Below, one piece after another: positions 1 through 32,000 of a DNA stretch of 32,000 bases. The notes under the pieces are model-generated. The model saw only the letters and a program-made list of their open reading frames with translations, was not told where the DNA came from and did not search any database. The DNA comes from an uncultured archaeon (lineage in GTDB: Archaea > Asgardarchaeota > Thorarchaeia > Thorarchaeales > Thorarchaeaceae). The translations under genes were made by a program, and so were the position numbers. The stretch covers positions 30,001-62,000 of the forward strand of contig CAYHAA010000012.1 in NCBI GenBank assembly GCA_964354495.1, given 5' to 3'. How positions within the stretch are numbered: position 1 is the first letter of the stretch; each line of letters begins with the position of its first letter.

Positions 1-31
1 ATCACCTCCTCCATCCTGTCGGTGCGTTATC

Positions 32-577
32 TTGACCAGTACTGAGGAAAAAGCCACAATCGAAATCGACCTCCCTGATGACTCCTTTGTTCAAATGATT
101 AAGAGAATCGGTGGTCCTAACATCCAGAACTGCTACCAGTGTGGCACATGTAGCGGAAGCTGTCCTGCCGGGGCACGAACTAACTATCTTGTGAGGGGCA
201 TTATTCGAAAGGCGCTCCTTGGCCTCAAGGAGCAGTGTATCTCTGCAAAAGAACTCTGGTACTGCACTACTTGCTATACCTGCACTGATCGTTGCCCACA
301 AGATGTGAAACCCACTGATGTCATCAAAGCAATTCGAAACATTGCTGTTGCCGAGGGCTATATGCTAGTCCCGCATCAGAAGACAGCTCAAAAGGTTCTC
401 CAAGCTGGTCATGCGGTCCCTCTGGACAGCGAGTCGTGGCAAAACTTACGTGAGAAGGTTGGTCTTGAGCGAGTTCCACCAAATGCCAGCAGATACGCTG
501 AAGCAATTGATGAGATACGCAAGATTGCTAAGAAGACAGGTTTTGACAAGCTCGTAGCTGAGAAAGAGGAGAAGTAG
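32..577 (+). CDS. hdrC: Heterodisulfide reductase subunit C (2x[4Fe-4S])
   Basis: CYQCGTCSGSCP and CTTCYTCTDRCP ferredoxin motifs plus AIRNIAV...GHAVP tail; directly upstream of hdrB. TTG start at 32 overlaps a TGA (33-35) of another frame; the frame is open to the window edge, so the start is uncertain. Confidence 0.9.
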   Translation: MTSTEEKATIEIDLPDDSFVQMIKRIGGPNIQNCYQCGTCSGSCPAGARTNYLVRGIIRKALLGLKEQCISAKELWYCTTCYTCTDRCPQDVKPTDVIKAIRNIAVAEGYMLVPHQKTAQKVLQAGHAVPLDSESWQNLREKVGLERVPPNASRYAEAIDEIRKIAKKTGFDKLVAEKEEK

Positions 578-579
578 CT

Positions 580-1503
580 ATGGCTAAGAAATCCTTCTAT
601 CATTTCCTTGGATGCATCATTCCCCATAGATATCCGAGTGTTGAAAAAGCAGCGAAGCTTGTGTTCAAGGATCTTGGTATTGAACTCCTTGACATGGAGG
701 GTGCCACTTGCTGTCCTGCTCCAGGTGTCTTTGGATCATTCGATCGAGTGACATGGGCAACAATCGCGGCTCGGAACCTTACGATTGCAGAAGCTGGTGG
801 CCATTCAATCACGACCGGCTGCAATGGTTGCTTTGCTAGTCTATGGGATGCGAACCATGAACTGAAACATGATGCCGAACTCAGGGAAAAGGTCAACGAG
901 AACCTCGCAGAGGTAAATCGTGAATTCAAGGGAACCATTGAGGTCTGGCACTATGTCGACGCTCTCTACAAGATAGCAGGTCTGGAGAAGATCCGTGAGC
1001 GGGTCACACGGCCGCTAACAGGGGTTCGGATGGCTCTACATCCTGGTTGTCATTGGATGCGACCAAAAAGCATCAAACAGAAAGATGACTCAGAGAGACC
1101 ACACATATTCCGAGAACTCTGTGAGACCTCGGGCGCCAAATATGTTCCTTACAAGGATGAGCTGATATGTTGTGGTGCCGGTGGCGCAGTCAGAACAGCA
1201 GATGTGAAGCTCGCCCTCGAATTCACAAAGCAGAAGTTCGACAGTCTGATTGAAGCTGGGGGCGCTGACATGATCGTAACACCATGTCCATTCTGCGAGC
1301 TGCAACTGGATATGGGCCAGGTGGAGATTCAGAAGTACTTCGAAAAGGAGTACACCTTCGATATTCTCCATGTTGTTGAACTACTTGCCTTGGCATTTGG
1401 CCATGAGCCAGACGAATTCGGCTTGGCCACGCATCTTCAATACATGCAGCGAAAAACCGAACCTGCATGGCAGCGGATTGGCATCAAAGTGGAAGGATCC
1501 TAG
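580..1503 (+). CDS. hdrB: Heterodisulfide reductase subunit B (canonical type)
   Basis: FLGCIIP, CCPAPG, GCNGC, HPGCH, CCGAGG, CPFC: two CCG domains with the methanogen-type CCPAPG motif. Confidence 0.93.
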   Translation: MAKKSFYHFLGCIIPHRYPSVEKAAKLVFKDLGIELLDMEGATCCPAPGVFGSFDRVTWATIAARNLTIAEAGGHSITTGCNGCFASLWDANHELKHDAELREKVNENLAEVNREFKGTIEVWHYVDALYKIAGLEKIRERVTRPLTGVRMALHPGCHWMRPKSIKQKDDSERPHIFRELCETSGAKYVPYKDELICCGAGGAVRTADVKLALEFTKQKFDSLIEAGGADMIVTPCPFCELQLDMGQVEIQKYFEKEYTFDILHVVELLALAFGHEPDEFGLATHLQYMQRKTEPAWQRIGIKVEGS

Positions 1504-2513
1504 TCTTCCATAATGTGTACAATATTCTCTCTTCCACTTCGTAGCCTCTTGATGAGACCACGTTCCTCAAGTGATGTAAGCATCATACTAGCCATTGCCT
1601 GAGACATGTCTAAACCTGCATAGATCTCTCTCTGTGAGCACGATCCTCCACGAGAGGAAAGAAAATCAAAAATCTCCTGCTCTTGACTTGATATCCTCCC
1701 ACTGACAACAACCTCTCTTGCCTTCAATCGTTTTATCCAAGTTGGTATGCGCTCAAGAATGAGTACAGCTCCTGCTGCACCTACTGCGGCGAGTATGCCA
1801 ATGACTAACGAATTGTCTGTGATAGTAGTAACTGTGTCAAAGAGGACTGCAGGCATCAGGTACTTGATGACATAAGCAATCTCCTGTCCTGGGAGAAGAA
1901 CACTTGTTTTCCATGCATATACGGTTCTAATGCCATCCGTATGGTTTGATGTTGCGCTGGGAAAGAGCGGTGCTGCGGCCTCTAAGTCAAGCACAGCATG
2001 AGGTGGGAGTGCTGCTGTAAAAGTGAGATTGCGAACCTCATCAAAAGAACGAATATAGTAAATCAGATGGCTGACGTGCATTGTGCCGTCGCTGTTTAGG
2101 CCAATGCGTTCCTGAAGACACTGCGTTGTGAAATTGAGATTCAGCATCACCGAGGCTCCTGAAGGAATAGGAGTATAGGGCTCAACTGCCACGACTACAT
2201 AGTTGCTCATGGGAGATACGGTGGTATCAACGAGAGATCCATTAACATTGGCTGAATTCACCAGCAGACCTCGTACATCCACTCTCATATCAAACGAACT
2301 CAAGTCCGTTGGCCCCGTGTTCGTCACATTTGTCTGAATCAAGACCTCAGATGAACAGTCTGCTCCCAGTTCTGCATGAATATGCATGTTTGTCATCATG
2401 ATGTCCTGAGTCCCTGATGCTGCACTGACTTGATTGTCCAAAGCAAATAGACCTAGAACTAGGAGTGAAGCAATTACGAGGATGCGTGCTGTCGTTCTTT
2501 GCATAAGGACCAA
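1500..2513 (-). CDS. Membrane-anchored winged-helix transcriptional regulator (COG2512-like architecture)
   Basis: Signal peptide, beta-rich extracellular domain with N-x-S/T sequons, one TM helix (LVIGILAAVGAAGAVLIL) and C-terminal wHTH (SQEQEIFDFL...SQREI...LTSLEERGLIKRLRSGRENIV). Start is TTG 2513 or ATG 2504. Its stop overlaps the hdrB stop within CTAG. Confidence 0.75.
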   Translation of the reverse strand: MVLMQRTTARILVIASLLVLGLFALDNQVSAASGTQDIMMTNMHIHAELGADCSSEVLIQTNVTNTGPTDLSSFDMRVDVRGLLVNSANVNGSLVDTTVSPMSNYVVVAVEPYTPIPSGASVMLNLNFTTQCLQERIGLNSDGTMHVSHLIYYIRSFDEVRNLTFTAALPPHAVLDLEAAAPLFPSATSNHTDGIRTVYAWKTSVLLPGQEIAYVIKYLMPAVLFDTVTTITDNSLVIGILAAVGAAGAVLILERIPTWIKRLKAREVVVSGRISSQEQEIFDFLSSRGGSCSQREIYAGLDMSQAMASMMLTSLEERGLIKRLRSGRENIVHIMED

Positions 2514-2556
2514 CTCATCGTCTTGTCATAGAGTCTAATAATCCATCTGTTTGTAG

Positions 2557-2589
2557 AAAAAAGGAGTAGAGGGAGCGAACTCCCCCTAC
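2557..2589 (-). terminator. Hairpin plus U-tract terminator after the acidic surface-protein gene
   Basis: Minus strand GTAGGGGGAG-TTCG-CTCCCTCTAC (10-bp stem with one G.U pair, UUCG loop), followed after TCC by T6; begins 5 nt after the stop codon. Confidence 0.65.
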
Positions 2590-2593
2590 AAGA

Positions 2594-3892
2594 CTAACGG
2601 CGTTTGATTGCTAGTCCAGCAACTAAAATGACCGCTGCTGCAACACCAATCAAAGCGATTGCTTCTATAGGCAGACCTAGAATTCCTGAGGTGCCACCTG
2701 TTGGAGCTCCATCTTCAAGGAGTCTCATTGATGGGTCATGCAGGATGGAACCTCCATCGAAGTTAGGATAGACTAGGAACAGCAGAAGTCCGTTGCCATC
2801 TGTCCAGTAGGACGCACCTACATCCACTGCAACTTGAGAGCCATTCAGATAGGTCATCAATGCCTTGTCCAGCCAAGTGTAGAATCCGCGGGTAGTATTG
2901 GTGGCATCATCAACAATTGAGAGCTGCTGAATGCTATCATCTTCACCATCATGGTCATCATCCTTGTCCTCGAACATTGTTCCATGATCATCAGATATCT
3001 CCTCGGACTCGATCTCATCGTCACCATCATCCTCATGAAGCCTGAAGAAATGATCTGAATCATCTGTTGACGCAACATCTTCACGCATGTAGTTCAGAAC
3101 TGCAACCTTCGAGGTATTCGAGAGGAATGGAAAGTTACCAATCTCAATGTCTACTTTGAGCTCCGATCCGCCAGCAATTGTGTAATTGGACTGGAAACCA
3201 AAATCGTCAGTGACATTTCCCTCGAAGTCAGCCGTATAGATGTGACCATAGAAACGAAGGGTCATTTCGGAGAATCTTGTGAAGTTGTAGCCGGTTTCAC
3301 CATCACTTGCCAGGAGTGTTGAGTTGTCATCGTCCTCCTCATCCTCATCGAGCTCAGGCATCCAGTCTTCGAACCAGTCATCTTCCCACTCACCGCTCAA
3401 ACCGCCCTTTGTGTAGGAGGCAAAGACCTCTACAACTTGGTCAAGACTATCAGTAATAGTTCCAGTTTGAAGGCTCCACTCGAATGCATCAAGGGGTGCA
3501 AAAGCGATTGTTTCGTTGGCTTGGAAGACGCCGTCGCCATTGGAGTCTTCAAACTCAACAATCATTCTAAAGCTGATCATGAAACGAGCAAGACTCCCAT
3601 TGTTGTCAGTTGCATACCAATACTGGTAGGTTGGCATCTCTGGGCTCAGAGTCACAGTCATGATGTCAGTTTCTATCCAGGCAGTCCCATCATCATCGCG
3701 ATGTTCATCGAGCTCATGCTCGTCGTCATCGTCATCATCAGTGATGGTACTGTTATCGTCAGACTGCGCGCGCTTGGTTCCAGTAGTTGCATCATCACCT
3801 TGGCTGTTTGAAAATGCAGTAGCAGGAGAAAATGATGCTAACAATAGAACCATCAGTGCAAGCAGCAATACTTTCGAAACATTGTGTTTCAT
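2594..3892 (-). CDS. Acidic secreted, C-terminally membrane-anchored (cell-surface) protein
   Basis: Signal peptide (MKHNVSKVLLLALMVLLLASFSPATA), Asp/Glu runs, many N-x-S/T sequons, C-terminal TM helix followed by KRR. The ORF extends to 3913; a TATA-like TTATTAAA at 3927-3934 (minus) favours ATG 3892. Confidence 0.7.
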   Translation of the reverse strand: MKHNVSKVLLLALMVLLLASFSPATAFSNSQGDDATTGTKRAQSDDNSTITDDDDDDEHELDEHRDDDGTAWIETDIMTVTLSPEMPTYQYWYATDNNGSLARFMISFRMIVEFEDSNGDGVFQANETIAFAPLDAFEWSLQTGTITDSLDQVVEVFASYTKGGLSGEWEDDWFEDWMPELDEDEEDDDNSTLLASDGETGYNFTRFSEMTLRFYGHIYTADFEGNVTDDFGFQSNYTIAGGSELKVDIEIGNFPFLSNTSKVAVLNYMREDVASTDDSDHFFRLHEDDGDDEIESEEISDDHGTMFEDKDDDHDGEDDSIQQLSIVDDATNTTRGFYTWLDKALMTYLNGSQVAVDVGASYWTDGNGLLLFLVYPNFDGGSILHDPSMRLLEDGAPTGGTSGILGLPIEAIALIGVAAAVILVAGLAIKRR

Positions 3893-4290
3893 TACGTAGT
3901 TCACCAGAGTCATCGTCGACTTTTCCTTTAATAACCACCATTCTGTATTCTATGAATGGTGGCCGGCTAAGACAATCCATAGAACATATTTTGCTGTTTT
4001 ATGTTTCAAGATGCTTCAAAAGGTGGAAATCGGCCATCATATCGCCCCTTTCCCGCAGAGCAAAACACAGCTATTCGACTCGAAGGAGTGGACAAGCTTG
4101 AAGGGCGGTTCAGTATGATGGTCGAGTAGAATGGTGATTCTATCTCTCGGTCAGTGCGTCTACATGATGGGGCAAGGGGGATGTTTGACGGGGCAGATTG
4201 CTGGCCCGACCAGCTTCGAGGTCAATCTTCAGTCATGTTTCAGGCAATAGGCGCAAATGCTAAATGAACAGCCTCCTCAGTATGGAACAC

Positions 4291-4310
4291 AACCCGGCAT
4301 TATCCGGGTT
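4291..4310. repeat. Perfect 7-bp inverted repeat AACCCGG-cattat-CCGGGTT upstream of the arrestin-fold gene
   Basis: Read directly; ends 25 nt upstream of ATG 4336. Possible operator or RNA hairpin. Confidence 0.45.
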
Positions 4311-4335
4311 CAATACATGAAATGATGTGAATTCT

Positions 4336-4782
4336 ATGGGATTTCTTGGTAAGCTAAAAGCACCAAATGCGTCCATTGCAGTGCTGCTTGACAAGGGAAC
4401 ATTCAGCCTAAGAGAGCCGCTGCAAGGTAAACTCGATATTTCAGCATCGGAAGAATTCGACGCCGATGAACTCCGTATTGAGATCTGGGTCAACGAATGG
4501 ACCCGAGCCACCCAAAACAAGATGGTTCAGAATAAGCAGGTACCTGTGAGCGCTGAGCAGAATAGCACACTTCATCAAGGTAAACTCACAGTTGCAGGAG
4601 GAAGGCACTTCACCAGCGGGTTCAGGGAGAGCATCCCCTTCAGTCTTCCCTTACCCTCTAACGTTCCTCCGACCTACCGTAGCATCAACGCCCGCAATAC
4701 TTGGATGATGAAAGGCGTGATTGGCGTCAAAGGTCGGCCTGATGTGACCAGCCACGACATGGAGATTGTTGTCACATTCTAA
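4336..4782 (+). CDS. Single-domain arrestin-N/Spo0M-fold protein
   Basis: Beta-strand periodicity; L.G.L.I...E pattern near the N-terminus and the IPFSLPLPSNVPPTY motif typical of the arrestin_N/Spo0M fold. ORF open from GTG 4327. Confidence 0.6.
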   Translation: MGFLGKLKAPNASIAVLLDKGTFSLREPLQGKLDISASEEFDADELRIEIWVNEWTRATQNKMVQNKQVPVSAEQNSTLHQGKLTVAGGRHFTSGFRESIPFSLPLPSNVPPTYRSINARNTWMMKGVIGVKGRPDVTSHDMEIVVTF

Positions 4783-4861
4783 GCAGGCTGTCACTCGTAG
4801 TTTCAGCCCATTGAGGAAGGCTCCGGAGCAAGAATACGGCTTCCGGGATGTCAAGTACCAA

Positions 4862-4883
4862 CCTGGCCCCGGCAGGGGCCAGG
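4862..4883. terminator. GC-rich hairpin between convergent genes (probable bidirectional terminator)
   Basis: CCTGGCCCC-GGCA-GGGGCCAGG, perfect 9-bp stem, 13 nt beyond the icd stop; no clear U-tract. Confidence 0.5.
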
Positions 4884-4896
4884 CCTACTTCAATCA

Positions 4897-6225
4897 CTAG
4901 AGGTTCTTTATAATCTCATCACTGAATTTTGTTGTCGATATGGGTTCAACTGGGGGTGTCAACTGGCGAGCAATATCATAGGTCACTTTCTTTGACTCTA
5001 CCGTCTTCGAAACTGCAGACCTGATGATTTTTGATGCCTCGCCCCATCCCATGTGCTCTAGCATCAAGCAGGCTGAAAGAATGATTGAGCCTGGGTTGAT
5101 CTCATTCTTCCCCGCATGTTTTGGAGCAGTACCATGAGTTGCTTCGGCGAAGAAGATGCTATCGTTGAGATTCGCTCCTGGTGCAAAGCCAAGTCCACCC
5201 ACTTGAGCAGCAAGCTGATCAGAGAGATAGTCACCATTGAGGTTAGGCATAGCCAGCACCTCATACTCCATTGGTCTAAGCAGGACCTGTTGGAACATTG
5301 CATCCTGAATCCGATCGTTGACTAGGATTTTTCCATCGGCAATTGCTTTCTTGACATCGCCGCCATACTTCTGGTTGAGTTCCTCCTCAGTGACAATGAC
5401 ATCTCTGAACTCCTCCTTGGCAACCTCATAGCCCCAGATCATGAATTGCCCTTCGGTAGCCTTCATGATGTTCCCTTTATGACAAATCGTCACAACATGT
5501 CTGTTCATTTTTATGGCATATTCAATGGCACTCCTTACAAGATTCTTTGAGTTTTCAGGGGACATGGGCTTGATTGATATGCCAGACGAATCTCGTAGAC
5601 TCTCGGAGTCAACTGGAACCTTCCATTCCTTTCTAAGGAAATCGATAATCTGTTTAGCCTGTTCAGAGCCTGGGTACGCCTCGATTCCAGCATAGATGTC
5701 TTCTAGGTTCTCGCGAAATACGACCATGTCTATTGCATCGGGGTCATTGACGGGAGCAGGAACACCCTTGATATGCCAAACAGGCCTCAAGCAGACACTC
5801 AGACTCAAGAACTGTCGAAGCCCAACGTTGATGGATGAAAACCCCTTACCAACAGGTGTTTCGCACGGTCCTTTTATGGCGACATGATATTCGCGTACTG
5901 CCTTCAGAGTGTCATCAGGCAGGTATGCCTTTCGTTGGTCTTGTGGTGATAGCCCTTTGAGCTGCTCATCAGTGATTTTGGGGTTATAGAGAGCACGAGC
6001 CTTATTCCCTGCATAGATCTCGAACCACTCAATCTTTCGTTTTCCTTTGTAGGCTTTCTGAACAGCTGCATCTACAACCTTCCGCATTACACTGCTGATT
6101 TCAGGGCCAATACCATCTCCTTCAATCCAACAAACAATCGGATTGTCAGGAACAATCCATTGACCATTCTTGACAACTATTTTCTTTCCCCTTTTTGGGG
6201 GTACCAGTTTTTCGTATTCGGTCAT
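4897..6225 (-). CDS. icd: Isocitrate dehydrogenase, E. coli/Archaeoglobus-type homodimeric, probably NADP-dependent
   Basis: PDNPIV.WIEGDGIGPEI, FRENLEDIYAGIE, HKGNIMKATEG, NLNGDYLSD, EATHGTAPKHAG, VTYDIARQ. ATG 6225 preferred; the longer ORF to 6312 overlaps aclA. Confidence 0.95.
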   Translation of the reverse strand: MTEYEKLVPPKRGKKIVVKNGQWIVPDNPIVCWIEGDGIGPEISSVMRKVVDAAVQKAYKGKRKIEWFEIYAGNKARALYNPKITDEQLKGLSPQDQRKAYLPDDTLKAVREYHVAIKGPCETPVGKGFSSINVGLRQFLSLSVCLRPVWHIKGVPAPVNDPDAIDMVVFRENLEDIYAGIEAYPGSEQAKQIIDFLRKEWKVPVDSESLRDSSGISIKPMSPENSKNLVRSAIEYAIKMNRHVVTICHKGNIMKATEGQFMIWGYEVAKEEFRDVIVTEEELNQKYGGDVKKAIADGKILVNDRIQDAMFQQVLLRPMEYEVLAMPNLNGDYLSDQLAAQVGGLGFAPGANLNDSIFFAEATHGTAPKHAGKNEINPGSIILSACLMLEHMGWGEASKIIRSAVSKTVESKKVTYDIARQLTPPVEPISTTKFSDEIIKNL

Positions 6226-6259
6226 TTCATGAACTCTCTCTTTTCTTTGAACTCGAATT

Positions 6260-8098
6260 CTATTTTGAGGTGTACAGAATCTCATCCCAGGGCTGTCTAT
6301 ATAGGTCTGCACGTTGCCTCTTCTGGTCGAAGATATGCCCCATCATCCCAATTGACCGCCCCAAAACGAACAACCCATTCAGCATCTCAGTATCCAGAAT
6401 ATCCTGCTTCTCTTCTGGAGACAAGTCGAGATTCTCCATGAGGTCCAAGAAGCAAATTCCTATACATCCGTCCACATTGAGAATCAGATTATTGCGCTTG
6501 ACAGTCGTCAATTTCTCAACTTCAAGTGCATAGTCAAGGTACGGATGGTTCGGGAAGTTGTTACGAACGAACTCCTTTAGCAGCTCAACGCGGACATCTG
6601 GGTTTTGTACTGATTTCACACGGTGCCCAATTCCAGGTATATTGATGCCTATTACGTCCTTCATGTAGTCAATGAACTCTTGTGGAGTCTTACCTGAATC
6701 ATGTGCGTCTTTGAAGTACTTTGCAGCATCTGAGATGGCTCCTCCAAATCTGGGGCCAATAGTCAGGATGCCAGAAGCCAATGAAGACATGAGATCTTTC
6801 CCTGCACGCGCAGCCACAATTGCATTATGTGCGCCTGAGACAGCTGGACCATGATCTGCAGTCAGCTTTAGCACGATTTCGATATACTTCTGACCAAACA
6901 GTGGGAGTTCCTTCTTGAACCAGAGATGACCTATCACATAGCCTATCGAGAGGTCTTCTCTGATGATTTTGTCAATTGGCACGCCATTATAGGTCAGCAC
7001 ATCGCCTGTTTCATTTGATATTGTGGTTACAACGTCAGTTGGTCTTCTTACAAGTCCTTTCGCAAGAGCTTTATTGAAATCCATGGGCAGCTCCGGTGGA
7101 GTGAACTCCTCTACGGATCCGATTTTTCCCTCCGACTTCAGCCTCTCGAAGGTCTCCCGAATCCTATCACCGAAGTCATCAAATGACTGTGGTACTATCA
7201 CACCAACGTCTGCCAGCGCTTTGTTCTTTGCATCGGCGGTTTCCATATCTGTTCCTGCCATGGCTCCTGCATGCCCAAACTGAACACCAGCTGGGAAGAT
7301 CTTAGCGCAGGTTCCTGTGACCCACATGACTAGTGGTTTTTTCACCTTCCCAACCTTGATGGCTTCAACGATTGCATACTCATCTCTCCCTCCGACTTCC
7401 CCTAGGCACACAATCATCTTGACTCTGGGGTTGGCTTCAAATCGTAGAATGTGATCAATTAATGTTGAGCCAGGATACCGATCACCACCAATTGCTACTC
7501 CTTCATAGATGCCATCGGAGTTCTGGGCAATCATGAAGAACATCTCATTGCTCATACCACCCGACTTCGACACGAATCCCACGCTTCCCGGTCTGTAGAG
7601 CTTTGATTTGATGATGTTATCAATTGTACCTGCAGTATTTGCTATCTTGAAGGCTCCTGCAAGAAGTCCTCCTACAGTTGCTGGTCCAATGATGATTTTC
7701 TTCTTCTTATCGGCTAATTCAATAAGTTCTCTACTCTGACGTTCTGGGATCCCCTCCGCGATAATCACAATAGTTCTGATTGTATCCGTTTCAAGGGCTT
7801 CCTTGGAGGTCAGAAAAGCAGATCTGAACGACGAGAAGTTGATCAACACATCAGCATTCGGATGTTTCTTTACGGCCAGATTCAGAGTCTTATAGATTGG
7901 AATCACAATCTCCTTGCTGCCCCAGAAGACCTTGTGATATTCCATGGCGCCTTCCTGTGAAGCACGAACTACAGCCGCTACACTGGGTGTACTTCTTTTG
8001 CAGACGAAATCGAAGTCGAGCATTCTTTGGATGGCATCGGCCTGAAAGCCATGGATGATTGCTTGAGTATTCCTGTTGAACAGATTGTACTTGTCCAT
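6260..8098 (-). CDS. aclA: ATP-citrate lyase large subunit (CoA-binding plus citryl-CoA lyase domains)
   Basis: QRMLDFDF, IGPATVGG, SKSGGMSNE, phospho-His motif QFGHAGA, ADHGPAVSGAHN, IPGIGHRVKS, LILNVDG, LNGLFVLGRSIG; 612 aa. Confidence 0.93.
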   Translation of the reverse strand: MDKYNLFNRNTQAIIHGFQADAIQRMLDFDFVCKRSTPSVAAVVRASQEGAMEYHKVFWGSKEIVIPIYKTLNLAVKKHPNADVLINFSSFRSAFLTSKEALETDTIRTIVIIAEGIPERQSRELIELADKKKKIIIGPATVGGLLAGAFKIANTAGTIDNIIKSKLYRPGSVGFVSKSGGMSNEMFFMIAQNSDGIYEGVAIGGDRYPGSTLIDHILRFEANPRVKMIVCLGEVGGRDEYAIVEAIKVGKVKKPLVMWVTGTCAKIFPAGVQFGHAGAMAGTDMETADAKNKALADVGVIVPQSFDDFGDRIRETFERLKSEGKIGSVEEFTPPELPMDFNKALAKGLVRRPTDVVTTISNETGDVLTYNGVPIDKIIREDLSIGYVIGHLWFKKELPLFGQKYIEIVLKLTADHGPAVSGAHNAIVAARAGKDLMSSLASGILTIGPRFGGAISDAAKYFKDAHDSGKTPQEFIDYMKDVIGINIPGIGHRVKSVQNPDVRVELLKEFVRNNFPNHPYLDYALEVEKLTTVKRNNLILNVDGCIGICFLDLMENLDLSPEEKQDILDTEMLNGLFVLGRSIGMMGHIFDQKRQRADLYRQPWDEILYTSK

Positions 8099-8099
8099 T

Positions 8100-9383
8100 C
8101 TACTTGACCCCCTTCAGCGCAATAGGAACAATTCTCGTCATATGGGTGTATCGATCGTAGACCTCGATGGGGACACCAATCTCTTTGCCTACATCCCGCA
8201 TGAGTTGAAGGCCTTCAGCTTCATTAGGTCCTCCACGTCTCACATAGATTCTGACATTTGCCTCCTTCAGCTTCTCTGCCGACCTTCGTAATGCGCTCAC
8301 AATTCCCTGAAACGTGGCTTTTACATCAGTGAAGTTAGCAATACCGCCGCCAATCAAGAGGAACTTGGGTTTCTTCTCTGGGTCCGGTTTCTCTGTCATG
8401 AGGTCTATGAGAGTCTGTGCATACAACTCGGTGTGTTCACGGGTGGGATTTCCACTGTATTCCCCATAGTTAGCCAGTTCATTGCCGAAACCAAGGTCAA
8501 CAATCGTGTCGGCATAGATGACGCTCGCACCTCCACCTGCGACCATTGTCCAGATGCGACCTTCCCTGTTAAGAATCGTAAGTTTCAAAGATGAACCAGT
8601 CTGCACCTGGAGACTCTGAATGAACTCCTCCTCTTTGGAGTGCTTTTGCCCGAAAGATACTGGGAACGCAATTGGATTCTCGGGATTTCCCCACGTGTCA
8701 GTATGTCTGAACGCAGCTGTGTCATCAAGGCGCGCTTTCATGTCCAATGGCACAACAAGACCGTCTTTTGTAATGGCAAATGGGTTGATCTCCAGAAATG
8801 CGAAGTCTTGCTCACAATATACTTGGAATAATCCCCTGATGAATGGGATGACAGAATGCGCCAGAGTACCTAGGCCCTTGATCTTGCTCTCCAAATCAAT
8901 GGCATTGATGTCTGTTCCAATAGGAATTGGAATATGGATTACCTTGTCCCAATTCTCTTCTACGAATACCCCGCCCTCAAAGGAGAAGTGGATAATGTCG
9001 TTCTTCCTGTCTGAGGTTATGGACACGTACAGCTCTTTCTCATGGGGAACAAATGGCTCCACTAGGAATCTAGTGAGCTTTCCCTTTGCTCCTCCAACCA
9101 CCATCTCTTTGCCCAGCTTTTCCTTCATGAACTGCTTCAATTCAATCAGGTTGGCATTGAGAAGAAGCAGGTTTGCCTTTCCCCGTTTTCCAAAGAGCTG
9201 GTCAGGTTTGGCTACTAGCTTGTCAGTCTTCAACCATGGATGGTCTTTCTCTAGTTTCGTCCATTTAGTGTCTGGAGTTATTACAGCGAGCTTTCGGTGG
9301 TATCTGAACTCTGGAAAGTGCTTCTCCAATTCATTAGCAATCAGTATCTTTGCTGAGTATTCATAGATTGATTTCTGTGCCAC
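8100..9383 (-). CDS. aclB: ATP-citrate lyase small subunit (ATP-grasp plus citrate-binding domains)
   Basis: KPDQLFGKRGK, LEINPF, LDDTA, RIWTMVAGGGASVIYADT, ANYGEYSGNP, GGGIANFTDV, RRGGPN. GTG start at 9383 gives the (M)AQKSIYEY N-terminus, with an AGGAGG RBS at 9391-9396. Confidence 0.92.
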   Translation of the reverse strand: MAQKSIYEYSAKILIANELEKHFPEFRYHRKLAVITPDTKWTKLEKDHPWLKTDKLVAKPDQLFGKRGKANLLLLNANLIELKQFMKEKLGKEMVVGGAKGKLTRFLVEPFVPHEKELYVSITSDRKNDIIHFSFEGGVFVEENWDKVIHIPIPIGTDINAIDLESKIKGLGTLAHSVIPFIRGLFQVYCEQDFAFLEINPFAITKDGLVVPLDMKARLDDTAAFRHTDTWGNPENPIAFPVSFGQKHSKEEEFIQSLQVQTGSSLKLTILNREGRIWTMVAGGGASVIYADTIVDLGFGNELANYGEYSGNPTREHTELYAQTLIDLMTEKPDPEKKPKFLLIGGGIANFTDVKATFQGIVSALRRSAEKLKEANVRIYVRRGGPNEAEGLQLMRDVGKEIGVPIEVYDRYTHMTRIVPIALKGVK

Positions 9384-9402
9384 TAGTATTCCTCCTACGG
9401 GT

Positions 9403-11349
9403 TCAGATTCCTCCCTCTCTGGTATAGTTGAGAAGGCCTCCCGCCAGAACAATGTTCTTCTCACGTTCAGTGAGCTCACATGTGATGGGTATCTTGATGC
9501 CCTTTGACTTATCAAGGGCAGACAAATGCGTCTTTCCTTCCTCGAGAGCCTGACGAACTCTCTTTATGTCAATGATGTCGCCTGAATCTATTTTCTCAAA
9601 TAGTGTCGCGTCGTCTATGGTACAGGGCAAGATTCCAAAATTGATTAGGTTAGCCTTGTGAATTCTGGCGAAAGACTTTGCGAGGACAAGCTTGACTCCA
9701 AGATACATTGGTGCCAGTGCGGCGTGTTCTCTACTAGACCCCTGACCGTAGTTGTTGCCGGCAAGTATGATGCCTCCACCCTTTTCTTTTGCATGCAAAG
9801 CTGTTGATACAAATGATGGATCCACTTGCTCAAAGACATGCATGCTGATCTCAGGTAGATTCGATCGCAATGGCAGTATCTTTGCTCCTGCTGGCATAAT
9901 ATGGTCAGTCGTGATACCATCTCCAAGTTTGATCAGCACCTGCATGGCCGCCAGATTGTCTGGAAGTGGTACCATCTTCGGAAGTTGGACGATGTTTGGT
10001 CCCCGTACAACCTCAACACTGCCAGGTGTGTCTGATGGCTTGACTATCATTGAGTCATCGATAGTGATTCTCAAGGGCATCTCAACTCTTGGGGATGGTC
10101 CGAGCTTTCTCGGATCCGTTATCTCTCCAAAGATGGCGGCCGCGATCGCGACCTCAGGACTTACTAGATAGACCTGAGCATCTGCAGTTCCACTTCTTCC
10201 TTTGAAATTGCGATTGAAGGTTCTCAATGACACGCCTGTCGAGGGTGGTGCAAAACCCATACCAATGCACGGGCCGCAGGCGCTCTCGAGAATTCTGGCT
10301 CCAGCTGATATCATGTCTGCAAGTTGACCATTCTCAGCGATGTACTCCAACACTTGACGAGAACCGGGTGAAACTCCTAGAACGGTGTTTGGATGTATCG
10401 TTCTTCCCTTGAGAAGCGCCGCTACTGTGAGCATGTCTTTTAGAGAGGAGTTGGTGCATGAGCCAATGGCAACCTGATCGACTTTCAATCCAATCAGCTC
10501 CGAGAGAGGAACAACATTGTCAGGTGAGTCTGGTTTTGCCACAAAGGGCTCAAGCTTACTCAGATCTATCGTGATGACTTCGTCAAAATCCTTCTCGTTG
10601 GCCTCCGGTATCTCTACCCAATCATGGGCTCTCTTTTGCGTCTTCAGAAACCCTCTTGTCACTTCATCCGAAGGAAAGACAGAGGTTGTTGCGCCAGTCT
10701 CAGCTCCCATATTCGTAATAGTAGCTCTTTCCGGGACAGACAGTTGCTTAATCCCCGGACCAAAGTACTCCAGTATCTTGTCTACTCCTCCGTCTACCTT
10801 TAGCCTTCGTAGAACCTCAAGAATCACATCCTTTGCTGAAACATACTCCGGCATCTTTCCATAGAGCTTTACACCAATGATCTCTGGTGTCTTCAGATAG
10901 TACGCTCCGCCTCCCATTGCCACTGCGACATCCAGGCCACCAGCTCCTATGGCAATCATCCCTGCCCCACCTGCTGTTGGCGTGTGTGAGTCCGAACCGA
11001 TTAGCGTCTCTCCCGGTTTCGAAAATCGCTCCAAGAACACTTGGTGACATATCCCATTTCCTGGTCTTGAGAAGAGAATGCCATACTTTGAAGCCACGGT
11101 TTGCAGGTATCGATGGTCGTCAGGATTTCTGAAGTCTGTCTGCAAAGTGTTGTGGTCAACAAATGAAACCGACAGTTCAGTTCGAACCTTCTCCAGGCCA
11201 ATTGCCTCGAATTGGAGATATGCTAGAGTTCCAGTAGCATCTTGAGTAAGTGTGCGGTCAATCTTCAGTCCAATTTCATCGCCAGGGTGAAGTGAAGCGG
11301 ACCCTGACATAACATGTTCAGATAGTATCTTTCTTGCAACTGAGGTCAT
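9403..11349 (-). CDS. acn: Aconitate hydratase (short ~650-aa type)
   Basis: TQDATGT, DHN, GICHQV, GSDSHT, [4Fe-4S] ligands GSCTN and CGPCIG, TFNRNFKGR, TTDHIMP, NYGQGSSREHA. Confidence 0.93.
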   Translation of the reverse strand: MTSVARKILSEHVMSGSASLHPGDEIGLKIDRTLTQDATGTLAYLQFEAIGLEKVRTELSVSFVDHNTLQTDFRNPDDHRYLQTVASKYGILFSRPGNGICHQVFLERFSKPGETLIGSDSHTPTAGGAGMIAIGAGGLDVAVAMGGGAYYLKTPEIIGVKLYGKMPEYVSAKDVILEVLRRLKVDGGVDKILEYFGPGIKQLSVPERATITNMGAETGATTSVFPSDEVTRGFLKTQKRAHDWVEIPEANEKDFDEVITIDLSKLEPFVAKPDSPDNVVPLSELIGLKVDQVAIGSCTNSSLKDMLTVAALLKGRTIHPNTVLGVSPGSRQVLEYIAENGQLADMISAGARILESACGPCIGMGFAPPSTGVSLRTFNRNFKGRSGTADAQVYLVSPEVAIAAAIFGEITDPRKLGPSPRVEMPLRITIDDSMIVKPSDTPGSVEVVRGPNIVQLPKMVPLPDNLAAMQVLIKLGDGITTDHIMPAGAKILPLRSNLPEISMHVFEQVDPSFVSTALHAKEKGGGIILAGNNYGQGSSREHAALAPMYLGVKLVLAKSFARIHKANLINFGILPCTIDDATLFEKIDSGDIIDIKRVRQALEEGKTHLSALDKSKGIKIPITCELTEREKNIVLAGGLLNYTREGGI

Positions 11350-11350
11350 T

Positions 11351-11506
11351 GCACGAGCGCCTTCTATTACTAGGTACTCCGAAACCTCCCTCTGTCGGAG
11401 GTCGGGATTTTCTCAATCTATCCCTTTCGGTGGGCTCATCCGCAACTAATAGACATAAATCCTTGCTGCTGCCCGCGGGATTATCTAATGCTGAATTTCC
11501 GCGTGC
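11351..11506 (-). ncRNA. Candidate structured leader RNA of the acn-aclBA-icd operon (no family assigned)
   Basis: Several hand-identified stems (7-bp closing stem, 9-bp hairpin with a 2-nt bulge, GNRA-capped hairpins, mutually exclusive pairings) in a non-coding stretch directly before the acn ATG. Confidence 0.3.
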
Positions 11507-11511
11507 TAGCT

Positions 11512-11643
11512 TCAATCAAGTTTGAACTGAGGAGGAGCGAAATTCACAATCTCAATCTTGCTGAGATCCTCCAATGCTCCAATCTCCCGGCGGTCCTTTG
11601 TACGCGCCAGATAGACTCGCGTGTAGAGTCTAGCGGCCTTCAT
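11512..11643 (-). CDS. Unannotated 43-aa ORF (MKAARLYTRVYLARTKDRREIGALEDLSKIEIVNFAPPQFKLD)
   Basis: ATG at 11643, TGA at 11512-11514. TATA-like CTTAATAC lies 23 nt upstream (leaderless spacing). Below the 60-aa cutoff of the ORF track. Confidence 0.4.
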   Translation of the reverse strand: MKAARLYTRVYLARTKDRREIGALEDLSKIEIVNFAPPQFKLD

Positions 11644-11666
11644 AATCTCAGGACGTTACTGACGTA

Positions 11667-11674
11667 GTATTAAG
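11667..11674 (-). promoter_or_regulatory. Putative TATA box CTTAATAC
   Basis: The same octamer occurs at 22092-22099 (minus) upstream of another gene start. Confidence 0.35.
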
Positions 11675-11703
11675 AGCATGCATTAAGAATCGTTAACTGC
11701 AAA

Positions 11704-11717
11704 AGATTGGCGCCAAT
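11704..11717. promoter_or_regulatory. Perfect 14-bp palindrome GATTGGCGCCAATC between divergent promoters
   Basis: Read directly; lies between the minus-strand TATA-like box (11667-11674) and the plus-strand TTTTAT (11765-11770). Confidence 0.4.
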
Positions 11718-11816
11718 CAAGGAATGCAACATTGAGGTTTTTGGCTACTGTCCAATGCGAAACATTTTATCCGGCAATCTTGAATCAACGCGACACCTCT
11801 TCGGAGTGACGGTACA

Positions 11817-14800
11817 ATGGCAGAGCCCGTATCAAAACCAGTCGTCATAATTGGAGCTGGTATCTCAGGAATGCGTGCCGCACTTGACCTCGCAGGAATG
11901 GGTGTCAAGGTCTTTCTCGTAGAAAAGAAACCCTCGATTGGAGGTCACATGTCCCAGCTGGATAAGACCTTCCCGACATTGGACTGCAGCATGTGTATTC
12001 AGGGACCCTGGATGGTTGACTGCTCTCGTCATCCGAATATTGAGATTCTAGCTTATTCTGAGGTCACTGGAATTACGGGCACTACAGGTGATTTCAAAGT
12101 CGAGGTACTGAAACATACACGCCGCGTTGATGCTGGGAAATGTACAGGCTGCGGTGAATGTCAGAGGGTGTGCCCAATTGAGGTTCCTAACGAATATGAC
12201 CTCGGTCTCAAGATGAGGAAGGCTGCATACATTCCCTTTCCACAGTCTGTTCCAAACATTGCCACAATAGATGCTGTGAACTGCATTGAGTGCATGACCT
12301 GTGTGAAGACCTGCAAAGCAGAGGCGATTAACTTCGATATTGCTGACGAAACTCGAGTAATCAATGCAGGTTCTATCATTATAGCAACTGGGTATGAGCT
12401 TCTTGATCCCGCCACAGTTCCTGAATATGGCTACGGACGTTATGGCAATGTTGTGAGTTCACTTGAGTATGAACGAATGGTATCGGCCAGCGGTCCAACC
12501 CGAGGTATTGTCATGCGTCCCTCTGATGGCCGCGAACCTCATAGGATTGCATTCATTCAATGTGTGGGTTCGAGAGACATTAATCACTGCTCTTATTGCT
12601 CAAGAATCTGTTGCACGTATGCGACCAAGGAAGCAATCATCACTAAGGAACACACTCCTGAAGTTCATATCGACATTCTCTATAACGATATGCGCGCATT
12701 TGGCAAGGGCTTTGAGGAGTTTCTTGTAAGGGGCGAAACTGAATACGATATTCACTTTGTGAAGGGGCTGCCCAGTGAAATCCAAGAGGAATATGGCACC
12801 AAGAACCTTCTAGTCCGGCACAGCAATGCCAAGGGCCATGAAGTTCTCTTGGACTCGTATGATCTCGTTGTTCTGTGTCCAGCAATGGTGCCTTCTTCAG
12901 ACTCGGGAATATTCAAACAATTGGGCATCGAGAAAGACGAGTCTGGATTCATACAACCCGACCTGAAATCATTGATGATCTCCGAAACTGGAATACCCGG
13001 AGTTCACATGTGTGGGGCTGTTCATATGCCCAAGGACATTCCTGATTCTGTTGCACATGGTAGCGCTGCTGCAGCTCTGGCTGCGTTGGATTTAACAATT
13101 CCTAAGGGTGATGAAACAGATGCTCTTACAGAAGAAGACCTTGAGCTATTGACAGCAGAACCACGTATTGGCATAATCGTATGCTCATGTGGAATCAATA
13201 TTGCAGGAACCGTAGATGTTGCAGAGGTCACTCGGTATGCAAGCGAACTTCCCAATGTTGTGTTTGCTAAGAATCTCCTCTACTCCTGTTCCTCAGACGC
13301 TCAGGTCGTAATCAAGGATGCGATTAAGGAGCACAAACTCAACCGGTTAGTTGTAGCATCATGTACTCCCCGAACTCATGAGCCATTGTTCAGAGCGACG
13401 ATTGAAGAAGCAGGATTGAACAAGTATCTATTCGAGCTGGCAAACATCCGCGAGCACTGCGCATGGATTCACCAGGCTGACAAGGATGAAGCGACCTCGA
13501 AGGCCATGGACCTCGTGCGCATGTCAGTTGGTCGCGCCAGACTACTGGAGGCACAGGAAGAGGCGGTGACCCAGATTGGACCGTCTGTTCTTGTTATTGG
13601 TGCTGGAGTCGCTGGAATGGCTGCAGCCGATATCATTGCTCAGAAGGGCTTCAAGGTCTATCTGGTAGAGAAACAGGACAGGGTTGGTGGATTCCTCAAC
13701 GAGCTTGCCACGGTCAATTTCACCCATACTCCTGCTTCGGAAATCATAGCTGACTATGAGTCTAGAATCACTGGAAACGAGAACATTACAGTCATGTTGA
13801 ACTCCGAGGTCGTCGAGGCAAAGGGTTCTATTGGCGAGTTTGAGGTAGTCGTCAAGACTGGAAAGAAGAGAGAATCGCTGACTGTTGGCATTGTCATTGT
13901 TGCGACTGGTGCAATCGCTCTGGAAGAGAAAGGGCTCTTTGGTCTCAAGAAACTCCCCGAAGTAATGACTGAAGTGGAATTCAACAAGCGAGTGGATAAC
14001 GGAGAGGGCATCAATGATGGAGAGACCTTTGCGGTCATTCATTGCGCAGGTTCGCGAGAAGATGCGTCACTCGAAGGAGCCCGCACATGGTGCTCCGGAA
14101 TCTGTTGCACGGTGGCCTTGCAGCATACACTTGAACTACTTGAGAAATACCCGAGTTCCCGTGTATTCCATTTCTATCGTGATCTTCGAGTCTTCTACTC
14201 TGCAGAAGATAAGTACCGAGAGGCTCGCAAGAAGGGCGTTGTCTTTGTCAGGTACGATAAGGACTCACTACCTGTTGTGAAGAAAGGTCGTGACAAAGCT
14301 CTGAGCATTACTGTGATGGATCAAGTGTTGGGTGCTGAACTCATCATCGACGTTGATCACACAATACTTGCTACTGCGATGGTTCCAAGACCGAACAAGG
14401 AGATTTCGGAGCTGTTCAAGGTCCCACTCAACCTCTCTGGCTTCTTCATGGAAGCTCACCCGAAACTACGGCCGGTAGACTTCCAGACTGATGGTGTGTT
14501 TGTTGCTGGTGCTGCTACCGCTCCAAAGAGCATTGGCGAGTCCATCGCTCAAGGACAAGCAGCAGCGTCAAGGGCACTGATTCCCCTCATCAGAGGAATC
14601 AGAAAGGCTGAGGCTATAGTTTCAGTAGTTGATCCCGAGATCTGTATTGGTTGTGGGACTTGCGAAATCAACTGTGCCTACAATGCAATCGAGGTAGTTC
14701 CTGGCGATGGGAGCCATGACTATGCAGTGACGAATCCGGTCCTATGTCAAGGATGTGGGAAATGTGGCGCTGGATGTCCTTCAGGTGCCATTACTATGAA

Positions 14801-15272
14801 GCACTTCACCGAGGATCAGATACTCACGCAGATTCGCAGCGCATTGGAGAACATGCCTGCTAACGACTTGAGGATTCTGACGATTCTCTGCAATTGGTGC
14901 TCATACGCAGGCGCAGACAGTGCCGGTGTTTCCCGTTTTCAGCAGCCTTCTAATGTCCGGGATATACGAGTCATGTGTACTGGAAGAGTGAGCGTACAGC
15001 ATATCCTGGAAGCCTTCAGACTAGGCGCCGATATGGTGTGGATCTCTGGATGCCATGTGGGCGATTGCCACTACGTCGATGGTAACATCTCGTTTGAACG
15101 TCGATTTGCTATTGCCAAAAAGATCATTGAGAAAGCTGGACTCGAAACCGATCGACTACAGTTCACACATATCAGTGCAAGTGAAGGGTCGATATGGGCC
15201 GAGACTGTGAAGGAGTTTGCGGAACTGGCAGACCGGCTTGGACCAAGCCCATTGAGGCAGAGGAGGCAATAG
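11817..15272 (+). CDS. hdrA: Heterodisulfide reductase subunit A, tandem-duplicated FAD modules with fused C-terminal MvhD
   Basis: Two GxGxxG motifs (GAGISG, GAGVAG), KTFPTLDCSMC, CVGSRD...CSRICC, CSCGINIA/ASCTP/NIREHC, two 2x[4Fe-4S] domains, and MvhD motifs CNWCSYAGAD, MCTGR, GCHVGDCHY; 1151 aa. Confidence 0.95.
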   Translation: MAEPVSKPVVIIGAGISGMRAALDLAGMGVKVFLVEKKPSIGGHMSQLDKTFPTLDCSMCIQGPWMVDCSRHPNIEILAYSEVTGITGTTGDFKVEVLKHTRRVDAGKCTGCGECQRVCPIEVPNEYDLGLKMRKAAYIPFPQSVPNIATIDAVNCIECMTCVKTCKAEAINFDIADETRVINAGSIIIATGYELLDPATVPEYGYGRYGNVVSSLEYERMVSASGPTRGIVMRPSDGREPHRIAFIQCVGSRDINHCSYCSRICCTYATKEAIITKEHTPEVHIDILYNDMRAFGKGFEEFLVRGETEYDIHFVKGLPSEIQEEYGTKNLLVRHSNAKGHEVLLDSYDLVVLCPAMVPSSDSGIFKQLGIEKDESGFIQPDLKSLMISETGIPGVHMCGAVHMPKDIPDSVAHGSAAAALAALDLTIPKGDETDALTEEDLELLTAEPRIGIIVCSCGINIAGTVDVAEVTRYASELPNVVFAKNLLYSCSSDAQVVIKDAIKEHKLNRLVVASCTPRTHEPLFRATIEEAGLNKYLFELANIREHCAWIHQADKDEATSKAMDLVRMSVGRARLLEAQEEAVTQIGPSVLVIGAGVAGMAAADIIAQKGFKVYLVEKQDRVGGFLNELATVNFTHTPASEIIADYESRITGNENITVMLNSEVVEAKGSIGEFEVVVKTGKKRESLTVGIVIVATGAIALEEKGLFGLKKLPEVMTEVEFNKRVDNGEGINDGETFAVIHCAGSREDASLEGARTWCSGICCTVALQHTLELLEKYPSSRVFHFYRDLRVFYSAEDKYREARKKGVVFVRYDKDSLPVVKKGRDKALSITVMDQVLGAELIIDVDHTILATAMVPRPNKEISELFKVPLNLSGFFMEAHPKLRPVDFQTDGVFVAGAATAPKSIGESIAQGQAAASRALIPLIRGIRKAEAIVSVVDPEICIGCGTCEINCAYNAIEVVPGDGSHDYAVTNPVLCQGCGKCGAGCPSGAITMKHFTEDQILTQIRSALENMPANDLRILTILCNWCSYAGADSAGVSRFQQPSNVRDIRVMCTGRVSVQHILEAFRLGADMVWISGCHVGDCHYVDGNISFERRFAIAKKIIEKAGLETDRLQFTHISASEGSIWAETVKEFAELADRLGPSPLRQRRQ

Positions 15273-15274
15273 AA

Positions 15275-15793
15275 ATGACCGACACGTGGGGACAGTTCAA
15301 GTCTTTTGATGGAAAGAAGTTCAAGGCAATGGATGCCGAGTTCACAAGAGGGGCTTCGAATCTGATTGGAGGGAAGGATCTCACTGCCTGTTTTCAATGT
15401 GCAAAATGCAGTGCTGGTTGTCCGGTCTCTGATAAGGTGAACATACAGATTCATGAAGTGATGCGGATGCTTCTCTTTGGCCTGAAGGAGGTTCTTGAGA
15501 CCGATATGGTCTGGTTGTGTACGACATGTTATACTTGTCAAGAACGCTGCCCTCAGGGGATTGAGATTACGGACATCTTGTTTGGTCTGAAGAACATGGC
15601 ATTCAAGAAGAGAATCGCACCACCCGGATATTCAGGAGCACGACAATCACTATATGATAAGGGACGATTGTACGAGCCTACTGACTGGGAACGCGATGAT
15701 CTCGGACTTGACCCAATTCCCGTTCTGAATATTGAAGACACAAAGAGGATGCTCAAGAAGACGGGGCTCATGAAGCTTGAGGAGGATGAGTGA
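15275..15793 (+). CDS. hdrC: Heterodisulfide reductase subunit C paralogue
   Basis: CFQCAKCSAGCP and CTTCYTCQERCP. ATG 15275 lies 2 nt after the hdrA stop, with a GGAGG RBS. Confidence 0.9.
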   Translation: MTDTWGQFKSFDGKKFKAMDAEFTRGASNLIGGKDLTACFQCAKCSAGCPVSDKVNIQIHEVMRMLLFGLKEVLETDMVWLCTTCYTCQERCPQGIEITDILFGLKNMAFKKRIAPPGYSGARQSLYDKGRLYEPTDWERDDLGLDPIPVLNIEDTKRMLKKTGLMKLEEDE

Positions 15794-16670
15794 ATTGACA
15801 CAGAGCTATGAAGTCTTCCTTGGGTGCGCTATTCCTAGTAGGTTCAACAATTACGAGTCGTCTATGCGTGCAGTTGCCAAGAAGCTAGACATTGAGTTGA
15901 TTGATTTTGAAGGCGCCTCATGTTGTGGAACCGTGGTTCTCAAGTCAATTGATGAGAGCAGCTGGCTATCCATGTCAGGCCGCAACATAGCACTGGCTGA
16001 GCAGAGAGGTCACGACATTGTCACTCCCTGTAATGGTTGCTTCGGTTCTCTGAAGGATACAAGCCATGTGCTTCACAATAATGCAGCTTACAGAAAGAAG
16101 GTCAACTCGGTTCTGAAACCATTGGGCCTAGAGTACACTGGAAAATCCACGATACGTCATTTTGTAGAGGTCCTCTATGATATGAGGGGCGAGATTGAAA
16201 AGAAGGTTGTTCGGCGTCTAGATGGCCTTAGGGTTGCATTCCATCCGGGTTGCCATCTTATTCGGCCGTCCAATGTTGCGGGTTTCGACGACCCTGAGTT
16301 ACCTCAAAAGGTCGATGAATTGATTGAGCTCACAGGTGCAAAGTGTGTCCATTGGGACATGAAGCTGCGTTGTTGTGGTTCACCTCTTCTCATTGCAAGT
16401 GAATCGGTCGCCCTTAGGATACTGAAAGAGAAGATGGTTTCTGCGAATGGCGCACGGGCGAACTGCGTGGTCACAAATTGCCCCGCATGTCAGACCCAGT
16501 TCGACATTCAGCAGATAGGTCTCAAAGATGAAGCAGGAAACTCTCTGGAATTACCAGCTCTCTTTGTCACGCAAGTCCTGGGCGCAGCACTGGGAATTGA
16601 TGCCGAGCCATTGGGATTTGAATTGAATAGAGTCAGCCTGAATCCAATTCGCGATATTCTCGGTATCTAG
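15786..16670 (+). CDS. hdrB: Heterodisulfide reductase subunit B paralogue (divergent CCG motifs)
   Basis: FLGCAIP, CCGTVV, TPCNGC, HPGCH, CCGSPL, CPAC. ATG 15786 overlaps the hdrC 3' end. Confidence 0.9.
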   Translation: MSELTQSYEVFLGCAIPSRFNNYESSMRAVAKKLDIELIDFEGASCCGTVVLKSIDESSWLSMSGRNIALAEQRGHDIVTPCNGCFGSLKDTSHVLHNNAAYRKKVNSVLKPLGLEYTGKSTIRHFVEVLYDMRGEIEKKVVRRLDGLRVAFHPGCHLIRPSNVAGFDDPELPQKVDELIELTGAKCVHWDMKLRCCGSPLLIASESVALRILKEKMVSANGARANCVVTNCPACQTQFDIQQIGLKDEAGNSLELPALFVTQVLGAALGIDAEPLGFELNRVSLNPIRDILGI

Positions 16671-16720
16671 GATTTAGCAGGTACACATACCATGAACAGC
16701 TACTGAATAGAGAAATAGTA

Positions 16721-16776
16721 TTGGAACACGTGTTCCAAATTCATGATACACCAAGGTCGTGACAGAAAGATTATAT
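16721..16776 (+). promoter_or_regulatory. Perfect 18-bp palindrome TTGGAACACGTGTTCCAA upstream of a BRE/TATA-like element
   Basis: Palindrome at 16721-16738; purine-rich AGAAAGA followed by TTATAT at 16764-16776; hdrA ATG at 16828. Confidence 0.5.
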
Positions 16777-16827
16777 CTCCTGCTCTGCTCGAGCTCCTGT
16801 TGCATTAGCACCTTGGAGAATATTCCC

Positions 16828-19800
16828 ATGGTCCGCAAGTCAACCAAGAAATCAGAACCGAAGGCCAAGCCAACAGATGTCCTAGTCATTGGAGGAGGCA
16901 TGGCGGGAATCAATGCCTCTCTGAGTCTTGCCAACGGCGGTCATCATGCCCACATAATTGAGAAGAAAGTGAACATTGGTGGGAACTATGTGGCCATCTA
17001 CAAGATATTCCCCGCCTTGGAATGCTCAGCCTGTGTTATGACGCCTCTCACATCCTTTGTTGGCAAACATCCCAACATCACTATCCATCCACTATCGACC
17101 GTTGAAAAGGTGACCGGAGAAGAGGGCGACTTCACAGTCACGATTCGTAGGAAGGCTCGCTATGTCAATGCGGACAAATGCACTGGTTGTCAGTTGTGTA
17201 TTCGTTCCTGTCCAGTCGAAGTGCCCAATGAGTACGACAAGGGACTCTCTCTCCGGAAAGCGATCTACATGAACTTTCCGCAACAGATTCCGCTGATTGC
17301 AACGATTGACAGAAACGCGTGTATTGGCTGTGGAACATGTGCATCAGTCTGTCCGCAGGACTGTATCAAATACGATGATGAAGACGAAGTATACGACCTC
17401 CATGTTGGTTCCATCATTGTGGCCACTGGATTCGAGGAGTATAGACCGTTGGACTATGGAGAATATGGTTACGGTGTCTTTTCAAACGTAGTGACCTCAA
17501 TGGAGTATGATCGACAGACACATCCTACTGGACCTACTGACTCACACATTGTGCGTCCGTCAGATGGGAAGGAACCAGGGCGTATCCTGTTTGTAAACTG
17601 CGTAGGAAGTAGAGATGTAAGAGAGAATATCAGTGGATACAGCGCGCACTGCAATAGAGTCTGCTGCTCATTCGGATTAAAACTGGCACAAGTGACTCGA
17701 ATGCACTATCCAAAGGACCACTGCGAGATAATCTATACATACATGGACATGCGAACAGCTGGAAAGGCACTTGAGGAGTTCCTATGGGACTCTGAGAAGA
17801 ATCGGGGCATCAAATTCATTCGAGGTAGGGTCTCCCAGGTTCAGGAAGATCCCGACACACGTGACCTGTATGTCAAGATGGAGGACACAGACTTAGGCAA
17901 AATCATCGAACTCGACAAGATCTCCATGGTCGTTCTCAATGCCAGCTTCAGGCCCAGCGAAGGTGTTGAAGAACTGGCGAAGACGCTCCGGATTGACCTC
18001 GATGAAGCTGGATGGATAAAGGAGAAGCACGCGAATGCATCTGCACTTGAGACTAATCGTGCAGGCATCTTTGTTGCTGGTTGTGCCCATGGTCCAAGGG
18101 ATGGCACAGACAGTGTCAATGAGGGGAAAGGAGCCGCAATGGCTGCTCAATCGATCCTGCCAGTTCCAGTTCCAGAGCCAAAACCGGAGATTCCTCCTGC
18201 ATTCATCAGCGATGAGCCACGTGTGGGCGTCTTCATCTGCCACTGCGGTGGAATCATCGGGAATGAGATAAGTTCACCAGGTCTTGCAGAGTGGGCAAAG
18301 GGCTTGCCGAACGTGGCATATGCTACTGATTATATCTTCATGTGCAGTGACCCCGGTCAGCAACTTGTGACCAAAGCAATCAAGGAGCATAAGCTCAACC
18401 GTGTGGTAGTAGGATCCTGTTCACCATTGCAGCACGAGTCAACCTTCAGAAGAGCCCTACAGGCTGCAGGTCTCTCAGGATACTACTTGGTGGGTCCAGT
18501 CGGCCTACGAGAGCATCTCGCACTGGTCCATGTGAATGAGGACCCTGAAGTAAGGCAAGAGAAAGCTCAAGATATGATACGGAGCGCTGTTGCCAAGGCC
18601 GTCAATAACGAGATTGTTCCGTCAAAGAGCGTCAAGGTGACTCCTGTGTCGATGGTTGTTGGGGGAGGAGTTTCTGGTATGACAGCAGCTCTTGATATTG
18701 CACGAAAGGGTTTTGATGTAATTCTCGTTGAGAAGCTAGACAGACTCGGTGGTAGGCTAAATGAGCTATGTCAGCTCTTCCCTGCATTGGATTCTGCAGA
18801 AGACATTGTAAAAGACCTTACTAGCAGGACTAAGAAGAACAAGCGCATACAGGTCCTCTTGGACTCGAAAGTTGTTGCGCGAGCTGGGTCGTATGGAAAC
18901 TATGACATTACGGTAGAAAACACCAAGACAGGTGAAAAGACCATTCATCGCATTGGCTCGATGGTAATAGCTGTAGGGACAGATGTCTATGAACCAAAGC
19001 AAGGCGAGTATGGATGGGGTGTTGTTCCCGGTGTGATTTCGACGCTCGAACTTGAGCGGCGATTGAGGAATGGTGAGTTGAAGAGACCACCAAAGAATCC
19101 TGTGTTCATTCATTGCGTGGGATCACGACAGAATCCTGGTGAAGGCAACCGATACTGCTCAAGGGTATGCTGCTCAGCTACAATTGCTATGCAGCACGAA
19201 TTGAAGGAGATGTTTCCTGATATCAGGATGTTTTCAGCCTTCAAGGAGCACATACGTCCGTACGCGAAGGGTATGGAAGAGATGTGGCGTGAGAATAGGC
19301 AGAAGGGAGTGATCTATCTCCGCTGGGAACGTGAGAAACCTATTACGGTCGAAAAGGATCCTGACAGTGATTCTGCAATTGTCACAGTCTACGACACATT
19401 TTCACAGGAAAACCTCAGAATCAAATCAGAGATGGTCGTTTTGGCTCTTGGGCTCGAAGCACCGCACGATATTGATCAGTTCGTGAAGGCGATGGGCATC
19501 AACCGGGGTCAGGACGGTTTCTTGGCAGAGATGCATATGAAATACAAACCGGTCGAGACCACAGTACCGGGTGTCTTTCTTGGTGTCACTTATGCTAAGA
19601 ATGTTGGAGACTCCATAAACCAGGCTCGCGGAGCTGCAAGTGAGGCATGCATACCGCTGAACCTAGGTACTGTGGAGATTGAGCTCCTAACAGCAGAGGT
19701 CGATCAAGACCTGTGTGTTGGCTGTGATCTCTGCCATTATTCGGAAATCTGTCCGTATGACGCAATCTCGATGATGGAGATTAAACCTGGTGTCAAGAAG

Positions 19801-19932
19801 AGCGTCACCGATGAGATGCGGTGCGAGGGATGTGGCGCATGTTGTGCGATCTGTCCCACTGGAGCACGTGATCTTCGCTGGTGGCGAGAAAAGAGCATCC
19901 TCAACGAGACAGAAGAAATGTTGAGAGAGTGA
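16828..19932 (+). CDS. hdrA: Second tandem heterodisulfide reductase subunit A-like protein (no MvhD fusion)
   Basis: GGGMAG and GGGVSG FAD motifs, KIFPALECSAC, CVGSRD...CNRVCC, CHCGG/GSCSP/LREH, two 2x[4Fe-4S] domains. ATG 16828 preferred over GTG 16759, which lies upstream of the TATA-like box. Confidence 0.93.
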   Translation: MVRKSTKKSEPKAKPTDVLVIGGGMAGINASLSLANGGHHAHIIEKKVNIGGNYVAIYKIFPALECSACVMTPLTSFVGKHPNITIHPLSTVEKVTGEEGDFTVTIRRKARYVNADKCTGCQLCIRSCPVEVPNEYDKGLSLRKAIYMNFPQQIPLIATIDRNACIGCGTCASVCPQDCIKYDDEDEVYDLHVGSIIVATGFEEYRPLDYGEYGYGVFSNVVTSMEYDRQTHPTGPTDSHIVRPSDGKEPGRILFVNCVGSRDVRENISGYSAHCNRVCCSFGLKLAQVTRMHYPKDHCEIIYTYMDMRTAGKALEEFLWDSEKNRGIKFIRGRVSQVQEDPDTRDLYVKMEDTDLGKIIELDKISMVVLNASFRPSEGVEELAKTLRIDLDEAGWIKEKHANASALETNRAGIFVAGCAHGPRDGTDSVNEGKGAAMAAQSILPVPVPEPKPEIPPAFISDEPRVGVFICHCGGIIGNEISSPGLAEWAKGLPNVAYATDYIFMCSDPGQQLVTKAIKEHKLNRVVVGSCSPLQHESTFRRALQAAGLSGYYLVGPVGLREHLALVHVNEDPEVRQEKAQDMIRSAVAKAVNNEIVPSKSVKVTPVSMVVGGGVSGMTAALDIARKGFDVILVEKLDRLGGRLNELCQLFPALDSAEDIVKDLTSRTKKNKRIQVLLDSKVVARAGSYGNYDITVENTKTGEKTIHRIGSMVIAVGTDVYEPKQGEYGWGVVPGVISTLELERRLRNGELKRPPKNPVFIHCVGSRQNPGEGNRYCSRVCCSATIAMQHELKEMFPDIRMFSAFKEHIRPYAKGMEEMWRENRQKGVIYLRWEREKPITVEKDPDSDSAIVTVYDTFSQENLRIKSEMVVLALGLEAPHDIDQFVKAMGINRGQDGFLAEMHMKYKPVETTVPGVFLGVTYAKNVGDSINQARGAASEACIPLNLGTVEIELLTAEVDQDLCVGCDLCHYSEICPYDAISMMEIKPGVKKSVTDEMRCEGCGACCAICPTGARDLRWWREKSILNETEEMLRE

Positions 19933-19933
19933 C

Positions 19934-20509
19934 ATGATGGTCTCATTGGATGGTCTTCTTGCAGGGTGGATGGTCTTGAATGACCTATTGGGAGCTTTGA
20001 AGGAGAGAGATGTCTTCATCCCTGACTTGACTTTTGCTGACCTTCGAAACTCAAAGATGAGCATCGAGTATCTTCGTTCCTTTGGGAATGAGCTGAGATC
20101 AGAAGGTCAATGCGATGCTGACACCCAACTTCAGATTGAGATGGAAAACAAGATGCAACGACTTCGAAGTACACTCATGGTCTGGGCAGAGGAAAATGGG
20201 GGCGTCAAATACCGGAAGACTTGGGAAGCAAGATTTAACGCAGCAATGGAGGGCAAGAGTCAGAAGTACAAGCCTGAGCCACAAGTGCCAATCTCAGACA
20301 TACCGAGGGACAAGCAAGTAGACTTCTTTCGTATCAGACTTCCAGAGGATGTTCCAGTAGAGGTTGTCTCTGAGATTGCAGAGGACTGCGGAGTGAATAT
20401 TTCGCTAGATGGGGAACGGTATCTACAAGTCAGTGGGAAGAAAGACTGCATTCGAGATGCAATGAAGAAGCTTGGTCAGGTCTTCTACGGTGAAAGCAGA
20501 ATGAAATAG
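19934..20509 (+). CDS. DUF2096-like archaeal protein
   Basis: W.VL.DL...LKE...IP...DLR..K N-terminus and IPR...FRI.LPED...YLQVSGKK C-terminus match my recollection of the archaeal DUF2096 family; starts 1 nt after the hdrA stop. Confidence 0.65.
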   Translation: MMVSLDGLLAGWMVLNDLLGALKERDVFIPDLTFADLRNSKMSIEYLRSFGNELRSEGQCDADTQLQIEMENKMQRLRSTLMVWAEENGGVKYRKTWEARFNAAMEGKSQKYKPEPQVPISDIPRDKQVDFFRIRLPEDVPVEVVSEIAEDCGVNISLDGERYLQVSGKKDCIRDAMKKLGQVFYGESRMK

Positions 20510-20621
20510 TCTTTTGCTGGAGCCTGCGTTGCCACCTCGGTATGATGAAATCCTAACATCGTCGGTCAAGCCAGTCATAAAATATAACTTGTCCTTTGTG
20601 AATTGGCACCACGGTGTCGGA

Positions 20622-20954
20622 ATGACAAAAGAAAAGATACTGGCGCAGCTGAAATCTCTTGGAGACCGATTTAAGGATCCCAAGATACAACGCAGGTTCG
20701 AGGGCTATAACAAGACTGTCCAATTCATCTTTCCTGATATAGACTTGAAGGTATACATGAAAATCGGGGATGCCAAGCTCGAGCAGATTGCGGAGGGAGA
20801 GATAGACTCGCAACTGAAGGTGACAATGGACACAAGTGTCTTCTTAGGAATAATGAACAAGACCGAGAGCCCAATGTCTGCCTATTCATCTGGCAAGCTG
20901 AAGACTGTGGGTGAGGTTCCAGACCTCCTCAAACTCCAGAAGTTGCTTGTATAG
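20622..20954 (+). CDS. SCP2 sterol/lipid-binding domain protein
   Basis: 110 aa; ends in the SCP2-type signature LKVTMDTSVFLGIM...PMSAYSSGKLKTVGEVPDLLKLQKLL. TATA-like AAATATAA near 20580. Confidence 0.8.
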   Translation: MTKEKILAQLKSLGDRFKDPKIQRRFEGYNKTVQFIFPDIDLKVYMKIGDAKLEQIAEGEIDSQLKVTMDTSVFLGIMNKTESPMSAYSSGKLKTVGEVPDLLKLQKLLV

Positions 20955-20963
20955 CACATTGCG

Positions 20964-21341
20964 CTATAGCTCTGCAACGCTCTTGGCATTCTGAGGATGT
21001 GCTATGGACTCTTCTTCCATCGCTGCAGCAACGAGCTCCCGCATCTTCAGCAACTGTGCTCTTACGCGCTCAGCACCCTCCTGGGTGATTACGACTATTG
21101 TGGTGGGCTTGAGTTCAACAAAGCGCTTCGAGATTCTAATTAGCCCGAGTGATTCAAGCTTCCGCAAATGACTTGACAAGTTCCCAGATGTGAGATTCAA
21201 GGTCTTTTGCAGGTCGGTGAATTTGGCTTTCTGTGTGAAATATAGGTATGAGAGGATAGAGAGTCTTGCTGGGACGAAAGTCTCACGGTCTTCTTCCATG
21301 AGACCAACCAGTGCACCCAGAATACTCCCATCAATGCTCAC
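20964..21341 (-). CDS. Winged-helix transcriptional regulator (ArsR/MarR-like, HTH_34 type)
   Basis: PARLSILSYL...FTDLQKTLNLTSGNLSSHLRKLE..GLI...K.F...PTT...T..G. GTG start overlaps the upstream TAG. Confidence 0.85.
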   Translation of the reverse strand: MSIDGSILGALVGLMEEDRETFVPARLSILSYLYFTQKAKFTDLQKTLNLTSGNLSSHLRKLESLGLIRISKRFVELKPTTIVVITQEGAERVRAQLLKMRELVAAAMEEESIAHPQNAKSVAEL

Positions 21342-22042
21342 TACTTTTCCCGCCCAACACTCTCCAAGAGAAGACGTTCTGCAGTTATGAGCATGTAAAT
21401 ACCAAGGAAGAAGATTCCCCCTATATCTACTAGAATAAGGATATAGAAGGCAATACCTGGAAATACAACAATGGGTATGATGCTCATCAAGACCGCTGCT
21501 GCATAGTAGAGAGATTCGTTGGCGGTCGAGCCGGATACAGGATACCTCTTGGCCTCTCGGTAGTTCTCAACATTTCCAAAGAACAGGAGCGCCTGCATAC
21601 ACGGAGAAAAAAGCTCCGGATGCTCGGTCCCGAATGTAAGCATTGACATCACAATGATCAGTATCACGATGATGGCCCAGGATACTTTCATCTCACGGCT
21701 CATTTCTGTACTCTCTCCCTCAGGCCGGGGATACGCTTTCATCAGCGGGATTACTAGCCTGAAGGAGATTGCCCAGGCAATGAAGAGATTCACTGCGATG
21801 AAAAGCAGATTGACCCATAGATTGGATCCTAGTTCTCCTGTCTGTCCCACTATGCCAATGAATAGGAGCCCAGAGAATGAGATTGCTCCTCCTATTAACA
21901 CGTAGATGATTCCACTCACTCTGCGAGAAACGACTTGTGGGTACTTGTCAACAATAGCTGTAAGCTCCAGTAGTTGTCTGGCCTGGTTGAGGATATCATC
22001 CGAAGTCTTTTCTCCGGCTTTTTCATTCTCTGCACTAGTCAT
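21341..22042 (-). CDS. Multi-pass membrane protein of unknown function
   Basis: About six hydrophobic segments. ATG 22042 with a GAGGTG RBS at 22049-22054; the longer ORF to 22294 runs through the terminator and the ABC gene. Confidence 0.7.
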   Translation of the reverse strand: MTSAENEKAGEKTSDDILNQARQLLELTAIVDKYPQVVSRRVSGIIYVLIGGAISFSGLLFIGIVGQTGELGSNLWVNLLFIAVNLFIAWAISFRLVIPLMKAYPRPEGESTEMSREMKVSWAIIVILIIVMSMLTFGTEHPELFSPCMQALLFFGNVENYREAKRYPVSGSTANESLYYAAAVLMSIIPIVVFPGIAFYILILVDIGGIFFLGIYMLITAERLLLESVGREK

Positions 22043-22140
22043 ACGCAACACCTCGTTGGCTCTGTATGCACTTCCGTCATACACTTTCTGCGTATTAAGT
22101 ATGAGTAGTTCGGTGTTCAAAATAACGCTGAAGAATTTCG

Positions 22141-22181
22141 AAAAAAAGAGGAGTGGCGCTGGCGTGATTCCAGCACCACTC
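22141..22181 (-). terminator. Hairpin plus U-tract terminator after the ABC-2 permease
   Basis: Minus strand GAGTGGTGCTGG-AATCACG-CCAGCGCCACTC (12 bp with one U.G pair), followed by CTC and T7. Confidence 0.7.
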
Positions 22182-22200
22182 GATACGTGATATTGACACT

Positions 22201-23367
22201 TTACCTGAGATGCTTTCCGCGTTTCTCGAAGAGAATGACTCCAAATGCCAAGATTGCGATGCCAGCAATCAATACGACTGCCAGGTCTATCCAAATTGAT
22301 AGTGTAGAAACCGGAGCACCTCTAAGAAAGAGTGTATTCAAGGCTTGGGTGACGTAGTTACTGGGCATGAAGGCTGCGATAGTTTCTGAAACACCTCCGA
22401 GCGGCATGAATGTGCCAAAGAACATCATCGGCATTATGAAGATGAAAGCTACACCCGTAGCGATATCTGCCGATTTTGAGATCGTGGCTGTCACTAGGCC
22501 CAATCCAACGCAACTCAGGGAGAATGCCAAGACAATCGCGAAGGCGAACACGAGTCCAAGCAGATCAGTCGCTGGTCTGTATCCAATCGCGAAGGCCGAT
22601 GCAAACACGACGACTACTTGCCCTGTGACAACTATCAGGTTGGATAGTATCTGACTGATCATATACTCACCTGATGTAACGGGGGTCGTGGCCAGACGCT
22701 CCAACACACCACCATCTCTGTCCATAGTCATTGACTGCGCCACGGAAGTGATGGTGAATATCACTGCGAAGGCGAAGATGCCCGGCGCCATATAGTCCCA
22801 GGTTGTGAGTGTGCTTGTTTCAATCATTGAGGGATTGCCTATCTCGATAGGAAGATCCAAGGACATGGCTGTTTCTCCGAACAGTGTGGTGAGCAATACC
22901 TGCTGAACCATTGGAGGTATGGCACTACCTGCAATCATGGATGCACTATCTACGTATAGACTCACAGTGACATTACTCCATTGAGTTGAGTCCAGAGGTG
23001 CATTCCAATAGGACACACAACTATCACCAAAACCTTCAGGAACTATGATGAGTGCGTCAAGATTGCCATTCAGTAGGTCAACTTGAGCTGTTTCGTTACT
23101 ATCATAGTAGTGGACAGTCATACCATTGAGGCCTGTAAGGTTGCTCGCAAAGTTTGTTCCCCATGTAGGATTATCAGATGATGCATCCATATTCACAAGG
23201 GCCACATCAAAACTGACTGTTCCTGATGTGCCAATGCCGCCAAATGCCATTCCAAAGACAAGAGTGATCATCAAGGGAAACAGCAACAGGAGGAACAGGA
23301 TTGCTGGCTCTCTGACAGACTTCTTGAGGTCCTTCTTCACAAGTACCAAGATTGTCCGCATATTCAT
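22201..23367 (-). CDS. ABC-2 type exporter permease
   Basis: N-terminal TM, large extracytoplasmic loop, YMAPGIFAF, ERLATTP, FFGTFMPL...FMPSNYVTQAL; five C-terminal TM helices. Confidence 0.9.
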   Translation of the reverse strand: MNMRTILVLVKKDLKKSVREPAILFLLLLFPLMITLVFGMAFGGIGTSGTVSFDVALVNMDASSDNPTWGTNFASNLTGLNGMTVHYYDSNETAQVDLLNGNLDALIIVPEGFGDSCVSYWNAPLDSTQWSNVTVSLYVDSASMIAGSAIPPMVQQVLLTTLFGETAMSLDLPIEIGNPSMIETSTLTTWDYMAPGIFAFAVIFTITSVAQSMTMDRDGGVLERLATTPVTSGEYMISQILSNLIVVTGQVVVVFASAFAIGYRPATDLLGLVFAFAIVLAFSLSCVGLGLVTATISKSADIATGVAFIFIMPMMFFGTFMPLGGVSETIAAFMPSNYVTQALNTLFLRGAPVSTLSIWIDLAVVLIAGIAILAFGVILFEKRGKHLR

Positions 23368-23368
23368 T

Positions 23369-24115
23369 CTAGACCGCCTCCCTCAGATTCTTTCCTGTAA
23401 GCTTGATGAAGACCTCTTCCAAGTCTGCCGCTCCGTACTCCTCCATCAGCTCTTTGGGAGTCCCGAGTGCGATGAGTCTGCCCTTGTCAATGATACCCAC
23501 TCTATCGCAGAGTTCCTCTGCTTCCTCCATATAGTGAGTTGTGAGAATCAGCGCCATTCCATTACTCTTGAGTTCCCTGATGAAGTCCCAGACAACTCGA
23601 CGAGAAACAGGGTCCATCGCAACAGTTGGCTCATCCAACAGGGCAACCTTTGGACTGTGGATGAGTGCCATGAGAGTGCTGACTCGGCGAATCATGCCGC
23701 CGCTGTACTCCTTGGCACGTCTGTCAGCGTCGTCCTCCAGTCCGATTCTCTTGATGAGGTCATCCACTCGTGTCTTGAGGTCCTCTCTTCTAACAGAGTG
23801 AAACTCCCCATAGATCTCGATATTCTCTCTTCCTGTGAGGAAGGGATAGAATGCCGGTTCCTGTGGGCAGACACCTATGAGTCTTCGAACGCTTACGTTT
23901 TCCTTCACGACATCAAAACCTCCTACTTCCGCTGACCCCCCATCAGGCTCAAGCAGAGTGCTGAGGACTCTGATTATCGTTGTCTTTCCAGCTCCGTTCG
24001 GTCCAAGTAGACCAAAGAGCTCTCCCCAGCCTATCTCAAGGCTGAGATCATCGACCGCGGTTATTTCACCAAACCGCTTGGTCAGATTATTGATAACAAT
24101 CGCAGATTCAGACAT
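23369..24115 (-). CDS. ABC exporter ATP-binding subunit (DrrA/NodI-like)
   Basis: Walker A GPNGAGKT, signature YSGGM, Walker B LLDEPT, switch TTHYMEEAE. Confidence 0.95.
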   Translation of the reverse strand: MSESAIVINNLTKRFGEITAVDDLSLEIGWGELFGLLGPNGAGKTTIIRVLSTLLEPDGGSAEVGGFDVVKENVSVRRLIGVCPQEPAFYPFLTGRENIEIYGEFHSVRREDLKTRVDDLIKRIGLEDDADRRAKEYSGGMIRRVSTLMALIHSPKVALLDEPTVAMDPVSRRVVWDFIRELKSNGMALILTTHYMEEAEELCDRVGIIDKGRLIALGTPKELMEEYGAADLEEVFIKLTGKNLREAV

Positions 24116-24273
24116 TGTATTTCACCTGTGTATGGCTGCACAGAATGCTTATAATACGTCGACAATCTTTGAACGACATTGTAGTCTGCGCGGCAAACTG
24201 CCAACAAGTTTCCCAATCAACGTTTAAAGGGCAGAATCGTATATCTCTTGAATTGCATCAGAGGTGGTATGAT
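24116..24273. promoter_or_regulatory. Divergent promoter region
   Basis: Minus strand TATTATAAG (24148-24156) with RBS AGGTGAA; plus strand TTTAAA (24223-24228) with RBS GAGGTGG (24261-24267). Confidence 0.5.
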
Positions 24274-25272
24274 ATGAGAGTCCTCATAACTGCTCCTTTT
24301 TCTGAATCCGGCCTGAAACGACTACGTGATGAGGGACTGGAAGTCGATTATCGTAGTTGGCTTGAAACAGGCAAGCTCCATATGGGTGACTCGCTCCTCA
24401 AAACACTCAGAGAAGGAAAGTATGACATCGTAGTCGTCGAGGGAGATGAAATCAAGGAACCAGTACTTGAGCAGACCACGCTCAAGCTTGTCGGATCTGT
24501 CCGAGGATCCCCCAATAACATCTCAATCAGCACAGCAACAGCGAAGGGAATTCCGGTCATTGCTGTACCAGGTAGAAATACTACAGCAGTCGCCGAGCTA
24601 GCCATTGCATTGATGCTCAGTCAAGCTAGGAAAATCAACGCAGCAGAGCGTCTGCTCAAGAATGACTTCTTCGTCAATGACTTCAAAGACTTCGCGGGAA
24701 TGTACACTAGGCTCACTGGCTTTGAGTTGAATGGCAGAACTGTTGGAATCATCGGTCTAGGGAATATCGGCTTCGAAGTTGCGAAACGGCTTGTTTCCTT
24801 TGGTGTAAAACTCTTGGTCTTTGACCCCTATGTGGCCAAAGAGCGCATGTATGCAGTAGGCGCAAAGTCTGTGAGTCTTGACACCCTTCTTAGCCAATCC
24901 GATATTGTGACTGTCCACTGTGCACCAACAGAGGAAACGCAAGGAATGTTGGGCGAAAGGGAATTTGGTCTGATGAAGAAGACTGCTATCTTCATCAATA
25001 CTGCAAGAGCATCGGTCACAGACGAAGATGCACTTCTCAAAGCATTGAAGGCTGGAACTATTGCAGGTGCCGGATTAGATGTGTTCTCCATGGAGCCGGT
25101 TGACTGTGATAATGCGTTTCTGGAATTGGATAATGTCACTGTCATGCCTCATATGGGAAGCAACACGGTGGAAACAATAGAACGACAGTCAAAGATTATC
25201 GCCGAGGACATCATTGCGTTTGCTCGGGGAAAGCGACCAAAGAATATTCAGAATCGGGAGGTGTACGAATAG
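24274..25272 (+). CDS. D-isomer-specific 2-hydroxyacid dehydrogenase family protein (YoaD-like)
   Basis: GRN..AVAE, GIIGLGNIG Rossmann motif, NTARA, GLDVFSMEP, MPHMG. No ACT domain, so not a full SerA. N-terminus VLITAPF.E.G...Y.SW.E.G resembles B. subtilis YoaD as recalled. Confidence 0.85.
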   Translation: MRVLITAPFSESGLKRLRDEGLEVDYRSWLETGKLHMGDSLLKTLREGKYDIVVVEGDEIKEPVLEQTTLKLVGSVRGSPNNISISTATAKGIPVIAVPGRNTTAVAELAIALMLSQARKINAAERLLKNDFFVNDFKDFAGMYTRLTGFELNGRTVGIIGLGNIGFEVAKRLVSFGVKLLVFDPYVAKERMYAVGAKSVSLDTLLSQSDIVTVHCAPTEETQGMLGEREFGLMKKTAIFINTARASVTDEDALLKALKAGTIAGAGLDVFSMEPVDCDNAFLELDNVTVMPHMGSNTVETIERQSKIIAEDIIAFARGKRPKNIQNREVYE

Positions 25273-26771
25273 TGGTCGTGGCAGCAATAGATGCCGGCAC
25301 AACTGGTGTGCGTTGCATGATCTCTGGTGCGAAAGGAGAACCACTAGGAATGAGTAGGCGGTCTTGGGACTACACTACTCCCGTCGATTTGGAGATAGCG
25401 AAGGAGTTTGATCCAGCGCATTTCTGGCACTTGATATGCACAGTTGTTCGAGAGGCAATCAAGACCTCTGGAGTGAAGGCTTCTGATATCTTAGCTGTGT
25501 CCACCACAAGCCAACGACATGGTGCGGTCTTTGTCGATAGGGCGGGAGTAGAAGTCTATGCAGGGCCGAATGTTGATGCGCGCGGAGCCATGACCCAGTA
25601 CATAATCGAAGAGTCGCTCGGCGAGAAGTACCATGAGATCACTGGCTGCTGGCCGCCGCTCATGTTCTCACCTGCACGACTGTCTTGGTTTGAAGAAGAG
25701 GCGCCAGACATCTTTGAATCAATAGCTCATATATTACCTATCAATGACTGGATAACCTATAGGCTTGGCGACACCTTCACCACCGACCCGTCTGCAGGTA
25801 GTGCTACAGGTTTCATGGACGTTCGAACCTGCAAGTGGAGCGATGAAGTCACCGAGGCCGTGGGCATCAACAGTGAGATTCTGCCAGAGATACACGAACC
25901 TGGAACCATCATAGGTGAGGTGACTGCAGAGGCGCACAAGGCATGTGGACTGCCCAAAGGACTTCAGATTGCTCAGGGTGGTGCAGATGCTCATTGCGCA
26001 CTTCTGGCAAGTACTGCTCAGCCCGGGGAGATTGTTGTCATTGCTGGTAGCACTGCACCTGTGATGATGATTCTGGACCAGTTCTTTTGTGATCCAGCTC
26101 ATAAGATTTGGACTGGCTGCCACATGATATATGGCAACTGGGTACTTGAGAGTAATGCAACCTTGACAGGTGCTTACCTGAACTGGGTGATCCGGCTTCT
26201 CTGCGAGCGTGCCAAGAACACAGAGAGATGCATTACGGATACTTTGAACCATCTCGATAAGATTCTCGCAGGCATTCCCCCGGGAAGCAATGAAACCTTC
26301 TTTGCATTGGGACCTAGCATAATGAACTGTCAACAGATTACTGATGTCAAGCAAGCCAAGATGGTCTTTCCACAACCAGCTCTACCTCAGGTAATTCCCC
26401 TGAACTCTGCTGGAATGATACATGCGGTTCTGGAGAACATTGCCTATGCAGTGAGAGGCAATTGTCTGCAGCTAGAAGCGCATCAGCAGGCGAGTTGCAT
26501 CAAGACAATCGGAGGCATGACACAGTCCAGAATCTGGCCTGAGATGCTAGCGAATATCCTTGGACGCCCTGTGCGAGCTCCAGTTCAACCAGAGGGCAGT
26601 CTTCTAGGGGCAGCAATATGCGCATCGACGGGGGCTGGTCAATATCGCAGACTGATGGATGCTGCCGAGGCAATGGTAAGATGGAAGTCCCCTGCCAATC
26701 CTGACGAACGAGCAGATTTATACAAGTCCTACTACTCCAAGTGGTCCAATATGTTCTGCGATGGTGCGTGA
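25272..26771 (+). CDS. FGGY-family carbohydrate kinase (YoaC/LsrK-like)
   Basis: IDAGTTGVR, TSQRHG, NVDARG, DWITYRL...DPS, GGAD, AGST, LENIAY, IGGMTQS...LANILG, GAAI. GTG start overlaps the upstream TAG. Confidence 0.88.
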   Translation: MVVAAIDAGTTGVRCMISGAKGEPLGMSRRSWDYTTPVDLEIAKEFDPAHFWHLICTVVREAIKTSGVKASDILAVSTTSQRHGAVFVDRAGVEVYAGPNVDARGAMTQYIIEESLGEKYHEITGCWPPLMFSPARLSWFEEEAPDIFESIAHILPINDWITYRLGDTFTTDPSAGSATGFMDVRTCKWSDEVTEAVGINSEILPEIHEPGTIIGEVTAEAHKACGLPKGLQIAQGGADAHCALLASTAQPGEIVVIAGSTAPVMMILDQFFCDPAHKIWTGCHMIYGNWVLESNATLTGAYLNWVIRLLCERAKNTERCITDTLNHLDKILAGIPPGSNETFFALGPSIMNCQQITDVKQAKMVFPQPALPQVIPLNSAGMIHAVLENIAYAVRGNCLQLEAHQQASCIKTIGGMTQSRIWPEMLANILGRPVRAPVQPEGSLLGAAICASTGAGQYRRLMDAAEAMVRWKSPANPDERADLYKSYYSKWSNMFCDGA

Positions 26772-26773
26772 GC

Positions 26774-27409
26774 ATGTACGAAGATGCAAAGAAAGAGATC
26801 TTAGACATCTGCCTGCAGATGGTGAAGAACAATCTAGTGATTGGGTCCTCCGGCAATGTCAGTGTCCGACTGGGCAACCATGTGGTCATAACAGCCAGTT
26901 CTATTCCCTATACTGAGATGAACAGCGACGATATGGTCGTTCTAGACATGACAGGCAAGGTTGTTGAAGGCAGCAAGAATCCCAGCACTGAAACCAAGAT
27001 GCACCTTGAGCTCTACAACACTCGAGAGGATGCCAAAGCAGTGGTCCATACACATAGTCTCTATGCGTCTGCCATGGCAGTCTTGAACGAACCGCTCCCT
27101 CCAATAATTGATGAAACTGTACCGAAACTTGGCTCTGAGATACGAGTAAGCAAGTATGCTGTGCCTGGGACCAAGGAACTTGCGAAGAACGTTAGCGCTG
27201 CAATAGAAGATCGAAGTGCTGCACTCATTGGCAATCATGGTGTTGTCTGTATTGGAAAGACATTGAAAGAAGCATTGCACCTCGCTATCGTTCTTGAACG
27301 TACCTGTAGAATATACCTGATTGCGAAACAGAGCGGAACTCCGCATCATCTTCCTGAAGAGGTAGTTGAAGATGAGCAAGATGTGTGGGAGATGATGAGA
27401 GGTTTCTGA
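26774..27409 (+). CDS. Class II aldolase/adducin family protein (fuculose-1-phosphate aldolase-like)
   Basis: GSSGNVSVR, PSTETKMHLELY, Zn ligands HTHS and NHG. Confidence 0.9.
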   Translation: MYEDAKKEILDICLQMVKNNLVIGSSGNVSVRLGNHVVITASSIPYTEMNSDDMVVLDMTGKVVEGSKNPSTETKMHLELYNTREDAKAVVHTHSLYASAMAVLNEPLPPIIDETVPKLGSEIRVSKYAVPGTKELAKNVSAAIEDRSAALIGNHGVVCIGKTLKEALHLAIVLERTCRIYLIAKQSGTPHHLPEEVVEDEQDVWEMMRGF

Positions 27410-29191
27410 ATGCCCGGCTATCACGGAAAGATCCTGGCGGCAGACCTCTCGAAGAAAGAAACAAATGTAATTACAATTGAAGAGCAGGTTGCTGCATCGT
27501 TCCTAGGAGGGAGTGGCTATGCCAGTCGTCTATTGTATGATTTACTGGACTCTAGCTGTGATCCTCTTGGCCCGAACAATATGCTGTTCTTCATGACCGG
27601 ACCCTTGACTGGCACCCTTGCCCCCTGCACTGGACGCCACGTGGTATGCGGGAAGTCCCCCATCACGGGACTCTGGGGTGAATCAAACGCTGGCGGTCAC
27701 TTTGGGTTTCGGCTGAAAGCCTCGGGATTTGATGGAATTCTGATCACCGGTGCCTCGGAGACTCCTCTCGTTCTCGATGTGAATAGTGGGCATGCCACCT
27801 TTCAGCCTGCTGATTACCTATGGGGGATGACCACTGGGGAAACTCAGAAGGCTCTGAAAAGCAATCAGAGAAGGATGCAAGTTGCTTGTATTGGCCCTGC
27901 AGGCGAGAATCTTGTCAAATTTGCGAGCATCGTAAACGATGAGAGAGTGGCTGCGCGGTGTGGTCTGGGAGCAGTCATGGGCTCAAAGAAATTGAAAGCT
28001 ATTACTGTTTCTGGGTCCCGCGGCACTCCTCTTGCCTTCCCTGATGAGTTTAGAGAGTTGGCGCGCTCATCCTCCAAGATTCTGGGTGAAGCAATGGGGA
28101 TGCTGCGTGACCAGGGTACTGCAATGTACATCGACGTCGGGATGATGTTCAACGACGTGCCTATCAAGTATTTCCAGGATATTGCGTTTGATGACGCTGA
28201 TCGCATTAATGCAAAAGCCCTCAGTGAAATACTCACAGGAAGAAGCGCTTGCCACTCCTGTCCGATCGCCTGTGGAAGGAGAATATCCATACCCGAGCTC
28301 AATCTTGAAGACGTTGCAGGACCCGAATATCAGACCCTTGCTGCATTTGGGACCAACCTCATGATATCAGACCTGAAGAAAATCGCACTGATGAACAATC
28401 TGTGCAACGAATATGGAATGGACACAATCAGTTGCGGTAGTACCATTGCTTTTGCCACTTATCTCTGTGATACAGGAAAGGCTGGCTACAACCTAAGATG
28501 GGCTGATCCAGACAAGGTGATTGACCTTATCCACATGATAGCTATGCGGGAGGAGATTGGTAACATCCTTGCAGAAGGATCGGTCGCGCTTGGAAAGACT
28601 CATGGAGCTGAAGAGTCTGTCCTTCATGTGAAAGGACTCGAGATCCCAAATCACGATCCCCGGGCATTCTCCGGTATGGCTACAGTCTACGCAACGGCGT
28701 CCCGCGGAGCCACCCATCTAGAGGGAGATATGTACAGCGTTGATATGGGCGCTGATGTACGAGAACTTGGGATAGCGGCTGGTGATCGACTGGAGAATGA
28801 GGCCAAAGGAATGACTGCAGCTCGAGCTCAAGATTTCAGGGCGTTCTGTGATTCCGTCATTATGTGTCACTTTGCTATTGTTCCTCTGAAGAGAATCATC
28901 GACCTTCTGAATCTGGCGATTGGTTCCTCATATCAGCTAGAAGACGTACTCAGAATCGGGAGCCGTGCGGTCACAATGAAGCGGCTCTTTAACCTGCGAT
29001 GTGGTCTTACGCCGCAGGATGATCGATTGCCGCCGCCTCTTTTGATACCTCAAGCTGAGAACGTGACTGATGGTTTTGTTCCAGATCTGGACCTACAGCT
29101 GCAGGACTATTACGACTATAGAAACTGGGACCGAGGCACGGGCAGGCCCCGAAGTGAAGCTCTACGCAAGTTGGGAATCAATGTGAGTTAG
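27410..29191 (+). CDS. aor: Tungsten aldehyde:ferredoxin oxidoreductase family protein
   Basis: GGSGYA, DPLGP.N, KSPITG...ESNAGG, IGPAGEN, R.GLGAVMGSKKLKA, CHSCPIAC, EYGMDTISCG, HVKGLEIPNHDPR, GATH, DDRLP. Confidence 0.92.
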   Translation: MPGYHGKILAADLSKKETNVITIEEQVAASFLGGSGYASRLLYDLLDSSCDPLGPNNMLFFMTGPLTGTLAPCTGRHVVCGKSPITGLWGESNAGGHFGFRLKASGFDGILITGASETPLVLDVNSGHATFQPADYLWGMTTGETQKALKSNQRRMQVACIGPAGENLVKFASIVNDERVAARCGLGAVMGSKKLKAITVSGSRGTPLAFPDEFRELARSSSKILGEAMGMLRDQGTAMYIDVGMMFNDVPIKYFQDIAFDDADRINAKALSEILTGRSACHSCPIACGRRISIPELNLEDVAGPEYQTLAAFGTNLMISDLKKIALMNNLCNEYGMDTISCGSTIAFATYLCDTGKAGYNLRWADPDKVIDLIHMIAMREEIGNILAEGSVALGKTHGAEESVLHVKGLEIPNHDPRAFSGMATVYATASRGATHLEGDMYSVDMGADVRELGIAAGDRLENEAKGMTAARAQDFRAFCDSVIMCHFAIVPLKRIIDLLNLAIGSSYQLEDVLRIGSRAVTMKRLFNLRCGLTPQDDRLPPPLLIPQAENVTDGFVPDLDLQLQDYYDYRNWDRGTGRPRSEALRKLGINVS

Positions 29192-29204
29192 CGTATGGGT
29201 ATGA

Positions 29205-29543
29205 TTAGTTCTTCAGTAGATGCTGCAATTTCATCAAGTCTCTTGCTGGTCCATCTGCCTTGATTTTGCCACTCATGAAGGCACGCATTGCTGAAAGGCT
29301 ACCGTTAAAGATGTCAGTGATGGTCTTACTGTCAGTCTTGATGGTCATGTCTGGGCTCTCAATCGCACCTCTCTCTACGGTGCCTTTTCCCTCAACAAAA
29401 ACGACCGAGATATCCATTCCCATATCTTCGAATTTCATGAGCAAGCTCCTGTTGAAGTTCACGAAGCGTTTTCGCATCTTCGGGTCTCCAGCCTTATCAA
29501 TCATATTTCGAATTGCTGTCAGAAGCTCTTCCTGTGTCACCAT
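29205..29543 (-). CDS. SCP2 sterol/lipid-binding domain protein (second paralogue)
   Basis: PDMTIKTDSKT...IFNGSLSAMRAFMSGKIKADG...LMKLQHLL. Confidence 0.82.
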   Translation of the reverse strand: MVTQEELLTAIRNMIDKAGDPKMRKRFVNFNRSLLMKFEDMGMDISVVFVEGKGTVERGAIESPDMTIKTDSKTITDIFNGSLSAMRAFMSGKIKADGPARDLMKLQHLLKN

Positions 29544-29656
29544 TAGTCAATCCCCTCTTTTGTGTACATCACTATGGAGGGTCACTGCTAGAAAAGTCTG
29601 TCGAGCAGCATCCTCTTCCGGCAGCTTATTCCGCTGTTTGAGTTCGAGCTAGCTGG

Positions 29657-30598
29657 GTGTTCAACTTTCAGACAGTACTTGACATTGCTGTGCAGTTTGG
29701 CCTCTTCTATGGCCTCATTCTAGTTGGATACCTATTAGCCAGACTATCAGGTAGAGGAAAAGTGGTCAATCGGCATCTCACATCTCTGCTCGTCAACTTA
29801 CTGATTCCCATTCTCTTCATCCAAACACTGCTCACCGCTTCTCCAGACTCCACTCTCGAGATACCTCTCATTGTGAGTCTATGTCTCCTTGTCAATCTTC
29901 TCGGCCCTGTGTTGATGTACATCAGGTTGTGGAGAAGCAATATCGACGATTCAACAAAGGGCGTCTATTACCTCTGTGTGACCTTCAACAATGCTCTTTT
30001 CATACCGCTCCCTCTGGTCATGATGTTCATAGGGATTACAGGGCTCCCAATTGTCATCATCTTCTCTCTTACGCAGATCATATTACTCGCCACACTTGGA
30101 TCGTTCATGGGAGCTGTGTACGGGGGCAAGACATCAGCGCCGCTGAAAATCGTGAAGGATGCGCTCATGTTTCCGCCCTTTCTGGCAGCGATCATCGCAC
30201 TGATCTTGTTCTCGATGCGAGTTCAATTGACAGGAGACCTTTCATTCGTACTCTCGTTTGCGGGTCCAATAACAACGTATCTTGCGTTGGTTTCAGTGGG
30301 TGTTGGCGTAGGAGTGCGATTCTCACTTGTTGACATAAGGGCTGCCCTAGAAGTCGTAGGAATAAGGCAGATACTGGTACCCCTCATCACGATACCAGTT
30401 ATCCTTCTCTCGGGGCTATCACATCTGCCCACGGTTATCATCATTCTTGAGGCTCTGATGCCACCAGCAGTCCTTACTGTCATCTACGCTACGAGCTTTG
30501 GGCTTGACGCCGAAAAGGCCGCGACTATTGTGACTGTTGGCACCCTATTCCTCCTGCCAATTATCCCAGCCATACCTTTTCTCCTGGGATACCCCTAG
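29657..30598 (+). CDS. AEC family (auxin efflux carrier/malate permease) transporter
   Basis: About ten TM segments, F.NALFIPLP and MPPAV motifs, ATIVTVGTL C-terminus. Confidence 0.85.
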   Translation: MFNFQTVLDIAVQFGLFYGLILVGYLLARLSGRGKVVNRHLTSLLVNLLIPILFIQTLLTASPDSTLEIPLIVSLCLLVNLLGPVLMYIRLWRSNIDDSTKGVYYLCVTFNNALFIPLPLVMMFIGITGLPIVIIFSLTQIILLATLGSFMGAVYGGKTSAPLKIVKDALMFPPFLAAIIALILFSMRVQLTGDLSFVLSFAGPITTYLALVSVGVGVGVRFSLVDIRAALEVVGIRQILVPLITIPVILLSGLSHLPTVIIILEALMPPAVLTVIYATSFGLDAEKAATIVTVGTLFLLPIIPAIPFLLGYP

Positions 30599-30647
30599 GC
30601 GCAATCTGAAGGCATATATCGAAGTCACGGGAACAACATGATGAGTT

Positions 30648-30971
30648 GTGTCAGTCTTGAGCAAACGCGAGTCAAAAAAGGAGCCTGCCAAAATCAAAGA
30701 GTCCCTTGATGACTTGGTCCAGAAGTTGGAGCAAGACAGTTCTTCCAGCACGAGTTGGAATGATTCAGTCGCATCCAACAGAGAGGACTGGGAGCATATC
30801 AAGAGCCAGATTCATGAACGTCAGAGGGCGTTGAAGCAGCTCGTGACCAATAAGAAAGCAGGACTGGTGGGGGTCGATGAATTCGAGGAGAAGTATCGGA
30901 AGCTACAGGATGAGCTTGCTGAACTTGAGACAGCCATCTATAACTTGCGCCTTGGTACTGATGTTAAGTAG
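30648..30971 (+). CDS. Small soluble coiled-coil protein of unknown function
   Basis: 107 aa, charged heptad-like helices, TATA-like CATATAT upstream; fills the gap between two genes. Confidence 0.6.
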   Translation: MSVLSKRESKKEPAKIKESLDDLVQKLEQDSSSSTSWNDSVASNREDWEHIKSQIHERQRALKQLVTNKKAGLVGVDEFEEKYRKLQDELAELETAIYNLRLGTDVK

Positions 30972-30982
30972 TCTTGATTGAG

Positions 30983-32000
30983 CTACTCTGCTCGAGCTCT
31001 CAGAATCAAGATGATTGTTTCGATTGTCACCACTATTCCGAGAGAAGCGACGAGGACTATTAGTCCAACGTTCACCGTCTCACTGTTAGTGCCCCCAGAT
31101 CTACCCTCTAAACCGGATACGAGGGCTCCAAGATTGAAGGTCATTAGGGAGAAGTAATCCAATTGAGCAAAGAACAGAGTCTTCCACCAGATCAGTATCC
31201 CTCCGTAGTCCGCCTGAAGTTGGTAAGCGAATTCGCCTCCTGCTTGGAATTGTGCAACATCAGAGCCAATGATTAGTTCAACTGTACGATTCCGTAGTGC
31301 ATTCTGGACTTCCAAGAGTTTGGCTCCGGAAATCGTGATACTTTCTACTACAAGAACAGTATCACACTGGATTCCGAATGCCTCAGCAACATATGCCTCT
31401 GCAGGGAAAACCGCAATGGCTCGCATATTTGAGAAACCTTGTGTCTCATCCAGTGAATCTATGAGTGACTGGAGATCATCCATCTTCTGAATAAATGACT
31501 CAAAATTGAAATTCCATGACTCGCTGAGAGTTACGTTCAATATTGAGAGTGCTGCACGCGTTGCATTGGCAATTGCAATAGCATTCCTAGGCAAGAGCCA
31601 GTATGCATGAGGATTGCCTCCCTGGCCATCGAGTTCCATCCCACCAGGCAAAGGTGAGAGCGCAGCGCCGTACTCATCATAGTTCTCCAAAGCAATCCCG
31701 TCATGCAGTGTTATGAACGGCGTTGCTGTTTCATTGGCAATATCCTCTTCCCAATGGAAGTGTCCTGTGAAAACCAATAGATCAGCGGCCTCTGCAATAG
31801 CCAAGACTGCAGGATTGACTGTGAATGAGTGTGGATCTGCTTCCTGCTCCATAAGGATAGATACTCTGACCAGTGATCCTCCAATCTCTTCTACAATACC
31901 TGCAAGCGAAGCAACAGACACAGCAACTTCATACACGGGTTGAACCTGTGCTTGAACATCCAGGGTTATCCCGCTAGTGACGAGAGGTACCACTAGCAAC
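30983..32000 (-). CDS. Zn/Mn ABC transporter substrate-binding protein (ZnuA/TroA-like), 5'-truncated by the window, C-terminal TM anchor
   Basis: E...GG..V.V..L.....DPHSF, NPHAYWL.P.NA..IA, and a C-terminal hydrophobic helix. Confidence 0.8.
   Translation of the reverse strand, partial: LLVVPLVTSGITLDVQAQVQPVYEVAVSVASLAGIVEEIGGSLVRVSILMEQEADPHSFTVNPAVLAIAEAADLLVFTGHFHWEEDIANETATPFITLHDGIALENYDEYGAALSPLPGGMELDGQGGNPHAYWLLPRNAIAIANATRAALSILNVTLSESWNFNFESFIQKMDDLQSLIDSLDETQGFSNMRAIAVFPAEAYVAEAFGIQCDTVLVVESITISGAKLLEVQNALRNRTVELIIGSDVAQFQAGGEFAYQLQADYGGILIWWKTLFFAQLDYFSLMTFNLGALVSGLEGRSGGTNSETVNVGLIVLVASLGIVVTIETIILILRARAE

Follow-up and report, generated by a model that had tools for sequence, protein, structure and literature searches.

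The 32,000-nucleotide stretch of archaeal DNA analysed here (the window) carries on its minus strand genes for an aconitase (acn), the two subunits of an ATP-citrate lyase (ACL; aclB and aclA) and an isocitrate dehydrogenase (icd), which raises the question of whether these genes act as one unit and, if so, whether their products cleave citrate or make it. A preliminary description had read them as a self-contained operon in a possibly Asgard host. The encoded AclA was 96% identical to that of the Thorarchaeota MAG OWC2, and the host is indeed a Thorarchaeote, an Asgard archaeon.

Organization of the operon and its products

The gene names, the common orientation and the reported gaps of 1-34 nt were all borne out by the coordinates and by profile matches, the sequence giving gaps of 19 nt (acn-aclB), 1 nt (aclB-aclA) and 34 nt (aclA-icd). 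The features are as follows:

11643..11512, minus strand: conserved small ORF (sORF) of 44 codons, within the 467-nt upstream region
11350..11816, minus strand: intergenic region of 467 nt, common to the operon and a divergent hdrA2-mvhD gene
11349..9403, minus strand: acn, 648 aa, first gene of the operon
9383..8100, minus strand: aclB, GTG start with an AGGAGG box ahead
8098..6260, minus strand: aclA, ATG start 1 nt past the aclB stop
6225..4897, minus strand: icd, ATG start 34 nt past the aclA stop
4862..4883, minus strand: GC hairpin with a 9-bp stem and a 4-nt loop, 14 nt past the icd stop

The aclB frame extends to 9515, and the Pfam domain Citrate_synth_N begins at codon 2 of the GTG at 9383; this GTG, lying behind the AGGAGG box, is the likely start. 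For icd, the ATG at 6225 is likewise the likely start, although the ORF extends to 6312. The hairpin past icd (-26.5 kcal/mol, z -4.55; none of 200 shuffles folded equally well) probably marks the 3′ end of the transcript or stabilizes it, and a convergent gene lies beyond it. At the other end, the 467-nt region, 88% identical in contig L003, is presumed to contain a putative operon promoter and leader. The sORF product within it was 88% (L003) and 77% (L039) identical, and its first 23 residues recur next to hdrA2 in loci of genus g9.

The order acn-aclB-aclA-icd was repeated in other Thorarchaeota contigs (L003, L005, L006, L039 and L045) and genomes (G172, G002, G196, G054 and G164), amounting to at least 10 contigs or genomes, and contig L055 represents the aclA-icd end of the cassette; because of this recurrence, the gene order is not due to chance. 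Genes for Hdr proteins flank the cassette in both Thorarchaeal genera bearing it. With co-orientation, short gaps, an order kept in relatives, a presumed promoter region and a 3′ hairpin, the predicted operon was confirmed as real at the sequence level.

Acn is a compact aconitase of the PRK07229/TIGR01342 type, scoring 931.8 bits with the aconitate hydratase model NF005558 (cut-off 612). Its alignment to pig mitochondrial aconitase (1ACO) showed that GSDSHT, GSCTNSS, ACGPCIG and GSSREH are kept, together with the three Cys ligands of the 4Fe-4S cluster and the catalytic Asp, His and Ser. AclB is the ACL small subunit, consisting of an ATP-grasp and a citrate-binding domain (PF24948, 228.9, cut-off 83; PF16114, 264.6, cut-off 26.8); it matched ACLY-A of Methanothrix concilii (6hxi_A) with 469.9 bits, the N-terminal part of human ACLY with approximately 363-366 bits and Chlorobium AclB with 188 bits. 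AclA is the large subunit, in which a Ligase_CoA (alpha-like) part (PF00549, 73.5) precedes a C-terminal, citrate-synthase-like citryl-CoA lyase (PF00285, 78.9); its scores were 815.8 bits with ACLY-B of M. concilii, 744 bits with human ACLY and 415 bits with AclA of Chlorobium. Its phospho-His loop GHAG (VQFGHAGA) aligns with those of M. concilii and human ACLY, the motifs ADHGPAVSGAHN, GIGHRVKS and NVDGCIG with the catalytic His and Asp of the lyase module are conserved, and the catalytic Asp that is changed to Ala in 6ZNW is kept. By profile, Icd is a prokaryotic type-I NADP-isocitrate dehydrogenase (TIGR00183, 568.1, only marginally above the cut-off of 567.3; NF005425, 527.4, cut-off 490), scoring 438 bits with the E. 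coli and A. fulgidus enzymes. The equivalents of Ser113, Lys344, Tyr391 and Arg395 (E. coli numbering) are kept and NADP is the predicted cofactor, although Tyr345 is replaced by His. Apart from this Tyr-to-His change at the NADP site, all catalytic motifs checked in the four proteins were intact.

AclBA is thus a predicted heteromeric ATP-citrate lyase (EC 2.3.3.8) of the Methanothrix/eukaryote type. Acn, AclBA and Icd would be three consecutive, individually reversible enzymes that interconvert 2-oxoglutarate + CO2 + NADPH and acetyl-CoA + oxaloacetate via isocitrate and citrate.

Distribution of the cassette and of other TCA-cycle genes

In a survey of 71 genomes of the host family, each at least 80% complete, AclB was found in 8, accompanied by an Icd orthologue in all 8 and by an Acn orthologue (70-100% identity) in 7; the remaining genomes had only a LeuC/HacA-like paralogue (31-36% identity to Acn), which is present as a separate gene in every genome of the family. 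About 90% of the family genomes lacked both aconitase and isocitrate dehydrogenase. Gene content therefore showed that acn, ACL and icd form a rare accessory cassette in this family, gained or lost whole, and the view of a self-contained module held, since the orthologues are co-present or co-absent in the 71 genomes. New are this joint presence or absence, the core status of TfrAB and KOR in the family, the presence of a citrate-synthase-family gene that does not follow the cassette, the lack of CODH/ACS in the cassette genomes and the lack of a close TfrA in ACL-rich Asgard families.

The C4 half of the cycle, comprising a thiol-type fumarate reductase (TfrAB), class I fumarase, succinyl-CoA synthetase and KOR-type oxidoreductases, was shown to be core to the family. 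TfrA occurred in 66 of the 71 genomes with 78-98% identity, including 7 of the 8 with the cassette, and Tfr is therefore strongly constrained alongside the cassette; a KorA-type protein was found in 67. With TfrA and KorA both core, the supply of 2-oxoglutarate is independent of the cassette. In the host genome, the fumarate reductase is the soluble thiol-type TfrAB (TfrB, 511 bits, cut-off 385; TfrA, 686, cut-off 718), FumAB and SucCD are present (FumA, 338, cut-off 276; SucD, 411, cut-off 336), and SucC is intact across a scaffold gap. Two KorA-type proteins exceeded the cut-off of NF006412 and fell below that of the 2-oxoglutarate synthase model (409 vs 579). A KOR-type 2-oxoacid:ferredoxin oxidoreductase operon begins 1.8 kb before the window, and in G172, G002, G196, G054 and G152 the genes for KorA and ACL share a contig at a distance of 9-26 kb; this KOR linkage and that of Hdr may have been inherited from a single ancestral insertion.

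Other steps were less certain. A PorA-like protein scored 485 (cut-off 550), and the malate dehydrogenase candidate is an Ldh_2-type dehydrogenase below all curated cut-offs (280 vs 500), no Ldh_1-type enzyme being found in the host genome search. A PycB/OadA-type carboxyltransferase with a biotin carrier is encoded, for which the search found no partner subunit and no adjoining OadB-type pump subunit; nor did it find a PEP carboxylase. Glutamate dehydrogenase (GDH) and [NiFe] hydrogenases are also encoded. With the cassette as an add-on, the host genome has candidates for nearly every step of the reductive TCA (rTCA) cycle and nearly all steps of the TCA cycle, KOR being the putative 2-oxoglutarate enzyme.

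The statement that citrate synthase and other TCA-cycle genes are missing holds within the window and not beyond it: besides the KOR operon, contig C13 carries a citrate-synthase-family gene (PF00285, 224.6, cut-off 27). Its product aligns a His-His-Asp triad to the Thermus thermophilus citrate synthase 1IOM, and it is divergent, falling below every NCBIfam citrate-synthase cut-off (best 184 vs 421). This gene is present in most family genomes without aconitase and isocitrate dehydrogenase and is therefore not tied to the acn-ACL-icd pathway. CdhC, sought as the marker of CODH/ACS, was absent from the host genome (97.7% complete) and from all 8 cassette genomes, compared with 36 of the other 63 in the family having it (Fisher p = 0.002, uncorrected for kinship); the exclusion of CODH/ACS by ACL in Thorarchaeota rests on two, perhaps one, independent lineages.

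The comparison was extended to 251 Asgard genomes. ACL was found in 40 of 61 genomes of the Lokiarchaeia-like family f9, 16 of 18 of f21 and 4 of 4 of f22, and a close TfrA in none of 85 in these ACL-rich families, whereas family f1 showed the reverse (ACL 6/65, TfrA 61/65). The Thorarchaeal lineage is therefore among the few with both halves of the cycle. In f9, 56 of the 61 genomes had CdhC, which mostly co-occurred with ACL, and the exclusion of CODH/ACS is therefore not phylum-wide. In many Loki-type genomes, including a single-contig one of 4.4 Mb, the AclA-type domain was the only citrate-synthase domain and a true citrate synthase was missing; most of these genomes had CdhC. Loki-, Heimdall-, Hod- and Hermod-type Asgard archaea (including Promethearchaeum syntrophicum MK-D1), in which ACL is common in contrast to its rarity in the Thorarchaeal family, carry orthologous AclA (72-76% identity), AclB and Acn (66-71%). 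As in Thorarchaeota, acn and a gene of the IDH family usually accompany their aclBA in a cluster, but the IDH-family gene is only 26-30% identical and below all curated cut-offs, whereas Thorarchaeota have a canonical NADP-dependent enzyme.

A different arrangement was seen in f25, an Asgard family without ACL, in which an operon icd-acn-citDEF encodes Icd with 56-57% identity to that studied here (TIGR00183, 632 bits) and Acn of the same compact type with 47% identity. CitF, the alpha subunit of the ACP-dependent citrate lyase, is co-oriented with Icd and Acn. This lyase, CitDEF, needs no ATP and releases acetate, whereas the Thorarchaeal ACL yields acetyl-CoA. The ACP-dependent citrate lyase is, to our knowledge, known solely as a citrate splitter.

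Direction of the pathway

We favour, tentatively and with a probability of about 0.45, the reading that the cassette of this lineage works chiefly as a reductive pathway that cleaves citrate. 2-Oxoglutarate would come from the core TfrAB/SucCD/KOR branch, or from glutamate via glutamate dehydrogenase; Icd would carboxylate it reductively to isocitrate, Acn would convert isocitrate to citrate, and AclBA would cleave citrate to acetyl-CoA and oxaloacetate at the expense of 1 ATP. A full reductive TCA loop would thereby be closed in a genome without CODH/acetyl-CoA synthase. A plausible role of the Hdr complexes encoded nearby would be to provide reduced ferredoxin and to recycle the disulfide that Tfr produces. 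The loop could serve either to fix CO2 or only to convert 2-oxoglutarate derived from glutamate to acetyl-CoA, leaving less reducing power for disposal. In favour of cleavage are the intact enzymes, the conserved synteny, the behaviour of the cassette as a whole, the core C4 half with candidates for most rTCA steps, the lack of CdhC in the cassette genomes, the linkage to KorA and the flanking Hdr genes; by analogy, the pairing of Icd and Acn of the same type with the citrate splitter CitF in f25 points the same way. Against it, the sequence does not reveal a direction, and ACL, aconitase and NADP-dependent isocitrate dehydrogenase are all reversible; the exclusion of CODH/ACS fails in f9; the malate dehydrogenase candidate, the substrate of KOR and the anaplerotic carboxylase are uncertain; the KOR and Hdr linkage may reflect one insertion; and the 2 ATP that the rTCA cycle spends on each acetyl-CoA are hard to afford for a presumed fermenter.

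The opposite direction, in which AclBA would replace citrate synthase as an ATP-conserving enzyme (acetyl-CoA + oxaloacetate + ADP + Pi to citrate + ATP + CoA) and Acn and Icd would complete an oxidative partial TCA branch to 2-oxoglutarate and NADPH for glutamate synthesis, was also raised in the preliminary description, and we consider it possible but somewhat doubtful. The reaction is near equilibrium, and the route yields ATP and NADPH, in contrast to the reductive branch, which costs ATP and reduced ferredoxin. Precedents have been published: in Desulfobacter postgatei, ACL works in the citrate-forming direction (Moller et al. 1987, as cited in PMC12137691), and a citrate-forming ACL was proposed for ANME-1 and ANME-2c and read into the partial TCA branches of methanogens and ANME (PMC9012536). 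Those branches use the same three enzymes and show the same either-or of an oxidative (ACL) and a reductive (Tfr) branch, but no ANME genome had all steps (PMC9012536), whereas the Thorarchaeal genome has candidates for both halves. In Asgard archaea, ACL is common without a close TfrA and rare where TfrA is core, which fits two alternative routes to 2-oxoglutarate; since this split matches the oxidative versus reductive pattern, and many of the ACL-bearing Loki-type genomes have no true citrate synthase and mostly have CdhC, the orthologous Thorarchaeal cassette may likewise make citrate. This reading is weakened, however, by the near-complete set of rTCA candidates (two KorA-type oxidoreductases, TfrAB, FumAB, SucCD, and the Ldh_2-type, POR-like and PycB-type proteins). 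The cassette would be redundant, because 2-oxoglutarate is already covered in the family and TfrAB and KOR are retained alongside the cassette. A replacement of citrate synthase is also harder to maintain beside a citrate-synthase-family gene with an intact triad, although that gene is common where aconitase and isocitrate dehydrogenase are lacking, and f25 pairs the same types of Icd and Acn with a cleave-only lyase. Synthesis by a non-hydrolytic enzyme would also suffer from the usually very low oxaloacetate concentrations.

An operon of a cleaving enzyme, aconitase and isocitrate dehydrogenase would also make citrate a shared node, from which imported citrate could pass through AclBA to acetyl-CoA and oxaloacetate for energy and carbon and through Acn and Icd to 2-oxoglutarate for nitrogen assimilation. 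In its lyase part, the f25 operon is similar to loci for citrate fermentation in bacteria, and a PycB/OadA-type carboxyltransferase exists, yet no OadB-type subunit adjoins it, no citrate transporter lies within or beside the operon (transporter-like genes in the window are limited to a pair for an ABC-2 exporter and one for an AEC-family protein at a distance of 18 kb), ACL consumes ATP where citrate fermenters use an ATP-free lyase, and free citrate is scarce in anoxic sediments; such use of citrate is improbable. Still less credible is another tricarboxylate, such as homocitrate or 2-methylcitrate, as the substrate. The aconitase and IDH superfamilies do include homoaconitase and homoisocitrate dehydrogenase, and the IDH-family gene past aclA in other Asgard classes is below all curated cut-offs, but here all three enzymes reach equivalog cut-offs for citrate enzymes, Icd scores 438 bits with the E. 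coli enzyme and keeps the substrate and NADP residues checked (Tyr345 excepted), the citrate-binding and lyase motifs of AclA and AclB match those of solved ACLs, and the LeuC/HacA-like paralogue is a separate gene.

Within the favoured cleavage direction, a bolder version, which we regard as unlikely, holds that cassette-bearing Thorarchaeal lineages without CODH/ACS run a complete rTCA cycle with a eukaryote-type ACL, a methanogen-type Tfr, and KOR and POR that depend on ferredoxin. Hdr complexes on the flanks would recycle the Tfr disulfide and bifurcate electrons to ferredoxin. If true, CO2 fixation by the rTCA cycle would be a first for Asgard archaea, and the cycle would be energized in a manner undescribed for any rTCA organism.

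Relation to other ATP-citrate lyases

The best solved match to the Thorarchaeal AclBA was the M. concilii ACLY-A/B (6HXI, 6ZNW), which has the same two-subunit architecture and aligns in all catalytic motifs, although M. concilii, unlike the present host, is a methanogen; its structure is reportedly due to Verschueren and colleagues in 2019 (listed among the references of PMC9088280). Human ACLY (6HXH, 6POE) is a single fused chain, in contrast to the separate AclA and AclB here. The AclBA proteins of Chlorobium (6HXJ) and other autotrophic bacteria share the reaction and the domain order of the Thorarchaeal enzyme and work with KOR and fumarate reductase, but the Chlorobium proteins are distant (415 + 188 bits), lying on a long separate branch of the tree, and the fumarate reductase of the Thorarchaeal host is of the soluble thiol type found in methanogens and not a quinol enzyme.

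The operon had been expected to bear on the origin of eukaryotic cytosolic ACLY. This angle is retained, because both subunits resemble Methanothrix and human ACLY closely and the Chlorobium proteins only distantly. In the tree, however, the Asgard clade was monophyletic (100/100 support) and the eukaryotic clade adjoined a clade of Asgard plus one Anaerolineae sequence (91/91), placing eukaryotes beside the Asgard clade and not within it. In larger trees, eukaryotic ACLA/B and ACLY group with DPANN and Thermoplasmatota-E3 (PMC11976288). The question of eukaryotic ancestry is already in print (PMC11976288; bioRxiv 10.1101/2022.10.25.513756). The presence of ACL in Asgard archaea, the eukaryote-like type of ACL and forward-running archaeal ACL have been published, and operons of this kind are known in Asgard. 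The accompanying Acn and Icd differ from the eukaryotic cytosolic ACO1 and IDH1 types, TIGR00127 giving only 20 bits.

Organisation of the citrate operon and its enzymes

ORF listing and profile scans of the window located four co-oriented genes on the minus strand, acn, aclB, aclA and icd, encoding aconitase, the two subunits of ATP-citrate lyase (ACL) and isocitrate dehydrogenase (IDH), as the preliminary description had claimed. The starts of the last three genes were read at 9383, 8098 and 6225; therefore, the intergenic gaps were 19 nt (acn-aclB), 1 nt (aclB-aclA) and 34 nt (aclA-icd), in agreement with the 1-34 nt given in that description.

Features of the operon and its flanks (window positions; profile scores in bits)
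467 nt, upstream region, common to the acn operon and the divergent hdrA2-mvhD gene
11349..9403, minus strand, acn, 648 aa; NF005558 931.8 (cut-off 612)
Start GTG 9383, minus strand, aclB, AGGAGG box ahead of the start; PF24948 228.9, PF16114 264.6
Start ATG 8098, minus strand, aclA, Ligase_CoA and citrate-synthase-like domain
Start ATG 6225, minus strand, icd; TIGR00183 568.1 (cut-off 567.3), NF005425 527.4 (cut-off 490)
14 nt past the icd stop, 9-bp GC hairpin, -26.5 kcal/mol, z -4.55; then a convergent gene

Over its full length, AclA aligned with both Methanothrix concilii ACLY-B and human ACLY (815.8 and 744 bits, respectively), whereas its match to Chlorobium AclA was far lower (415 bits); AclB ranked in the same way (470, 366 and 188 bits for M. 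concilii, human ACLY and Chlorobium, respectively). Alignments revealed that the phospho-histidine loop (GHAG) of AclA is conserved, as are its lyase motifs, with the Asp mutated in PDB 6ZNW among them, and that Acn had kept the three cluster cysteines and the catalytic residues of mitochondrial aconitase. Icd scored 438 bits against the NADP-IDH of E. coli and Archaeoglobus, with S113, K344, Y391 and R395 kept and a Y345H change. The analysis shows a functional-looking, reversible module, predicted to be co-transcribed, whose three steps would interconvert acetyl-CoA plus oxaloacetate and 2-oxoglutarate and which is accessory in the family. The Thor operon as such was nowhere described in the literature searched.

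AclA shared 96% identity with its counterpart in Thorarchaeota MAG OWC2; its identity to the Loki-, Heimdall-, Hod- and Hermod-type AclA, including that of P. syntrophicum MK-D1, was 72-76%. A recent foreign origin of the cassette was unsupported, since the GC content of the operon (47.2%) matched that of the genome (47.7%), no step in composition was seen, and Thor AclA formed a single clade within a monophyletic Asgard group.

Hdr genes were abundant in the window (hdrCB, a fused hdrA2-mvhD, a second hdrCB and a second hdrA-like gene), and a four-subunit operon for a 2-oxoacid:ferredoxin oxidoreductase (OFOR) of the KOR type was located immediately ahead of it (L071 7740-14181, i.e. G000:C12:21740-28181 of the host assembly). 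The delta-alpha and beta-gamma genes of this operon were parted by an insert of ~3.4 kb containing an epimerase, a Ras-family GTPase and a 554-aa ORF without Pfam match, and a 2-hydroxyglutaryl-CoA-dehydratase-like pair with its activator adjoined the operon. It was also noticed that a 44-codon sORF (MKAARLYTRVYLARTK...) lies between hdrA2 and acn (11512-11643, minus strand), its product having 88% and 77% identity to counterparts in two related Thor contigs. Its first 23 residues were found again in loci of g9, the second cassette-bearing Thor genus, and in both the window and the g9 loci it was ~175 nt from, and divergent to, the hdrA2 start; in locus L039 it sits after icd, not before acn.

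Remaining cycle genes and distribution among Asgard genomes

In the host assembly (3.30 Mb, 51 contigs, completeness 97.7%), we looked for the genes which the preliminary description had named as bearing on direction. Fumarate reductase was located in a fumA-fumB-tfrA-tfrB cluster for the thiol-type enzyme TfrAB (TfrB 511 bits, cut-off 385; TfrA 686, cut-off 718; FumA 338, cut-off 276). The eight OFOR alpha subunits comprised two PorA-like, two KorA-type, one OAFO-type and three IOR proteins, and the KorA-type ones, scoring above the NF006412 cut-off, are candidates for 2-oxoglutarate:ferredoxin oxidoreductase. As to Mdh, no LDH/MDH-family enzyme was found in the genome, and the one candidate, an Ldh_2-family dehydrogenase, scored under the cut-offs. 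CdhC, the marker of CODH/acetyl-CoA synthase, was likewise not found, so the acetyl-CoA synthase of the Wood-Ljungdahl (WL) pathway was not detected in the genome. Genes for SucCD (SucD 411, cut-off 336), glutamate dehydrogenase and [NiFe] hydrogenases were present, and no archaeal PEP carboxylase was found in the genome. The oxaloacetate decarboxylase Na+ pump was considered as a possible sign that citrate is cleaved; a biotin carrier, encoded separately, and a thiolase adjoined the PycB/OadA-type carboxyltransferase gene, and neither OadB nor PycA was found beside it. An apparently broken sucC (L066 ~1941-2046, G000:C16) was dismissed as an assembly artefact, because the six-frame split coincided with a 100-N scaffold gap having an 18-residue duplicated flank.

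As to citrate synthase, a divergent gene of the family does exist on contig C13, where it adjoins type I GAPDH (L001 1441-2493, i.e. G000:C13:6382-7434). Its 350-aa product had a Pfam score of 224.6 bits and an intact His-His-Asp triad relative to T. thermophilus citrate synthase, and it scored under every NCBIfam citrate-synthase cut-off. Genes of this type occurred in 43/65 family genomes irrespective of aconitase and IDH, most of these genomes being without both, so the protein is not a partner of the acn-aclBA-icd pathway.

The host's family was compared over 71 genomes, each at least 80% complete. AclB was found in 8 of them and an Icd orthologue also in 8/71; seven of the AclB genomes had a full-length Acn orthologue (70-100% identity), and all other family genomes had only a LeuC/HacA-like paralogue of 31-36% identity. 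In five genomes (G172, G002, G196, G054 and G164) the cassette genes were contiguous and in identical order. Given this joint presence and order, the cassette behaves as one accessory unit, carried by about 10% of the family genomes in a subclade of the host genus and in genus g9. By contrast, TfrA (66/71, 78-98% identity) and the KorA-type gene adjoining the window (67/71) belonged to the family core. CdhC occurred in 36/71 family genomes and in none of the 8 with the cassette; within the host genus it was in 0/3 cassette genomes versus 19/23 others, these being raw counts, uncorrected for kinship, that reflect one or two events. The exclusion of CdhC by the cassette holds only within the Thor family, where it rests on one or two lineages.

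Phylum-level controls covered 251 Asgard genomes, of which 71 had ACL, concentrated in families f9 (Lokiarchaeia-like, 40/61), f21 (16/18), f22 (4/4, including a 4.4-Mb single-contig genome) and f20. CdhC was almost universal in f9 (56/61), and at least 33 of the 40 ACL-positive f9 genomes also had a strong CdhC match; this coexistence of ACL and WL refutes replacement of WL by ACL as a general Asgard rule. A close TfrA was found in f1 (61/65) and a few small families, and in none of the 85 genomes of f9, f20, f21 and f22. The ACL and Tfr arms are thus near-complementary across Asgard families, mostly alternatives, a pattern that has also been described in methanogens and ANME; the window's lineage, which combines the two, is unusual. 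A true citrate synthase was not found in many ACL-bearing Loki-type genomes. The IDH-family protein encoded past aclA in Loki-, Heimdall- and Hod-type loci was a different one (26-30% identity, under all cut-offs).

A search of the Asgard genomes located CitF in f21 and f25. Three f25 genomes in which ACL was absent (G247, G213 and G115; L085 5047-11322, L088 and L089) had one CitF copy in an icd-acn-(~1.5 kb)-citF run. The Icd and Acn in these runs were 56-57% and 47% identical to those of the window and of the same types (NADP-IDH and compact aconitase), co-oriented with the ACP-dependent citrate lyase; an Icd-Acn pair of one type is therefore coupled to ACL in some genomes and to the ACP-dependent lyase in others. 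To our knowledge, citrate cleavage is the only activity known for the latter enzyme. Separately, frames of 711-750 aa in f5, f16, f21 and f25 (e.g. G073:C48:8373-9374 and G012:C36:80112-81119) contained a full divergent citrate-synthase domain (113-157 bits) fused to a further domain, and in several f21 genomes they were within ~100 nt of the CitF gene.

Direction of the pathway

ACL in Asgard archaea has been read as a marker of the reductive TCA cycle (rTCA) (PMC6646929), an "incomplete TCA cycle" was reported for Loki- and Thorarchaeota (PMC6737245), and the idea of ACL running forward has also been published (PMC9012536). We tentatively favour the citrate-cleaving, reductive direction, with a probability of roughly 0.45, in which Icd, Acn and AclBA would convert 2-oxoglutarate to acetyl-CoA and oxaloacetate. 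Consistent with cleavage, the supply of 2-oxoglutarate in the family is covered already without the cassette, TfrAB and KOR are kept under strong constraint in the cassette genomes, nearly every step of the cycle has a candidate in the genome, CODH/ACS is missing in every family genome with the cassette, KOR and Hdr genes are linked to the cassette, and the CitDEF variant of f25 points the same way. Even if citrate is cleaved, a full autotrophic rTCA cycle is unlikely.

Operation of ACL as the citrate-synthesising step toward 2-oxoglutarate is a somewhat less probable alternative, to be taken seriously. The cassette is orthologous to modules of Lokiarchaeia that lack citrate synthase and Tfr and possess WL, across the phylum ACL and Tfr occur as alternatives, the forward reaction has published precedents (ANME, and Desulfobacter postgatei as cited in PMC12137691), and the energy balance is better for this route. 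A role as a hub of citrate utilisation appears improbable, and that the enzymes act on another substrate more improbable still.

Already known are the Asgard ACL, its reading as an rTCA marker, its tie to eukaryotic ACLY and the proposal of a forward-running ACL (PMC6646929, PMC11976288, bioRxiv 10.1101/2022.10.25.513756, PMC9012536). New here are 1) the presence/absence pattern of the whole unit, 2) the complementarity of ACL and Tfr, 3) the local exclusion of CdhC, which failed as a general rule, and 4) the check on the CitDEF variant; the window yielded no new enzyme. The citrate arm of Thorarchaeota is a cassette, optional as a whole unit, over a methanogen-like reductive C4 branch, and a small set of lineages joins the ACL and Tfr arms and has lost the WL acetyl-CoA synthase. 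Sister genomes with and without the cassette, taken from the same sediments, offer a concrete and testable contrast for the direction of archaeal ACL, and Asgard central-carbon handling enters every model of the archaeal host of the eukaryote.

AclA phylogeny and eukaryotic ACLY

Few cytosolic enzymes of eukaryotes have close relatives in Asgard archaea; ACL is one of them, and a bearing of the operon on the origin of eukaryotic ACLY had been proposed. A tree was built from 44 AclA-type sequences (LG+C20+F+G4 PMSF, 615 columns). The Asgard clade was monophyletic (100/100) and contained the Thorarchaeota in a single sub-clade (99/98); an Anaerolineae sequence was sister to the whole (99/98). 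The eukaryote clade (fungi, animals and a dinoflagellate), together with the metagenome protein P0121, neighboured Asgard plus Anaerolineae (join 91/91), and Chlorobiaceae AclA was on a long remote branch, one DPANN representative being likewise distant. Eukaryotic ACLY was therefore neither nested in Asgard nor specially near Thorarchaeota. The proposal holds insofar as Asgard ACL, distant from that of Chlorobiaceae, is by this tree of the eukaryote-like type, yet eukaryotes branch outside the sampled Asgard lineages. The sequences came from a set clustered at 50%, in which those of Methanothrix and Thermoplasmatota were merged or hidden, so the neighbour of eukaryotic ACLY in this tree may not be its true sister group. 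These data on eukaryote origin repeat what is published: eukaryotic ACLA/B was placed with DPANN and ACLY with Thermoplasmatota-E3 (PMC11976288), and Asgard-eukaryote monophyly was not recovered (bioRxiv 10.1101/2022.10.25.513756).

P0121 grouped with the eukaryote clade at 100/97. This protein and P0012-P0027, all from metagenomes, were 1000-1040 aa long and consisted of two tandem AclA copies without the AclB part, the first with degenerate lyase motifs (ADRDPQASGATN, GHCTYS) and the second intact. A contig labelled Nanopelagicaceae (Actinomycetota) (L026, DATKTW010000007.1) carried an AclA 73% identical to that of the window and inside the Asgard clade; the label is probably due to mis-binning. 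The Anaerolineae locus that is sister to all Asgard AclA (L040, JAVEWB010000045.1) had acn...aclB-aclA with 58, 52 and 63% identity, respectively, and it is possible that these genes reflect an inter-domain transfer.

Follow-up and report, generated by a model that had tools for sequence, protein, structure and literature searches.

A conserved Asgard gene module with SCP2, dehydrogenase, kinase, aldolase and AOR, and its predicted route to dihydroxyacetone phosphate and an aldehyde

What substrate chemistry would bring together, on one strand, a D-2-hydroxyacid-dehydrogenase-family enzyme, an FGGY kinase, a class II aldolase and a tungsten-type aldehyde:ferredoxin oxidoreductase (AOR)? This question arises from a stretch of 32,000 nucleotides (the window) from a Thorarchaeota-type Asgard archaeon, which contains the following cluster.

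24116..24273, + strand: upstream spacer of 158 nt with TATA-like TTTAAA and GAGGTGG
24274..25272, + strand: dehydrogenase, 332 aa, D-2-hydroxyacid dehydrogenase family (divergent subfamily, substrate loop remodelled)
25272..26771, + strand: FGGY-family kinase, 499 aa, LsrK-like, in a separate clade
26774..27409, + strand: class II (metal-dependent) aldolase, FucA-like, 211 aa
27410..29191, + strand: tungsten-type AOR, 593 aa, of a module-dedicated AOR subfamily

The four-gene cluster is real, with open reading frames and junctions as the earlier note on this DNA gave them: the dehydrogenase and the kinase overlap in TAGTG, where GTG start and TAG stop share G25272, the aldolase starts 2 nt past the kinase TGA, and the AOR ATG abuts the aldolase TGA (0 nt). 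The chosen starts match the lengths of homologues in related genomes (332/499/211/593 aa), a GGAGGTG-like Shine-Dalgarno motif can be read ahead of all four, and the genes are predicted to be translationally coupled. The spacer holds a putative TATA-like TTTAAA at 24223-24228, about 46 nt ahead of the dehydrogenase ATG, and a GAGGTGG motif at 24261-24267 that reads as a ribosome-binding motif; Rfam matched no family and no riboswitch there. Analysis with Pfam upheld the four family assignments (2-Hacid_dh with its _C domain, FGGY_N and FGGY_C, Aldolase_II, and AFOR_N and AFOR_C, with E-values from 1e-17 to 1e-107). All four proteins score under every curated NCBIfam cut-off, so the best matches are not simply ordinary XylB, FucK or SerA.

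Comparison of gene neighborhoods revealed the module in 178 of 400 Asgard genomes (about 45%), with a patchy distribution. Sampling of 40 loci across 12 Asgard families (the host's own and 11 others) showed SCP2, dehydrogenase, kinase and aldolase genes together, with the dehydrogenase in 39/40, the aldolase in 36/40, SCP2 in 28/40 and an adjacent AOR in 20/40. Because all 12 loci sampled from the same family keep this gene order and the set recurs, rearranged, in the 11 other Asgard families, the arrangement is far beyond chance, and the conservation of gene order holds. The same set is present in two non-Asgard MAGs (L082 and L083). The components also occur fused: in all five loci of the large family f22, BLAST matches to dehydrogenase and aldolase lie on one ORF of about 560 aa (a 2-HADH and Aldolase_II fusion by Pfam in L075), and single FGGY-2HADH-SCP2-Aldolase_II chains of 1300-1480 aa are found in Chloroflexota (one cluster member is so named) and other MAGs, along with kinase-dehydrogenase-SCP2 (named Actinomycetota), kinase-dehydrogenase and kinase-aldolase fusions. 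The bacterial fused gene follows a gene for a SorC/LsrR-type sugar-binding regulator, and a sugar-type MFS transporter is encoded nearby. The best explanation is that SCP2, dehydrogenase, kinase, aldolase and dedicated AOR form a conserved, uncharacterised catabolic module; literature searches found no published description of it.

The fifth part, SCP2, was absent from the earlier note, as was the wider module, and two SCP2-fold proteins are encoded near the cluster.

20622..20954, + strand: SCP2b, 110 aa, Pfam SCP2 35.2 bits
29205..29543, - strand: SCP2a, 112 aa, convergent on the AOR gene, Pfam SCP2 46.3 bits

The mechanical reading frame of SCP2b begins at TTG 20514, and homologues fit ATG 20622. 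This protein is the orthologue of the SCP2 that most other lineages encode directly 5' of the dehydrogenase, with 54-99% identity to the corresponding protein in other same-family genomes and 32-41% in families f14, f6 and f11. SCP2a is a second, family-specific copy, found at the equivalent position in L001, the contig of P0075, L042, L044, L047, L049 and L050. SCP2 is an obligatory partner and would probably bind an apolar part of the substrate or of the aldehyde.

The kinase, with its FGGY_N/C domains, contains the motifs TSQRHG, PNVDARG and KIWTGCH...GNWVLESN on which its earlier assignment was based, and E. coli LsrK (28% identity) aligns with these motifs too (CSMREG / ANVDARA). LsrK is indeed the closest characterised kinase, with 281 bits in NCBIfam (cut-off 528) and 216 bits against PDB 5ya0, followed by XylB (200, cut-off 380), GlpK (136), GntK (130), FucK (98) and RhaB (43). 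The cluster kinases form one clade outside that of LsrK (SH-aLRT 98). Since the best scores are with kinases acting on a primary hydroxyl beside a CHOH group (LsrK, XylB, GlpK, GntK) and the lowest with the ketose 1-kinases FucK and RhaB, the dehydrogenase would be needed to create the keto group beside the phosphate. The dehydrogenase (Pfam scores of 194.5 and 64 bits) is closest in NCBIfam to PGDH (256, cut-off 454) and GyaR (242, cut-off 455), both below cut-off. Its Arg-Glu-His triad is intact, and Asp184-Pro185, kept past the Rossmann strand, presumably marks an NAD-type dehydrogenase. V-E-G-D replaces the R60-S61-R62 loop of SerA and R-x-x-P-x-N the canonical G-x-G/T-x-D; the usual carboxylate-binding loop is lost and invariant Arg77 and Arg101 are gained.

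The aldolase, product of the only class II aldolase family gene in the genome, scores 185.8 bits with Pfam and is closest to FucA (PDB 4c25, 141 bits), with 118 bits against the 5-deoxyribulose-1-phosphate aldolase DrdA (PDB 6btd). All its NCBIfam matches are under cut-off, the top one being a subfamily named L-ribulose-5-phosphate 4-epimerase (174/251 bits), with OtnC at 119 bits. It keeps FucA E73, H92, H94 and H155 and has Asp for Y113; module aldolases all share Glu73 and the three His metal ligands and have Asp or Glu at the Tyr113 position. The AOR (AFOR_N/C; 361 bits against P. furiosus AOR, 1aor) keeps the C-x2-C-x3-C motif and the equivalents of Cys494, Glu313 and His448. Cluster AORs group in one dedicated subfamily, from which nine further paralogues encoded by the same genome are separated (support 0.991). 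In L082 an NAD aldehyde dehydrogenase occupies the expected place of the AOR, and in L083 a Zn alcohol dehydrogenase is added past it; an aldehyde product is expected from this replacement and addition.

Together, the family assignments and the catalytic residues, intact in each of the four enzymes, are consistent with a module that probably cleaves a sugar or polyol, yielding a triose phosphate of glycolysis and an aldehyde. In the reading that we favor, at a probability of about 0.5, the substrate would end in a vicinal polyol (R-CHOH-CHOH-CHOH-CH2OH or a related sugar or deoxy-sugar alcohol) and receive a phosphate from the kinase on its terminal primary hydroxyl, and the dehydrogenase would oxidise the adjacent secondary alcohol to give the CH2OP-CO-CHOH head required by class II aldolases. 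The aldolase would then cut C3-C4 to release dihydroxyacetone phosphate (DHAP) and an aldehyde R-CHO, which AOR would turn into the acid with reduction of ferredoxin; the acid may exit via an AEC or ABC-2 transporter. We infer that phosphorylation precedes oxidation from the kinase scores, the absence of an isomerase (none in the cluster, and neither FucI nor RhaA in the 97.7% complete genome) and the remodelled dehydrogenase loop. The oxidise-then-phosphorylate order of the earlier note fits the family similarity of the kinase less well, and its undescribed kinase/aldolase route to DHAP and an aldehyde taken by AOR is supported as a prediction from sequence. Several observations count against our reading. 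The dehydrogenase lacks the SerA phosphate-binding residues Arg60, Arg62 and Lys141; to our knowledge, no member of its family oxidises a polyol phosphate, the known substrates being 2-hydroxy acids. In half of the loci sampled, no AOR lies next to the other genes. The bacterial SorC/LsrR regulator and sugar MFS transporter point to a small, soluble sugar more than to a greasy substrate, which leaves SCP2 without an explained role. Domain order in the fusions is no proof of reaction order.

The enzymes could also act in the classical order of fucose and rhamnose catabolism, the kinase making a ketose 1-phosphate out of a free ketose, the aldolase releasing DHAP and a 2-hydroxyaldehyde (glycolaldehyde, D-lactaldehyde or glyceraldehyde), AOR giving the 2-hydroxy acid and the dehydrogenase the 2-oxo acid (glyoxylate, pyruvate or hydroxypyruvate). 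Every enzyme would then play its family's usual role, with FucA as the closest relative of the aldolase; E. coli FucA cleaves D-ribulose 1-phosphate to glycolaldehyde, and a second cluster in the genome pairs kinase, aldolase and hydroxy-acid oxidation alike (PfkB, KDPG aldolase, GlcD/GlcF). However, similarity of the kinase is lowest to the ketose 1-kinases, no ketose-making isomerase is present, and the carboxylate-binding loop of the dehydrogenase is remodelled. Dehydrogenase and kinase, with SCP2, are also the most constant neighbors, the dehydrogenase being fused to aldolase or kinase, while AOR, whose step would come between those of aldolase and dehydrogenase, is so often missing. We judge this order unlikely. 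Alternatively, the class II enzyme may be an epimerase, isomerase or decarboxylase (compare AraD, LerI and OtnC) that leads a sugar acid or a tetrose or pentose derivative to a pentose-phosphate or triose intermediate, with AOR as an unrelated or secondary neighbor. The epimerase-named top match, the OtnC score, the acidic residue in place of Tyr113 and the loci without adjacent AOR point this way. Yet the invariant Glu73 and His ligands, the Glu that RhaD, a genuine aldolase, likewise has where it aligns with FucA 114, the module-specific AOR subfamily, and the aldehyde released according to the non-homologous aldehyde dehydrogenase and added alcohol dehydrogenase argue for an aldolase, and we judge this alternative improbable.

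Very improbable is the proposal of the earlier note that a pentose derived from SAM or AI-2 (a DPD, methylthioribose or 5-deoxyribose derivative) is oxidised first and phosphorylated second by a YoaD/YoaC-type pair, with aldolase and AOR finishing a route like the DHAP shunt. The LsrK similarity of the kinase, the DrdA resemblance of the aldolase, the dehydrogenase-kinase gene order shared with yoaD-yoaC and the LsrR/SorC-type regulator of the bacterial fused homologue all fit such a route. However, the LsrK clade does not include the kinase, which also scores under the LsrK cut-off, and LuxS is absent from the genome and LsrF/LsrG from the window, which leaves AI-2/DPD unsupported as substrate. 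Equally, a methylthioribose or 5-deoxyribose origin finds no support, as the MtnK/MtnA-type enzymes of such shunts are absent from the cluster and the single IF-2B-family gene of the genome lies elsewhere. Disposal of a SAM by-product would be expected to be universal, unlike the module, and the link to the S-box (SAM riboswitch) does not apply, with an archaeal host and no Rfam match; in an Asgard archaeon, S-box and bacterial-promoter (sigma-70) reasoning is not transferable. Of the earlier interpretation, the families, LsrK likeness, gene order and DHAP/aldehyde route are supported; AI-2 and the SAM by-product gain no support, the S-box does not apply and the reaction order fits less well.

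The module resembles several known systems in part. L-fucose, L-rhamnose and D-arabinose catabolism (FucK-FucA-FucO/AldA, RhaB-RhaD) likewise uses an FGGY kinase and a class II metal aldolase to give DHAP and an aldehyde taken by a dedicated oxidoreductase, and the aldolase retains the FucA residues Glu73 and His92/94/155 with Asp/Glu for Tyr113. In contrast, the module lacks an isomerase or mutarotase, has a kinase most distant from FucK and RhaB, adds an obligatory 2-hydroxyacid-dehydrogenase-family enzyme and SCP2, passes the aldehyde to a ferredoxin-linked tungsten AOR and stays under all curated family cut-offs. The Lsr system for autoinducer-2 (LsrK, LsrG, LsrF, LsrR, LsrACDB) shares the QR..G and NVDAR kinase motifs, the regulator type of the bacterial fused homologue and DHAP among the end products, but cleaves by a thiolase instead of a class II aldolase; LsrG, LsrF and an Lsr ABC transporter are all missing from the module. 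The DHAP shunt and 5-deoxyribose salvage (MtnK or MtnP, MtnA, Ald2; DrdK, DrdI, DrdA) have in common a class II aldolase giving DHAP and a small aldehyde, DrdA being a detectable relative, whereas the module has an FGGY kinase instead of MtnK, includes a dehydrogenase and SCP2, lacks an MtnA-type isomerase in its cluster and is patchily distributed. The proposed logic is like that of Brucella erythritol catabolism, where the FGGY kinase EryA phosphorylates the polyol and EryB oxidises the polyol phosphate to a keto-sugar phosphate; EryB, however, is a FAD enzyme, its product is isomerised and not cleaved by an aldolase, and neither AOR nor SCP2 takes part. Kinase and dehydrogenase may resemble YoaC and YoaD, as the earlier note proposed. 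The B. subtilis S-box operon yoaD-yoaC-yoaB, a dehydrogenase-then-FGGY-kinase pair with a transporter (a guess in PMC2885750), differs in being bacterial and riboswitch-controlled and in lacking aldolase, AOR and SCP2.

The genes around the cluster include two candidate transport systems and a regulator.

20964..21341, - strand: MarR/HTH_34-type winged-helix regulator, Pfam HTH_34 75 bits
21341..24115, - strand: divergent unit, a neighbor conserved in its own family only, which may be an exporter
21341-22294, - strand: protein of no assigned family in the divergent unit, start uncertain
22201-23367, - strand: ABC-2 permease, Pfam ABC2_membrane_3
23369-24115, - strand: ABC ATPase, Pfam ABC_tran
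29657..30598, + strand: AEC-family (Mem_trans) permease, Pfam Mem_trans 64.9 bits

The regulator gene is conserved within the family and also present in L001 and L002, with a putative tie to the module. The divergent ABC unit adjoins the cluster in L041-43, L045-46 and L051-52. The AEC permease, possibly an organic-acid carrier, is kept within its own family (L001, L002 and 8/12 same-family loci, including L041-44, L046 and L051). The second cluster of the same genome comprises a PfkB kinase, a KDPG aldolase, SCP2 and a GlcD/GlcF-type D-2-hydroxyacid oxidase.

Four genes of the window follow one another on the same strand and, together with an SCP2-fold protein, make up a module of dehydrogenase (DH, 2-HADH family), FGGY kinase, class II aldolase and tungsten-type AOR:

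24274-25272, + strand: dehydrogenase, 332 aa; 2-Hacid_dh/2-Hacid_dh_C (Pfam)
25272-26771, + strand: kinase, 499 aa; FGGY_N/FGGY_C (Pfam)
26774-27409, + strand: aldolase, 211 aa; Aldolase_II (Pfam)
27410-29191, + strand: AOR, 593 aa; AFOR_N/AFOR_C (Pfam)

The Pfam E-values for these domains range from 1e-17 to 1e-107, and the four family assignments made in an earlier note hold. The ORF coordinates also confirm the tight junctions described there: the GTG start of the kinase overlaps the TAG stop of the dehydrogenase (TAGTG), a gap of 2 bases separates the kinase TGA from the aldolase ATG, and the AOR ATG comes immediately after the aldolase TGA (0 bases). A GGAGGTG-like motif precedes all four starts, and the four gene lengths agree with those of homologues in related genomes. 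The 158-nt spacer upstream of DH carries, roughly 46 nt ahead of the start codon, a TTTAAA that may represent a TATA box of archaeal type. The genome is that of an Asgard archaeon (3.3 Mb, 97.7% complete), and the nearest kinase homologues (54-99% identity) belong to Candidatus Thorarchaeota MAGs, plus one Sifarchaeia and one Promethearchaeota. Since the host is archaeal, the bacterial promoter and S-box reasoning of the earlier note is not applicable; at the Rfam gathering thresholds, no RNA family matches anywhere in the window, an S-box (SAM-I) leader included.

While the four genes are real, this initial inventory overlooked the SCP2 component, which recurs beside DH. In the window, PF02036 (gathering score 21.3) matches with 46.3 bits at 29205-29543 and with 35.2 bits at 20514-20954. 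The SCP2 gene is located directly upstream of DH in most lineages; its counterpart here, SCP2b (20622-20954, +), is split from DH by a divergent MarR/ABC-2 unit, and SCP2a (29205-29543, -) is a family-specific second copy convergent on AOR. The SCP2 fold points to a putative apolar ligand. A complex prediction using three chains as alignments (DH and aldolase, with SCP2b as partner) gave a score of 0.16, for a mark of 0.32, and speaks neither for nor against a complex. One SCP-2 homologue in MK-D1 is mentioned, without study, in a preprint on Asgard lipid-transfer proteins (PMC12139934). Two other clusters of the same genome contain an SCP2 gene. On contig C4 (~129400-134783; L100:3401-8784), it is found with a PHP-domain protein, an NMO-like flavoenzyme, an Fe-alcohol dehydrogenase and an AOR that is the closest paralogue of the module AOR (42% identity); this cluster looks like an alcohol to aldehyde to acid module with an SCP2 partner. 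On contig C1 (~576116-580903; L102:1117-5904), a PfkB kinase, a KDPG/KHG aldolase, SCP2, a GlcD-like FAD oxidase and a GlcF-like CCG/Fe-S protein are encoded on one strand, again associating a kinase, an aldolase and SCP2 with D-2-hydroxyacid oxidation.

Searching 400 Asgard genomes for the kinase (threshold E <= 1e-60) revealed it in 178 of them. The module is present in 50/85 genomes of the host's own family, and such patchiness is more easily reconciled with an optional catabolic trait than with housekeeping salvage. We analyzed the context of the kinase in a sample of 40 loci from 12 Asgard families, with ORFs scored against the window proteins. A dehydrogenase lies beside the kinase in 39/40 loci, an aldolase in 36/40, an SCP2-fold protein in 28/40 and an AOR in 20/40, bearing out the conservation anticipated in the earlier note. 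Gene order varies among the families (in f11 it is AOR-SCP2-aldolase-kinase-dehydrogenase), so that the association goes beyond inherited synteny.

Several lineages carry the components as fused polypeptides. In f22, the most heavily sampled Asgard family (135 genomes scored), the DH and aldolase matches fall on a single ORF of ~560 aa in 5/5 loci sampled (L072, L074, L075, L076, L077), adjoining an SCP2-like gene and the kinase; one of them (L075:4901-6583, -) is a 2-HADH and Aldolase_II fusion by Pfam. Pfam analysis of long kinase homologues identified three proteins of 1300-1480 aa in which FGGY, 2-HADH, SCP2 and Aldolase_II follow each other on a single chain, together with kinase-DH-SCP2, kinase-DH and kinase-aldolase fusions (single chains of 1300-1480 aa: P0196, P0184, P0214, P0315, the Chloroflexota fusion, and P0268, the Dehalococcoidia one; loci L109 and L110). 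The named sources are Chloroflexota and Dehalococcoidia MAGs for the four-domain chains and an Actinomycetota MAG for the kinase-DH-SCP2 chain. Judged by gene architecture, these fusions show that the kinase, DH and aldolase, and SCP2 with them, function jointly. The fused gene of the Chloroflexota locus L109 immediately follows that of a SorC/LsrR-type sugar-binding regulator, and a sugar-type MFS transporter is encoded nearby. Plasmid NZ_CP109382.1 of Streptomyces atratus (188536-203498; locus L111) encodes an FGGY kinase, a dehydrogenase and a convergent class II aldolase, also with a sugar-binding regulator and an MFS transporter; this cluster contains neither SCP2 nor AOR. Its dehydrogenase has 39% identity to the window DH, displays the same loop signature and belongs to the same divergent subfamily.

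Both PF02826 (194.5 bits) and PF00389 (64 bits) are present in DH, which is most closely related to glyoxylate reductases and to PDB 1wwk (214 bits), a short 'phosphoglycerate dehydrogenase' from Pyrococcus; ESM Atlas matches are limited to generic 2-HADH clusters. The Arg-Glu-His catalytic triad is kept (equivalents of SerA Arg240, Glu269 and His292). In an alignment of 35 orthologues, all sequences share His293 and almost all share Arg245; the fused f22 forms, which are outside this alignment, have Lys instead of the triad Arg. The substrate-binding region is divergent, with the SerA Arg60-Ser61-Arg62 loop corresponding to Val-Glu-Gly-Asp and the canonical G-x-G/T-x-D loop to Arg-x-x-Pro-x-Asn. 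Trp29, Glu56, Arg77 and Arg101 are invariant in the 35 orthologues, and Asp58 and Pro80 nearly invariant. DH scores 255.7 bits with the SerA model TIGR01327 (cut-off 454), no ACT domain is found in it by Pfam or NCBIfam, and the phosphate-binding residues Arg60, Arg62 and Lys141 of SerA (E. coli numbering) are not conserved, the aligned residues being Val, Gly and Val. With these phosphate-binding residues missing, a SerA for serine synthesis is rejected.

The kinase is above the gathering score for both PF00370 (143.9 bits) and PF02782 (64.1 bits), and under the cut-off of all curated NCBIfam models. The resemblance to LsrK seen in the earlier note is real, as the LsrK model NF008187 gives the highest score (281.4 bits, cut-off 528), followed by XylB (200, cut-off 380), GlpK (136), GntK (130), FucK (98) and RhaB (43). 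Identity to E. coli LsrK is 28%, and the kinase motifs TSQRHG and PNVDARG align with CSMREG and ANVDARA of LsrK. In a quick IQ-TREE tree, the module kinases form one clade (SH-aLRT 98), apart from the LsrK proteins of E. coli and Bacillus (own clade, 100), GlpK, XylB and LyxK.

The aldolase is the single gene of the class II family in the whole genome. It is nearest to FucA (PDB 4c25, 141 bits) and more distant from DrdA (6btd, 118 bits), with scores of 172 bits for NF005302 (cut-off 264) and 135.8 bits for TIGR01086 (cut-off 400). The catalytic Glu73 and the Zn ligands His92, His94 and His155 of FucA are kept, and invariant in 28 orthologues. FucA Tyr113-Met114 is replaced by Asp113-Glu114; nearly all module aldolases have Asp/Glu-Glu at these positions, the most distant set, from f11, having Ala/Gly-Glu. 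The AOR contains AFOR_N and AFOR_C, scores 361 bits with Pyrococcus AOR, and keeps the 4Fe-4S cluster cysteines and the equivalents of Glu313 and His448; the sequence does not tell tungsten from molybdenum as the metal. The genome encodes eleven AOR paralogues. A tree separates the module AORs of f1, f14, f11 and the metagenomic contig L083, with one paralogue of the host genome, from its nine other paralogues with an SH-like support of 0.991, making AOR a dedicated and old component of the module. Outside Asgard archaea, a MAG labelled Euryarchaeota (L082) has, after SCP2-DH-kinase-aldolase, a convergent NAD aldehyde dehydrogenase instead of AOR, and L083 has a Zn alcohol dehydrogenase after AOR. 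This non-homologous replacement and the additional aldehyde sink indicate that the aldolase would release an aldehyde.

Sequence evidence demonstrates which parts the module has, that their catalytic residues are intact, and that they are linked both genetically and physically. The reaction order that we infer and favor runs from the kinase to the dehydrogenase, the aldolase and finally AOR. The kinase would transfer phosphate onto a primary hydroxyl that neighbors a CHOH group, and DH would oxidize the carbinol beside the new phosphate, generating a CH2OP-CO-CHOH head. Class II aldolases require this group; cleavage would yield DHAP and an aldehyde, to be oxidized by AOR. In the main alternative, the enzymes have their textbook roles: a ketose 1-kinase and the aldolase act first, AOR produces a 2-hydroxy acid, and DH converts it to a 2-oxo acid. 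The PfkB kinase, KDPG aldolase, SCP2 and GlcD/GlcF-type oxidase cluster of the same genome gives this order some support. The kinase-first order is favored because the kinase resembles LsrK, XylB, GlpK and GntK, which act on a primary hydroxyl next to CHOH, and is least like ketose 1-kinases; moreover, the cluster has no isomerase, and FucI (PF02952) and RhaA (PF06134) have no match in the 97.7%-complete genome. Two features of DH also count for this order: it lost the usual carboxylate-binding loop while gaining two invariant arginines, and it is the part fused to the aldolase or to the kinase. Oxidation beside the new phosphate would also supply the exact head needed for cleavage. The module uses known enzyme families in the same general manner as fucose and rhamnose catabolism; an ordinary fucose, rhamnose or xylulose operon is rejected on the scores below cut-off and the lack of isomerases. 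A biosynthetic direction, from glycerol to DHAP condensed with an aldehyde made by AOR from an acid, is likewise rejected because DHAP needs no dedicated kinase and DH, and the genome encodes a separate GlpK-like kinase.

Neither substrate class put forward in the earlier note is supported. Consumption of AI-2/DPD is at odds with the LsrK score below cut-off and the separate kinase clade; the 97.7%-complete genome lacks LuxS, and Pfam and NCBIfam detect none of LsrR, LsrACDB, LsrF and LsrG in the window. The methylthioribose and 5-deoxyribose routes (DHAP shunt, 5-deoxyribose salvage) employ an MtnK/DrdK-type kinase and an MtnA/DrdI isomerase, whereas the module kinase belongs to FGGY; the only IF-2B-family gene of the genome is on another contig. 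For comparison, Bacillus sp. N5-665 (L104, NZ_CP093325.1) encodes a true LsrK (231 bits) in an lsr operon that looks complete. No DH-kinase pair is found on this replicon, its three more distant FGGY kinases all lacking an adjacent dehydrogenase. PLSDB lists this 5.5-Mb replicon under the name 'plasmid p1' and annotates hardly any genes on it; its size suggests that it may be the chromosome.

In a more speculative reading, the SCP2 component would imply an amphipathic substrate, such as a lipid with a terminal 1,2,3,4-tetrol. The side chain of bacteriohopanetetrol is an example, which would be cleaved to DHAP and C32 hopanoic acid; we regard this substrate as a long shot, its basis consisting of the SCP2 fold and the chemical fit. 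Sediment Asgard archaea would phosphorylate C35, oxidize C34 and cut off C33-C35 as DHAP. AOR would oxidize the remaining C32 hopanoid aldehyde to C32 hopanoic acid; in the L083 lineage, the alcohol dehydrogenase would instead yield C32 hopanol. We know of no enzyme for such a step. C32 hopanoic acid is a geochemical product without known biological source (PMC4339782, PMC11884234), and among the hopanoic acids of carbonates that formed without oxygen, the C32 beta-beta acid ranks first in abundance (PMC11884234). However, the bacterial fused gene has a sugar-binding regulator and a sugar-type MFS as neighbors, which argues for a small soluble substrate, and the Streptomyces atratus cluster, with such a regulator and MFS and devoid of SCP2, likewise argues against a greasy one.

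In the literature searched, we found no description of the SCP2, FGGY kinase, class II aldolase and 2-HADH gene set, no described function for the five-part pathway, and nothing on an LsrK-like FGGY kinase with an aldolase in archaea; papers on Asgard metabolism treat AORs in general terms only. The sole statement found on YoaDC function is a guess by Barbe et al. (PMC2885750), who propose a role in the degradation of cysteine and glycerate kinase activity for YoaC. The five-part pathway, shared by much of the Asgard archaea and occurring in single fused chains in MAGs of Chloroflexota and other bacteria, would introduce a source of carbon and low-potential electrons into models of metabolism in the archaea closest to eukaryotes. 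It would give a first function to a divergent 2-hydroxyacid dehydrogenase branch, a new FGGY kinase clade and an AOR subfamily, and place a prokaryotic SCP2 protein in a defined metabolic context. If B. subtilis YoaDC belongs to the same families, as the earlier note proposes, this would also provide a lead on its S-box operon, a long-standing orphan. The fused bacterial enzymes and the Streptomyces atratus plasmid cluster make the question open to bench tests, the latter, from a cultured Streptomyces, being a possible genetic handle.

The surroundings of the module contain three further features:

21341-22294, - strand: conserved ORF upstream of the ABC-2 permease, start uncertain; without Pfam match
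30648-30971, + strand: conserved ORF of ~107 aa after the AEC permease; without Pfam match, also present in loci of two related genomes (L001, L002)
30983-31999 and beyond, - strand: ZnuA-type metal-binding protein; in related genomes, a NikR-like regulator and an ABC-3 metal transporter come next

Synteny of the ZnuA-type/NikR-like/ABC-3 unit with the cluster is kept across the family, and this metal unit is probably unrelated to the module.
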